In this document: positions 1 through 64,000 of the stretch, in pieces | Numbering within the stretch: the stretch's first letter is position 1 | Layout of the letters: every line of letters starts with the position of its first letter | From: Octopus sinensis | Taxonomy: Eukaryota | Direction of reading: 5' to 3' | Length of the DNA stretch: 64,000 bases | Assembly: GCF_006345805.1 (NCBI RefSeq) | Contig: NC_043000.1 | Location: forward strand, 134,540,001-134,604,000 | Made by a program: the position numbers and the translations under genes | Notes under the pieces: generated by a model | What the model saw: the letters and a program-made list of their open reading frames with translations, nothing else | Told to the model about the DNA's origin: nothing | The model's database searches: none

Positions 1-389
1 TTCATGCTGCCACCACCCTGACACCTAGGCCACATTCCTAGTGCCCCCACCCCAACTAACCTCACAAACATAGACCTCTTTCAGAAGCAAATTCGAAGCA
101 ACTGTATTTAACAAATAAAACTTAACCTAAATAACCCATTATTTTGTTTGTTTTTACATGAATCACTACCTCATTACTGCCCCACTTTTCTTCAATGCCA
201 CCTTGGAACTTTCCACTGCCCCCAGGGAGGCAATAATGCCCACATTGGGAACCACTGCTTTAGATGTATCTATTGTAAGAAACAGCTACATTTCTTTCTT
301 TAAAATTTACTTAGTTCAATCTACGCAAGTTAATGTGTGAAAAGCAAAATAGGAATTTTGAAAGAAGTATCTATAAAACTAGTTTTTAA

Positions 390-885
390 CCCTTTAGAAT
401 TCATATTAATTTAGCAAAAATAATCCTTATTTAACAATTGCAGCGTGGAAGGTGTTTGTAAGCCATTTAAGAAACACACAAAAGCCGTTCGATTCACTGC
501 AGCACAGATTTTTGTCAGTGAACAGGTCGCGGATTTTAGCGACGAAAATATTTTGACAAATTAAACTTAAATGTTGAAGTGAATCAAACGGCTTTTGTGT
601 GTTTCTTAAATGGCTTACAAACACCTTCCATGCTGCAATTGTTTTCGTTCCAACACACGATCTCAGATCAAATCACTTGCTATGCGAGTACATCTCCGTA
701 ATCCTTATTTATTTACATTTAAAAAAATTTATGATATTATTTTGTAGCTTCAAGATAGAAAAGAGGTAAATGCTTATTTTTATAATGACACTGCAGAGTA
801 GGTGTGAGATGCTGGTTCTGGCCAGTTTGAGCATAAAATGTGTAGAATATTTGGGCCGAATACAGCCAGTTTAAACACTAAAGGG
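390..885. mobile_element. piggyBac-type MITE with a nested inverted-repeat insertion (~435-700)
   Basis: TTAA|CCCTT ... AAGGG|TTAA termini; internal inverted arms ~435-498 and ~581-643. Confidence 0.65.
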
Positions 886-1480
886 TTAAACATCAAATGG
901 CCATAGGAGTCCACCAGAGTAAAATAATAATCAAAGTGGTCCATACGTAAGAAAAATGGTTAAGAACCACTGAAATAAACCGTGATTCCCTGAACGCCAA
1001 CATGCAGTTCTCAATAATCAAAGTGGTCCATAGATAAGAAAAATGGCTAAGAACCACTGAAATAAACCATATGATTCCCTGAACGCCAACCTTGTTCTGA
1101 CAAACATGCAGTTCTCAAGAGTCTTTAAGCAGAAACATGTCAATGCTGACATCGCAATAACAGATCCCCAGCCACATTTTTCTTTTCTTTTTTTTTCTCT
1201 TTTTCAAATGGTAAGCCTCACATTTCAACCAGTTTTATACAACCACCTGTTACTTGGGTGCTTTTCAGAGTCACCCCCACCCCACCAGCGATTTTTCTAC
1301 CAATAATGACATGTATGTGTTCTTGTAGATACACATCAGCCACATCAATCTCACAACTCTGGGAGAGTTTGCAATGGTCATGGCCTCTCTTTCACCTTTC
1401 TCCCTTAAATAACTTCATAAAAGTTTCAAATTATCACAGTAAGCTGTGTTCAATATATAAGAAAGATCAATACTTACTCT

Positions 1481-1880
1481 TACTCTCTCTTTTACTCATT
1501 TATTTGTTTCAGTCATTTGACTGTGGCCATGCTGGAGCACCGCCTTTAGTCGAGCAAATCGACCCCAGGACTTATTCTTTGTAAGCCTAGTACTTCTTTT
1601 ATCGGTCTCTTTTGCCGAACTGCTAAGTTACAGGGACATAAACACACCAGCATCGGTTGGAGGGACAAACACATACACACAAATATATACACACACACAC
1701 ATATATATAAATACATATATACAATGGGCTTCTTTCAGTTTCCATCTATCAAATCCACTCACAAGACTTTGGTCGGCCCGAAGCTATAGTAGAAGACACT
1801 TGCCCAATGTACCATGCAGTGAGACTGAACCCAGAACCATGTGGTTGGCAAGCAAGCTACTTACCACACAGCCACTCCTG
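1481..1880 (-). mobile_element. tRNA-derived SINE family A (CORE-like centre)
   Basis: A box TGGCTGTGTGG, B-box-like GGTTCAGTC(C/T)C, (C)TTGGGCAAGTGTCTT core; many copies in the window. Confidence 0.85.
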
Positions 1881-2049
1881 CACCTACTTGTTGATATTTT
1901 AGTAGATTAAGAATTTGAATTTGAGAAAAATTAATTGAACATATTCTTTCTATTTAAAACTTCTAGCAAATATGCAAAGTAGATATTAAGGTGGGGTCAA
2001 ACCTAATTTATACCACATCAATATCAGAAACAGCATCATCTAAACTCAC

Positions 2050-2105
2050 ATATGGTATTCAAGGCTAAATATCTCCTCTTTCTGCTTGTCACGATGCCTA
2101 GTTTC
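2050..2105 (-). CDS. Candidate exon ETRHRDKQKEEIFSLEYH
   Basis: AAAACAG| ... AT|GTGAGT; phase 0-2. The acceptor is weak and alternatives exist. Confidence 0.4.
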
Positions 2106-2464
2106 CTGTTTTGCAAACTCATAAGTATTATAGAAAGAACTTTCTCATACAAAATATCATCACCATCATCATCTTTCAACGTCCATGTTCCGTGCCGGCA
2201 TGGGTTGGACAGTTTGACTGAGGACTGGCAAGCTAGGAGGCAGCACCAGGCTCCAATCTGTTCTGGCAAGGTTTCTACAGCTGGATGACCTTCCTAATGC
2301 CAACCACCCTCAGAGTGTAATGGGTGCTTTTTACCTGCCACTGGCAAGGGAGCCAGTCAAGTGGAACTGGCATTGACCACACTCGAATGGTGCTTTTTAC
2401 ATGCCATGAAATCTTCTCCATTTTAATCTAAATATATTATAAACTTAATAGAGATATATCTCTC

Positions 2465-2690
2465 TGCGAGCTGGCAGAAACATTAGCACGCCGGGCGAAA
2501 TGCGTAGCCGTATTTCGTCTGTCATTACGTTGTGAGTTCAAATTCCGCCGAGGTCGACTTTGCCTTTCATCCTTTCGGGGTCGATAAATAAAGTACCAGT
2601 TACGCACTGGGGTCGATGTAATTGACTTAATCCCTTTGTCTGTCCTTGTTTGTCCCCTCTATGTCTAGCCCCTTGTGGGCAATAAAGAAA
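2465..2690 (+). mobile_element. tRNA-derived SINE family B (Meta-like domain)
   Basis: GGTCGACTTTGCCTTTCATCCTTTCGGGGTCGATAAA...AGTACCAG; further copies at ~7820, 45628, 50725(-), 53512(-), 55528, 58027, 58395, 62570(-). Confidence 0.85.
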
Positions 2691-3392
2691 TAGATATATC
2701 TTTTAAGACCCAGGTCTTAAGAAAGTTTTTTATTTTTCCCTTTTCTAATCAAGCTCCAGTGTTTGAAGAAAATCCAAAGACGAATTTCAAATGAAAAAAA
2801 CCTTTTAATTTCAACTAAAAAAATAAGGAAAACACATACACAAATATATATGAATATATACAGGATCTATCTTCCTCCTACAAGGTGACATTACTATTGT
2901 TGGTGCCATGGAAAAATGCATTCAGTAAACAGAATCCAAGCCTACACTGAGACATTCAAGCTTATATATATATATCATCATCATCATCATCGTTTAGCGT
3001 CCGTTTTCCATGCTAGCATGGGTTGGACGGTTCAACTGGGGTCTGTGAAGCCAGAAGGCTTCATCAGGCCCAGTCAGATCTGGCAGTGTTTCTATGGCTG
3101 GATGCCCTTCCTAACGCCAACCATTCCGTGAGTGTAGTGGGTGCTTTTTACGTGCCACCCGCACAGGTGCCAGACAGAGCTGGCAAATGGCCATGAACGG
3201 ATGGTGCTTTTTATGTGCCACCGGCACGGGGGCCAGGCGAGGCTGGCAATGGACACGAACGGATGGTGCTTTTTACGTGCCACAGGCAATAGGCCAGTCG
3301 GGGCGGCACTGGCAACAGTCATGAATGGATGGTTCTCTTACATGCCACCGGCACTGGTAACACATCTGCAATTTCCATTGATCGATTTCGAT

Positions 3393-3422
<30 letters not shown>

Positions 3423-3425
<3 letters not shown>

Positions 3426-3990
3426 CTTATTAAAAAGGGTTCAGCAAAGATTTGCTTTACCACATACCGAAGTTTAGAAATAGCAGCCAAAAAATCTTAG
3501 CTATTTCTTCTACTTTAAAAAGGGACTCCTAGAGAAACCAAAATACTTAAAAATAATTCACACAGGCAGAATATGATCTGTCTGATACCGTTAGGTGGAG
3601 AGATATATTCAATTATTCCAGTACCCTTGAATTATTGAGGAAAATGGTTGGTAAAGTATAATTCTATATTCTTTATGCCAACCTAATTCCGAAACGCGCG
3701 TCCATGGATGACCAGATATTGATTGATTTTCGTTGCTTTACCCTCTACCTGTGTGAATTATTTTCAAGTATTTTGGTTTCTCTAGGAGTCCCTTTTTAAA
3801 GTAGAAGAAATAGCTAAGATTTTTTGGCTGCTATTTCTAAACTTCGGTATGTGGTAAAGCAAATCTTTGCTGAACCCTTTTTAATAAGTATTACTTAAGT
3901 TTACCGTGAAATGGTCCTTTTTTCATACCGAATTCTACTTGGTGAAATTATTGATTACTTCTTAATTAATTAATTTTACCCTTTGTTATT
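3423..3990 (+). mobile_element. Fold-back element (Penelope-like 3' end)
   Basis: Arms 3423-3570 and 3744-3890; GAAACGCGCGTC in the spacer; same family at 38058-38395. Confidence 0.55.
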
Positions 3991-4026
3991 ATATATATAT
4001 ATATATATAATATATATATATATATA

Positions 4027-4530
4027 TCATCATCATCATCATCATCATCATTTAACGTTCGCTTTCCATGCTAGCATGGGTTGGACGGTTCAACTGGGGT
4101 CTGGGGAGCCCGAAAGCTGCACCAGTCCAGTCAGATCTGGCAGTGTTTCTACAGCTGGATGCCCTTCCTAACGCCAACCACTCCGAGAGTGTAGTGGGTG
4201 ATTTTATGTGCCACCAACACAGGTGCCAGACGAGGCTGGCAAACGGCCACGCTCGGATGGTGTTTTATATGTGCCACCGACACAGGTGCCAGACGAGGCT
4301 GGCAGATGGCCACGCTCGGATGGTGTTTTTATGTGCCACCGACACAGGTGCCAGATGAGGCTGGCAAACGGCCACGATCGGATGGTGTTTGTTACGTGCC
4401 CACAGCACGGAGGCCAGTCGATGCGGTACTGGCTACGGCCACGTTCGTATGGTTTTCTTGTGTGCCACGTGCCACCAGCACTGGTACCACAAAGATACAA
4501 ATTCCATTGATGTTCATCTATTTTGATTTG
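4027..4530 (-). mobile_element. Family D copy with expanded ~63-bp internal repeats
   Basis: GTGCCACC.ACACAGGTGCCAGA.GAGGCTGGCA unit repeated. Confidence 0.85.
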
Positions 4531-4606
4531 AGAGAGAGAGAGACATACACACACATGTAATGTATGTCTGTATATGTAGACAAAGTTGATAAATCATTTG
4601 TCTTAC

Positions 4607-4677
4607 ATTTGACAATGATGACTCAACCAACACAAAACATATTGCCAACGCAGTTTTAGCTTTGTCTTCATGGTATT
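4607..4677 (-). CDS. Candidate exon (E)YHEDKAKTALAICFVLVESSLSN
   Basis: TATTTTAG| ... AAT|GTAAGA; phase 1-0. Confidence 0.45.
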
Positions 4678-5220
4678 CTAAAATAATCCTACAGCCTACA
4701 CAAGACGCAAGATGAAAGTAAATCAATACCATCAACAAGTGGTTAAAATAATTTTCTATATATGCCAACACGACTAACAATGTAAATATACGTATATGTT
4801 TGCTTAACTGTCAAGTATAAGATTTAATTCTGGACCAGAAGATTTCAAATATAACTGCATGTCTCTCAGTTTCTGACTATTGTGTTCACCAAAATTCATT
4901 AATTTTCATCAATTGATTAAACTGTTCAGTTTTCTAACATATGTCAGTATTGCTAGCTTATGGTCACTGTAACCCTAACCAAATCTATAATTAGAACAAT
5001 CATACCATAGACGCTTGTTTATATTCATATCAAGTGACTTTTAAAACTGAAAATATATATCCATGCAAATAACCATATTGGAAAAAAAATTTTTCCTACA
5101 TTACAGCTTGTGTCATGATCATACAACTGAGCTCAGAAGTGTATTCACCTATATGAATGTGCATTATATTTACAATATAAGAAATAAATAACAAAGATCT
5201 AAAAATTTGATTTGAAAAAC

Positions 5221-5612
5221 AGCTGTGTGGTAAGTAGCTTGCTTACCAACCACATGGTTCCAGGTTTGGTCCCACTGTGTGGCACCTTAGGCAAGTGTCT
5301 TCAACTATAGCCTCGGGCCGACCAAAGCCTTGTGAGTGGATTTGGTAGACAGAAACTGAAAGAAGCCCATCGTATATATATGTGTGTGTGTGTGTATGTG
5401 TGTGTATGTTTGTGTGTCTGTCCCCACACTATTGCTTGACAACCGATGTTGGTCTATTCACGTCTCCGCAACTTGGTGGTTCGGCAAAAGAGACCAATAG
5501 AATAAGTACTAGGCTTACAAAGAATAAGCACTGGGGTCGATTTGTTCGACTAAAGGCGGTGCTCTAGCATGGCCACAATCAAATGACTGAAACAAATAAA
5601 AGAATAAAAGAA
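5221..5612 (+). mobile_element. SINE family A
   Basis: Aligns by eye to the other copies. Confidence 0.85.
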
Positions 5613-5684
5613 TAGACAGATGAGTAAAAAATTACTCAGAAAAATAAGCAAAAACAAATATTTTTCATCAAAAAAAATTTTTAC

Positions 5685-5722
5685 CTTCTGAGTCCTTCTT
5701 TCTGGTGGCTTTTGTAGACATA
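5685..5722 (-). CDS. Candidate exon (S)MSTKATRKKDSE
   Basis: ATTTTACAG| ... AAG|GTAAAA; phase 2-1. Confidence 0.45.
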
Positions 5723-6228
5723 CTGTAAAATGGTAATTTCCATACAAAGCCATGATTCAAATTTGCTAAGTGTCCTTTTTGACAAGGAATTCTAGTAATC
5801 AATTATTTAGTTGGGGGATGTCATAAAGCTGTTAGTAATTATTAATCCAAAATCATCCACAAAGTATCTGGAACTGTTGTTATTGTCGCAAAGTTCATCA
5901 TAGAGTGGCAGACCATCATTTTGAGATTTCATTGAAATGCAGTTGACCCCAAAAATAACTGAAATATAAAATAAATAAAATAAAAGTTTAAGCTAAAAAC
6001 AGATTTAGTATATAACAAAGTTGTACTTGCATAACAAGCATTTTGATCTGAAATCATGTGCTGAAACAGTGTGGTGGACATAAGTTAGCCATTCAGAAAC
6101 ACACAAAGACTGTCAACTACACTTATACATTTATTTGTAATACAGTGTCAAAATTTTCATCATCACTTGAAACTGCAACCTGTTCGCTTACAAAAAATTT
6201 TGTTGCATTTTTACAAATAACTGTTTAA

Positions 6229-6448
6229 CCCTTTTGTTACTGTACTTATTTTGAGATGCTCTGTGTTTCTTTCAATTACTTTAAATATAACAAAGAATTT
6301 AGTAAAATAACTTAGTTATCATTAAGCTAGTGTTAGGAACATAAATTGTGACTAAGGTTTGGTGGAAGATTTTAATTCAAAACTTATGAAAGCAAGACAT
6401 TTGTACTCAGAGCCAGAGCCAGTTTCAGCCAGGTTAGTAACAAAAGGG
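6229..6448. mobile_element. piggyBac-type MITE
   Basis: TTAA TSD, CCCTTTTGTTAC terminal inverted repeats; near-identical copy at 36632-36851. Confidence 0.8.
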
Positions 6449-6740
6449 TTAAGTGAAGTTGATGGTCTTTGTGTGTTTCAGAATGGCTAAGTTATGTCTA
6501 CCATGCTGCAATCACTAAAATATGACAAACAAAAAATACAAATTAGGAAGAAAATTGGAATTTCAAACATTGTAGGTGTCTATAGAAATAGATGTCTTGC
6601 TCAAAAAAACTACAAAAATAAGAATCTAGAACAAACTAGATATCTGCTGCCTGATACAACCAACAATGTTGTCTCTGTTATTACTGATAGGTAAGAGATT
6701 TCTATGTAGTAAATAAAATATCTATTTGGTGCTAAAATAC

Positions 6741-6794
6741 CTGTGCATGGTGCATTCAACACGAAACAGCTGCACCCAAACCATTACATACTGC
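6741..6794 (-). CDS. Candidate exon QYVMVWVQLFRVECTMH
   Basis: GTTAACAG| ... CAG|GTATTT; phase 2-2. Confidence 0.4.
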
Positions 6795-7554
6795 CTGTTA
6801 ACAGAACCAAATCCAATAACAAGGTTGACTGAGATGAGTCATGGGGTGTCCTTTTCTTATCTTCTCAAAACCAACAGAAGAATATGAATGCTGCTCTACA
6901 AGCTAATAAAAGAGTTGATTTACAGCCCTGCTGTTTGGTTCAGTAAACAGAGCTAATTAAACTGCTTTGGCGTTCTTTTCTAATGGTTCTATACCTGTAT
7001 GAATGGAATTTGATGTGAGAAACATTTAAAGCTTAAGATTTATAATTGATAAGGAAAATATACAAAAGAACAAAAAAAAAAACATATCATCCCAGCTATT
7101 CCTACCATGATGCACATCATATATACACACATGTGTGTGTGATTTACGTATGTTATATATACATAGGCTGAAGCATTAAGCAAATGAATGTTGATGCAGA
7201 TACACAGACTACTCTTTAAAAAGTGTTGCCAAAGAGATATGAATAGATTTTTAAAATTTGCCAACCGGATATTGTAAAAATACATGTGTAGCTATAGATA
7301 TAAATGTAATGCAATAAAAATAATCCTTTCTTTTTTCTGGTGTAGGATATCTAAATTATCTATCTTGTAAATGCAAAAACCATACACAACTTTTTTTAAA
7401 ATAACCCAGCCATATATTAAAAAAACATTAAGATAAAGTTCATGGAGGAATTTTGCCAAGAAACTCTACAGGATTCTATGATATACATGTTGATATTCAC
7501 ATTAGAATGAAGGTGTCCTTTTCATAGTATATGTAAGTACAGGTGAATGCATAG

Positions 7555-7598
<44 letters not shown>

Positions 7599-8523
7599 TA
7601 TATATATAATATATATATATATAAACATATGTACTTATACATGATGTTTTTTATGCCGGAGAATAAGTTATGATTCAATAAATGTGCAATGTTAACATTT
7701 GAAGAGCATAAGTGAACTAAAGAAATAACTAGACATCAAATGTTTGAGCAGATATGAGATGTAGAAAAGACAGCCAAGCTGGTTTCGTCATGTGCTGAGA
7801 TTGCATGATGAAAGCTTGGTTAAACATTAGCACGCCGGGCGAAATGCTTAGCCGTATTTAGTCTGCCGCGATGTTCTGAGTTCAAATTCCGCCAAGGTCG
7901 ACTTTGCCTTTCATCATTTCCGGGTCAATTAAACAAGTACCAGTTACACACTGGGGTCGATATAATCGACTTAATCCATTTCTCTGTTCTTGTTTGTCCT
8001 CTCTGTGTTTAGCCCCTTGTGGGTAGTAAAGAAATAGGTAAAAAAAAAAAGAAAAGGCTTTGCTGCAAGTAGGCTTTGAAAGTTATCCTTAGTGGAACTA
8101 AGTCAAAGATATGGAAACTAATAGGATATATTTGGAGAACTGACTATTACAGAGAAGATTACACAGGATCAAGATGTGGAAAACTATTACATTGCAAATT
8201 TCATATAACCTAGTTCTGCAGAGTAAAGTAAATCGTTATGGGCATGCATACATAATGGGTGCAAATGTGTGTGCATGAGTGTGTAAATATGTGTGTGTGT
8301 GTTTGTGTGTATGCAAGTACATGTGGGTATGTGTTTATCTGTGTGTGCTTATGTGAGCAAATTTGTATTTCCCATATTTTCACATGCATTCTCCGTACTG
8401 ATTGTAAATAAAGACACTGTCAACATAGCTATTGTGTACAATCAGTAAATATATGTGCTTCTATGAGCAAATTTATATTTATTAACTTGTTCACAAAAGG
8501 ACAGAGAGAGGGAGAAGGGGGGG

Positions 8524-8542
8524 AGAGAGAGAGAGAGATACA

Positions 8543-8613
<71 letters not shown>

Positions 8614-8628
8614 ACACACACACACACA
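8524..8628 (+). repeat. (GA)n(CA)n microsatellite
   Basis: Seen directly; similar tracts at ~57210-57310, 33415-33550 and many others. Confidence 0.95.
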
Positions 8629-8750
8629 CGACAGGTTTCTTTCAGTTTCTACCCTTAGTTTTATTTCTAATACTGCTTTTTATCTATGATAAGACAATAT
8701 TAATTTTGTCCTGAATTTTTACTTTTTATTTACATATCAGGTTTACTTAC

Positions 8751-8793
8751 AGGCAAATTACCAAGTCAGAATACCATATTATCACTACAAATG
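8751..8793 (-). CDS. Candidate exon (A)FVVIIWYSDLVIC
   Basis: ATTTTAG| ... CCT|GTAAGT; phase 1-2. Confidence 0.3.
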
Positions 8794-9657
8794 CTAAAAT
8801 CCAGACTATTTTTCATTTTACATAAATATTCAAAGCAACATAAACCACGAAGTAGTGAAAACGACTGCTTTATGCAACAAGTAACCTATAAATTGATTTT
8901 TCTTTTAGCTAATCTGAACTGAGCAGTTAAGTATTTTAATTTTATCTTCAGATTATATTAATAAAGATTAAAAATAATGGATGGAGGGTGTGTTTTTCTA
9001 CTCATAGAAAAATTTCTGACACTGTTATTTTATAATATTGTTGTCAAATTGAATATGCAAATTACATCATAGGAAATATGTTTATGGTAAATAGCAAATT
9101 TATATTTTGCTTTTGGATTTGGTTTGCAAGATTCTTTATATGAGTTTGTGTATTGAAGCATATTCTGTTGTGTCTGGAGAGAGTCATTTTCTTTTGGTGC
9201 CTTATAATGTAACACACTCACAGGTAAAATTACCACTTTTTTTCTTATTTTCCTAAAATTTTCATTGCATCTTGCAACGTTTTCAATAGTCTTGACTCTG
9301 TTACGTTATAAGGCACAAAAAGAAGATGACTCTCCCCAGACACAACAGCAAATTTATAATTTGAAGACAAAGAAAAGCTGAAGTTGTCTGTGTGTGGGTG
9401 GCAGGTTTGGTAGCCTTCAACTAACACTATCTCCTCCGAGACCCTGTGGCACAAGCTGACCAAAATTGAGAGTATGATAGAAGAAGGCTTGCTCATCATT
9501 CCGTAGAAGAAAAAATTCAAATTGGACCATGTTAACACCAAAAATTGTTTACATCAAAAATGTGCCTTTTTTCTATGGAAATTCCTATTTTTTACGATTT
9601 TTTTACTGCCATGTCGCCATTTTTCGGTGTATTTCAACCAGAAAAATGTTCACTTAA

Positions 9658-9874
9658 CCCTTTAGTGTTCGCATTATTCTGCCAAAATCCTTTTTTATCT
9701 ACATTGCTTTGAACTAATCATGCATTATCTTGTAGCTATGAGATTATGATGAGGTAGCTGTTAATTTTTAAAATGATATTGTAGGGCTGGTGTAAGAGAC
9801 CAGATCTGGCCAGTTTGACTATAAAACAGGCAGAATAGTTCTGGCCGGATATGGCCGGTTTAAATGCTAAAGGG
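9658..9874. mobile_element. piggyBac-type MITE
   Basis: TTAA|CCCTTTAG ... CTAAAGGG|TTAA; related to 390-885. Confidence 0.75.
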
Positions 9875-10089
9875 TTAAAGAGAATAACAAGCTACATAAT
9901 GCAAAATTTTTATTTTTCAAAAATTCCAATTCTAAAGGGTCGAAACAAACCCAAGCAACGCCAGGCTATACTGCTAGTTTATTAAAATAATGTCTTCAAA
10001 CACAATATTGCCTTTTCCTCACTACATAATTCAAATTATATTTTTAAATGCTAACGACATCAAACACATTAACGCAAGCTATTGTTCTG

Positions 10090-10440
10090 CATAGAGACAG
10101 TATATGAGTGTATGAGTAAAAATGTGTTTGTTTTGTTTGCTTTTTTAAATAACACATCAATGTTTGACTATTTAAGCAGCTGCTTCAATCCAAAGTCAAG
10201 TTTCCATGAACCATGTTATCACCAAACCAGTTATTTTCTTCTAAGAACATACATCAGTTTCTGATAATTCATTCAATGAGTGTGTTGATTTGTAAAGTCA
10301 GAGATATAGGCCTGTAATTTTCAACATCTACTCTGCTGCCTCTTATGGATAAGATATATTATACTATCTTTGAAGTTCTTTGAGAGAAACAGAGTTTGCC
10401 ATTATCAGGTAATCTTTGGAAAAGTATCTGAAGTGGTTGC
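10090..10440 (-). mobile_element. Decayed CR1-like RT fragment
   Basis: ENYRPISLT..IE*IIRN..FLEENNWFGDN. Confidence 0.7.
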
Positions 10441-11626
10441 CTATATTATTTTTTACATGTTTCTAGGAGACATGACAAAAAAAAAAAAAGAAAACAGAAT
10501 TTGTTACTAACGTCAAACTCACTATTGTCATCATTGATAAACTGATCATATATGATATATATGTGCATGTTTGTGTGTATATACATATGTAAGTATATAT
10601 GTATTTGTACTGTGTATTTGTATGTATGTGATATTATATATATATATCACATACATACAAATACACAATACAAATACATATATACTTACATATATATATA
10701 TATATACACATACACAAATACACAACACAAATACATATATAATTATACACACACATTTTTATACACATGCATGCACACACGCACACACACACACACACAA
10801 ATGGCTATCTTCACACCATTTTTGTCTGAACGCTTGTGATATGTGTGCATGTAACAATGTATATAACATGTATAATGTATATACAAAAATGGTATGTCGC
10901 TAAATATAATATTTTGTCTCAGAGAAACTTTTCAAAGAGACATGTGTCATAGAACCCTAATGCTGTTTCAAATGCACAAATCACTGAATGTTTATTTTCT
11001 GATTTCTACATCGGAAGAAATATTTTTTTAGCTTAGTTCAGAATGTCCAGAGGTGTCTGCCACTGAGAAGACCAAATCCAATTGAAACACCATGAAAAAC
11101 GATCCAACAACAACAACATTCCAAGTTACACATGTACTTTTTTAATATGAGTCATTTTGAGAAATTTCTCTAAGATAAAATATTAGTTATCAGCATGCTA
11201 TATTTGTATATATGTTATCAATGTTATGCACAACAGTTTATAAATACAGACACATCCATTCATATGTAATATTTTTTCAGCCATTGGACAAGGTTTCATC
11301 AAACAAATAACCCAAGTACCTATTTTTAATTGAGCTAAACTACTATGTTATGAGGACATAAACAAACCAGCATCAGTTGTCAAGTGGCAGAGAAGGAAGA
11401 AGCACAAATATAAATATAAATTATAAAATGTGGCAGGCTTCCACAAAGTTTCCAAGTACCAAATTCACCCACAAATTTTCAAACAAAAAAAATTGAGTTC
11501 AGGGCTGACTGCCTTTGGTAACTTATCAGACTGATCTAATTTTCATTGCTGAATCTGTCAAGTATTATTGAAAATGTTCCTAACACAGAGGAATGGTATA
11601 TAACTCAAAGGCTTGAAGACCAACAT

Positions 11627-11933
11627 GGCATTCCTTTGTTTTAACTCAACAAAACCATAACAAGACCTCGGTTGTTTCCATGACAACTCGACAATTCACT
11701 TCAGGTATTTTTGTGACCTCCGAAAATTTGTGGATTTTACATACACACATGAAGCATGTAAGAACAAATATGCAAGGCTTTTTGCTGGCATAATTTCGTT
11801 ATATCTATATTCCACAACACATAAATACATAAAAACAGATCATGCACACAGTCACAGAGGTCATGGAGTCGAGTTGTCACGGAAACAACCGAGGTCTTGT
11901 TATGGTTTTGTCGAGTTAGAACAAAGGAATACC
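11627..11933. mobile_element. MITE with GG-terminal ~66-bp TIRs and 8-bp TSD (Merlin-like)
   Basis: TSD ACCAACAT at 11619-26 and 11934-41. Confidence 0.8.
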
Positions 11934-12266
11934 ACCAACATCAGAGAAAATATCAATTTGTAACAGAATGCAAGACATCTGTATCAACTGGGAAATAGCC
12001 ATGCTTGACATATTCCAAAGAAACAGATTGAAACTTGGCACTGAGTACTCAAGCAATTCAAATGATCGGTACACAAAAGATCTAATATCTCTGGGAAATT
12101 GACAGGAAGCTGGAGACTACAGATATAATAAATTTATTGGAGCAAGCATAAAATATACTTCTGATATATCCATGAATACTGATGTGGCTTTCTAGATGTA
12201 GATAATTTCTGTCATCTGCATGATTTCATTATCACTAAAGATGGTTGTAGTACTAGTATATAGTAA

Positions 12267-12703
12267 ATTATTTACATTTGACAGATATCTGTCCTCATCT
12301 TGTTTGTTGTTAACACAACATTTTGGCTGATATACCCTCCAGCCTTCATCAGGTGTCTTGGGGAAATTTCGAACCTGGGTTCTCATTCCTAAGGTATCTT
12401 TCGATGTTATTATTATTACTATTATTACGGTCAGTGCCTACGGGCATATGGTGTAGTGGTTAAGAGCGCGGGCTACTAAACCAAGATTCTAAGTTCGATT
12501 CCAGGCAGTGACCTGAATAATAATAATATCGGAAGATACCTTAGGAATGAGAACCCAGGTTCGAAATTTCCCCAAGACACCTGATGAAGGCTAGAGGGTA
12601 TATCAGATGAAATGTTGTGTTATCAACAAACAAGATGAGGACAAATATCCGTCAAATGTAAATAATGTATATAATTCCTCCTCTCTTAAATACAGAACTG
12701 TAT
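12267..12703 (+). mobile_element. tRNA-headed, hammerhead-bearing Penelope-like element with an inverted 5' arm
   Basis: 13-bp TSD TAGTATATAGTAA; A/B boxes at 12449-59 and 12492-502; CTGATGA...GAAA at 12581-12612; arms 12267-12439 and 12503-12666. Confidence 0.75.
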
Positions 12704-12831
12704 TAGTATATAGTAAGGTAAGTATGAAGTGTTACATATGTTTCCTCTGCTGGCGACAAAGAGTTTCTCTTTCTGTGTAAAAAAAAAATAGACTCCATAG
12801 AAGCCTGTGTAAAGTATGTGATGCTGTAAGG

Positions 12832-13118
12832 CAGTGATTCCCAAATATTTTCAGGCTGCTACCCCCTTGATACCTTGGCCACATTCTTAGTGCGCCCCCC
12901 CCCCCACTCCGACTAACCATCACAAATTTAGACTTCTTTCTGAAACAAATATCAAAGCAATTGCATTTCACAAATAAAACTTAATGAACCCATAATTTTG
13001 TTGCTTTTACATGAATCGCCACCCCATTATCAACCCACTTTTCTTGAACAACCCCTTGGAACTGTCCACCCACCCACCCCCAGGTGAGGGGCAATACTGC
13101 CCACTTTGGGAACCATTG
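12832..13118. mobile_element. hAT-like MITE
   Basis: CAGTG...CATTG termini, TSD CTGTAAGG/CTATAAGG; same family at 1-260. Confidence 0.7.
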
Positions 13119-13419
13119 CTATAAGGTACTGAGACATGGATATTGAGTATAGAAAAATCTGTTGTGGCTGAAAGAAATAAGGCAGTTGTGATCCATTGGA
13201 TGAGAGAAATTAACTGTATGAAAGGGGTAAGAAACATTTTGGCAAAGTTGTTTTGGAGCCACGAATTTGACATTGCTGATGCAACTCTAACTTACTTGAT
13301 ATCAGACAATTAATCTTTCACTCTGTTTATGTATGTGAACATCTAGTTATGTTCATATGTACGTGTAAGATCTCTCCCTCTCTCTATCTGTACGTGTATA
13401 TTTCTGCACGTGTGATCAC

Positions 13420-13895
13420 CGACAGAGCAGCTAACCGGCTTCCGTGCCAGTCACACTTAAAAGGCACCATTCGAGCGTGATCGTTATCAGCGTCGCCTTA
13501 CTGGCACTCGAGCCCCGTGCTAGTAGGGTATTAAGAGCATCATCCAAGCGTGATCGTTGCCAGAGCGGCTATCTGGCCTCCGTGCTGGTGGCACGTAAAA
13601 GACACCATTCGAGCGTGATCATTACCAGCATCGTCTTACTGGAACCTGTGCCGGTGGCATGTGTAAAAGATTCGAGCGAGGTCATTGCCAGTACCGCCTG
13701 ACTGGCCCCGTGCTGGTGGCACATAAAAGCACCCACTACACTCTCAGAGTGGTTGGCGTTAGGAAGGGCATCCAGCTGTAGAAAGTCCGCCAGATCAAGA
13801 ACGAAGCCTGGTGCAGCCATCTGGTTCGCCAGCCCTCAGTAAAATCGTCCAACCCATGCTAGTATGGAAAGCGGACGTTAAACGATGATGATGAT
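13420..13895 (+). mobile_element. SINE-like family D with internal tandem repeats and an RTE-type tail
   Basis: GGTTGGCGTTAGGAAGGGCATCCAGCTGTAGAAA ... (GAT)n; reverse copies at ~2165, 2975, 4027, 18640, 20655, 22051, 34685. Confidence 0.8.
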
Positions 13896-13989
13896 GACAT
13901 GCAAGTGGTGTGCATTTGCCTCCAGTGCTAAAACATACTGTCACCAAAACAAGTTGAATGTCCAGTCAGTTATGTCAAATGGTCAGTGT

Positions 13990-14210
13990 CCTAACAGCCT
14001 CTTCCAAACACCTCATTGCAGCATGAGAGGTAGAGAGAGAGTAGCTTCGGAATTGAAGTCAAACAGAAGCACTCGTTTGAACATGTCATGTGAATGAATG
14101 ATGAGCATTATGTGAAAAAATGCCATGTATAGAAGTGGTAAGGTCAGATCTCAAGATACTGGGTCTCACAGATGTGATGACAAAAGAGTAAGATCAGCTA
14201 TGATGATATG
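13990..14210 (+). mobile_element. Decayed RTE 3' fragment
   Basis: Remnants resembling the RLRWFGHV.RMND..YVKKC region of RTE ORF2. Confidence 0.5.
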
Positions 14211-14685
14211 CAAACTTTTTCAACACACATCAAGACAGAAAAAAAAAAGCATTAAAATGATCATCATGTGACACATGGAAAATATTTTGGATGTTTAATA
14301 TTTCCATTCATATAAAAAAAATTTTAAAACAGTGTATCCAAAACAGACAAAAAACTTATACAACTTCAGATAAAGTGGATTCTCCATATTTTTTATCTTC
14401 ATTTATTTCAAAAGAATGGTTTTTGGTTCAACCGTGTTGAATGAAAAATAATAATAAAAGTGAATAAATAAAAAAAATAACAATGTTTTAAATTCAAAAC
14501 AATAGGTTATATATTCTTTTACTAGTTGGCTGTGACCATGCTGGTTCGACGCCATTTTGTTGTTTTTAAGTTAATACAAGTTTTATGAGTTAAGTTAATC
14601 TACATACAAACTCCATATATTATACATACACAAGTACACACAGACGCAGAGAGGCAAACAGATGGATGAACTATAGAAAATGTAG

Positions 14686-14718
<33 letters not shown>

Positions 14719-14786
14719 TCGATAAATGTGCATAGCATTGTAAACGAATGTCTATGTCAGGTATTTTTATCATTATTTTTATAAAT

Positions 14787-14818
<32 letters not shown>

Positions 14819-15622
14819 AGACACTGTCAGAGCAAGACATACATACTTATAAAGATATAAAAATAAAAAAATATCCTCACATCTGGGTTTCTGTTTTTCT
14901 TTTTCTTTCAACCATTTATTTCAGAACATATGACAAAGAATGGAGACTTAATAAAAGAATAAACAAACAAGCGATCAAACAAAGCTTGCAATATTCATAC
15001 TGATACGATAAATGTCTAAACTTTATATAGACTTGTTTTGGAATGGAAGAAATACCGTATTCCAAAGTTTATCTACAAACATAGCTGTCTGGTTAGAAAT
15101 AGATTCAGCTTTCGTAATAATAGATCACACCCCAAGCCTTAGTTATGGAGGATAGAAAAAAAAGGTAAAATTTCCCACAGTCCTGCCAATGAAGAGAAGA
15201 CCATTATAAAAGAAATCTAAAACTATATAATATATATACACACACACATTTATATAAATATAATGTGGTTTGTGCATGTACATATATATACACCCACCCA
15301 CACAATTGTATGTAACATATAGTATTTATATATACACCTACGTACCTATCTCTAGCTCAGTCTCTAAGGATTAAGATATAAACTCAAATTAGGCAATCAA
15401 TTTTTTTACACATACCCATACAGTAATAAATTCAACTTAAAATGCATCTATATATATATATATATATTGGGAGGGTAACTTTCTAGGTGCAATCCCATGG
15501 TCATTCATGACCGAAGGGGGTCTTTACCCTTTATATATATATTAATACATATCGACATATATAAATATTTTTTTTAATATAAATATATATATAAAAATAT
15601 ATATTCATATATGTTGATATGC

Positions 15623-15657
<35 letters not shown>

Positions 15658-16015
15658 GTTTAAGTCGAATTTATAACTGAATGGGTATGTGGGCATGTAT
15701 AAAAAAATTGATTCCCTAATTTGAGTTTTATATCTTAATTCTTATCCTTTGTCTCGGGTTCGACCCGACCACTTCTTAAGCAGTTCTATATATGATAATA
15801 TAATATATAAAAATATACACACAAAATATTTCACAAAACTAATAGTCTAATTCACATAGAATAATTTTACAAAATTATTTTACTTAATATACTACAAAAT
15901 AAGGGTCTATCTTATTGTAGACTACTATGATTATCTGATCAATATATATATATATATTCATCATTGTTTAACGCCTGCTTCCCATGCTAGCATATATATA
16001 TATATATATAGTTAA

Positions 16016-16205
16016 TCCAAACAAGAAAGCACAAAAAAACACAACAACGCGAGGATGTGAAACAAATATAGTATTATTGGACGCTCAGGAAAGAAGGAAA
16101 GAAGGAGGGTTTAACGTTTCGAGTGGAGCTCTTCGTCGGAAACATAGAAGGAAAGATCCAGAGAAGGGAAGACAGAGGGAAAAAAATCGCCAACGGTACA
16201 CACGC
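16016..16205 (-). mobile_element. Penelope-like 3' fragment with a minimal hammerhead motif
   Basis: Minus strand reads GTTT-CCGACGA-A-GAG-CTCCA-CTC-GAAA-C-GT-T-AAAC at 16143-16109. Confidence 0.6.
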
Positions 16206-16751
16206 GGTCACATATATAGAGAGAGAGATGTACACACACACAATGGACTTCTAGTCTCAATGTATTGGTTAACCTGAGGCTATGGAAGACAAAAGTTTTA
16301 TGTAGTAAAACCTATATGTATCTATAGAGGATCACAAATTAAGTCATTACAGAGGTGGATAGACTACCTTGTGACTGGCTCTCAGCACTCCCAATTCATA
16401 CCTCAATGAGGTCAATTTCACATTATATCCCTTCAGAGTGCAATTAATAAATGAAGTACCAATCTTGGGCCATGCTTAGTGCTTAGGGTGTTCCTGACTG
16501 CTAGACCATGGCTTTGATTCCTTAACCAAGTGTTGTGTTGTATTCTTGCTCAAAACAATTCATTTCACGTTGCTCCAGTCCACTCGGCTGTAAATGAGTA
16601 ACCCTTTGACAGATTGGCATCCAAGTCATGAAAAATGTTGTAGCCTCAGTTACCATGGAAACCAGGTAATCAGCCTCATAAGTCCTTAGGCTCAAAGCAG
16701 TAATGTCCAGGGGTTGATGATGATGATGAATCCATACAGGGGTCAATTCAC

Positions 16752-16796
16752 CTTCCCTCAATATTTCTCTCCAGAAGAAATCAACAGTGATCATAT
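16752..16796 (-). CDS. Candidate exon MITVDFFWREILRE
   Basis: CCTGTCCCTCTCCAG| ... AAG|GTGAAT; only one frame open, phase 1-1. Confidence 0.4.
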
Positions 16797-18373
16797 CTGG
16801 AGAGGGACAGGTTTCACCATATGTCCAATATACTTTAAGTATATATATATACACTAGGCAAGGCATATCTCCATATTTACAGATATTTATATCTATGGAT
16901 GTATACTATATCTTGTTTGATACTTTTATTGCCTTGAATCTGTTTTTAAGGTTCAACAGACAAACTCCTTATACCTTCACTCTTTTCTCTTTCACGAAGA
17001 GAAAAATTTGCTTTGGGTTTTTTTTTTGTTCAAGACCTATCACTCATTGTAACATCTAATTATCAGAAGTTTGTATTGTCTTATTAAAGACTAGGTATAG
17101 TTCTATGGTTAAGAAGTTTGTTTCCAACCTACATAGTTTCAGGTTCAGTCCCACCATATGGCACCTTGGGCAAGCATCTTCGACTATATCTCTGGGCCAA
17201 CCAAAGCCTTGTGAGTGGATTTAGTAGATAGAAACTGAAAGAAGGCTGTTACATGCATGCATGTGTGTGTGCGTGTGTGTGCATATGCATGCGTACGCAT
17301 TTGGACCTCCTTGTTTTGACGTCATAGGATTGTTGTAAATAAATGTTATTTATTTCCAATATTCTGTGAAAACCTGTTTGACCATGGAACTTGCTTAGAA
17401 ACTGGTATTGCTTGGCAACAGGGAAGGTATCCAACCATAGAAATTCTGCCCCATGGAAATGTGGACATTAAAGCAGGGATGTTTATATATATATCCCAGC
17501 CCTTGGAGGGTACATTCTGTGAGAGATGAGAATATTATCGTCTGTTTCTACTCTTACAAAACTGTCAAATACACTCTTATTCACACATAAATCTGAGAAT
17601 TTTAAGAGAGAGAAAATGGGGAATTGTAACATTCGTGTAATCCAAGTAAAGTAGTTCCAATTCTAGGAAACCAAAACTGATTGGCTAAGAACTTTCTGCT
17701 GCCATACAGTCCCAATCACAACAACAACATCAACAACAACAATACATTAACATGTTTCTTTTCCTTATATATAGTTCAGTTATTCCACCATCAATCAACA
17801 TTATACCATATGCCATAAAATTGAGTAGCTTTATTATAAGTGCCAAACATATGTCTTAGATAAAGCATCATATTACTCAGTTTCATCAAACATTTTTAAA
17901 TGAACAGATTGCCTCTGACACAATTTAGAACTGAGCCTACTTTATCTTCTTAAAAGCTTCATGTTTTACACTGTTATATTGAAATTCCTACCTTCATTAA
18001 ATGGGAGTCAATGAAGATAGTGAAGAGATGGTATTCTTTAACAATTCTTATGATAAGGACACTATAACACATGCAAGGATTAAAACCAAGGAAACTGTGA
18101 ACAGCTATTTAAATAAAACAAGAACAGATTATATGCTTCAGGTATCAGGAATTTCATGATTAATATCAATTTCATTGGGATTTTTATATTAAAGAAGTTA
18201 ATTCCTTAGATACCAAATACCAAGATGCCATCCATGCAGAACATGTATTCCCTAAGTTAAAACATTTAATAAAATGAAATCATACTAATTAATAGGTTTG
18301 AAGTTGATGGAAGACATTTTAATACACTTGAAGTGTTCAGTTGATCTATTGAAAACAAAATAGTTTTTTTTAC

Positions 18374-18430
18374 CGCTTTCTTTCTTTCCTCAGGTCGAAT
18401 GATATTTTTAGAACAGTCTTTACAGAGATC
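18374..18430 (-). CDS. Candidate exon DLCKDCSKNIIRPEERKKA
   Basis: CACATTAG| ... GCG|GTAAAA; phase 0-0. Confidence 0.35.
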
Positions 18431-19544
18431 CTAATGTGATACCAACCTTTGAATTGATTTCAACAAACAAGAGTTCTATAATAAGAATGTTTGATTGCCA
18501 TGACAATAATAAAAGTGTGTGATAAAGAACAATATTGTTTGCAGAGGTACAGAAATATTGAGAGAAAAAAAATTATAGTAGGAGGTTGTAGGAGAATATT
18601 GAGAAAACAATAACAGAAATAGAAATATATATATATATATATCATCATCATCATTGTTTTTGTTGTTGTTTAATGTCCGTTTTCCATGCTGGCCTGGGTT
18701 TGACTGGGAACTGGCAAGCCAGGAGGCCGCACCAGGCTCCAATCTGATCTGGCAAATGTTTCTACAGCTGGATGCCCTTCCAAATGCCAACCACTCTGAG
18801 AGTATAGTGGGTGCTTTTTACATGTCACTGGCACAGGAGCCAGTCAGGTGGCACTGGATCGGCCATGTTCGGATGATACTTTTTACATGCTACTGGCACA
18901 GGAGCTATTCAGGGCAGGAGGGCTGACATCGATCACATTTGAATGGTACTTTTTATGTGCCACCAGCATGGGGAGCCAGTCAGGCAGCACTGGCAATGAC
19001 CCATGCATAAATGGTGCTTATTGTGTGCCACCAGTACAGGAGCCAGTCAGGCAGCACTGGCATCGGCCACAATATATATATATATATATTAATATTCTAC
19101 TTATATTAGCAATAATACTAAAGCCTTTAAACTCCTAACAAACATTTTTTTAATAATCATCACTAGTGCTGGTACCATGGAAAAAGCACCCAGAACATTC
19201 TTTAAAGTGACAGACATTAGGAAAAGCATCCAACTGCAGAAACCATGCTAAAGTAATGGTGCATGAATCTTTTGATTCATAAGATGCTGTCAAATCATCC
19301 CAGGATATTAAATGACAATGATGATAATGATTAATTTCAAATGATGCTAAGTTAATACCGTAGTAGAGGTATGAACCCAAATACCAATTAAACCAATCTT
19401 ATCATTACCTTTCCAAACAGAGAGAAAAAAAAGAAGTAAAAATTACAACAAATTTTGATTTTATCTATGTGCAAGTTAATATTCTCATTACTGTCCCAGC
19501 CCTGTTGTATGCAAAAGCCAAAATTCCTTTTCTCAAATTCTTAC

Positions 19545-19615
19545 ACATGAATAATTTTTGTACCTTTCTATGGAAATATAACACCCATCATGCAACCAAT
19601 TGGCAGAAATTCTAT
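19545..19615 (-). CDS. Candidate exon (N)RISANWLHDGCYISIERYKNYSC
   Basis: CATCTCTAG| ... TGT|GTAAGA; phase 1-0. Confidence 0.4.
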
Positions 19616-19881
19616 CTAGAGATGACAGTGATAGAAGTGACACTAATACTATTTAGCTCTAATTATTGACAATATTGTATAAAATGCATAGCAATGGTTC
19701 ATTACACCCCTTTACATTCTGCTTCCAAACCTGCCAGGGTCTAATTCCTCCAGGGGAGGACATGGGGTAGGTGGATCAAAGTTAGAATAATCAGCTACTG
19801 GAATTGTTTCAATCAATTATATGACTACTACAAATTCAAGATTACTGTGTCAATGTAAGAGATCAATATAAGAAATCTCAC

Positions 19882-19957
19882 TAACAGCTTTAAGAATAAT
19901 TAATTTGACGCTCTGGATGGCAGGATGAACAAAAAATGACAAATTGAGGAAATATTG
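19882..19957 (-). CDS. Candidate exon QYFLNLSFFVHPAIQSVKLIILKAV
   Basis: ATTTCAG| ... TTA|GTGAGA; phase 0-1, matches both neighbours. Confidence 0.4.
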
Positions 19958-20053
19958 CTGAAATCTAACACCACGTGTTGATTATCCAGCTTTAACCCTT
20001 TCACTGTATGGTGTTTTATAAATCCCACCTTTGAATGTTTTGCAAAAAAAAAA

Positions 20054-20096
<43 letters not shown>

Positions 20097-20159
20097 GCTA
20101 CAGATTATTTTAATTAAGCAAAAGCAAATTTTATACAGTGATTTATTATTCTTTTATTC

Positions 20160-20548
20160 TTTTATTTTTATTTCTTTCAGTCATTAAACTGTGGCCATGC
20201 TGGGGCACCACCTTGAAGAATTTTAGTCAAACAGATCAACCCCAATATGTAATTTTTAAGCCTGGTGCATATTCTATCAGTGTCTTTTGCTGAACTGCTA
20301 AGTTACAGGGATGTAAACACACCAACAACTGTTGTCAAACGGTGGTGGTGGGAACAAAATCAAGCACAGATACATACACACACACACATGATGAGGTCTT
20401 TCAGTTTCCATCTACCAAATTCACTCACAAGATTTTGGTCGGCCCAAGGCGATAGTAAAGGACACTTGCCCAAGGTGCTACACAGCAGGACAGAACCTGG
20501 AACCGTGTGGTTGGGAAGTAAACTTCTTACCACACAGCCATCCCGTCC
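20160..20548 (-). mobile_element. SINE family A (diverged)
   Basis: Aligns by eye to the other copies. Confidence 0.8.
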
Positions 20549-21495
20549 ATATTTTTCTTGTACTGTTCCATCCAGAGTTTTACTATCCATAGTATTTTGC
20601 ACAGTCCCATCCTGCATGTGTCATTTTTTAGATATTTTGCATGAACTAGTGTCTCATCATCATCATCATTGTTTAACATCCGTTTTCCATGCTAGCATGG
20701 GTTGGACAGTTCGACCGGAGTCTGGGAAGCCAGGAGGCTGCACCAGGCTCCAGTTTGATCTGGCAGTGTTTCTACAACTGGATCCCCTTCCTAACGCCAA
20801 CCACTCCGTGAGTGTAGTGGGTGCTTTTTACGTACCACCGGCACAGGGGCCAGTGGAGGCTAGCAGACGGCCACAATCGGCTTGTGCATTTTACGTGTTA
20901 CTGACACGGATGCCAGTCAGGCGGTGCTGGCATCAGCCACATTCGGATGGCGCTTTTTACATGCCACCGGCACGGGTATCATAACAACAATTTCCATTTG
21001 ATTTTTATTTTGATGTTGATGTACTTGACTCAATAGGTCTCCTCAAGCACAGTCGGTCATTCTACGATCCAAGGTTAGCACAGCAGGCCGTCAAAGGTGA
21101 GGACTTATCTAATGAAATCATACTGGATCTTAGTATATTCATCAGCCACGTCAACTGTTAACACAATATCCTATTCATATTCTAATCCCAACAAAGATAT
21201 TTTTTAATGTATTTAAAGTATAAGTACCATAACTGGCTTAAATAATATATTTCTAAGAAAAATCACAACCTGTCTAACCCACTAGTGCTTCCCTGTAAGT
21301 TTACAATGTCACCACCAGGAGTGTTTGTTGCCATTCAGGTTAAGAAACACTGATTTAGAGCCAGATGTTAAAGTGATAGTATGTGTTCCCTCATTACAAG
21401 ATAGAATACCCTATACAGTATTTAGGCTTTCATCTAGAAGAAATTATCTTTCATCCTTATAATCTTTAATAAACCAGCATTTGTTTCTTACATAC

Positions 21496-21538
21496 TTCCT
21501 CAAACTCAATTGTCAGCAACTTGGAAGGAATAAAACCT
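21496..21538 (-). CDS. Candidate exon GFIPSKLLTIEFEE
   Basis: TTTTTACAG| ... GAA|GTATGT; only one frame open, phase 2-0. Confidence 0.4.
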
Positions 21539-22632
21539 CTGTAAAAACAGCAGTAAACATCAGACTGTGTGCTACAGTTAAAAGAATCAATCAAATACGC
21601 AACTAAAACTTTTTTTCTGTTTTTCATTCAAACTTAGTTTACACACCATATGTTAAATTTCCAAGAGAACCATCAATAACATTTTTAAAGTTTGTAAAAA
21701 TAGAAGGAAAAAAAAACATTAAAATAATATTTACATTTTATTTTTTAGTAATTTTACATATATTGATCTGCATGTGCTTATATGCAAATACACACACACA
21801 TATACATACTATAAACACACAAGTTTACTTTCTGTCCACAATTCTATTTCAGAGTAACACTTGCTCTGGGCTTGGAAGTGAAAAGTCTAAAGCTTAATAA
21901 CCAGGGAATATATCTACTGTATGAATATCAGTTTGAGGAATAATTATAAATCAATTCAAATTTTCATTGCTAAAAATTCACTCATATTTTTCTTCATACT
22001 CCTCCTCCCTTCCCCCACTGTTACATTTGAGAACTGGAAACTTGAGTATCTTTCCATGCTAGCATGGGTTGGACAGTTCGACCGGAGTCTGGGAAGCCAG
22101 GAGGCTGCACCAGGCTCCAGTTTGATCTGGCAGTGTTTCTACAACTGGATCCCCTTCCTAACGCCAACCACTCCGTGAGTGTAGTGGGTGCTTTTTACGT
22201 ACCACCGGCACAGGGGCCAGTGGAGGCTAGCAGACGGCCACAGGATTTTTTCTTTCATTTCTTTTTCAGAAGTGACTTGATCTGAAACCATATTTTGGAA
22301 CTGAAACAATTACATCATAGAAAAGCCATTTTAACCATTTACTAAACACAAAAAAACTTACATTCACTTTTAATATATTTTGTGACCTATCACAGTTTTC
22401 ATCACGTCATTGGATACCTAGTCATTAACACAATTCCAACTGCAGTGGAATTGTGTTAGTGACCAGATCGCTCTTCTACAATGTAATTGCTATGTTTTTT
22501 TGGGGTTTTTTTTATGGTTCAAATTTCTAGATGATTTAGTGTTTGAATAAAAAAAAAGGTTTGTTTTTTTTTGTTTTGTTTTTTAAATTTTGGTATCTCA
22601 TAGAGATATGTACGGTGGTGGGACGATATAAC

Positions 22633-23346
22633 GGTTGTATACTGTCAACTTAACCCTTTCGTATTTAAACAGGCCATATCCGGCCCAAATATTCTACCTG
22701 CTTTATGTTCTAACTAGTCAGATCCAACCTATCACACCTACCCTTCAATGCCATTCTAGAAATATACAATCTCATCATCAAAACTTTATAGCTACAAAAT
22801 AAAGCATGATTAATTATAAACAATGTCAATGAAAAAACATTACATTTGACAAAATAATCTGAATACGAAAGGGTTAACGTGACAGTAGGGGATTACACTA
22901 CCGCTGTTTAGCCCTAGGAAGCATCGATGCTTCTGTTGGCTTCGACACACTTACTGTGTCCTTATATATTTACAAAGGAGAGACAAATACCCCCAACAGC
23001 TAGGTCTGCATCTAGGGACACGCATGTTTCAGGATCCTTGCCCTTCATTGATTTTGGTAATCAGGGAATATACTTCACTGAAAATTAGATATATATATTT
23101 GCGAAATTGAGACAAATATTCGCAGCTAGCAGGCTAATGCTACTCTAGACCGATGAAGGGCAAGAACCCTGGAACATGCGTGTCTCTAGATGCAGGCCTA
23201 GCTGTTGGGGGTATTTGTCTCCCCTTCGTAAATATATAAGGACACAGTAAGTGTGTCGAAGCCAAGAGGAAGTGTCGATGCTTCCTAGGGCTAAACAGCG
23301 GTGGTGTAATCCCCTTCTTGTCACGTTAAGTTGACAGTATACAACC
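22633..23346 (+). mobile_element. Penelope-like fold-back with a hammerhead motif at the inner arm boundary
   Basis: ~200-bp inverted arms; type I hammerhead-like fold at 23144-23190. Confidence 0.7.
22654..22873. mobile_element. piggyBac-type MITE nested in a Penelope-like fold-back
   Basis: TTAA duplicated at 22650-53 and 22874-77; removing the insert restores the host arm. Confidence 0.8.
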
Positions 23347-25508
23347 ATTATATTTTAAATTTTATTCCATAGGAAATGTTGAATTCCTTGCCAAGAATTC
23401 TAGCGATGGGAGACATATTCACAAACAATCAATGTTTTAGAGAATCAACTTTTGCAGCTCTACCATGGCAGTAGAGTTTGGAAGAATTTGAATAAATAAT
23501 GAATTATTCAATGACTATGGAAAATGTCCACAGAGGCTGAAGTACTGGCAGACAGTTACACCTAGGGACATTCTGCAATCCATTGCCAAAGATCAAGATA
23601 GGGTGGAGATCTCTTGTTCGCACCCTACACTCCACATGGAGTTAAAGGATAAAGAATAAGAATATACACATATATATAGATATGTCACAAACAGTTAAAA
23701 TTTATTATTTTGAAATTTAAAAAAAATGAAGACAGAATATAAAATTCTACATCAGTGTTTTAAACAAGTTCATAAAAGAATCAAATGAAAGAAACTTTAT
23801 GAATTTAGTGTCCGCAAGTACCATTAGCTCCAAAAGTTATCTTACAAAAGATTAAAAAGGACCATTAGCACTTTGAGGTTTTAACAAAGTATCACTCTGA
23901 ACACTAACAATGTTTTAGCAAATGATCAATTAAGTTGTTCTTATAAATAGAAAACAGAAATTATCGTCTCATTCCTTTGGTTTTCAAGCATAGTAATCAA
24001 AGACATGTCATGAAATAAAGAGAAGGAATCAATCATCTAATTCAGTATTCTTGAAATTATCCAAAAACTTGTCAAGGTATGAAGAAATGACAGAATTTGA
24101 TAGTTTGGAAAACAAGGATTAAAAGCATTTTGCATTTTCACTTGCAATTAAATGTGATCTGTCTATAGAATAAATATCTGAGTTTGATAATATTAAAACG
24201 TTGAAAAATTGATGCACAACCACCAACAGATGCTTTCATTGCACAGCCAAAAAAAGAAGAAGAAAAAAAAAGAACCATTTTATGGTTGCTCAACCTAACA
24301 GAATTAGCAGTCAAATCTCCCTTAAGGAACAACCTGCCATTCCAAAAAGGAAAGATAACGAAAACTAGATATAACTATCTCAGAAAAAGAATGAGATGAT
24401 CATGGCTAGAACACCACTGATCTGTTGACTTGGATCTAATCAACAACCGCTGTTCTAAATGTTAATACTGTTGGGTAACAAATCATCTCTGAGAAACCTT
24501 GAAGAATTACATTATCTCACATAAAATCTATCTCACCGACTTTCTGGGTAGTTATCGCTAAAACCTCTAGAAACTAGAGCTGGATATGAAATTTTATGTC
24601 CACACAACATCCAATTTCTTACAACTAAATATGATATTGGATAGTATTATCTAAAACCAATCTAGACCATAGTTTTGGATGGCATGGCAGAAATATGAAC
24701 CAGGAATATCATATGCCTTACTCAATGAAGAAATACTTTCAACTGTAACTTAACCGTTCCAAATTGGAAAACTTCACTCAATATTTCAGAGTAACTACTG
24801 TGTTTATTTGTTTATTAAAGTATTAAACAAAAATGTACTTCGGCTTTGCTTGAACCATTTTGTAGTTATATTTAGAAAAATATTAAAAAGGAACATAGAA
24901 AAAAAAAACAATTATATACTGCTGTAACTGTATAACTGTCTTTTATTTTCTGATTCTAGCCTTGCTACTTTTGTAGATTGCAACAAGAAATGGTTGTTAC
25001 AATGCTAAGTGGATAGTAATTATCAATAAAGAAATAAAAAAGTTGCCAAGAAAAGATACAAAACATATTCTCCCATGCATACTTAGATAACTCAAGAAAG
25101 CAAACTTAAGCTATTCTTAACACACAAATCAAAGGATATAATTGACACTCTGCACTATTTATCTTCCTTCAATAACACTTCGTTATTTATTTCATGTTCA
25201 AAGTGAAGTGAACTGGCTGAAACAGTGAAGCATCAGAAAGAATAAACTAATAGCATTTAGCTTAGTCTTAACCTTCTGAGTTCAAATCCTACTGGAATTT
25301 GATTTTCGATGAAGTATTAATCATATAATGGAATTAATTCAACTGGTTATACTCTTTCCCCTACCAGTTTATTTATGTGTGTGTAACTTAACAGTTCAAC
25401 AAAAAGAGACTGATAAAATAAGTATCAGATTTTAAATAAATACTGGGATAGATTCGGTTTGTCCACATTACTCTGTAGGGAGCATAGGGCCAGTTTCCCA
25501 GTTTTTCT

Positions 25509-25553
<45 letters not shown>

Positions 25554-25852
25554 AGGCGCAATGGCCCAGTGGTTAGGGCAGCGGACTCGCGGTCGAAGGA
25601 TTGCGGTTTCGATTCCCAGACCGGGTGTTGTGAATGATTATTGAGCAAAAACACCTAAAGCTCCATGAGGCTCTGGTAGGGGATGGTGGCAGTCCCTGCT
25701 ATACTCTTTCACCACAACTTTCTCTCAATCTTTTTCTGTTGGCCTGCTCGCTTAGCCAGCGGGGTGGCGTCATTTGAAGGCTAAAACAATGCGAAGCGCA
25801 TTGTGACCAGCAATGTGTAGCAACATCTGATAGCCTGGTCGGTCACGGTGAT

Positions 25853-25887
<35 letters not shown>

Positions 25888-26929
25888 CCCTGGATGGGAC
25901 ACCAGTTTGTTGCAGAATTACTCATTTTGACCAGCTGAGTGGACTAAAGCAGTGTGAAATGAAGTTTTGCTTAAGAACACAATGCATTACCGAGTCCAGG
26001 AATCAAAACCACAATCTTACAATCCTGAGTCCAACACCTTAACCACTAAACCATGTGCCTCCAAACTGGGATAGATTTGATTGACTAAAAACCCTTCAAC
26101 AGACATAACCCCATGGACTGCAGTGCAATGACAGAAACAAGTAAAAGAAATAAAGAATGTGCCAATGGGGGGGGGGGGTAATCATTATTTAATTATTTGC
26201 AAAAATTTCACCTCAGTCTTATGATCCAACAAACAACCTTTCAGTTAAATTTGTATTAAAATTTTATTCTCTCTTTTACTTTACTAATACATAAATGGAG
26301 ACAGACTTGAGATTTCCTATAATCACATTACTTCCCTGACTGCTGAAAACAAACTAATGACCCTTTTACTGTCTCCCCGGCAAAGGATTCTGCCCAAAAT
26401 GTTAAATTCTTTCCTCACAGCATAAAATTAATTCCACTGTTTGAACTAATGACTTTTTAGTCTGAGAGCACACTGTTTATACAATAATAGCAGTCTTTTA
26501 CATAATCAGCATGGTGACTTTTTTTTTTTTTTTTTGGTAACACTGCTTGTTGGAAAACATAACTAGTTACTTTGCCGAAAACAGGATAAATAACTTTTTT
26601 GGATCAAATTATATTTTTTTGTTTTATTGGACGGTTCTGGAGGAGAAGAAGATATTGAGCTTATAGCAGTTATGATAATAGTTTTTCATTCAATTGGAAA
26701 ATTTGCCCATAAACTGCCTTTGTCCAGCTATGAACCATTTTATATCACAAGGGCTATTCATCAGACTAATGAGTTATCTAAAAATAACACTTCACATTAT
26801 CATCATCTAATATCTGATTTTCAATATTCCCATAGGTTACATGGGTCCTCACTAGAAAGCATCTTATACTTATTACAATGCTTTGTTATCACCTTCATGA
26901 AGTTTAAGCTACTGAGATGAGCCTTCTTC

Positions 26930-28400
26930 CTATGACTTCCTATTCCACAGTTTATATCTATTTAGCTTGCTTGACACCTCTTTACTTGTCATCGTCTACA
27001 CACATCACATGCTCCATGATCATACTAGTGCAGTTTTCTCTCTTTCAAACTACAGCTGATTCTTCTTACATTCAGTTTTTCTCTCGCCTCATATGACCTC
27101 CACAGTTCATGCATGCTGACATTACACATCCAGCAGAATGTCTTTACCTCATTTCTAACTCTTGAACATCCACTGCATTCAAGATCTTTTTTTGCTACTA
27201 TGCAATATCATACATCATACAGAAACATCGCACAATCTACCTACCCCTCACTTGAATAGAGGACCCTGTGGTTGCCAACAGATATGTCTCCCTGAATTTT
27301 TTCCACCCTGTTTCTTACTCTGGCTACTAAGATTCTGAAACACTCAACTACATCACTAATTAGGTACTCTAGACAATGGAAGCTTTCTACTACTTCTAGA
27401 GAGCCGTCTAGAATTTAAGATATATTTCATAGGTGTTCTAACTGCTAACTATTTCTGTGCACTGTTACAATGAAGGCCCCCTTCTTTGTAAGCCTGCTTA
27501 TGCATCACTTATGCACCCATAATTTACAGTTTAAGAGTTCCTACTTACAGTGAGCAAGTGTTTGCTAGGGATCAGTTTTCAGTCCACTCCAATTCATCAT
27601 AGTTCTCCAAGCTATAATAGAGGTGTTTAAGACTGGGTGCCCAAGGAAACTCCTCTATGCTGATGACTTTGTTCTTATAGCTGAAGCTGTAGTAGATTTA
27701 GAAAACAAATTCCAGGTGTGGAAGTAAAACCTTAAATCAAAGGGCCTTACAGTTAACTTAGTAAAAACCAAAGTTTTAGTAAGCAGGAAAACAGACATGA
27801 TGCTACTCCCATCAGGAAACAGGCCCCTATTACTGTACACCTCTTCCCTCACACTATCTCCCTATTTTTCATCTATATAGTTGCATTACAATGCTGCTTG
27901 GCTCCCCACTTTTTGTACTGTCACTTACCTCCTCCACCCTGACCCACTCTTATTTCCTACAACTGTAGTTACCAAACTAAGAAACAGACATCGGTGGCTC
28001 TCCATCTTGGCACAAATGTGAAGCATATCTCATCTAACCTAATTTTCTTCCTAATTAGCTGTGCTATCTTTTTCTAATTTTTACGACTTGGTCCGTTAAT
28101 TTAATGCCTCTGATCAAAATGCCATCAATTTCAAAAGCTGGTCCCTCTACTGAGCCTACTTGAGTCTCTCTCTCTCTTGTGTATTCTCTTTATTCAGCAA
28201 CCCCTCCATAGTAGCATTTCCATGCCTCTTTCTTTAGCATCAGTGAGGTCAAATAACTTGTTAGCATTACTGATATACTTTTTACCAATGTTGTCTTAAC
28301 GTCTGTGATCCTCTCATCACTACTCAAAGCAGATTGTCACAGAGTAACTCTTACTTGTCTACCCTTCCCTTCTTGACATGTGCACGATCTAGTACTTCTT
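26930..28400 (-). mobile_element. Decayed RTE-clade LINE (ORF2) with an inverted internal segment
   Basis: Minus strand gives KEAWKCYY..LLNKEN, DQVVKI..AQLIRKKIRLDE, VSRNS..KLWVHK and LEVVESF. Plus strand 27551-27830 gives GCPRKLLYADDFVLIAE..KSKGLTVNLVKTKVLVS (YADD at 27656-67). Confidence 0.85.
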
Positions 28401-28601
28401 TGCACTTACGTTTGATCAAGGGATATTTCAGTTTCTATATTTTTCTTCTTTGGATAGTCTTGCATTTCTAGGTCAGTCTGCTTTGAGCCTGATGTCAATG
28501 AGTATTTTTTACATATCTCACAAACACCACAATTTTATATATAATATAATAATGAAATTATTGTATACAGTGCTCAGGTGCACCACAACAAAATAATGCT
28601 G

Positions 28602-28670
28602 GGGCTCGTCTGGGATTCGAACCCGGGACCTCTTGCACCCAAAGCAAGAATCATACCCCTAGACCAACGA
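28602..28670 (-). pseudogene. tRNA-Pro(TGG) retrocopy, lacking the first 3 nt
   Basis: Minus strand reads TCGTTGGTCTAGGGGTATGATTCTTGCTTTGGGTGCAAGAGGTCCCGGGTTCGAATCCCAGACGAGCCC, near-identical to the conserved metazoan tRNA-Pro. Anticodon TGG; one T-stem mismatch; flanked by a TSD. Confidence 0.9.
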
Positions 28671-29709
28671 ACAATTTTATCCTAAAATAATATAACAAAT
28701 TCACAGACCTACATGCTAAACATTACAGGATTCCCCCTAACTAGTGTCATCTTCCTTCCCCTTAAAAGAAACGTTAACTTGATGATTGAAATTATTACTA
28801 CATAGACATCCCATAATCCCTATACAATTCTTTATCTCACGCTGGTATGTGCAGCCTGGTATTCACCTAGGTGTAAGCGCGGTAAAATTTGGAGGGAAAA
28901 AAAAGGTAGCTTGCACCTAGTTATTCAGTTGACTACCTGAATGTCACATATCTGCTTAATCGGAGCTAACCTGGGGCTACACGTGACAATGCACAGAGAC
29001 GCATATGCGCACATGCACACACACACACATTACAGATTATAGATTAAACTTAACAGTTAATATAAGATTAAATTCAGCAGTTAATTTCAAAAGAGATTAC
29101 AGTTTTAACCTGTTAGCAATAACTCTAAATTCAAAATATATATATTTTTACTGATATTTCCTTTCATGAAATCTAATTTAAAATATATCTAGGCCATTTG
29201 TCACATTAAAGATACAACGATTACTTATAACCCCAACTTTTTTTTTCTATAATTCAAACAGTAATTATCACAAATTTAATCTCAACATACATAGCTAATA
29301 ATGATGATGATTTCATATTTTGGTATGGGGCCAATAATTTTTGAGGAGAAGATCAAGTTGATTACATTGACCCCAGCACTTGACTGGTACTTATTTTATC
29401 GACCCTGAAACGATGAGAGGCAAAGTCAACCTTAGCAGAATTTGAACTCAGATCGCAACAAGATGCCACGAAGCAATAATGATTTTGCTAGCTTGCTGCC
29501 TTAATTGTTTCAAATTTCTGCACAATGCCAGTAATTTTAAGGGACAGGTAAGTCAATTACAGCAACACTAGCACTTAACAAATATTTTATTTTATTAAGG
29601 GTGAAAGGTAAAAGCTGACCTCAGCAGTATTTGAACTCAGAAGGCAATGAGCCTGAAGAGATGCTGCTTTAGCATTTCTCTAAGGTGCTAACAATTCGGG
29701 CAATTCACT

Positions 29710-29927
29710 TTCTTCTTCTTCTTCTTAATAATAATGATGGTGATGATGATGATGATAATAATAATAATAATAAAAAGAAGGGGAGGAGGAGGCAGCAGCA
29801 ACAGAAGAAGAAGAAGAAGAAGAAGAAGAAGAAGAAGAAGAAGAAGAAGAAGAAGAAGAAGAAGAAGAAGAAGAAGAAGAAGAAGAAGAAGAAGAAGAAG
29901 AAGAAGAAGAAGAAGAAGAAGAAGAAG
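29710..29927 (+). repeat. Compound microsatellite (CTT)n-(GAT)n-(AAT)n-(GAA)~40
   Basis: Seen directly. Confidence 0.95.
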
Positions 29928-30168
29928 AGTCAAAGTGTTGGTCACACACTTGTTGAACTATAAATATATAACTTATTTACAGTGCTGCCATTTTCAAGCT
30001 AAGCAAATACAACGACTTAGACAAAGTCAGGTTCATCATTATGAAGTTGATATATATAAAACAAACCAGCTTCAAAAACCTGCAATCACTTGAAAGAAAG
30101 CATGCTAAAACACAATAAAGAATGGTGATAAAGAAAAAAAAAAACTTCTACATAGAATTCTACAGGCA

Positions 30169-30314
30169 CAGGAGTGGCTGTGTGGTAAGTAGCTTGTTTA
30201 CCAACTACATGGTTCTGGGTTCAGTCCCACTGCGTGGCACCTTGCGCAAGTGTCTTCGGGCCGACCAAAGCCTTGTGAGTGGATTTGGTAGACGGAAACT
30301 GAAAGAAGCCCGTC

Positions 30315-30374
<60 letters not shown>

Positions 30375-32042
30375 TTTGTGTGTCTGTGTTTGTCCCCCTA
30401 GCATTGCTTGACAACCGATGCTGGTATGTTTATGTCCCCGTTACTTAGCGGTTTGGCAAAAGAGACCGATAGAATAAGTACTGGGCTTACAAAAGAATAA
30501 GTCCCGGGGTCGATTTGCTCAATTAAAGGCGGTGCTCCAGCATGGCCGCAGTCAAATGACTGAAACAAGTAAATTAGAGTAAAAGAGAAAAGAGAGAAGT
30601 TATAGGCACAGGAGTGGCTGTGGGGTAAGAAGCTTGTTTCCCAATTGCATTGTTTCAGGTTCAGTCCCACTGTGTGGCACCTTGGATAAGTGTCTTCTAC
30701 TATAGCCTCGGGCCGACGAAAGCCTTGTGAGTGGATTTGGTAGATGGAAACTAAAAGAAGCCCATTGTTTATATGTATATATATGTATGTGTGTGTGTAT
30801 GTATGTGTGTCTGTGTTTGTGCCCCCCAACATCACTTGACAACTGATGCTGGTGTGTTTACGTCCCCGTAACTTAGCGGTTCAGCAAAAGAGACCGATAG
30901 AATAAGTACTGGGCTTACAAAGAATAAGTCCTGGGGTCGATTTGCTTGACTAAGGGCGGTGCTCCAGCATGGCCGCAGTCAAATGACTGAAACAAGTAAA
31001 ATAGAAAGAGAGTAAAAAAAAAGAGACAATTCTTTAAATCACTAACTGAACCTCATGAAGAAAAAGAATTAGCTAAAGCATGATTTTGTTAACTCTGAGC
31101 AAAAATGAAACAGAAAGTTTTTCATTTGCAAAACAAGACCAGGTACTATATACTTAACACCATTAAAAATGTATTCTAAAATGTGTGACAGTATTCTAAA
31201 ATAGGTGCAGGAGTGGCTGTGTGGTAAGTAGCGTGCTAACCAACCACATGGTTCTGGGTTCAGTCCCACTGCGTGGCATCTTGGGCAAGTGTCTTCTGCT
31301 ATAGCCCCGGGCCAACCAATGCCTTGTGAGTGGATTTGGCAGACGGAAACTGAAAGAAGCCTGTCGTATATATGTATATATATATATATATATATGTACG
31401 TGTGTGTATGTTTGTGTGTCTGTATTTGTCCCCCTAGCATTGCTTGACAACCGATGCTGGTGTTTTTACGTCTCCATCACTTAGCGATTCAACAAGAGAC
31501 CGATAGAATAAGTACTGGGCTTACAAAGAATAAGTCCCGGGGTCGATTTGCTTGATTAAAAGCAGTGCTCCAGCATGGCCGCAGTCAAATGACTGAAACA
31601 AGTAAAAGAGGAGGTTGAGAATACACCACATTTAATAAGCACATACACCAGCTTGTGGCAGGATCAACTCCTGGTAGTTAAGTCAGAGCATGCAATGTTA
31701 ATGACCAAAGATGTATGATTGAAACAGAGTATATGCAGGTTGTATGTACCATCTTACTAACTGTCTCTAATAAAAGATGATTTATATTATAATCTAGATT
31801 ACTATTTGGATTTATTTACATAATTTTGGGATATTACTCTTTTACTTGTTTCAGTCATTTGAGTGTGGCCATGCTGGAGCACCGCCTTTAGTCGAACAAA
31901 GCGACCCCAGGACTTATTCTTTGTAAGCCTGGTACTTATTCTATCGGTATCTTTTGCTGAACCACTAACTTGCAGGAGCGTAAACCCACCAACATCGGTT
32001 GTCAATGTGATGGTGGGGGGACAAACACAGATACACAAACAC

Positions 32043-32086
<44 letters not shown>

Positions 32087-32220
32087 GGCTTCTTTCAGTT
32101 TCCATCTACCAAATCTACTCACAAGGCTTTGGTCAGCCCAATGCTATAGTAGAAGACACTTGAGACTGAACTCGGAACAATGTAGTTGGGAAGCAAGCTT
32201 CTTACCCTAGTCACTCCTGC
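30169..32220. mobile_element. Cluster of four SINE family A copies (+ 30169-30597, + 30608-31015, + 31207-31610, - 31838-32220)
   Basis: Repeated CAGGAGTGGCTGTG heads and AGTAAAAGAG tails. Confidence 0.9.
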
Positions 32221-32223
32221 ACC

Positions 32224-32273
<50 letters not shown>

Positions 32274-32556
32274 TATAACATGACCACATGACTGACCAGG
32301 CTATCAGATGTTACACATCACTAATCACAATGCGTTTTTTGCATTGTTTTAGTCTTTAAACAATGCCATCCCACTGGCTAGGCATGCAGGCCAACAATCC
32401 CCCCTGATCAAAAGAGGGACTGGAGCAATGTGAAATGAAGTGTTTTGCTCAAGAACACAACAGACCGCACAATCAGGGAATCAAACCCTCAAGCTAGCAA
32501 TCATGAGTGCAACAGCCTAACCACTAGGTCATGAGCTTCACTATATATAAATAGAA

Positions 32557-32589
<33 letters not shown>

Positions 32590-32879
32590 AGAGGCTTAAT
32601 TAAAGGATAGTGTAGATTTTACAATGTACAAAGAAAATTATCTTGAACACATCTAGAAATACTTCCTTAAATAGAATTATTTTGACAATGTTAATTTTTT
32701 CCTCTCCATGTGAGATATTTGCATGAGGTCCATATTAAATATTTAATTGTTGCTTTATTTTTAAACACTTAATTAATTTATCATAAAGTACTTATTCTTA
32801 GTGTTCTATAGCTTTCTATAGCTTAGTGTTCTATAGCTTTCAGTTACCTGTATGCATAATTATCCAGCACAAGATTCTG

Positions 32880-33200
32880 TCGTTGTGATGTGGTGGCTTG
32901 CATGCTTCACTGACACCAAGAGCTATGCCAGCAGAGCACAAGCAAGCTCATGGCAGGACCTCCCATGCTGGACAGGTCAAAGGATAGTGGCCAGACGAAT
33001 ACAGACCACCTCTTCCCGGAGGTAAAAATAGATTTGTGTAGGACCAACACCCCTACCAAGAAAAAAAATACAGTTACCGAAGCATCAGAGACAATTCAAA
33101 ACCAATAAGACCTGAGAGAGGACAGCCCAGAGTTGAGGAGAGTGGAGAAAGGTCATCAGTGACCTATGCTCCATAGGGAGAAAAGAGCTTAAGTAAGTAT
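32880..33200 (+). mobile_element. Internally deleted LINE-derived element
   Basis: GC-richer block with a LINE-like 3' end (GAGAAAGGTCATCAGTGACCTATGCTCC) and a TAAG tail. Confidence 0.4.
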
Positions 33201-33485
33201 TCACATTATGTTGGTGTCAACCTAGCAGAACAGTCTTTTCACATTATAATGTAAAAGGTTTGTATTGCTAGGTTGAGATCAATAATCCAATAACTTGTTA
33301 TAGCCATAGAAATATTGCGAACAATATGAACTCATATTTCCCTTCAAGCTGATATAAAAAATAAGTTTCAGTAATATATCGCAATATTTTCTTTTACATA
33401 CATACATACATAATATATATATATATATATTATATATATATATATATATAATATATATAATATATATATATAATATATATATATG

Positions 33486-33538
<53 letters not shown>

Positions 33539-33644
33539 GTAATATATATACTTCCAACTACAGACATATCAAAATACACAAAAGGAAGCCAGCCTACATA
33601 GAATTTTGATATTACATAGACTGAAGGGTTTATTATACAAATAC

Positions 33645-33711
33645 CTCTACCAAAAACTTATTAATATTTTCCCAACTGTCCAGGTTAGTAGGTACAGTAT
33701 CTGCCCCATAT
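33645..33711 (-). CDS. Candidate exon (R)YGADTVPTNLDSWENINKFLVE
   Basis: ACTTTCAG| ... GAG|GTATTT; open frame, phase 2-0. Confidence 0.4.
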
Positions 33712-34289
33712 CTGAAAGTATTTCCAATTACCAACTGCCATAATGCATGAATTGCATATTAATTAATAAAATTCTATAAATCATTCATTTCTCAAATATT
33801 CATTTCTATGTGGTGTGAAATGATGAAATAACTATACATTGTCATGTTAGATATATATTATTGTGTTTAGCATTTCAGCATTTATTTGGCAAGAATTAAA
33901 CATAATACAGTAACACAAAGTATTGTAAAGAAAATAGAAAATGAAATTACCTCCAAAAATAAAATACAAGAGAAACACATATTCAATAATCCAAGGATAC
34001 AGTCAAAAGTATATTGTTTTTAAATGGTTGGAACAAGTCCGATAATAAAAGTATGATTAAGCAGTTTAGTGGCTTACAACTCTGAATTTAAATTTTGTCA
34101 ATATAGACTCAGACTATTATTTGTCTCAGTCAATAAAATTACTACCATTAAGCACACTATCATTAAGTGTTAAAAACTATAGTATACAAGCATATTAAAT
34201 TATAGGCTTACATCAATGTGTTTGAATAGCTAGGCTCTGTGACATAATGTACTTCTTGTTCGTTCTTGATCTGCAGTTCACAATGATGT

Positions 34290-34520
34290 ATATGAATGTG
34301 GCTTGAAGAAAACATTTAAATGTTCTTGAGACAGTTGAATGTAACTGGTGGCTTGTGAATGGAGTTGTAATGGAGTAACAACTTGTGTCCATTGTTGGAA
34401 CAAGACTGGACTACATCCAATAACACAGAATTAGTTCAGCCACTTCAAAGCAAACTAATAATGTCAAAGTACAGAAATTGCGTTTGATGGCCAAGAATCA
34501 ATCCTATTTTCAATGGCTCT
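34290..34520 (+). pseudogene. Tc1/mariner transposase remnant
   Basis: LEQDWTTSNNT...SKYRNCV*WPRINP resembles FQQDGAT.HT...WP.RSPD. Confidence 0.4.
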
Positions 34521-35972
34521 GGTCATAAACAGAAGAACTAGTGAGCAGGATAGGGCCAACTTGTGCTACTGAGGTACCCTGGGGACTATCAGAGTGCAAT
34601 GCTGTCCCAGTAATAGTGCCAGTTCAAGTGGAAACCACAGAGCCTGTTAAACATCAGGATTATAACTTCTTAAGCTTTTGAGACATCATCATCATCAAAA
34701 AGCCATTTTCCATGCTGGCATGGGTTAGACAGTTTGACAGAAGCTGGTGAGCCAGAGGACTATTGTACCAAGCTTTAGTGTATGTTTAAGCATGGTTTCT
34801 ATGACAGGATGCCCTTTTGTAATGCTGACCACTAAACAAAGTGTACAGAGTGCTTCTGACAAGCCCAGATACTTATTAGACTGATGTCCACAAATTTCAA
34901 CAGGTCTATAGGAACTGATTAGTAGCTTTAAACTTGATCACTGGAATGAATTAAATGATGGTAGTGCCTCCTATCAGAAAGGAGACTCCTATATTAGGCT
35001 TGTCTCATGATGTGGAACTTAGCGGTAGCACCACTCTCAACAAACACTAAAGAAAATAGCCTCTTAGATATCAAACAAGATGGTGAAATCTTCAAGAGAC
35101 TGAGTAACACAAAACAGAAAAGGAAAGTGTGTAAAAATACTAACAGAAAAGAAATTTCAATTAAGTACTGGACATAAAGTTAAATATGGTTTGCAAAAAA
35201 AAAAAAAGGAAAAAACTTTAGAAATATGAATTTATCTGAAAAGTGATTTTCTAAAAACTGCTAATGACAAACACTAAAAACTGCTAATGACAAACTCAGG
35301 TATGTTGACAGTATAACAAAATAAAGAAATATACTGTAAGCAAATATTGTAATGAGTAGCTAACTAAAGATTTAATTCATTTCTAATTGGCCTTATTAAG
35401 GGGTCAAATCTGCAAAAGACAGGAACACAAATGATTTTCTTATATAAACAGTGTTATTTCATAAGATTTTTATCCTTATTCATTCACGAAAGGTTGAGTT
35501 TTCAATTGACAATCAACACTCAAACAACAGACCAAGATATAACCAATGACAGGGTTATCTTGTATTTACAGACTGTAAGCGAGCAAGTGAGCGAGAGACA
35601 GAGAGAGACAGACAGACAGTCAAACAGAGACAGACAGACAGAGACAGAGAGTCAGAGAGAGAGACAGAGAGAGAGAGACAGAGAGCAACAGTGTGTGTGA
35701 AACTGCAAATTTTATTAGTGATATAATTTCATGTGTATGAAATGGGGATTTTCTTTCAAACACCTGAAAATTAGTAAGGTACAATAGGTGTTAGATTAAG
35801 GTCTTGAAATACTGATTACTTGATCATGAATTCAAATACTATTTTAGTCCAAACATTCTTTCCTGATAAAAGCGCATTACATGCATCAATACTTCTAGCA
35901 AGAAAATAGATTCCTATCCTATTTGATGATGAAGTGGTCAATATTAAAAGGGGTGCCTAACTGTAAAATTAC

Positions 35973-36005
35973 CTGCTGCAGCCTCTAATAGAAAAGTAAT
36001 TTAAC
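35973..36005 (-). CDS. Candidate exon (Q)LNYFSIRGCS
   Basis: CTCTATAG| ... CAG|GTAATT; phase 2-2, compatible with neighbours. Confidence 0.3.
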
Positions 36006-36215
36006 CTATAGAGAACTTAGGACAGCATAGTTAAAATGTGTGTGTATCTGTACAAAAGGCTTTTTTTTTTGTTTGGGGGGGGGTCTTTTTTTTTTTTTTT
36101 TTTTTTTTACAAGAACCACAAACCAGATGAATTAGAAGCTGCATATTCAAATAGAGAAGCTAAAGCAAAGCCACTAACTACATGAAGCAGATCAGTTCAA
36201 AGGGATCAATCTTAC

Positions 36216-36277
36216 TGAAAAGTCATGCTCCAGTACTCAAACAAGTGTATATATAAGACTATTCAAAACAAGCCACA
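36216..36277 (-). CDS. Candidate start-codon exon (UTR + ATG ACT TTT CA)
   Basis: Strong poly-T/CAG acceptor and CA|GTAAGA donor. All frames are closed upstream of an ATG near the 3' end. Confidence 0.35.
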
Positions 36278-36631
36278 CTGAAAAAAAAAAAAAAAATTAA
36301 AAAAAAAACTTCTGCACATTAGAATATTTAAATGATGTGAATAGTTTGCTGGAACTGTGTAAACTGATGTACACCATTATCCTTCAATAGTGTTAAGTTC
36401 CTAACTTTACTACAAGTGACTTCTTTTTACTATTTAGCAAGAAGAGGAGTGTGACACCCATGACTTCTGAAGACTCTCCTCAACTGGTGAGGGAGAAGTA
36501 GCAGATGTATAACTTGAACATTAATAAGTTAATGTAGGTAAACCAAATATAAGCAAAAAGGAAATTCCAGCAATCTATAGTTTTGGAGAGAAAGGTAATG
36601 AGGCACATCACCATCATCATCATCATTTTAA

Positions 36632-36851
36632 CCCTTTCGTTACTGTATTTATTTTGAGATGCTCTGTGTTTCTTTCAGTTACTTTAAATATAACAAAGGA
36701 TTTAGTAAAATAACTTAGTTATCATTCAGCTAGTGTTAGGAACATAAATTGTGACTAAGGTTTGGGGGAAGATTTTAATTCAGAACTTTTGAAAACAAGA
36801 CATTTATACTGAGAGCCAGAGCCGGTTTCAGCCAGGTTGGTAACGAAAGGG
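36632..36851. mobile_element. piggyBac-type MITE
   Basis: TTAA TSD, CCCTTTCGTTAC TIR; same family as 6229-6448. Confidence 0.8.
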
Positions 36852-37289
36852 TTAACATCCACTTTTCTATGCTTGCATGGATCAGACAAAATTTTGCTGA
36901 AGCAGATTTTCTATAGCCAAGATGTCTTTCCTCACCAACCTTCACTTCTTTCCAAGCAGAGGAAATATTTCTCCATGGTCAGACAAGAATGGAAAACAAA
37001 CATCACTTGCTTGAAGGTGATGCTCATTATTTACAACCATCATATCAACTCAGTTGGAGGGTTCCAAATACACACAATCATATACATATATGAAAAAAAA
37101 CAAAGACCAGAAAGTTTGATCAGTCTTAATACATGCTAACTCTGCAAATATCATTGACTAGAACTTCCAATTAGTTAGCATGTACACCTCATGTAAACCA
37201 AAACATCTACATGCATACTTTTGATTACCAAAACATGCATGTTTCATGAGGACACAGTTTGGATTATAAACCCTTCTATTCTATTCTCC

Positions 37290-37336
<47 letters not shown>

Positions 37337-38005
37337 GCGTCTGTGGCCATGCTGATGCACCGCCGTTGAATTAATACAGAATCTGGGTGAGATTGAACCC
37401 TGCCCAGGATCTTCAATGTGGTTGATTGCATATGTCCCTACCCACAGGACCACCAACAGTTTCTGAATACTAAACCCATTCACAAAGTATCAGTCAGCTT
37501 GGGACCAAAAGAGAAGGCACTTGCGCAAGATGTCACACAGCAGCACTAAACCTAATGCCATGTGGTTGGGAGGTAAACCTCTTAACCACATTGTCATGCT
37601 TACGCCAGTCGGAATAAAACTCGAGGAGAGGTGATTACATCAGGTATGATTCCTAGTTTAGAGGAGCAAAGCCATTGTAGTAATGATACACAAGGCCGAG
37701 AGAAGAAACAGTACAAAAATGGGTTTATGGCTTTAATGTTTTAGCGAGTATGGCTGTTGTTAGAGTGCATGCCAGAATGTAAGTATAGTAGCATAAACCC
37801 AGATGAAATTATATATATATATATAATTTAAAAATAGGATAAAATCTTTATAAGAATTTATCAAGTAGTTAGCGTGAAAAGCCTCATAAGGAAAAATCCA
37901 TTGATTTTTCTCTTAAATATATTTATTTATATTGAGGGCATTACTATACATAAATGCCACATGCTAAGAGGAACTCTTAAAGTCAAATATATATATATAT
38001 ATATA

Positions 38006-38040
<35 letters not shown>

Positions 38041-38057
38041 GTGTGTGTGTGTGTAAG

Positions 38058-38395
38058 CAATAATAATAAAGGGTAAAATTAATTAATTAATTAATAATTT
38101 CACCAAGTAGTTTGGTATGTTAAAAGAACCATTATCGGTAAACTTATACAAAAATTCTATAATTATGAGTATAATCATAATTAGGATTCAGCAAAATTTG
38201 CTTCACCACATACTGAAATTTAGAAATAGCAGTTAAACAACGATTTCTCTACCATAAGAGTTGTCAAGTATTGCTGTCTGGGAGATATTTTATGGTAGTA
38301 AAGTAGTAGTTTAACTGTTATTTCTAAATTTCAGTATGTGGTGAAGCAAATTTTGCTGAACCCTAATTATAATTATACTCATAATTATAGAATTT
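38058..38395 (-). mobile_element. Fold-back element, same family as 3423-3990
   Basis: Inverted arms sharing GGTTCAGCAAA...TTTAGAAATAGCAG and the distal tail. Confidence 0.6.
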
Positions 38396-38559
38396 GGGTG
38401 TGTGTGTGTGTGTGTGTGCATGAGCAAGATAGCCTCCACTGGCCCACTGCATCTTATTGAACTATCTAACCCATGCTAAAATGGAAAGCAAAAATAAAAT
38501 GATGACACTGATAATGATCGTGATTGTAATGGTGTATTCTGATAAGAAATGGAGATTGA

Positions 38560-39010
38560 AGTGAATGCTGCCTGTGTGCATAGGAACGTAGTAAGAATTA
38601 ACAAGTAGATCATTAATGTATAGAAGGAAGAATGTGGGACACATAATCAAACCCTAGGAATCACTAGAATTGACAGAATGTGGATCAAAGAACCCCTACC
38701 AATGTATGAGATGGGAGGGGTTCACAGGCAGGCATCATAACTGGAAGGCTCACATGCTAGACAGGAGCATGAGGTTTTTGCTGATGTCAAAGACAAACTA
38801 CATGCTTTTATTAAAGTTCTCAAAAGTGAAAGGTCAAGTTTGTGTGATACAGGAGAGTAGCCCTCCCTACTCCTGTAGATCTGGCTTCAGAGGAACATTA
38901 TCACTCAAAAGAGAAAGAAACTGAAGGTAATAAAGAAGGTGGTTGTTTATGGCTATTTCCATCACCTTTGAGATGTTGGAAATGTGAGTGATCATACGGT
39001 GGTAGTTAGT
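38560..39010 (-). mobile_element. Decayed CR1/L2-group LINE RT fragment
   Basis: NYHRMITHISNISKVMEIAINNHLL..LLSDN; FDISK; PTFFLLYINDLL. Confidence 0.8.
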
Positions 39011-41782
39011 AAGATAAGAAAGTTCATAAAGACATTTGCACACACTAAACAAGGAAGATAATTTAGATAAATTCAAAGTATATTAGCAGCGCTCTCACTT
39101 TCATATCTGCAGAACTACAGACAGGACTATATTGTTATAAGATAAGATTTTGTAGCAATTTTATTTATTCCAAGACAAGACACCTAACACTGCTTCCGTC
39201 AATCTGCCTAGCTGAAAATAAGTGTCACCCTGATATTTTATGGCCAAGTTGTTGTGAAGGAAATATTTCCTTCCAAAAAAAAAACTATACAAATGCCAAA
39301 AGTTGATAAATTTGGTACAGAAATGTTATTTATACAAAAAAGAAAGACAGTTCTTTGTAGACAATTAAACAATTTGATAGTCTGCTGGTTTGAATGTAAA
39401 GAACCAAATAAAATACACAAGGTATTTCATCTGATACTCTATCAGTTCAGCCAGTTTACTGATCTCTGGATCAGTACCTTTTTACTGACCTTGAAAGGAT
39501 GAAAGCCAAAGTTGACCTCAGCAGGATTTGAGCTCAAAGCACAGATGTTTGAACAAATACTGCAAGGCAAATCTATACAACCCTCCCTCTACAAACTCTG
39601 CCCTAACATAAATTGAACCAAATTACTTTATTCAAGCTTGAAACATATAGGCATGAAAATACTCCATTCTACTCAGTAATTGTAGCAGAGTAAACAAGAC
39701 AAGGTTTAATTATCTATATAAGAATTTATTAGACTGTGAATGTGATATGGAATTGCAAATTCAAGTTTTCTTTTATTGTCAAGAATATTATTTTATGTTA
39801 TTTCCAATTGATGCTTACTTTACAATAAATGCTATTCTGATGAGAATAGCTTCCAAAGTATTATTAAGAGCTCTTTCAGGTTAATTAAGTGACAAGAAAT
39901 TATCCCAAGTATTAAGAATCATAAAATGTACTGCCTCTGACTGATCAATTAAATGACGAAAACAAGAAGAAAATATAGGGAAATTACTTTTCAATTAATT
40001 AAGTAAAAAAAATAGTATTATTTAATGTAAAATATAATTGTCCTACATGTCGTAAGGTAATATATTGACTGACCTCATTACATATACGTGTGTGTGTGTG
40101 TGTGTGATCATCATCATCATTTAATGTCCGTTTTCCATACTGGCATATATAAAACACACAAGTATCTAACATCTGCAGATACAAACATGCACTAACATAT
40201 TTATACAACCACAACAATGTGTGTGTATGTATGTATATTGCGATATGAACAGCAATAAATTTCAAGTTAGATTCTAGAAACATTAACAATTCTAAATGAC
40301 AATCATAAACACACACGTTAAAACACTACATATATACACCTATAAACTATTTACATTGTTTATAGTAGTTTTTTTAAAAGATGTTAGGAAGGGCATCCAA
40401 CAATAAAAACCATGCGAAAGCAAACAATGGAACACAATGCAGTCCTCGGACCCATCGAATCCTGTCAAATTGTTCAACTTGTGGATGTTAAATGATGTTG
40501 TGTCAGAGAAGAAGCAGCGCCATGACTCTTTGCAACAGGTGGGAGAAACGAAGGAAATTATACTTTAACAGGAGACCTGAACAAATGCGTGTAAGAGAAA
40601 GGACTAAATGGCACCCATGGGCTAGGTCGATGGGTGAAACCTATCATCCAAAAACCGGAGTCTTCCGTAGCTGGGTTTCCACGCAGGGTTCCGACAGCCA
40701 AATTTTATTCATAAAGTTTTGATACACTAGACAAGAGACTTGCAAAAGTCGTTCTCCTAATTCATCTTTACTATGGGATATGCTATTGCGCGTCCTTAAC
40801 CACACAGCTCATGACTGTATCTGATGGTGGTTTATAAATTCAAATATTTGTATGAACCTTTGGAGAAAACGTATTTACAAAAAACTATTTGCAGACGAAC
40901 TTATCTACAATTATTAATCTTTGGCTCGACTGGTCATCTAGTATTTTAGCTCCTAAAAACCACTAAAACTTCAGCACATATATATTCACCACATATGCAA
41001 ATATTTTCAAATGTATGTCTGTGTGTTCGCAGTATATACAGTATCTACATCTGTAATAGCCTAGTGGACTACCAGCTCATAACCTGTTAAAATCCGATAC
41101 AGTTATTTCATGGCCACACCCTTAATTCCATATACTTCAGTTTACCCAACTCTCCAAAATAGGCTCCATATCTTCTAAGAATGTCAACAAAATATCCAAA
41201 AGGTTTCTACCTAAAGATAAACCACAGCCCTTGTGAGCCCACTGGAATTATCTGAGATATCTACATCAACAATGCGTGCAACATATCTATACATGCATAA
41301 CACATAGCTCATATATGTGTATGTGTGTTATATGTGTTCGTGCATACAATTTGACAGACAATTTGTCCCAGAAAAATTAACAAACAAAATAATAATTTCA
41401 ATGAAAAAGTACCAGTGTGCATGGGGTGCCTATACATGTGATAATGCATGTGAATGAGAATGTATAATGTCTATGCATACACACACATAACATACTAAAT
41501 CTCCAACTGAAAGTGTTTTGAAACAATGGGATCATTTGAATTATCGTAATCCCTGAATAAGCAGATTAAAGGGACCAGGGATGTAAATGATAAATTAAAT
41601 TCAAATCTAACACTATAACGAAGGTGAGATTTAAACAAAAAAAAAAGTGGGTGGAAGGGTTTAATTAAGACAAAATAAATACATCAATGTAATTTTAATT
41701 AAATCACATTTAAAATGTCTTTAAGAAACCGGCGGACTTCCTTCAACCCACATTTAGCAATCTATTCACAACTGACACTTAC

Positions 41783-41810
41783 TGAAAGTTTATTTACAAA
41801 GTGAATCAAC
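41783..41810 (-). other. Candidate 28-nt 5'UTR exon
   Basis: TTTAACAG| ... TTTCA|GTAAGT splice consensus. Confidence 0.35.
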
Positions 41811-42930
41811 CTGTTAAACAGACGACATAAATACCATAATTTTCTACAAATTGTGATGCATAGGAACGTTCCTATTCCTCTATGTTTGGGGAGCTAAATT
41901 GACAAATCAGCAGTATTGCTTTGGGTCGATTTTAGCTGGGGGAAGCATTATTAATAATATATGGAGCTAAAATTACACACTCAGACATTTCAACAAACAT
42001 ATACATACATATGTACACACACACATCTACTTGATTGTTAAAATACATTTAAGGTTTAACTACTCTTACAGATTTTTAAATAATACCTTATCGTTTAAGA
42101 ACATGTTTCTCTTGTAACTTCAAAACTGATTGGTAAATATTATTCGCTTTCCGAACTAATTTATTCGTTAGCAATAAATTTCTAATGAACTACAAGTAAC
42201 AGTTTAGCAGATCATGTTTAACTATATAAGAATATTTAAATAGGATGTAACAAGGAATTACGAATTAATTTGGGTTTTTTTTTTGGGGGGGGGTTGTTAT
42301 TTCTGAAAATGTTATCTTTAATTGATTCTGACTACACTCTAATGGGAATAGTCCCAGATGTAATTAATATTAATTGTTCGTTCAAATTAATTAACGATCG
42401 ATAAGAAATTATCATAAACATTAAGAAATACTAACTTTTTTTTATCAAAGAAAGATCAATTATGAATTAAGATAGAAATCTATGTGTGCTAAAGAGAGGA
42501 AGATATATGGAAAATTTCAGTAAGAAACAAAGACAGAAAACAATTTATAGAAAAACATATACACAAAAGCAAATAATAAAATAAGATAATCGAAATGGGA
42601 CAGATTCTTCGTTTGGAAGAAAAAAGTCGAATGAATTGTCACTCTTCTGTGCGGGAAGAATATTTCTGTCAACATGATTCCTTAGATACTGGTGTCAGGC
42701 AACCAACCACCTGAGAACACCAGTTAATAATGATGACAGGTCGAGTCGATCAGAGAGATACGCAGCAACAATCAGAATAATGAATAAATGCTGGGCAAGA
42801 AATAAATATATATCACATGCCAAGTTGAAAGGTAGTATCTTTCCACATCGATATATAAGTACGAGAACAGATCTCAACACGGGAGTCGAACTGCGCATTG
42901 TCGGACGTCACACACACACACGTATATATA

Positions 42931-42977
<47 letters not shown>

Positions 42978-43121
42978 GCTCGCAAATAACCGAATGTGTA
43001 TAATCACACATTGTATACATTTATATGTGTGTGTGTTGTCTTATACTTGTCGGTTGATTTCATTACTATCAATCAAAAATAATTTTTTCTTGATAATTCG
43101 ATTTTACACCAAATTCGTTAA

Positions 43122-43179
<58 letters not shown>

Positions 43180-44141
43180 GTACATAGATTATACCAGCAA
43201 GCGCGCACGCGCGCGATATCTATACACAACCAACAATCTCAAGATATGGCCATTTTCGCATAAACAAACACCCGAAACAATTGAATGTGAAATCATCGTA
43301 GTGACTGAAATTAAATATACTTCAAAAATATTCTGAATTAAAAACATAGACTATCTATTCAAAGATGATCGGAAGAGTTGGTCGAAGATGAATGCAATAT
43401 ATATCTAAAATATTTTATCATTTCGTCCCATAGCCTTTTTTTTTTTTTATAAAATGTACATATTATCTTAGTAAAGCAGGCTTTCGGATAGCACATACTT
43501 CCACATATCGATGTACTGCGATTACCCCCGTACACGCGTACACACATACACAACGATTTGTCCACATGAAACCACACAAGATAGTAGGATAAATTTTTAA
43601 AAGTAAATAAATCAAACTAATCAATTTAACAATAAAACAACTGCTAAGTTATTCTGCTGTTAATATAGATGAGTCAGAAACATTGTGATACGTGATCAAC
43701 TTATGGTAAGAACAGTTTCTTGGGAATAAGAGGAGCAGTTTTTACAACTGATGTCTCTCTCTCCTAAGCTTTATGAATGACTGTTTGGGTGTCATTATCA
43801 GTTTGGTGTAACATTAAGTGTAATTAATTAGTTGTATAAAAAATCTTATGTAAATTGGGTATATCGTCTTGTGGGGGTGTGTATATATTACGAGGACGAT
43901 GTGCGACAAATCGGACAGGACAGGAAGGAAATGAAAGGGTGGGAGGAAACAAAAAAAAAACACACAGCAAGTGTCGAATGTGGTTGAAGTCTGTGGAAAA
44001 ATAATGTTTGAAAGAGAAACAAATAAATAACAACAATGATTCCAATAAATAAATACGATATAATATGACGGTAAAAATGAACTAAAAGTGTGTGTATCAA
44101 ACGAGTATATGTGTATATATTTATGTGATAAGTTTGCCTAC

Positions 44142-44330
44142 CTAGCTGTGGTCGGTCGGTTGGTGTAGAGAAGAAGGAAAGTGCGAGCTGTAATTGCTAT
44201 CAACAATACTGTGAGGAAGGAGGAAGGGGAGGAGGCTTGTCAGCAGTAGAGCAACGACGACGGCAGGCGTCGATATACAAAGAGAAGCATGGGAGGGTAA
44301 CAAGATTGCCGAGCTCTCGGGGACAGCAGG
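44142..44330 (-). promoter_or_regulatory. Putative first (non-coding) exon / promoter-proximal region
   Basis: Minus strand reads CACAGCTAG|GTAGGC at 44142/44141. It sits in a CpG-containing unique segment preceded by a CT-rich tract. The upstream boundary is approximate. Confidence 0.4.
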
Positions 44331-46471
44331 ACAGTGAAGTAAGAGGTTAATTGATAGGAGGAGTGGTAAGAATAAATAAATAAATAAATAATATGTCGAA
44401 GGAAGAGGAAGAGAAGGAAATGGTGGGAGGGAGGAGGGGGGCAGAGAAAGAAAGCATGAAAAATTAGAAGGCGTTCAAATTGATATAGGTGATAGTGATA
44501 TCGGATGTTGTTAACAAATGGGCAAAGTAAAAGTATGAAAGAATAGTAGAGGAAGAAGAAAAGATTATTAGAAATACACCGGGGAGGGGGGGGGGTAAAA
44601 GCAAGTGAAAGTGTATTAGGATTAGTGTGAGAGCGAGGCTGTATTATTTTTTTTTTATCTTTCTCCTTAATGCAAAGGAGATATACAGATACGTATGCGT
44701 ACACGTATGTGTATTAGATATAACCAAATTCCCTCCGTGGACTCAAACGTATTAACCCTATTCTCTTGACTTGATATCACTACAAACATATATCTATACG
44801 CAATTATGCACATACTATTGTAATCATTTATATAGTCTTATATCGAACGAAGAGGGTTTAAATCTTTGTTGTCAGTCTTGTCGGCTATAAGTATACTGCG
44901 GACATCAGTTTTAAAAGCTCTCGTACATCTGCGCTGGACGCTTGAAAGATGCTAGCGGCAATCGAACCTGCTTGGTAATTATTATTTACTGATCGTGTGT
45001 AGCCTCTTATTACACTTCATCGTCGAGAAGTTTGTTAATGGTACAAAAACAGTTCCGATTTTAAAAGATTGAGATAAATTATTACCCTCTGTTTAAAAGT
45101 TGATAGAACACAATGACCAAATTAAAACACGCGGATATAAAAGCTAGTGATGATCAATACGCAGTGGGTCGAGTGCATTTATTTATTTTCTGTATCATAA
45201 TCTCTAAGTAACTGGCTGCATAGTATCTGTTAAATGATCTACCGCAGTGGTTGTGGCGGTAACTTTTCAATGAACACAGACAAATCTAGTTATATTAGAA
45301 ACTATAGGGGTCTTTTCCCTTTCAACGGCAGATTGAGAAATAAATTTTTTCCAACTATAGCTGCTTCTATCATGTTTTAAAAGAAAAACACTTTTTCCTT
45401 TATCATTATATATATTTTTAAAGCCGCGTACAATCCCCCACTACTGCTTAACGACCGGTGTTGGTGTGTTTACGTCTCCGTAACGCAGGGGTTCAGCGAA
45501 AAAAAGAACGATAAAAAAAATAGGAACTGGGGTCGATCAGTTCAACTAAAATTCTTCAATGCGGTACACCCGCATAGTGCACCTGAGTACTTGATACAAC
45601 AATTTCATTATATTATAAGTAAATATGGCGACAAGCTGGCAGAAACGTTAGCACGCAGGGCGAAATGCTTAGCAGTAGTTCGTTCGTCTTTACGTTCTGA
45701 GTTCAAATTCCGCCGAGGTCGACTTTGCCTTTCATCCTTTCGGGGTCGATAAGTTAAGTACCAGTTACGTCCTGGGGTCGATCTAATCGACTGGCTCCCC
45801 CCCCCCCCAAAAAAAAAAATTTCTTACCTTGTGCCTAGAGTAGAAAAGATTATTATAAGTAAATGAACCGGTTATAATTACATTTATCGAAATCAGAAAA
45901 CGAAGAGAAGATAAAAGGGTTTTCCATAACACGGACAATTGCAACTTGTTGAAACTATAATATTATCAAGTAACACTTGTGTCTCCCACATAAAAGGTCT
46001 ATCATGAAATAGTCAAGATCGTATTCACTGGGCATAAGAACTTATCCGAATATACAAGCTTCGTTAATTTCTACTGGCGAAAACCACCTCTTGATTTTGG
46101 GGCTTATTTTTTCACTTTACATTCTCCCCCCACCCCATTATAACTGTTATAACATATCTAGGGGAGATAAGTACTAAACTATTTGAACTATAACCTATTG
46201 TGTCGGGAGGGCCACGACACAGATTAACTTTTATTATGTAAACCACTTCGTGGTTAACAGGTTTACAACGTATCACCCATGGTTTACAATTCATTTCTAA
46301 CTGCGGGAGTGTCTAACTCGGTGTAAAACAAATATTCCAGGGATTTTCACTCGAAGAACACTCTTCTTGGTTTTCCCGCCAATATTTGTATCTGATACTT
46401 GTCGACGAAAGATGCGCACCATATGCGTGAATATATGCATATTCCGACAGACAAAGAAATTTAGTCCATTC

Positions 46472-46570
46472 GTTATAATCTCTCTGATGAGCCAGGGTGA
46501 TTCCCTGTCGAAATTCGGATCCGAGTAAGTGATAAGCCTACAGGCGAAACTTAATCTTAATAATAAATGT
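46472..46570 (+). ncRNA. Type I hammerhead-like motif
   Basis: CTGATGA 46484-90; stem II CAGGG/CCCTG; GAAA 46510-13; stem III TCGG/CCGA; GTA triplet 46525-27; stem I imperfect. Confidence 0.55.
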
Positions 46571-46734
46571 AATTAATATATTTATTTTGAAAGTATCAAG
46601 GTTGTTGATTTCCGATTTTTTTTTCTTTTTCGGCGGGGCAAGGCATGAATAATGTATGTGTGTGTGTGTGTACTGTTCCGTGATGGTAAGATCAACAAAA
46701 ATGTATTCCATCTGGTGAGAGGTAAATACTATTT

Positions 46735-46950
46735 AATAAACACAATATATGTTTTTATGTGCTACTATTAGTTTCATGTGCTGAGAGCATGCCAGACAGT
46801 ATTTTTTACGTCTGGTGTCTTAGCACAATCATCAGGCACTGCCCACGTGGGCAGTGCCTGATGATTGTACTAGGACGTGTTAAAGAAATACTGTCTGGCA
46901 TGCTCTCAGCACATGAAACTAATAGTAACACATAAAACATTATGTTTATT
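46735..46950. repeat. Spacer-less ~215-bp palindrome
   Basis: Symmetry centre CCCAC|GTGGG at 46846/46847. Confidence 0.9.
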
Positions 46951-47244
46951 AATTATATATATATATATATATAGCTTCAAATGTATGTAATGAAATTGAT
47001 ATTGTGATAAGGTGGCGAGCTGACAGAATCGTTACTGCACCGTGCAAAATGCTAAGTGGCATTTTGTAATAACTCGAAGTTATTACTATGTAAAAAACAG
47101 TTGCCCAAGGTTATTGTACAATAGAATCGAACTCGAAACTGCGTAGTTGTAAAGGGAAGTTCTTAATTAAACAGCTATGTCTACACTCCTGTTTACGTGT
47201 GGTTTATCTCGGAAAGTCAATCTAGCTGTGTTCAGTAATCTTTT

Positions 47245-47715
47245 CGGAAAGACTTCCGAACGTCCCCCCACACCCATTTTCTCTTTTTTCTTTTTTTGCC
47301 CAAACACCCGTTTTCGGGTACGGATGTTACTGAAAATTGCCAAAAATCGGCATTGTCAAATTTCCCCTTCCCTCCAATTCTTCAGTTTTGACTTTTTCCC
47401 CAACACTAACCCTAACCCCCTAACCCTAAAACACTAACCGTAACTACAGAAATGTTTTGAAATTTTTGTCCGAATCATAATGTCCGTATTTTTCCGCATA
47501 TTTTGAAAAAAAAAGAAATTCTGAAGAAAGTGAAAAATGAAGGAAATGGGGGTGGGGAGTGGTAATTTAAAAATGCCAATTTTTGCCTTTTTTTTTTTTT
47601 TTTGCAGATTCCTATTCCCCGTAGCCGAAAGGGGGGTGGGGGCTTTGTGTCGAAAAAAAATTCTTTTTTTAAAGGGTGGTTGGGGGTGGGGACGGGCGGA
47701 AGTCTTGCTATCTTT
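47245..47715. mobile_element. Degenerate fold-back element with CCCTAA-like spacer
   Basis: AAGACTTCCG...CCCC / GGGG...CGGAAGTCTT imperfect arms; CTAACCCTAACCCCCTAACCCTAA at ~47407-47430. Confidence 0.5.
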
Positions 47716-49314
47716 TCTTGTAAGTGAAAATGAAGCTGGTAGTAAAATGAAAGCGAAAAGATTATTTTCTTTTAAACTGAAAGTTTATTTTGAAATTGCT
47801 TTTGTATTGAAGAAATATCTGAACTTTTGAGGCGACAAACGTCTTTTAGAATCATCGCGAATATAATTATCATGACAAAAAGGAATTACTTCCTACGGGA
47901 TATTTGCACCATGACAATTGCTATTGAAAGTACTATTAAGTTTCTGGCATCGTTGAGATTGATTAATAATTCAGTGGTGTGCTGTAATGAGTCGAAGTGT
48001 TTGGTGAATCGCCAGACATGTTCAGATGGAAAAGCTTGAAGGTGTTGTTTACGCAGGTATTATCGAAACATTAGACAAGATTATTTCTTCTTGGTACCCC
48101 ACTGCCTCGCTTTGTGTAGTATGTCTATTGGTGGATAGCAATTCATTGTAAAAAGAAATCTGTTATGCAGTAAAAGCAATAGTTATCTGATATAACTATT
48201 TCAGAATTCAGTTTCGTTTATTTCCCAGTTTCCAGTTAATCTCGATTTTCCGCACTGTTCGTTCTTTCATATTCTGGATATTTAAAACGAAATATGACCC
48301 TGTTTTCGAGTTATAGTTAAGGGAAGACACAAACCTAGTTATGTAAACCAATGAAATGATAGAATTATACATGGCAAACCAAGAGTTCTTTCTCAGCGTC
48401 CTGGAGCAAGGATGCACTTAGCTCGCACATCTTAATTTAATTAACAAACATAATGTGCCAGATAAAATTTCCCACCCTTTCATACTTGTATCCAAGCGGT
48501 GACTACTCTACCTCGTCCCTTCTCTCTTACTACGCCTCTGGCTCTAACCTCAAATAGATTGGTAGCTATTTATGTCTTGGTGGATTAAACTAATGTGATA
48601 TTTAACGAAGACTTTCTGTAAAAATATGAAATAAACTTTTTACAACATGGATATCGATTCTTTCCAAGAATTTTCTATGCCAACAAAAAACTTTTTTTCT
48701 TCTTTTTTTTTTTTGCACAGATCAAAGTACTCATTTAATCCTACCACCGAATAAATTACATGAATGTAGCTAATTAAATGGTGATCTGATATAGTATCGT
48801 GTACATTTTCACGACATTGTTTACTGAAGAATTCGTTAGAACCTTTTCAAAAGGCTTACTCAGTATTATTTCAAAAGAAACTTGAAGATTATCCGCATAA
48901 ACTGCTCATTTTTGTTAGGATAATCTTCACCCACAATACGATTGTTTTGTATTTCTCATAAAAATTGATAAGACAGATAAGCTCTGAGTATCCACCACCT
49001 TTAATGTCTGTTCCCTATATTCTCAAACCGTGTTAAATCATCAAAATATTGATCTCTCTTAATATGTAGGATATTGATCTCGCTTAAAGATGTAGGAAAC
49101 TCATTTCACTACAGGCTTCATAGGTTTCCTACTTATTTTGTCAAGAAACGTGGAAAAGAAATATATCCAGCACTAAGCCTAAAATTTGAAAAAGTTAAGC
49201 CACGCAATCGGATGAAAACCGTAAAAATGTCCAAGAAGTAATAAGTAATCAGACTAACGGGTGAAATAAAAAAGTAAATGAATGTTTGTGAGAAATGTTT
49301 TGATGAATCACCAA

Positions 49315-49360
<46 letters not shown>

Positions 49361-49577
49361 TGAGTCGTCTAAGAGACCATAAAAAGATGCACTCGTATAT
49401 CTGTCAGTAGAGTGATTATGTTATCCGAAAAGTACGAAAAGTATAAAATCAGGGTAACACAGCTTGTCCACTGAACGGCCACTGCAATACGGAGACATTT
49501 GTTTATGAGGCAGAAGTAACAGCAACAAGACCCAATGGACATGGGTCATGCCTGCATGAAGCACACACACACACGCG

Positions 49578-49649
<72 letters not shown>

Positions 49650-51245
49650 TGTTTTTACGTATTTTTGTATTTTTACTCGTGTAACATCGTCCGTTTTTCC
49701 GTCCTTGTTTTGTATACATTCGAGGCTTTCTTCCAAGGAATCTAATGCGCTTGGCTTAGATTTTCCTTTGGGACTGGCCAGATCGGAGCAATCTCAAGAT
49801 TAATCAGCCGAAATTGCGAAGATGATCCGGTTCTTGACTGAAGATTGAAGGCTTCGAATGTCCCGTCCGTGTTTTTTGTATCGTCTTCTAAATGTTTCAC
49901 GTTCTTGTCCCAGTTTGTATTTTTTTACATTTACATATATATATATATATATGTACATATATCCCATGCAAATATTCAGAAACAGATTTTTGTCTGAATA
50001 GTTATGATTATTCAATCAACCTCGGCTACATTAGAGCTGTGTAACAGATTCCATAACATGAAATATTGCTAGTGAGCCAGAACCGTTCGCGCATCGAACA
50101 AAATGTTTAACGGCATTTTTTCTGGCTGTTTACATTCTGAGTTTAAATTCCGCCGAGGTCGATTTCGCCTTCCATCCTTTCAGGAATTGAAAAATAATTA
50201 CCAGTCAAATACCGGTGTTTATTTTCCGAATGAGATTGCTTTTTCAACAAAAAGGCATCAAACGTGACATATTTCAGCCATATACTCACGCATATATCAA
50301 ATACTTAAGCTCCACGCGGCTCCGGCAGACTGTAATGGCGAACTTCTGCCGACTCTTTCGCCACAACTTTCTCTCACTCTTTCCTCCTGCATCTTGCAGC
50401 TCACCTGCGACGGACCGGTGTCCCGTCCAGGTGGGGAACCTATACGCCAAGGAAAGCGGGAAACCGACCCTATGAGCCAGGCATGGCTCGAGAAGGAACA
50501 AACAAGGCCTCGAGTTTGGATGGTGGATATAGTCGATTAAATTGTCCAGTACTTTATTTTATCAACAATAAAAGGATTAGAATCAAATTTTACTTCGTTG
50601 GGATCTGAACTCAGAACATAAAGAGCCAAAATATACATCACAAAGCATTTTATTCGATTATCTACCAATTCTCCAAATCTACCTAGTTACTGAATTCATC
50701 TAATATCTTTATCTATTAACAATCGAGTTACCTATTTCTTTACTACCCACAAGGGGCTAAACACAGAGGAGACAAACAAGAACAAACAGACGGCTTAAGT
50801 CGATTATATCGAACCCAGTGCGTAACTGGTACTTAATTTATCGACCCCGAAAGGATGAAAGGCGAAGTCGAGCTCGGCGGAATTTCAACTCAGAACGTAA
50901 AGGGCCAAAATATACATCACAAAGCATCTTATTTGATTCTCTACCGATTCTCCGAATCTACCTAAATACTGAATTCATCCAATATCTTTATCTATTAACA
51001 ATCGAGTTACCATGTCATGTACATTTTGACATCGGTTTTCCACTCAATGTAATCGTTCAAATTAACATGATCCTTCATTGCATCCTATCGCTGTCATGGG
51101 TGGGGTTTTTTTGGGTTTTTTTTGCAGTATTTCTTCTTGTCTAAGGAATCTGAACAGTTTGATCCTATTTTATTGCGGATAACATAAACTGAAAATGGAT
51201 TATTACATAGTAAAACCTGTAAATTACTGAGTAGAATACGGATTA

Positions 51246-51671
51246 GGCGATCTTTCGTCTCTAGTAGACCTTTCCGTCGATTTCCGTAAAAAAATTTTTT
51301 TTTTACATATGGGCTTGCGGGAACTTTTGAAGTAATGAGAGCGAAAGAGACTAAGAGAAAGCGATTGTATGACGAGGGAAGTTCTTTTGAAGTTACCGTC
51401 CAGGGGGAAGCATTGATGTACGTGTGTGTGTGTGTGTGTTTGATGGGGTGTGGGAGACAGACAGTATGTTGTGTAAGTGAAGTGCTTCTGTTAGTGTGTG
51501 TGAAGAGACAGAGTAATGTGTGAAAGAAAGAGATAACTGAAATTTTTTACTCGGTGTATGTGTATATGTATGTATATTACTTCAAAAGTTCCCGCAAGCC
51601 CATATGTAAAAAAAAAAAAATATTTTTTTACGGAAATCGACGGAAAGGTCTACTAGAGACGAAAGATCGCC
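51246..51671. mobile_element. MITE with GG-terminal ~90-bp TIRs and 8-bp TSD (Merlin-like)
   Basis: TSD ACGGATTA at 51238-45 and 51672-79; TIRs near-perfect apart from poly-A/T tract length. Confidence 0.85.
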
Positions 51672-52636
51672 ACGGATTATTTCACCGGTGATTTTATATA
51701 TTAGGTTGTCAGATAAATTCATTCTTTTTTTTTAAATATCTATTCTTTAAATCCTTTCCAATGTTTTTTTAATTAATACGAAAAATATTTTATCGTAGAT
51801 GTTTGCTGTAGCTCTTTCATTCCTCTATAACTTTATTTAGCGTTTTTGAGATTAGAATGCATTTTACCTCTTTTCAGACATATGACGAAGGAGTGCCAAG
51901 AAGAAAAAGAAAATAAAAAGCGAACGAATTTATCTGACAAGCCAATATCTTCTATCCCAGGTGCAGACCATCATTCTCTCTCTCTCTCTCTCTGCCCAAA
52001 TCGTTGGCACATCTATTTTAAAGTCTTCTGAACTTTTTTTTAATAATCACTTTCTTCGAGATTTCCCAGTTAATCTGTAAATAAGTGCAAATGTTGTCTC
52101 TTCCCGTACACCAACAAGAAATTCACTAACTTATCTACGTTTGCTCTTAAACCACTCACCTGCTTGATAAATACACTTTCATCCTGAACAAGGAATTTGT
52201 TCTTTATCTTTCCAGTTCTAGTTACTTATTTTTATTTATTTTTCTTCTTAATACTATTTTTACACAAATTCAACTCGTCTAGTCTTGTTCATTTTTAATT
52301 TCTTAAATATAGCTAGTTTTACACTCGGATACTAGAAAAACGACTCTGCTTAATTAACAATTCTATTGTCTAGTAATGTGACGGGACGTGGGTGGTCTAG
52401 TGGTTAGCGTATTCGGTTCATAACCTTAAGGTCGTGAGTTCAATTCCTGAACAGGCGAAGAGAGAGGCAGATGGTTTGCTGTCGTTCATTGATGAGTATT
52501 CAGTTCTTCGATGAACTAAATTACCTCATTCTGAATTAACGACTATTTCAAAGACACTTGTACTCTTAACGTAATTCTCAAACAGCATGTGTGCCAAGAC
52601 TCTACTTTTGAAGTAAAGGTATAGTACATCTGGAAA

Positions 52637-53055
52637 GGCGGCGAGCTGGCAGAAACGCTAGCACGCCGGACGAAATGCTTAGCAGTATTTCGTCTGCCGC
52701 TACGTTCTGAGTTCAAATTCCGCCGAGGTCGACTTTGCCTTTCATCCTTTCGGGGTCGATTAAATAAGTACCAGTTACGCACTGGGGTCGATATAATCGA
52801 CTTAATCCCTTTGTCTGTCCTTGTTTGTCCCCTCTGTGTTTAGCCCCTTGTGGGTAGTAAAGAAATAGGTATTTCGCCTGCCGCTACGTTCTGAGTTAAA
52901 ATTCCGCCGAGGTCGACTTTGCCTTTCATCCTTTCGGGGTCGATTAAATAAGTACCAGCTACGCGCTGGAGTCGGTATAATCGACTTAATCCGTTTGTCC
53001 GTCCTTATTTGACCTCTCCGTGTTTAGCCCCTTGTGGGTAGTAAAGAAATAGGTA
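52637..53055 (+). mobile_element. SINE family B with a tandem 3' duplication
   Basis: Body repeated at ~52869-53053. Confidence 0.85.
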
Positions 53056-55911
53056 TGGTACATCTGCCAACACGTTTCACTTCCAAGGTAAAGCTCAACC
53101 CGATGCTATAGAAAATGACATTTATCCAAGACTGAACTTGGAATCTCGTTGCTGCGAAGTGAACTTCTTAAACATTTATCCATACTGCACGTACGTACGT
53201 ACACACACACACATAATTTACTTTATCAACCACAGAAGAACTCCTCAGCAGAAGCAACATGACGGATGTACATTTTAGGCTGAAGAATTAATTGAGCAAT
53301 GATCAGCGCTGAAACTGACAAGATGATAGATCACTATCACCAAGTTCCAAAATTGAACTACTGTTAACATCTGTAAAGCTGGTGACCATGTGTAATTAAA
53401 CTATTTAATATGACTGATCTGAAATATATAAGTGCAAAGATAAGTACGAAAAGTACAACACAAAGGAAAATAAACCCAGAGTCAATATTAGTTTGGCACT
53501 CAGAAAATCTTTTCTACTCTAGGCACAAGGCCCGAAATTTTTGGAGGAGGGGGCCAGTCGATTAGATCGACACCAGTATGCAACTGGTACTTAATTTATC
53601 GACCCCGAAAGGATGAAAGGCAAAGCCGACCTCGGCAGAATTTCAGAAATGGAAAGACGTGATTAATCTTTTCTTTGGCACTCAGAAAATGGTGGGGGGA
53701 AAAGGAAATGCCTTTAACATTTCGATTACACACTCTTCTTCTAAAAAATAGGATAGAGATGGAGAGAAAAGATTGGAAAAGGAAATCTGAAGGGCTTTTC
53801 CATAGACATTTTATTTTTGTGAAAGCAAATATACTTTGATTTTCATAAAATATTTTGAGAGCAATTCAATAGGTAGAGGAGGTAAGATTTGTGAAAGTGT
53901 CCACCCAAAGTAAGTGCAAATGTTGTCTCTTCCCATACACCAGCAAGAAATTTACTATCTTATCCACGTCTGCTCTTAAACCACTCACCTGCTATAAGTA
54001 ACTAAAATTATTGAGAATTTAAAACAAACGTCGAGTACGACGTATAGTTAACAAAGGTTTCAACACAACGTAAATGATAGTTATGATCTTTTCCTTTTGA
54101 TATTTAAGAGATATGGCTGTTCTTTCTAGCACATGCCAACACGACCTTCCTCGTTTGTTTATCAATATCGATAACGCAGCAAATGATTTCAGCTCAAAAG
54201 AGAGCATACGATTGGTTAAAATTCGAAAAATTAAACTACGTTAAACAAACGAATTACAAATTTATCAAAAAAGCCAAGTGAAAATAATGTTTTCTTTTGA
54301 CACATTCTACCAGTATACGAAGTTTCAAACTGTTTAGTTAACTAGATATTGTGTTGAATTCTGTCTAGCAAAAGGAAAAGATCCTGATGTCTATGTACCA
54401 TATAAGAATATCGCAATAATGCATAACCGATTCGTCATTTATTGTATCGTTTATTTCGGGACTAACCATGAAAGATACAGCATTTTGTAACCAATAAAAA
54501 GTGCTAACCCAGAAAGTCTTTGTAAAAGGTTTCCATAATGCCGTTGTCTCCTTTTTCGAGAGTAGAGTGGAATGGAACAATTTAGAGCGATTTGGTATGT
54601 GATAAAGTAACTTGCCGACCGTTTTGAGGCAGTTGAAGTAGGAAGTGGAAAATGCAACTAACTGTACATTTTCCCACATTTACTGCAAACTGCCGGCAAG
54701 TTGCTTACCACTCGCATATCCTGAATCACTCAAAAATTGCCATTCACTATTCTTCTGTGAATAGCAAATTGGGAATAATGGCCAGTAGAGATCCATTAGC
54801 GAGAATTCCTTTTAATAGCTTTGAAACATATAGCGTTATATAAATTTCAGGAAACAAAAACAAACCACAACGCAAACGCATTTGTTTGCTGGAAAACGCT
54901 TAAATGAGTTAATAAAGAACAATTGAAAGTTGCATGGCAGAAGAGCTAGAAATCATGGTTGGAGCAAACGCGATTATACAAATTAGTTTAGCGCAGCATA
55001 TTCGTAATTGCAAGTTTAGTATTATTCCCTTATTTAAAAGCTGAACATATTGATTACTTATAATCGAGACAATGCTATAATATTTAGGGGGAAGGCATTC
55101 AATTCAATGTGAATCCCTTTCTGTATATATTATTTGTACATATTTTATCGATTTCAGAAGGGTGAGAAGTTAAGTAAACCCCAACAGAATTTGAACATTT
55201 GAACACAACACTTTACCAGCTATATTGTGCCAGTTACAATCCTCCAAAAATATTTAGATTACTTAAAAATTCTAAGGTCTAAAATAAATTAGGGAGCTTA
55301 ACTAAAAAATATTTTTTCTGTGAACTTTTTCATAGTAGCAAATAGTAATTCCAGCAATAACAGTTTGTTTAGTTTAATAACTGATAAGTTCTAAGTTCAT
55401 ATCTGCGCCAGTATTTCGATTTTTTTTTTTTCTGAACGTAATTTTTAAACCAATGAATAGTACATACACTAATACTAAGAAGCAACAATAACAATATTTA
55501 CATTAAGCCTTTAATATAAGAAACAAGGCGGCAAGCTGTCAGAATCGTTAGCATGCCGGATAAAATGCTTAGCTGCAGTTCATCCGTCTTTATGTTTTGA
55601 GTTCAAATTCCGCCGAGGTCGACTTTGTCTTCGATCCCTTTCGGAGTCGATAAAATAAGTACCAGTTGAACTGGGCGTTGATGTAATCGACTTAATCCCC
55701 ACCCGAAATTGCTGACTTGTGCGAAAATCTGAAACCAAGACTTTTATTAAACATTTAATATAAGGCGCAGAACCATGTTGCTTGCTTCCCAGCCACATGG
55801 TTCTGGGTTAAGTCCCACTGCGTGATACTTTGGACACGTATTCTCTACTATAGCCTGGGGCCGACGAAAGCATTGTGAGTGGATTTGGTTGACGGAAACT
55901 TTTTAGATATT

Positions 55912-56990
55912 CCGAGGCGGCCTGGATCACCATTTCTAGGCCCTGTCCTTGCCAATTTCTCGTCGGCGCTCTTTTTGCCTGGAGGACTACAATCTGGTCC
56001 TCCACACCAAGTAGGATGGTGGCTATGAGCCAAGCAACATACACCTCAGGAGGGATCTCATCTACCCTTGAGAAGAAGGCAATTTGCTTTAATATGGCCC
56101 TTCTTTCTGCAGTGGTAGCATGTGGGAGGTATTCCCTCCACTACCACACGCTGCTTCACATCCTCTGGCAACTGTATTTCTTCAGTTATCTCTTGTAAGT
56201 CTAGTGTGGTGGCCTGGTTTATGACTTCTAGGCCATATCCCCATCAATTCAGCTGTTTAGTGCGGCTTACCTGCAGCACATGAAGGTCATCTTTCCTGTC
56301 TATTAGGATAGCTGCTAGTAGCCACACCTCGTTGATCTCTGTGGGTACCTTGCCAATCCTCACTCTCGCTACTCGTTTCCCGGGATAAGTTAGCAGGAGT
56401 GCCCATTTTCCTGTTTTCAAGGTTACAGTGGAGTGCTTTGCTGCCTCCTCCACAGTCGGAAAGCGGACCTCCACTGTACCAAACTTCCTTCCTCCACAGT
56501 AGAATTCGATGTTACTTATCTCTTTCAAGAATTCTTCCAAATCTTCCTCTTTCGCCATTTCTATTTTCTTATTCGCCAGTAAAAGGGTTCTGTAGACCAC
56601 TGTTTTTTTCGGTTTTTGCTTCTTGTTATCTCTTCCCGCGGCATCAATTTCAACCTTGACTCTTCTCTTTGTAACAATCTTTTACTGTTCTTCACTATCT
56701 CGAAGTCCACAGGTACCTCCCTGACTTCCTGCTGTCTCACAGTCGCAGCAATATTATCACGGCCTGCTACTGAAGCGTAGCTCCCGGCACGCGCTTGCAA
56801 TTCCTCCATGCTCACTGTAATTTTCGCCCCCACTGGGGGAGAAAACACAACAAGTTAAACAATTATCAACAAGAGATAACCCCGCTAGGGAGGACCTTAA
56901 ACCAAGGATAACCTATCCGCAACGATACGAAAACAATACAATCTCTTCGAAAAGATGATTGGAACAACGGTGAAAAAGTATGAATGTTAA
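55912..56990 (-). mobile_element. Non-LTR retrotransposon 5' portion: 5'UTR plus disrupted gag-like ORF1 (RRM-like region and CCHC knuckle); no ORF2
   Basis: ATG at 56809, one frameshift near 56600, in-frame TGA at 56244-46; CYHCRKKGHIKANC at 56120-56079. Confidence 0.8.
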
Positions 56991-57237
56991 TTTATAGTGG
57001 ATGAGTCCAGCAGTACACCACCAAACAGTCACCATAAGCTTCTTTTTGAAGAGCTCGGGTTTAGGGAAGGTTTTCGATGCTGCATTTGGGCAAGTCTACG
57101 TCTGTATTATCAGACAATTTCAATATATGTTTTAAAAAATTCAAAACTCTGCAAAAATCTGATACAAATTCTCCGTGGTTCAAAACGTTGCTTACTTTTT
57201 ACTCAACCTCACACACACACACACGCACACACACACA

Positions 57238-57312
<75 letters not shown>

Positions 57313-57640
57313 GCATTTATGCGGATAAACAAATTAGATATATTAAATATAACCCTCTATATCTGCTGAATTTGATCCTTTGTATAGCCATTGATCTCTT
57401 GTAAAGCAGGCGCGGTTCCAGGAATTTTTCAAAGGGAGGGCACAAGGTCAGAAGGGAATACAATTCCAGGAGAGAAAGGCGTAATAACATTATTTAGAAG
57501 GGCGCACTTATTTTCTTGAAGGGGGCACGTGACCCTCAGTCCCCCTCCCTAGTTCTGCCCCTGTAAAAACACCGGAGTCTCTCTTTGAATCACTTGAGCA
57601 TTGTCTTCTATACTAAGAATCATTGGATCTCATCTTTGGA

Positions 57641-57674
<34 letters not shown>

Positions 57675-58394
57675 CATATATAAGTATGTTGATGCAAACA
57701 GGGAAAATAGAACTCAAAAATATGAGTATATGTATATTTTTATTAGTATTTAGCAGAATCAAGGGTGACTCAGGATCCGAGAGTCTCGTGCGTTGGCGCT
57801 AAATATTAATTTTAATGTGTGTATGTGTGTGCGCGCGCGCGTTTGTTTCACCACCACCGCTTGACAACCGGTGTTGGTGAGTTTACATCCTCGTAACTAA
57901 GTTCGACAAAAAAAAGTACTGGTGTCAATTCATTCTTCAAGGCGGTGCTCCAGCATGGCTGCAGTCTAATGACTGAAACAAGTAAAAGAAATATATATAT
58001 ATATATATAAAGATGAGAAACAAGAGGGGGCGAGCTAGTGGAATTGTTAACACACACCGAGTAAAATGCTTAGCGGCATTTCGTCCGTCTTTACGTTCTG
58101 AGTTCAAATTCCGCCGAGGTCGACTTTGCTTTGCATCCCTTTCCAAATCGATAACATAAGTATCAGTTGAGGATTGGTGTCAATGTAATCGACCTACCCC
58201 CTTGCCCGAAGTTGCTGGCCTTGTACCAAAATCTGAGACCAATATCTGGAACACACACACGTACACACACAGTGTGATAGAATTCAGGGAAACACATAAT
58301 TTTCTGTGTTCTGACTTCAAATCCTGTTGAATTCAAGTTTGTCTTTCGTCCTTCCAGGGTCGATAATAGAATATATACTTGTTGAGCTTGTGAA

Positions 58395-58628
58395 GGCGGC
58401 GAGCTGGCAGAAACGTTAGCACGCCGGGCGAAATGCGTAGCCGTATTTCGTCTGCCGTTACGTTCTGAGTTCAAATTCCGCCGAGGTCGACTTTGCCTTT
58501 CATCTTTTCGGGGTCGATAAATTAAGTACCAGTTACGCACTGGGGTCGATGTAATCCACTTAATCCCTTTGTCTGTCCTTGTTTGTCCCCTCTATGTTTA
58601 GCCCCTCGTGGGTAATAAAGAAACAGGT
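58395..58628 (+). mobile_element. SINE family B, young copy
   Basis: CpGs retained; near-identical to 2465-2690. Confidence 0.85.
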
Positions 58629-59347
58629 ATCATGTTGACCTTGTGTCTTAATTAGAAACAATTATTTGAAAAGGAACGCTTAAGATCACCTTGATAATTA
58701 AATCATGAACTTACTTTTTATTAATTCAGTAAAAGAAATTAGATTGTAGATATTCGTGCTATATAATTTGACAGTTACCATGGAAATTATATTTTATGAC
58801 GATAATATTAATTATTTCAATAAATCTATTTATATCTATCAAGGAGGAAATTCTTATTCAGTGGCAATATTCACATTTCTAAAAGTACTTGCGCACCCCA
58901 AATAAATTTGCATAATTTATTCTATCTTAATTCTCTTTTATCGGCAAATTGTAGAACTGTCGTTTGTTTTAAAGTTTTAGAGCTTTTGCCGTATTATTAT
59001 AGTTTATTCTATCGATGAATAAATCAAATTAATTTTTTTTATTGCCTATTGCTCAAAGAATTTTTTTATACAATCATAAACGACAATCAAACGTTATTTA
59101 ATTTTCTAGTGCAAAGAAGAAAAAAAAACTTTTAACGAACTAAATCAATATCCATACTAAAAGCTTAGCACAATCATTTAAATAGATGTTGTTATCGTCA
59201 ATTTCATAACAATGGTATTCTTTTTTTAATATATTAGAGCACAATTATTTCATGGATCCAATATTAACCACAAGCTTAACCTTTAACCCTGGAAATTAAA
59301 AACAGACGCACTTTTATTTATTCGTCCATAAATTAAAATGAATTATG

Positions 59348-59720
59348 TGGAGGCACAATGGCCCAGTGGTTAGGGCAGCGGACTCGCGGTCATAGGATCG
59401 CGGTTTCGATTGTAAGTGTTTATTGAGCGAAAACACCTAAAAAGCTCCACGAGGCTCCGGCAGGGGATGGTGGTGATCCCTGCTGTACTCTTTCACCACA
59501 ACTTTCTCTCACTCTTACTTCCTGTTTCTGTTGTACCTGTATTTCAAGGGGCCGGCCTTGTCACTCTCTGTGTCACGCTGAATATCCCCGAGAACTACGT
59601 TAAGAGTGCACGTATCTGTGGAGTGCTCAGCCACTTACACGTTAATTTCACGAGCAGGCTGTTCCGTTGATTCGGATCAACCGGAACCCTCATCGTCGTA
59701 ACCGACGGAGTGCTTCCACA
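59348..59720 (+). mobile_element. tRNA-derived SINE family C
   Basis: GGAGGC.CAATGGCCCAGTGGTTAGGGCAGCGGACTC head; relatives at 25552-25850(+), 32270-32540(-), 50300-50500(-), 60050-60330(-). Confidence 0.8.
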
Positions 59721-61011
59721 AAATGAATTATATGAATGTATTGGAACTTAGCTCTATGGAACAGGCAGCTTCAAGAGAAATCTTCATATGATAAAATAGT
59801 CTATGTGTATAAGTGTACCCTGCCCTTGTTCCTGCATTAATTATTTTCTTCCATTCTTTCTTTCCAGAGTCAATTCCACTGCCCTCCACCATTACATTTC
59901 TTGCATACGTCGACTTGCATCAATCTCACTAGCTTCAGAAGGCTGGTCTAGCTTCTGGGTACAAACTGTTCCTCTTGAACGAACCATTAAAAATTAAAGT
60001 GGGGGAAAAAAAAAAGCCCACTACCCCCATACTTTTTCACCACTGGTTCAATGGTTCCGAATGTTTGTTCCTTCTCGAGCCATGCCTGGCTCATAAGGGC
60101 CGGTTTCCTGGTTTCCTTGGCGTATAGGTTCCCCACCAGGACAGGACGCCGGTCCGTCGCAGGAGGAAAGAGTGAGAGAAAGTTGTGGCGAAAGAGTCAG
60201 CAGAAGTTCGCCATTACCTTCTGCCAGAGCCGCTAATAAAACACACACATCGCCCGGTCTGAGATTCGAATCCGCGACCACTCGACCGCCACTCCGCTGC
60301 TCTAACCACTAAGCCATGTGCCTCCACTTTTTGTCCGACATTAACTTGTAATTAGATTTTACAGAAGACATTTTGAGGTTCACCTTTTTGCAACCACATG
60401 GTTTCAGATTCACTCCCACGGCGCTGCACGTTGGGTAAGCGATTCCTACTAAAGCCCCGGGCCCACTAATATCTTGTGAGTGGATGTGGTACATGGAAAC
60501 CGTGTGGAAGCCCATCATATATACATGTGTATGTCTTTCGAGTCTTTGTTCCCACTACCACCACTGCTTAACAACTGTATACGCCTCTATGACTTAGCAG
60601 TTTCGCAAAAGACACCGCTAGAATATGTACAAGACTTAAAAAGACAAAAAAAAAACGTATTGGGATTGATTTGTTCAGCTAAAACCTTTCAAAGCGTTCC
60701 TCAGCATGGCCGTAGTCCAACGACTGCAACAAATAAAAGAAGATTGCAACCGAAAAATTTCGATCGCTAACTACGCGCCAATCTTACCAAGATAAGCTTA
60801 GCTTTCGTTATGGTGCTGATGAATAAGGTATCGGTAAAGGACTGGAGTAGATCTATTCCACCAAAACACTTCAAGGCAGTGCTCTAGCATAAGTTACAGT
60901 CCAATAACTGAAGCAAGTTAACAGAAAAAGATTATTTAAGAAATTATAAGGAAACAAATTAAGTTGGGATGTTATAGCTACGCCATCTTTAATGCATTTA
61001 GTGGGTTCACA

Positions 61012-61530
61012 TTTCAAAGTTAGGCTCCGTTTTGCCTAAAGACACCCGAGAATAGGCGCTGAGAAATAAAACTGAAATGCTTTGATCCTATTTAATTCTA
61101 TTGTAATTCTATTATACATTAAAAACAAAACTAATTCTATAGAAAACGAAGGAAGTTTCCCATAGCTTAAAAAAAAAACCTGGGCTGTTTTACGGGAAAG
61201 CCTATTTAGAAATAGCTTTTCACTTAGCGTAATATATTGTTATGTAAAGAGTGAGAGATAATAGGTGAATCTATTAGTATGTTGATTTGCAATAAATAAT
61301 TGGTGGTGCATAACAATATCTTTTAAGATATAACGTAAAAACTAAAAGAAAATGAAACGTTGACGGAGAAAAATACCTGCGGTATAATAGTGTCAAAATA
61401 GGAAATATTTTCATTTTCAAAGTTAGGCTCCGTTTTGCCTAAAGACACCCGAGAATAGGCGCTGAGAAATGAAACTGAAATGCTTTGATCCTATTTAATT
61501 CTATTGTAATTCTATGATACATTAAAAACA
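61012..61530 (+). repeat. Pair of ~116-bp direct repeats (61012-61127, 61415-61530)
   Basis: Two mismatches between copies. Confidence 0.9.
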
Positions 61531-62175
61531 GGAGTGGCTGTGTGGTAAGTAGCTTGTTTACCAACCACATGGTTCCGGGTTCAGTCCCACTGCGTGCAAC
61601 CTTGGGCAAGTGTCTTCTACTATAGCCTCGGGCCGACCAAAGCCTTGTGAGTGGATTTGGTAGACGGAAACTGAAAGAAGCCCGTCGTATATATATGTGT
61701 GTGTGTGTTTGTGTTTGTCCCCCTAGAATTGCTTGACAACCGATGCTGGTGTGTTTATGTCCCCGTTACCTATGATACATTAAAAACAGGAGTAGCTGTG
61801 TGGTAAGTAGCTTGTTTACCAACCACATGGTTCCGGGTTCAGTCCCACTGCGTGGCACCTTGGGCAAGTGTCTTCTACTATAGGCTCGGGCCGACCAAAG
61901 CCTTGTGAGTGGATTTGGTAGACGGAAACTGAAAGAAACCCGTCGTATATATGTATGCGTGTGTGTGTGTGTGTTTGTGTTTGTCCCCCTAGAATTGCTT
62001 GACAACCGATGCTGGTGTGTTTATGTCCCCGTTACCTAGCGGTTCGGCAAAAGAGAACCGATAGAATAAGTACTGGGCTTACAAAAGAATAAGTCCCGGG
62101 GTCGAGTTGCTCGATTAAAGGCGTTGCTCCAGCATGGCCGCAGTCAAATGACTGAAACAAGTAAAAGAGTAAAGA
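61529..62175 (+). mobile_element. SINE family A with a tandem partial duplication
   Basis: Two heads, each preceded by CTATGATACATTAAAAA. Confidence 0.9.
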
Positions 62176-62901
62176 GAATTATAATGTACATCAGTGAGTT
62201 TGATTATGAGCTCTTCTGTAGTTTTTCTTCTTTTTTTCTCAATATAATGAGCCTAAGAAACACTAGGTTACAAATATCGGACAAAGGACTCTCAATATCG
62301 ATGCAAAATTCAATAATTATATTCAAGCGAAATGCTAGTTGAATGTGACTTCGAAGTCTCGCCATTAGCAACATGTCAGTGTGTGTGTGTACAATCTTTT
62401 ATTTGTTTCATTCATTACACTGGGGCCATGCTAGGGTACTGCTTTGAAGGGCTTCAGTCGAACAAATTGATCCCAGTATTTTATTGATACTTTATTAATC
62501 GACACCATAAACTTTTTTTAAAGTTTGGTATTTATCTCTCTCTTTTGATGTACTGATAAATTACAATACCTATTTCTTTATTACCCACAAGGGGCTAAAC
62601 ATAGAAGGGACAAACAAGGACAGACATAGGTATTAAGTCGATTACATCGGCCCCAGTGCGTAACTGGTATATAATTTATCGACCCCGAAAGGATGAAAGG
62701 CAAAGTCGACCTCGGCGGAATTTGAACTCAGAACGTAACGCAGACGAAATACCGCTAAGCAAAAATTACAATACCGGTCGTGTGTGTATATATATAATTC
62801 TTTTATTTTTTTTACTTGTTTCAGTCATTTGACTGCGGCCATGCTGAGCAGCGCCTTAAAAATCGTTTTTAGCCGAAGAAATCGACTCCAGGATTCATTC
62901 T

Positions 62902-63789
62902 GGATCTTTTCAATTCTGAAGCCAGGACCACAGATCTTTCTACTTAACTAAATATTCTGAAACTTCGTATGCTGATAGAGTCTAGCAAAACAAGACACAG
63001 GTTGGAACTAGTTTATTTGAGAAAAATCTATTTTATGACTTTAATCGTAGATTAAAACTGCGAATTTTAACCAATCAGATTGTTTGTTTTCATGTGTAAA
63101 ACTTGACTGCATTCTATTAGTGTGACGTAGAAAGCGCTTTTGTGACGTACTAACGTTCGGAAAACTGTAAACAAACACAGAACGTAACGGCAGACGAAAT
63201 ACGGCTACGCATTTCGCCCGGCGTGCTAACGTTTCTGCCAGCTCTTTGCTTTTTTAATATTAAATTTCTTGCCTTTTGCACAAATAAATACAATAAGTGA
63301 AATGAAACGCATTAGCTTAGAAACGAAATCTTGTTAGAAGCCTCGTCACTGAGATGCCACTTCTTAATAGCAAACGAAAGCAAGTACTAACAGAATGGAA
63401 ACATTTTCAATTTAATACATGTGGCTTATTAACTAGTTTTAAATATTGTTATTAGAATGTGGCTGACTATAGGATCCTGGAAACATGAGTACGTTAAATA
63501 ATTAGAAGGAGATTTCACGGAGACATGCGGCTTGTTTACATTTAAGATGTTTAATACGTCACCAAATTGGTGGTCGAGACGGAGTAAATAAAATAAAGCC
63601 GAATGACGGAATATCATTGGTTAAAATTCTAATTATTAAACAACGTTAAACTTAGAAGTTACAATTCCGTTTTCATTCTGGTTTACAATTAAGTTTACTT
63701 TTGACACATTCTACCAGTATACGAAGTTTCAAATTGTTTGGTTCAGTAGGAAAAATTTGAAAAAACTGGCTTCAGAATTGAAAAGATCC
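62902..63789. mobile_element. Non-autonomous DNA transposon with GG-terminal TIRs, inserted in a SINE
   Basis: GGATCTTTTCAATTCTGAAGCCAG / CTGGCTTCAGAATTGAAAAGATCC; 8-bp TSD with one mismatch (TTCATTCT/TTTATTCT). A partial relative lies at ~54200-54385. Confidence 0.75.
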
Positions 63790-64000
63790 TTTATTCTTTG
63801 TAAGCTTATTACTTACCCTATCGTTTCTTTCGCCGAACCGCTAAGTTACGGCGATGTAAACACACCAACATTGGTTATCAAGCGACAAACACAAAGACAT
63901 ACACACATATACGACGGGCTTCTTTCAGTTTCCGTCTACCAAATCCACTCACAAGGCTTTGGTCGGCCCGAGGCTAAAGTAGAAGACACTTGCCCAAGGT

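What the first reader, a model, noticed from the sequence alone, without database searches (positions are those of the whole stretch)
28529..28680. tRNA-Pro / LINE-tail chimeric retrocopy, a possible nascent SINE
Seen (minus strand): tRNA-Pro(TGG) from nt 4 to the end, then CAGCATTATTTT, then GTTGTGGTGCACCTGAGCACTGTATACAATAATTTC and an ATT-type tail. The whole is bracketed by a perfect 10-bp TSD (ACAATTTTAT at 28529-38 and 28671-80). Established: U6/L1-type chimeras arise when a Pol III RNA ending in oligo-U is joined to a LINE 3' end, and SINEs are tRNA-head/LINE-tail fusions. Inference: a pre-tRNA with its trailer was captured (only 4 C then A, one short of mature CCA, so a mature tRNA origin cannot be excluded). 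It still has both internal promoter boxes.
Basis: partly seen in the sequence, partly recalled or inferred. Interest (0 to 1): 0.7.

Follow-up and report, generated by a model that had tools for sequence, protein, structure and literature searches.

The report
tRNA-Pro fused to retroposon tail, retrocopied
This is a real one-off retrocopy in which an unprocessed proline tRNA transcript was joined to the last ~60 bases of a mobile element and inserted in a single event; that is the expected raw material for a new SINE, but nothing shows that this copy ever multiplied.

Summary
From 5' to 3' the element has four parts:
- tRNA-Pro(TGG) from nt 4 to the discriminator base
- a 12-nt trailer, CAGCATTATTTT
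- a 36-nt unique block
- a 15-nt AT-rich simple tail

A perfect 10-bp direct repeat brackets the whole element; neither half has a repeat of its own.

New evidence: the 3' block is a mobile 3' end. The window holds a second, oppositely oriented copy (31 of 35 bases identical, nhmmer E about 1e-12). It ends a SINE copy at 45.4-45.6 kb, and that SINE's relatives in the window carry a different tail.

The trailer ends in TTTT exactly at the junction, as expected for a primary Pol III transcript. The best explanation is therefore that a reverse transcriptase started on the tail RNA and switched to a pre-tRNA-Pro.

"Nascent SINE" is not supported:
- the TTTT terminator lies between head and tail
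- the tRNA part is degraded (Rfam 39.7 bits against 56.7 for genuine genes)
- no second copy of the junction was found

However, no searchable collection holds the host genome. Copy number, the partner LINE, the source gene and the empty site all remain untested. This is a new member of a known kind, of moderate interest.

The parts
28671..28680 (-). 5' copy of the target-site duplication, ATAAAATTGT
   Evidence: One of only two occurrences in the window. It ends exactly where tRNA homology starts.
28602..28670 (-). tRNA-Pro(TGG), nt 4 to the discriminator base. The first three nt (GGC) are missing. It differs at 4 positions from canonical animal tRNA-Pro(TGG): C29T and G41A (which compensate each other), A57G, and G64A (which leaves pair 50-64 unpaired).
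   Evidence: ARAGORN; Rfam 39.7 bits against 56.7 bits for genuine genes; alignment A1.
28590..28601 (-). 12-nt 3' trailer CAGCATTATTTT, ending in TTTT (28593-28590), a Pol III terminator, directly at the junction with the tail
   Evidence: Genuine tRNA-Pro genes in L001 and L002 have trailers of the same length and style: GTGCATAATTTTT and TAACATTTTTT. The sequence is not CCA.
28554..28589 (-). Unique part of the retroposon 3' end, GTTGTGGTGCACCTGAGCACTGTATACAATAATTTC. It contains a small hairpin, GGTGC-ACCTGA-GCACT.
   Evidence: Positions 28583-28549 match 45577-45611 at 31 of 35 bases.
28539..28553 (-). AT-rich simple terminal tail, ATTATTATATTATAT
   Evidence: The other copy ends ATTATATTATAAG. 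The shared part is TTTCATTAT, followed by variable AT-rich sequence.
28529..28538 (-). 3' copy of the target-site duplication, ATAAAATTGT
45566..45618 (+). Second copy of the same 3' end in the window (comparison sequence, not part of the insertion). It forms the 3' end of a SINE copy spanning about 45421-45624, whose relatives in the window carry a different tail.
   Evidence: blastn, 35 nt at 88.6%, E 2e-7; nhmmer E 8e-13; sequence; family comparison.

Best explanation
This is a dead-on-arrival chimeric retrocopy made in one target-primed reverse transcription event.

Proposed sequence of events:
1. A LINE endonuclease nicked the site ...TTTTAGG/ATAAAATTGT/GGTG....
2. The reverse transcriptase (RT) began on an RNA carrying its cognate 3' end. 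That RNA was a LINE, or a SINE that borrows the same tail: ...GTGCACCTGAGCACTGTATACAATAATTTC plus AT-rich repeats.
3. After copying about 50-60 nt, the RT switched template to the 3' end of a primary, unprocessed Pol III transcript of a tRNA-Pro(TGG) gene. That transcript ended in its terminator oligo-U.
4. The RT copied it up to nt 4, and the cDNA was joined to the other side of the staggered break, leaving a 10-bp duplication.

Shown directly: the anatomy, the single TSD, the independent existence of the tail as a retroposon 3' end, and the non-CCA, T-run-ended trailer.

Inferred: the template switch itself, the LINE origin of the enzyme and tail, and the identity of the source gene.

The copy keeps both promoter boxes, but the TTTT between head and tail would stop most Pol III transcripts before the tail. 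It is therefore poorly placed to found a SINE family.
For: - Only one pair of direct repeats exists, and it brackets tRNA plus tail. Its inner edges coincide with the start of tRNA homology and the end of the AT-rich tail. No repeat flanks the tRNA alone or the tail alone (read).
- The first 3 nt of the tRNA are replaced by flank, while the other 69 nt differ from genuine genes at only 4 positions. This fits 5' truncation of a cDNA, not decay of a resident gene.
- The tail recurs on the opposite strand 17 kb away as the terminal 40-50 nt of a SINE copy. That SINE's body belongs to a family that otherwise ends ...GGCGGTGCTCCAGCATGGCCGCAGTCAAATGACTGAAACAAGTAAAAGA. So the tail is a transferable 3' module.
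- The small hairpin stays pairable in both copies through one-sided changes (G-U to A-U, G-C to G-U).
- The segment between tRNA and tail is not CCA. It ends in TTTT at the junction and looks like real tRNA-Pro trailers.
- A neighbouring SINE has a 13-bp TSD, so 10-13 bp is normal for the local retroposition machinery.
- Literature: stringent LINE clades (L2, RTE) make U6 chimeras only by template switching, and this was proposed as the route by which LINE tails reach tRNA sequences (PMC4476161). The PittSINE birth scenario is the same event (PMC5729268).
Against: - No LINE with this tail was seen, and the window has no RT-coding LINE.
- Only two copies of the tail are available, so family status rests on one comparison.
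- The source tRNA-Pro gene with trailer CAGCATTATTTT was not found.
- The 6 nt GTTGTG between the T-run and the block shared with the second copy cannot be assigned with certainty.
- A read-through transcript from a locus where the tail already lay behind the tRNA gene would give the same product. So would RNA ligation before reverse transcription.
- No empty orthologous site could be examined.
Confidence: 0.6

Rival explanations
1. DNA-level fusion first. At the source locus, a 5'-truncated copy of the tail-bearing retroposon had inserted just behind a tRNA-Pro gene's terminator. Pol III read through the weak TTTT, and the resulting tRNA-trailer-tail RNA was recognised by the LINE machinery and retroposed as one RNA.
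For: The product would be identical to what is seen. A run of four T is the minimal terminator and is leaky (established knowledge of Pol III termination). Genuine genes in L001 and L002 use T5-T6. In this window, retroposons do land in AT- or T-rich ends of other elements.
Against: It needs two events plus read-through. It also needs the earlier insertion to lie within 0-6 nt of the terminator in the right orientation. No such source locus was found, but the host genome could not be searched.
Confidence: 0.15
2. This is one 5'-truncated member of an existing, probably low-copy, tRNA-Pro-headed SINE family, or the family's founder.
For: It has the head-plus-tail architecture of a simple SINE, both promoter boxes are intact, and an AT-rich TATA-like sequence lies upstream. 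The genome could not be searched, so copy number is unknown.
Against: There is a TTTT between head and tail. There is one copy in 64 kb, whereas the window's real SINE families each have 8-15 copies. None of the 120 hits whose sequences were read, out of 221 antisense tRNA-Pro ORFs found in the protein collection, carries this trailer or tail. The head is almost identical to a bona fide tRNA, unlike the window's established SINE heads.
Confidence: 0.12
3. RNA ligation before reverse transcription. A cellular RNA ligase (RtcB-type) joined the pre-tRNA 3' end to a 5'-OH fragment of the tail-bearing RNA, and the ligated RNA was then retroposed.
For: This mechanism was demonstrated for U6/L1 chimeras (PMC6789731, abstract seen). 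It would give a sharp junction at the RNA's 3' end, as seen.
Against: That route relies on a 2',3'-cyclic phosphate end, which is characteristic of U6. Primary pre-tRNA transcripts end in 3'-OH oligo-U (established knowledge). Nothing in the sequence separates this from template switching.
Confidence: 0.08
4. Two unrelated neighbours and a chance repeat: a decayed resident tRNA-Pro gene with its own terminator, next to an independently inserted tail fragment, with the 10-bp repeat arising by coincidence.
For: About 1% of positions in this repeat-rich window have a perfect 10-mer repeated within 300 nt.
Against: The repeat's inner edges coincide with both element boundaries. Three of the first three tRNA nt differ, against 4 of the next 69. 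No TSD surrounds the tail alone. The 10-mer is not simple sequence and occurs nowhere else in the window.
Confidence: 0.03

Closest known systems
U6/LINE chimeric retrocopies made by template switching (U6/L1 in mammals; U6/L2 and U6/RTE in other vertebrates; PMC4476161)
   Same: A Pol III RNA, copied from its natural oligo-U 3' end, is fused head-to-tail to a 5'-truncated LINE-type 3' end. One TSD surrounds the pair. Stringent LINE clades produce only this chimera form.
   Different: The 5' partner here is a pre-tRNA with its trailer, not U6. The 3' partner is only about 50-60 nt and ends in AT-rich simple sequence, not poly(A). The host is a non-vertebrate-looking genome, and the LINE is unidentified.
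PittSINE birth scenario (tRNA-Asp joined to the CR1 tail of TguSINE1 by template switching; PMC5729268)
   Same: The proposed event is the same: an RT copying a SINE or LINE tail jumps to a tRNA, giving a tRNA-tail chimera flanked by a TSD.
   Different: PittSINE is known only as an amplified family, and its founding event is inferred. Here a single insertion is seen, with no evidence of amplification and with a terminator inside it.
tRNA/L1 chimeric insertions in primate genomes (bioRxiv 10.1101/2025.02.02.635956)
   Same: tRNA sequence and a LINE 3' part lie within one TSD (21 loci, TSDs of 9-19 bp).
   Different: Those are mostly tRNA halves in antisense orientation, attributed to twin priming. 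This one is nearly full length, in sense orientation, and carries the precursor trailer.
tRNA-derived SINEs with LINE-derived tails (for example the octopus OR1/OR2/OK families and CORE-SINEs; PMC4824008, PMC5786205)
   Same: A tRNA-type head with A and B boxes, plus a tail shared with another retroposon.
   Different: It has no body, shows no evidence of multiple copies, and has an internal TTTT between head and tail. The head is a near-exact tRNA rather than a diverged tRNA-like sequence.

Membership tests
LINE-mediated template-switch chimeric retrocopy | Two unrelated RNA-derived parts in the same orientation: the 5' part a small Pol III RNA, the 3' part the 3' end of a LINE or SINE | tested here: met
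   The tRNA-Pro part is identified by ARAGORN, Rfam and alignment. The 3' part recurs as the 3' end of a SINE copy. A LINE origin for the tail is not shown.
LINE-mediated template-switch chimeric retrocopy | One target-site duplication round the pair and none at the internal junction | tested here: met
   A perfect 10-bp repeat sits at the outer edges only. No repeat flanks either half.
LINE-mediated template-switch chimeric retrocopy | The 5' partner is copied from its natural RNA 3' end (oligo-U for primary Pol III transcripts) | tested here: met
   The trailer CAGCATTATTTT ends in T4 at the junction. Its form matches the trailers of genuine genes. The source gene itself was not found.
LINE-mediated template-switch chimeric retrocopy | An empty site exists in a related genome or haplotype | not testable with these tools
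   The host genome is absent from all searchable collections.
LINE-mediated template-switch chimeric retrocopy | An autonomous LINE in the same genome ends in the same tail | not testable with these tools
   There is no RT-coding LINE in the window, and pattern scans of the collections found nothing.
SINE (tRNA-headed, LINE-tailed) | Internal Pol III promoter (A and B boxes) in the head | tested here: met
   A box TGGTCTAGGGG and B box GGTTCGAATCC are present.
SINE (tRNA-headed, LINE-tailed) | The Pol III transcript reaches the tail (no terminator between head and tail) | tested here: not met
   TTTT lies at 28593-28590, between tRNA and tail. The next T4 on that strand is at 28136.
SINE (tRNA-headed, LINE-tailed) | Many dispersed copies with the same structure and different flanks | tested here: inconclusive
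   One copy in 64 kb. No junction-sharing sequence among the 120 tRNA-Pro antisense ORFs read (of 221 hits), and none in the DNA scans. However, the host genome is not in those collections.
Functional tRNA-Pro gene | Complete acceptor stem and cloverleaf with a normal covariance score | tested here: not met
   Nt 1-3 are replaced by flank, pair C50-A64 is broken, and the score is 39.7 bits against 56.7 for genuine genes.
Retrocopy of a mature tRNA (CCA-ended retropseudogene) | CCA follows the discriminator base directly | tested here: not met
   The sequence reads ...GAGCCC-CA-GCATTATTTT, one C short and followed by a terminator-ended trailer.

The most novel reading that the evidence does not exclude
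The locus is the founder or an early member of a young, lineage-specific tRNA-Pro SINE. In that case Pol III reads through the weak T4 often enough for the tail to be transcribed and recognised. The SINE copy at 45.4 kb, which carries the same foreign tail, would then show that this tail's reverse transcriptase is unusually prone to swapping 5' partners. The result would be SINE birth caught essentially at step one in an invertebrate genome.
Probability: 0.1. Interest if true: 0.6.

Novelty: new member of a known kind. Interest (0 to 1): 0.35.

Why it matters
SINEs are thought to arise when a LINE reverse transcriptase jumps from its own tail to a tRNA. That founding event is normally only inferred from families that have already amplified. 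This is a single, clean insertion that still shows the precursor trailer, the oligo-U junction and an intact TSD. It is a direct snapshot of that step. It indicates that the acceptor was a primary Pol III transcript rather than a mature tRNA. It also illustrates why most such products fail: the terminator ends up inside the element. It adds one example from outside vertebrates. It does not change the model.

Tried and rejected
Attempts to reach the host genome:
- Exact look-up of the two window ORFs that overlap the element found nothing on record.
- Degenerate tail pattern scans gave 0 hits in viral contigs, metagenome contigs and genome contigs.
- The tRNA-trailer junction 20-mer gave one hit in metagenome contigs (L003). 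It lies in a microbial-looking contig with no tRNA gene, so it is a chance match.
- A protein search with the 46-aa antisense frame spanning the whole element returned 221 hits. The 120 whose sequences were read are all ORFs over ordinary tRNA-Pro genes of various organisms, and none has the trailer or tail. Two were fetched (L001, L002) and served only as yardsticks.
- A protein search with the SINE-plus-tail frame of the 45.4 kb copy found no candidate.
- A protein search with the commonest SINE frame found one 543-nt metagenome contig (L004). The collections therefore essentially lack this genome.

Other checks:
- A stop-to-stop six-frame reading of the window for open frames of at least 70 aa, inspected by eye, showed no recognisable reverse transcriptase. 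A Pfam scan of the four least repeat-like frames gave nothing.
- Whole-tail folding is no better than shuffled sequence (z = -0.4). Only the 5-bp hairpin is shared by the two copies.

Readings rejected:
- A mature-tRNA origin, because there is no CCA and the trailer ends in a T-run.
- A resident tRNA gene, because nt 1-3 are replaced and the TSD edges fit the element.
- Two independent insertions, because there is no inner TSD.

The impression that the host is a cephalopod rests only on my memory of octopus-like SINEs with a CORE-like motif. It was not verified.

Full report
**Observation**

On the minus strand the sequence reads as follows:
- ATAAAATTGT (28680-28671)
- TCGTTGGTCTAGGGGTATGATTCTTGCTTTGGGTGCAAGAGGTCCCGGGTTCGAATCCCAGACGAGCCC (28670-28602)
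- CAGCATTATTTT (28601-28590)
- GTTGTGGTGCACCTGAGCACTGTATACAATAATTTC (28589-28554)
- ATTATTATATTATAT (28553-28539)
- ATAAAATTGT (28538-28529)

ARAGORN finds one tRNA in the whole window, tRNA-Pro with anticodon TGG, at this place. Rfam finds the same and nothing else in 64 kb. The 10-mer occurs only at these two positions. As a deliberately generous control, about 1% of all positions in this microsatellite-rich window have a perfect 10-mer repeated 69-300 nt downstream. Here, however, the repeat is not simple sequence, and its inner edges coincide with the independently defined ends of the element. The only correction is that the terminal tail is irregular AT-rich sequence rather than a clean ATT repeat.

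**The tRNA part**

I aligned it with three genuine tRNA-Pro(TGG) genes recovered from unrelated animal-derived contigs (L001, L002). Homology starts at tRNA nt 4 and runs to the discriminator base (alignment A1). Nt 1-3 (GGC) are replaced by TGT, the end of the direct repeat.

Within the 69 shared positions there are four differences:
- C29T and G41A, which compensate each other in the anticodon stem
- A57G in the T loop
- G64A, which leaves pair 50-64 unpaired

The Rfam score is 39.7 bits, against 56.7 for each genuine gene. This is a truncated, slightly decayed copy, not a working gene. The A box and B box are intact.

**The trailer**

After the discriminator C come C, A and GCATTATTTT. This is not CCA. 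The genuine genes have trailers of the same length and style that end in T5-T6 (GTGCATAATTTTT, TAACATTTTTT). The T-run is the Pol III terminator (established knowledge), and it abuts the tail. That is what one expects if the copied RNA was a primary transcript read from its very 3' end. I could not find the source gene.

**The tail**

This is the main new result. A blastn of the element against the window finds one other match, at 45577-45611 on the plus strand: 31 of 35 bases identical, E 2e-7. A profile of the two copies finds only these two, each at about E 1e-12.

The second copy is the terminal stretch of a SINE copy at about 45421-45624. The body of that SINE belongs to a family with at least nine other copies in the window. 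Where their 3' ends are present, those copies end in a different tail...GGCGGTGCTCCAGCATGGCCGCAGTCAAATGACTGAAACAAGTAAAAGA.

The block GTGCACCTGAG(C/T)ACT(GT/TG)ATACAA(T/C)AATTTCATTAT is therefore a transferable retroposon 3' end. In this window it is attached to two different 5' partners on opposite strands. Both copies then run into variable AT-rich sequence, as LINE-type termini do. A 5-bp hairpin (GGTGC/GCACT against AGTGC/GTACT) stays pairable through one-sided changes, but the tail as a whole does not fold better than shuffled sequence. The first 16 nt of the tail loosely resemble the start of the commoner tail, which hints at related partner LINEs. That is an inference only.

Just after the second copy's tail, another SINE has inserted with a 13-bp TSD (45612-45624 and 45852-45864). 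TSDs of 10-13 bp are therefore normal for the local machinery.

**Mechanism**

There is one TSD round the pair and none round either half. The 5' partner is truncated at its 5' end, and a natural RNA 3' end sits at the inner junction. Together these are the signature of a single retroposition event that copied two RNAs in succession.

The best-supported model is template switching during target-primed reverse transcription: the RT moves from the tail-bearing RNA to a pre-tRNA-Pro. Doucet et al. report that stringent LINE clades (L2, RTE) generate U6 chimeras only in this way. They note that the same process was proposed to transfer LINE tails to tRNAs and so create SINEs (PMC4476161). Suh et al. 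propose exactly this event for the birth of PittSINE (PMC5729268), and Kojima invokes it for head acquisition (PMC5786205).

Three alternatives cannot be excluded from this sequence:
- a read-through transcript from a source locus where the tail already lay behind the gene
- RNA ligation before reverse transcription, as shown for U6/L1 (PMC6789731)
- membership of a low-copy SINE family

Chance adjacency is unlikely.

**Nascent SINE?**

The element has the head-plus-tail layout of a simple SINE and keeps both promoter boxes. Several points count against it as a SINE founder:
- The TTTT at 28593-28590 lies between the promoter and the tail, and the next T4 on that strand is about 450 nt further on. 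Most Pol III transcripts would end before the tail that the RT must recognise. Four T is a weak terminator, so some read-through is possible (established knowledge).
- There is one copy in the window, whereas true SINE families here have 8-15 copies.
- None of the 120 tRNA-Pro antisense ORFs whose sequences were read, out of 221 found in the protein collection, carries the junction.

The idea is therefore unsupported but not excluded, because the host genome could not be searched.

**Limits**

No collection available here contains the host genome:
- window ORFs are not on record
- tail patterns give no hits
- translated SINE frames find nothing, or a single 543-nt contig

The one exception is that a repeat ending in this tail has now been shown to exist. 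The window has no RT-coding LINE. The host looks to me like a cephalopod, from memory of octopus-type SINEs. That is unverified, and nothing in the argument depends on it.

**Comparison and verdict**

This works like a U6/LINE-type template-switch chimera, and it meets every feature of that class that could be tested. It is not a functional tRNA gene or a mature-tRNA retrocopy. It fails one defining feature of a SINE, because the transcript would not normally reach the tail.

The tRNA/L1 chimeras recently reported in primates are mostly antisense tRNA halves (bioRxiv 10.1101/2025.02.02.635956). A sense, near-full-length pre-tRNA joined to a non-L1-type tail is a less common variety. It is a new member of a known kind, of moderate interest as a clean snapshot of the step from which SINEs are thought to arise.

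Noticed in passing
window 45612-45624 and 45852-45864 (SINE at 45625-45851): A 13-bp direct repeat, ATTATAAGTAAAT, flanks a SINE of an abundant family (other copies near 58.4k, 52.6k, 2.5k, 62.7k, 50.8k, 7.9k). This SINE landed in the AT-rich end of the tail-bearing element, so it is a nested insertion with a clear TSD.
   Followed up: yes
window 45421-45624 (+): This SINE copy has a body belonging to the window's main SINE family but carries the foreign tail instead of the family's usual ...GCAGTCAAATGACTGAAACAAGTAAAAGA end. It may itself be a tail-swap chimera. No TSD could be defined for it.
   Followed up: partly
window 52685-53056: Two head-to-tail 184-bp units (93% alike) of the abundant SINE form a tandem SINE dimer.
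   Followed up: no
window 61646-62240: Two partial copies of the main SINE share private variants (for example ...TTATGTCCCCGTTACCTA...). This looks like a local duplication of about 266 bp rather than two insertions.
   Followed up: no
window 55811-56854 (-): Three consecutive non-repeat open frames (110, 145 and 97 aa) have no Pfam match below E 0.05. They may be the remnant of a transposable-element ORF.
   Followed up: partly
window 3140-3288 and 4197-4400: Tandem units of 62-63 bp lie inside a third repeat family. Its translated frames (containing ...QLDALPNANHSES/VSVVGAF...) recur near 13.6k, 18.7k, 20.9k and 22.1k.
   Followed up: no
window 29803-29928: A perfect (AGA)42 microsatellite. 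The window as a whole is dense in AT, AC and TA dinucleotide repeats.
   Followed up: no
L004 1-543 (ENA ERZ23499442, scaffold_285125): This metagenome contig carries SINE sequences 80-92% identical to those of the window. DNA of the same or a related host is therefore present in that sample.
   Followed up: partly
L003 2602-2621 (Ga0105048_10074140): An exact 20-mer match to the tRNA-trailer junction lies in a microbial-looking contig with no tRNA gene. It is a chance hit, and a reminder that 20-mers can recur by chance in a collection of 241 million records.
   Followed up: yes
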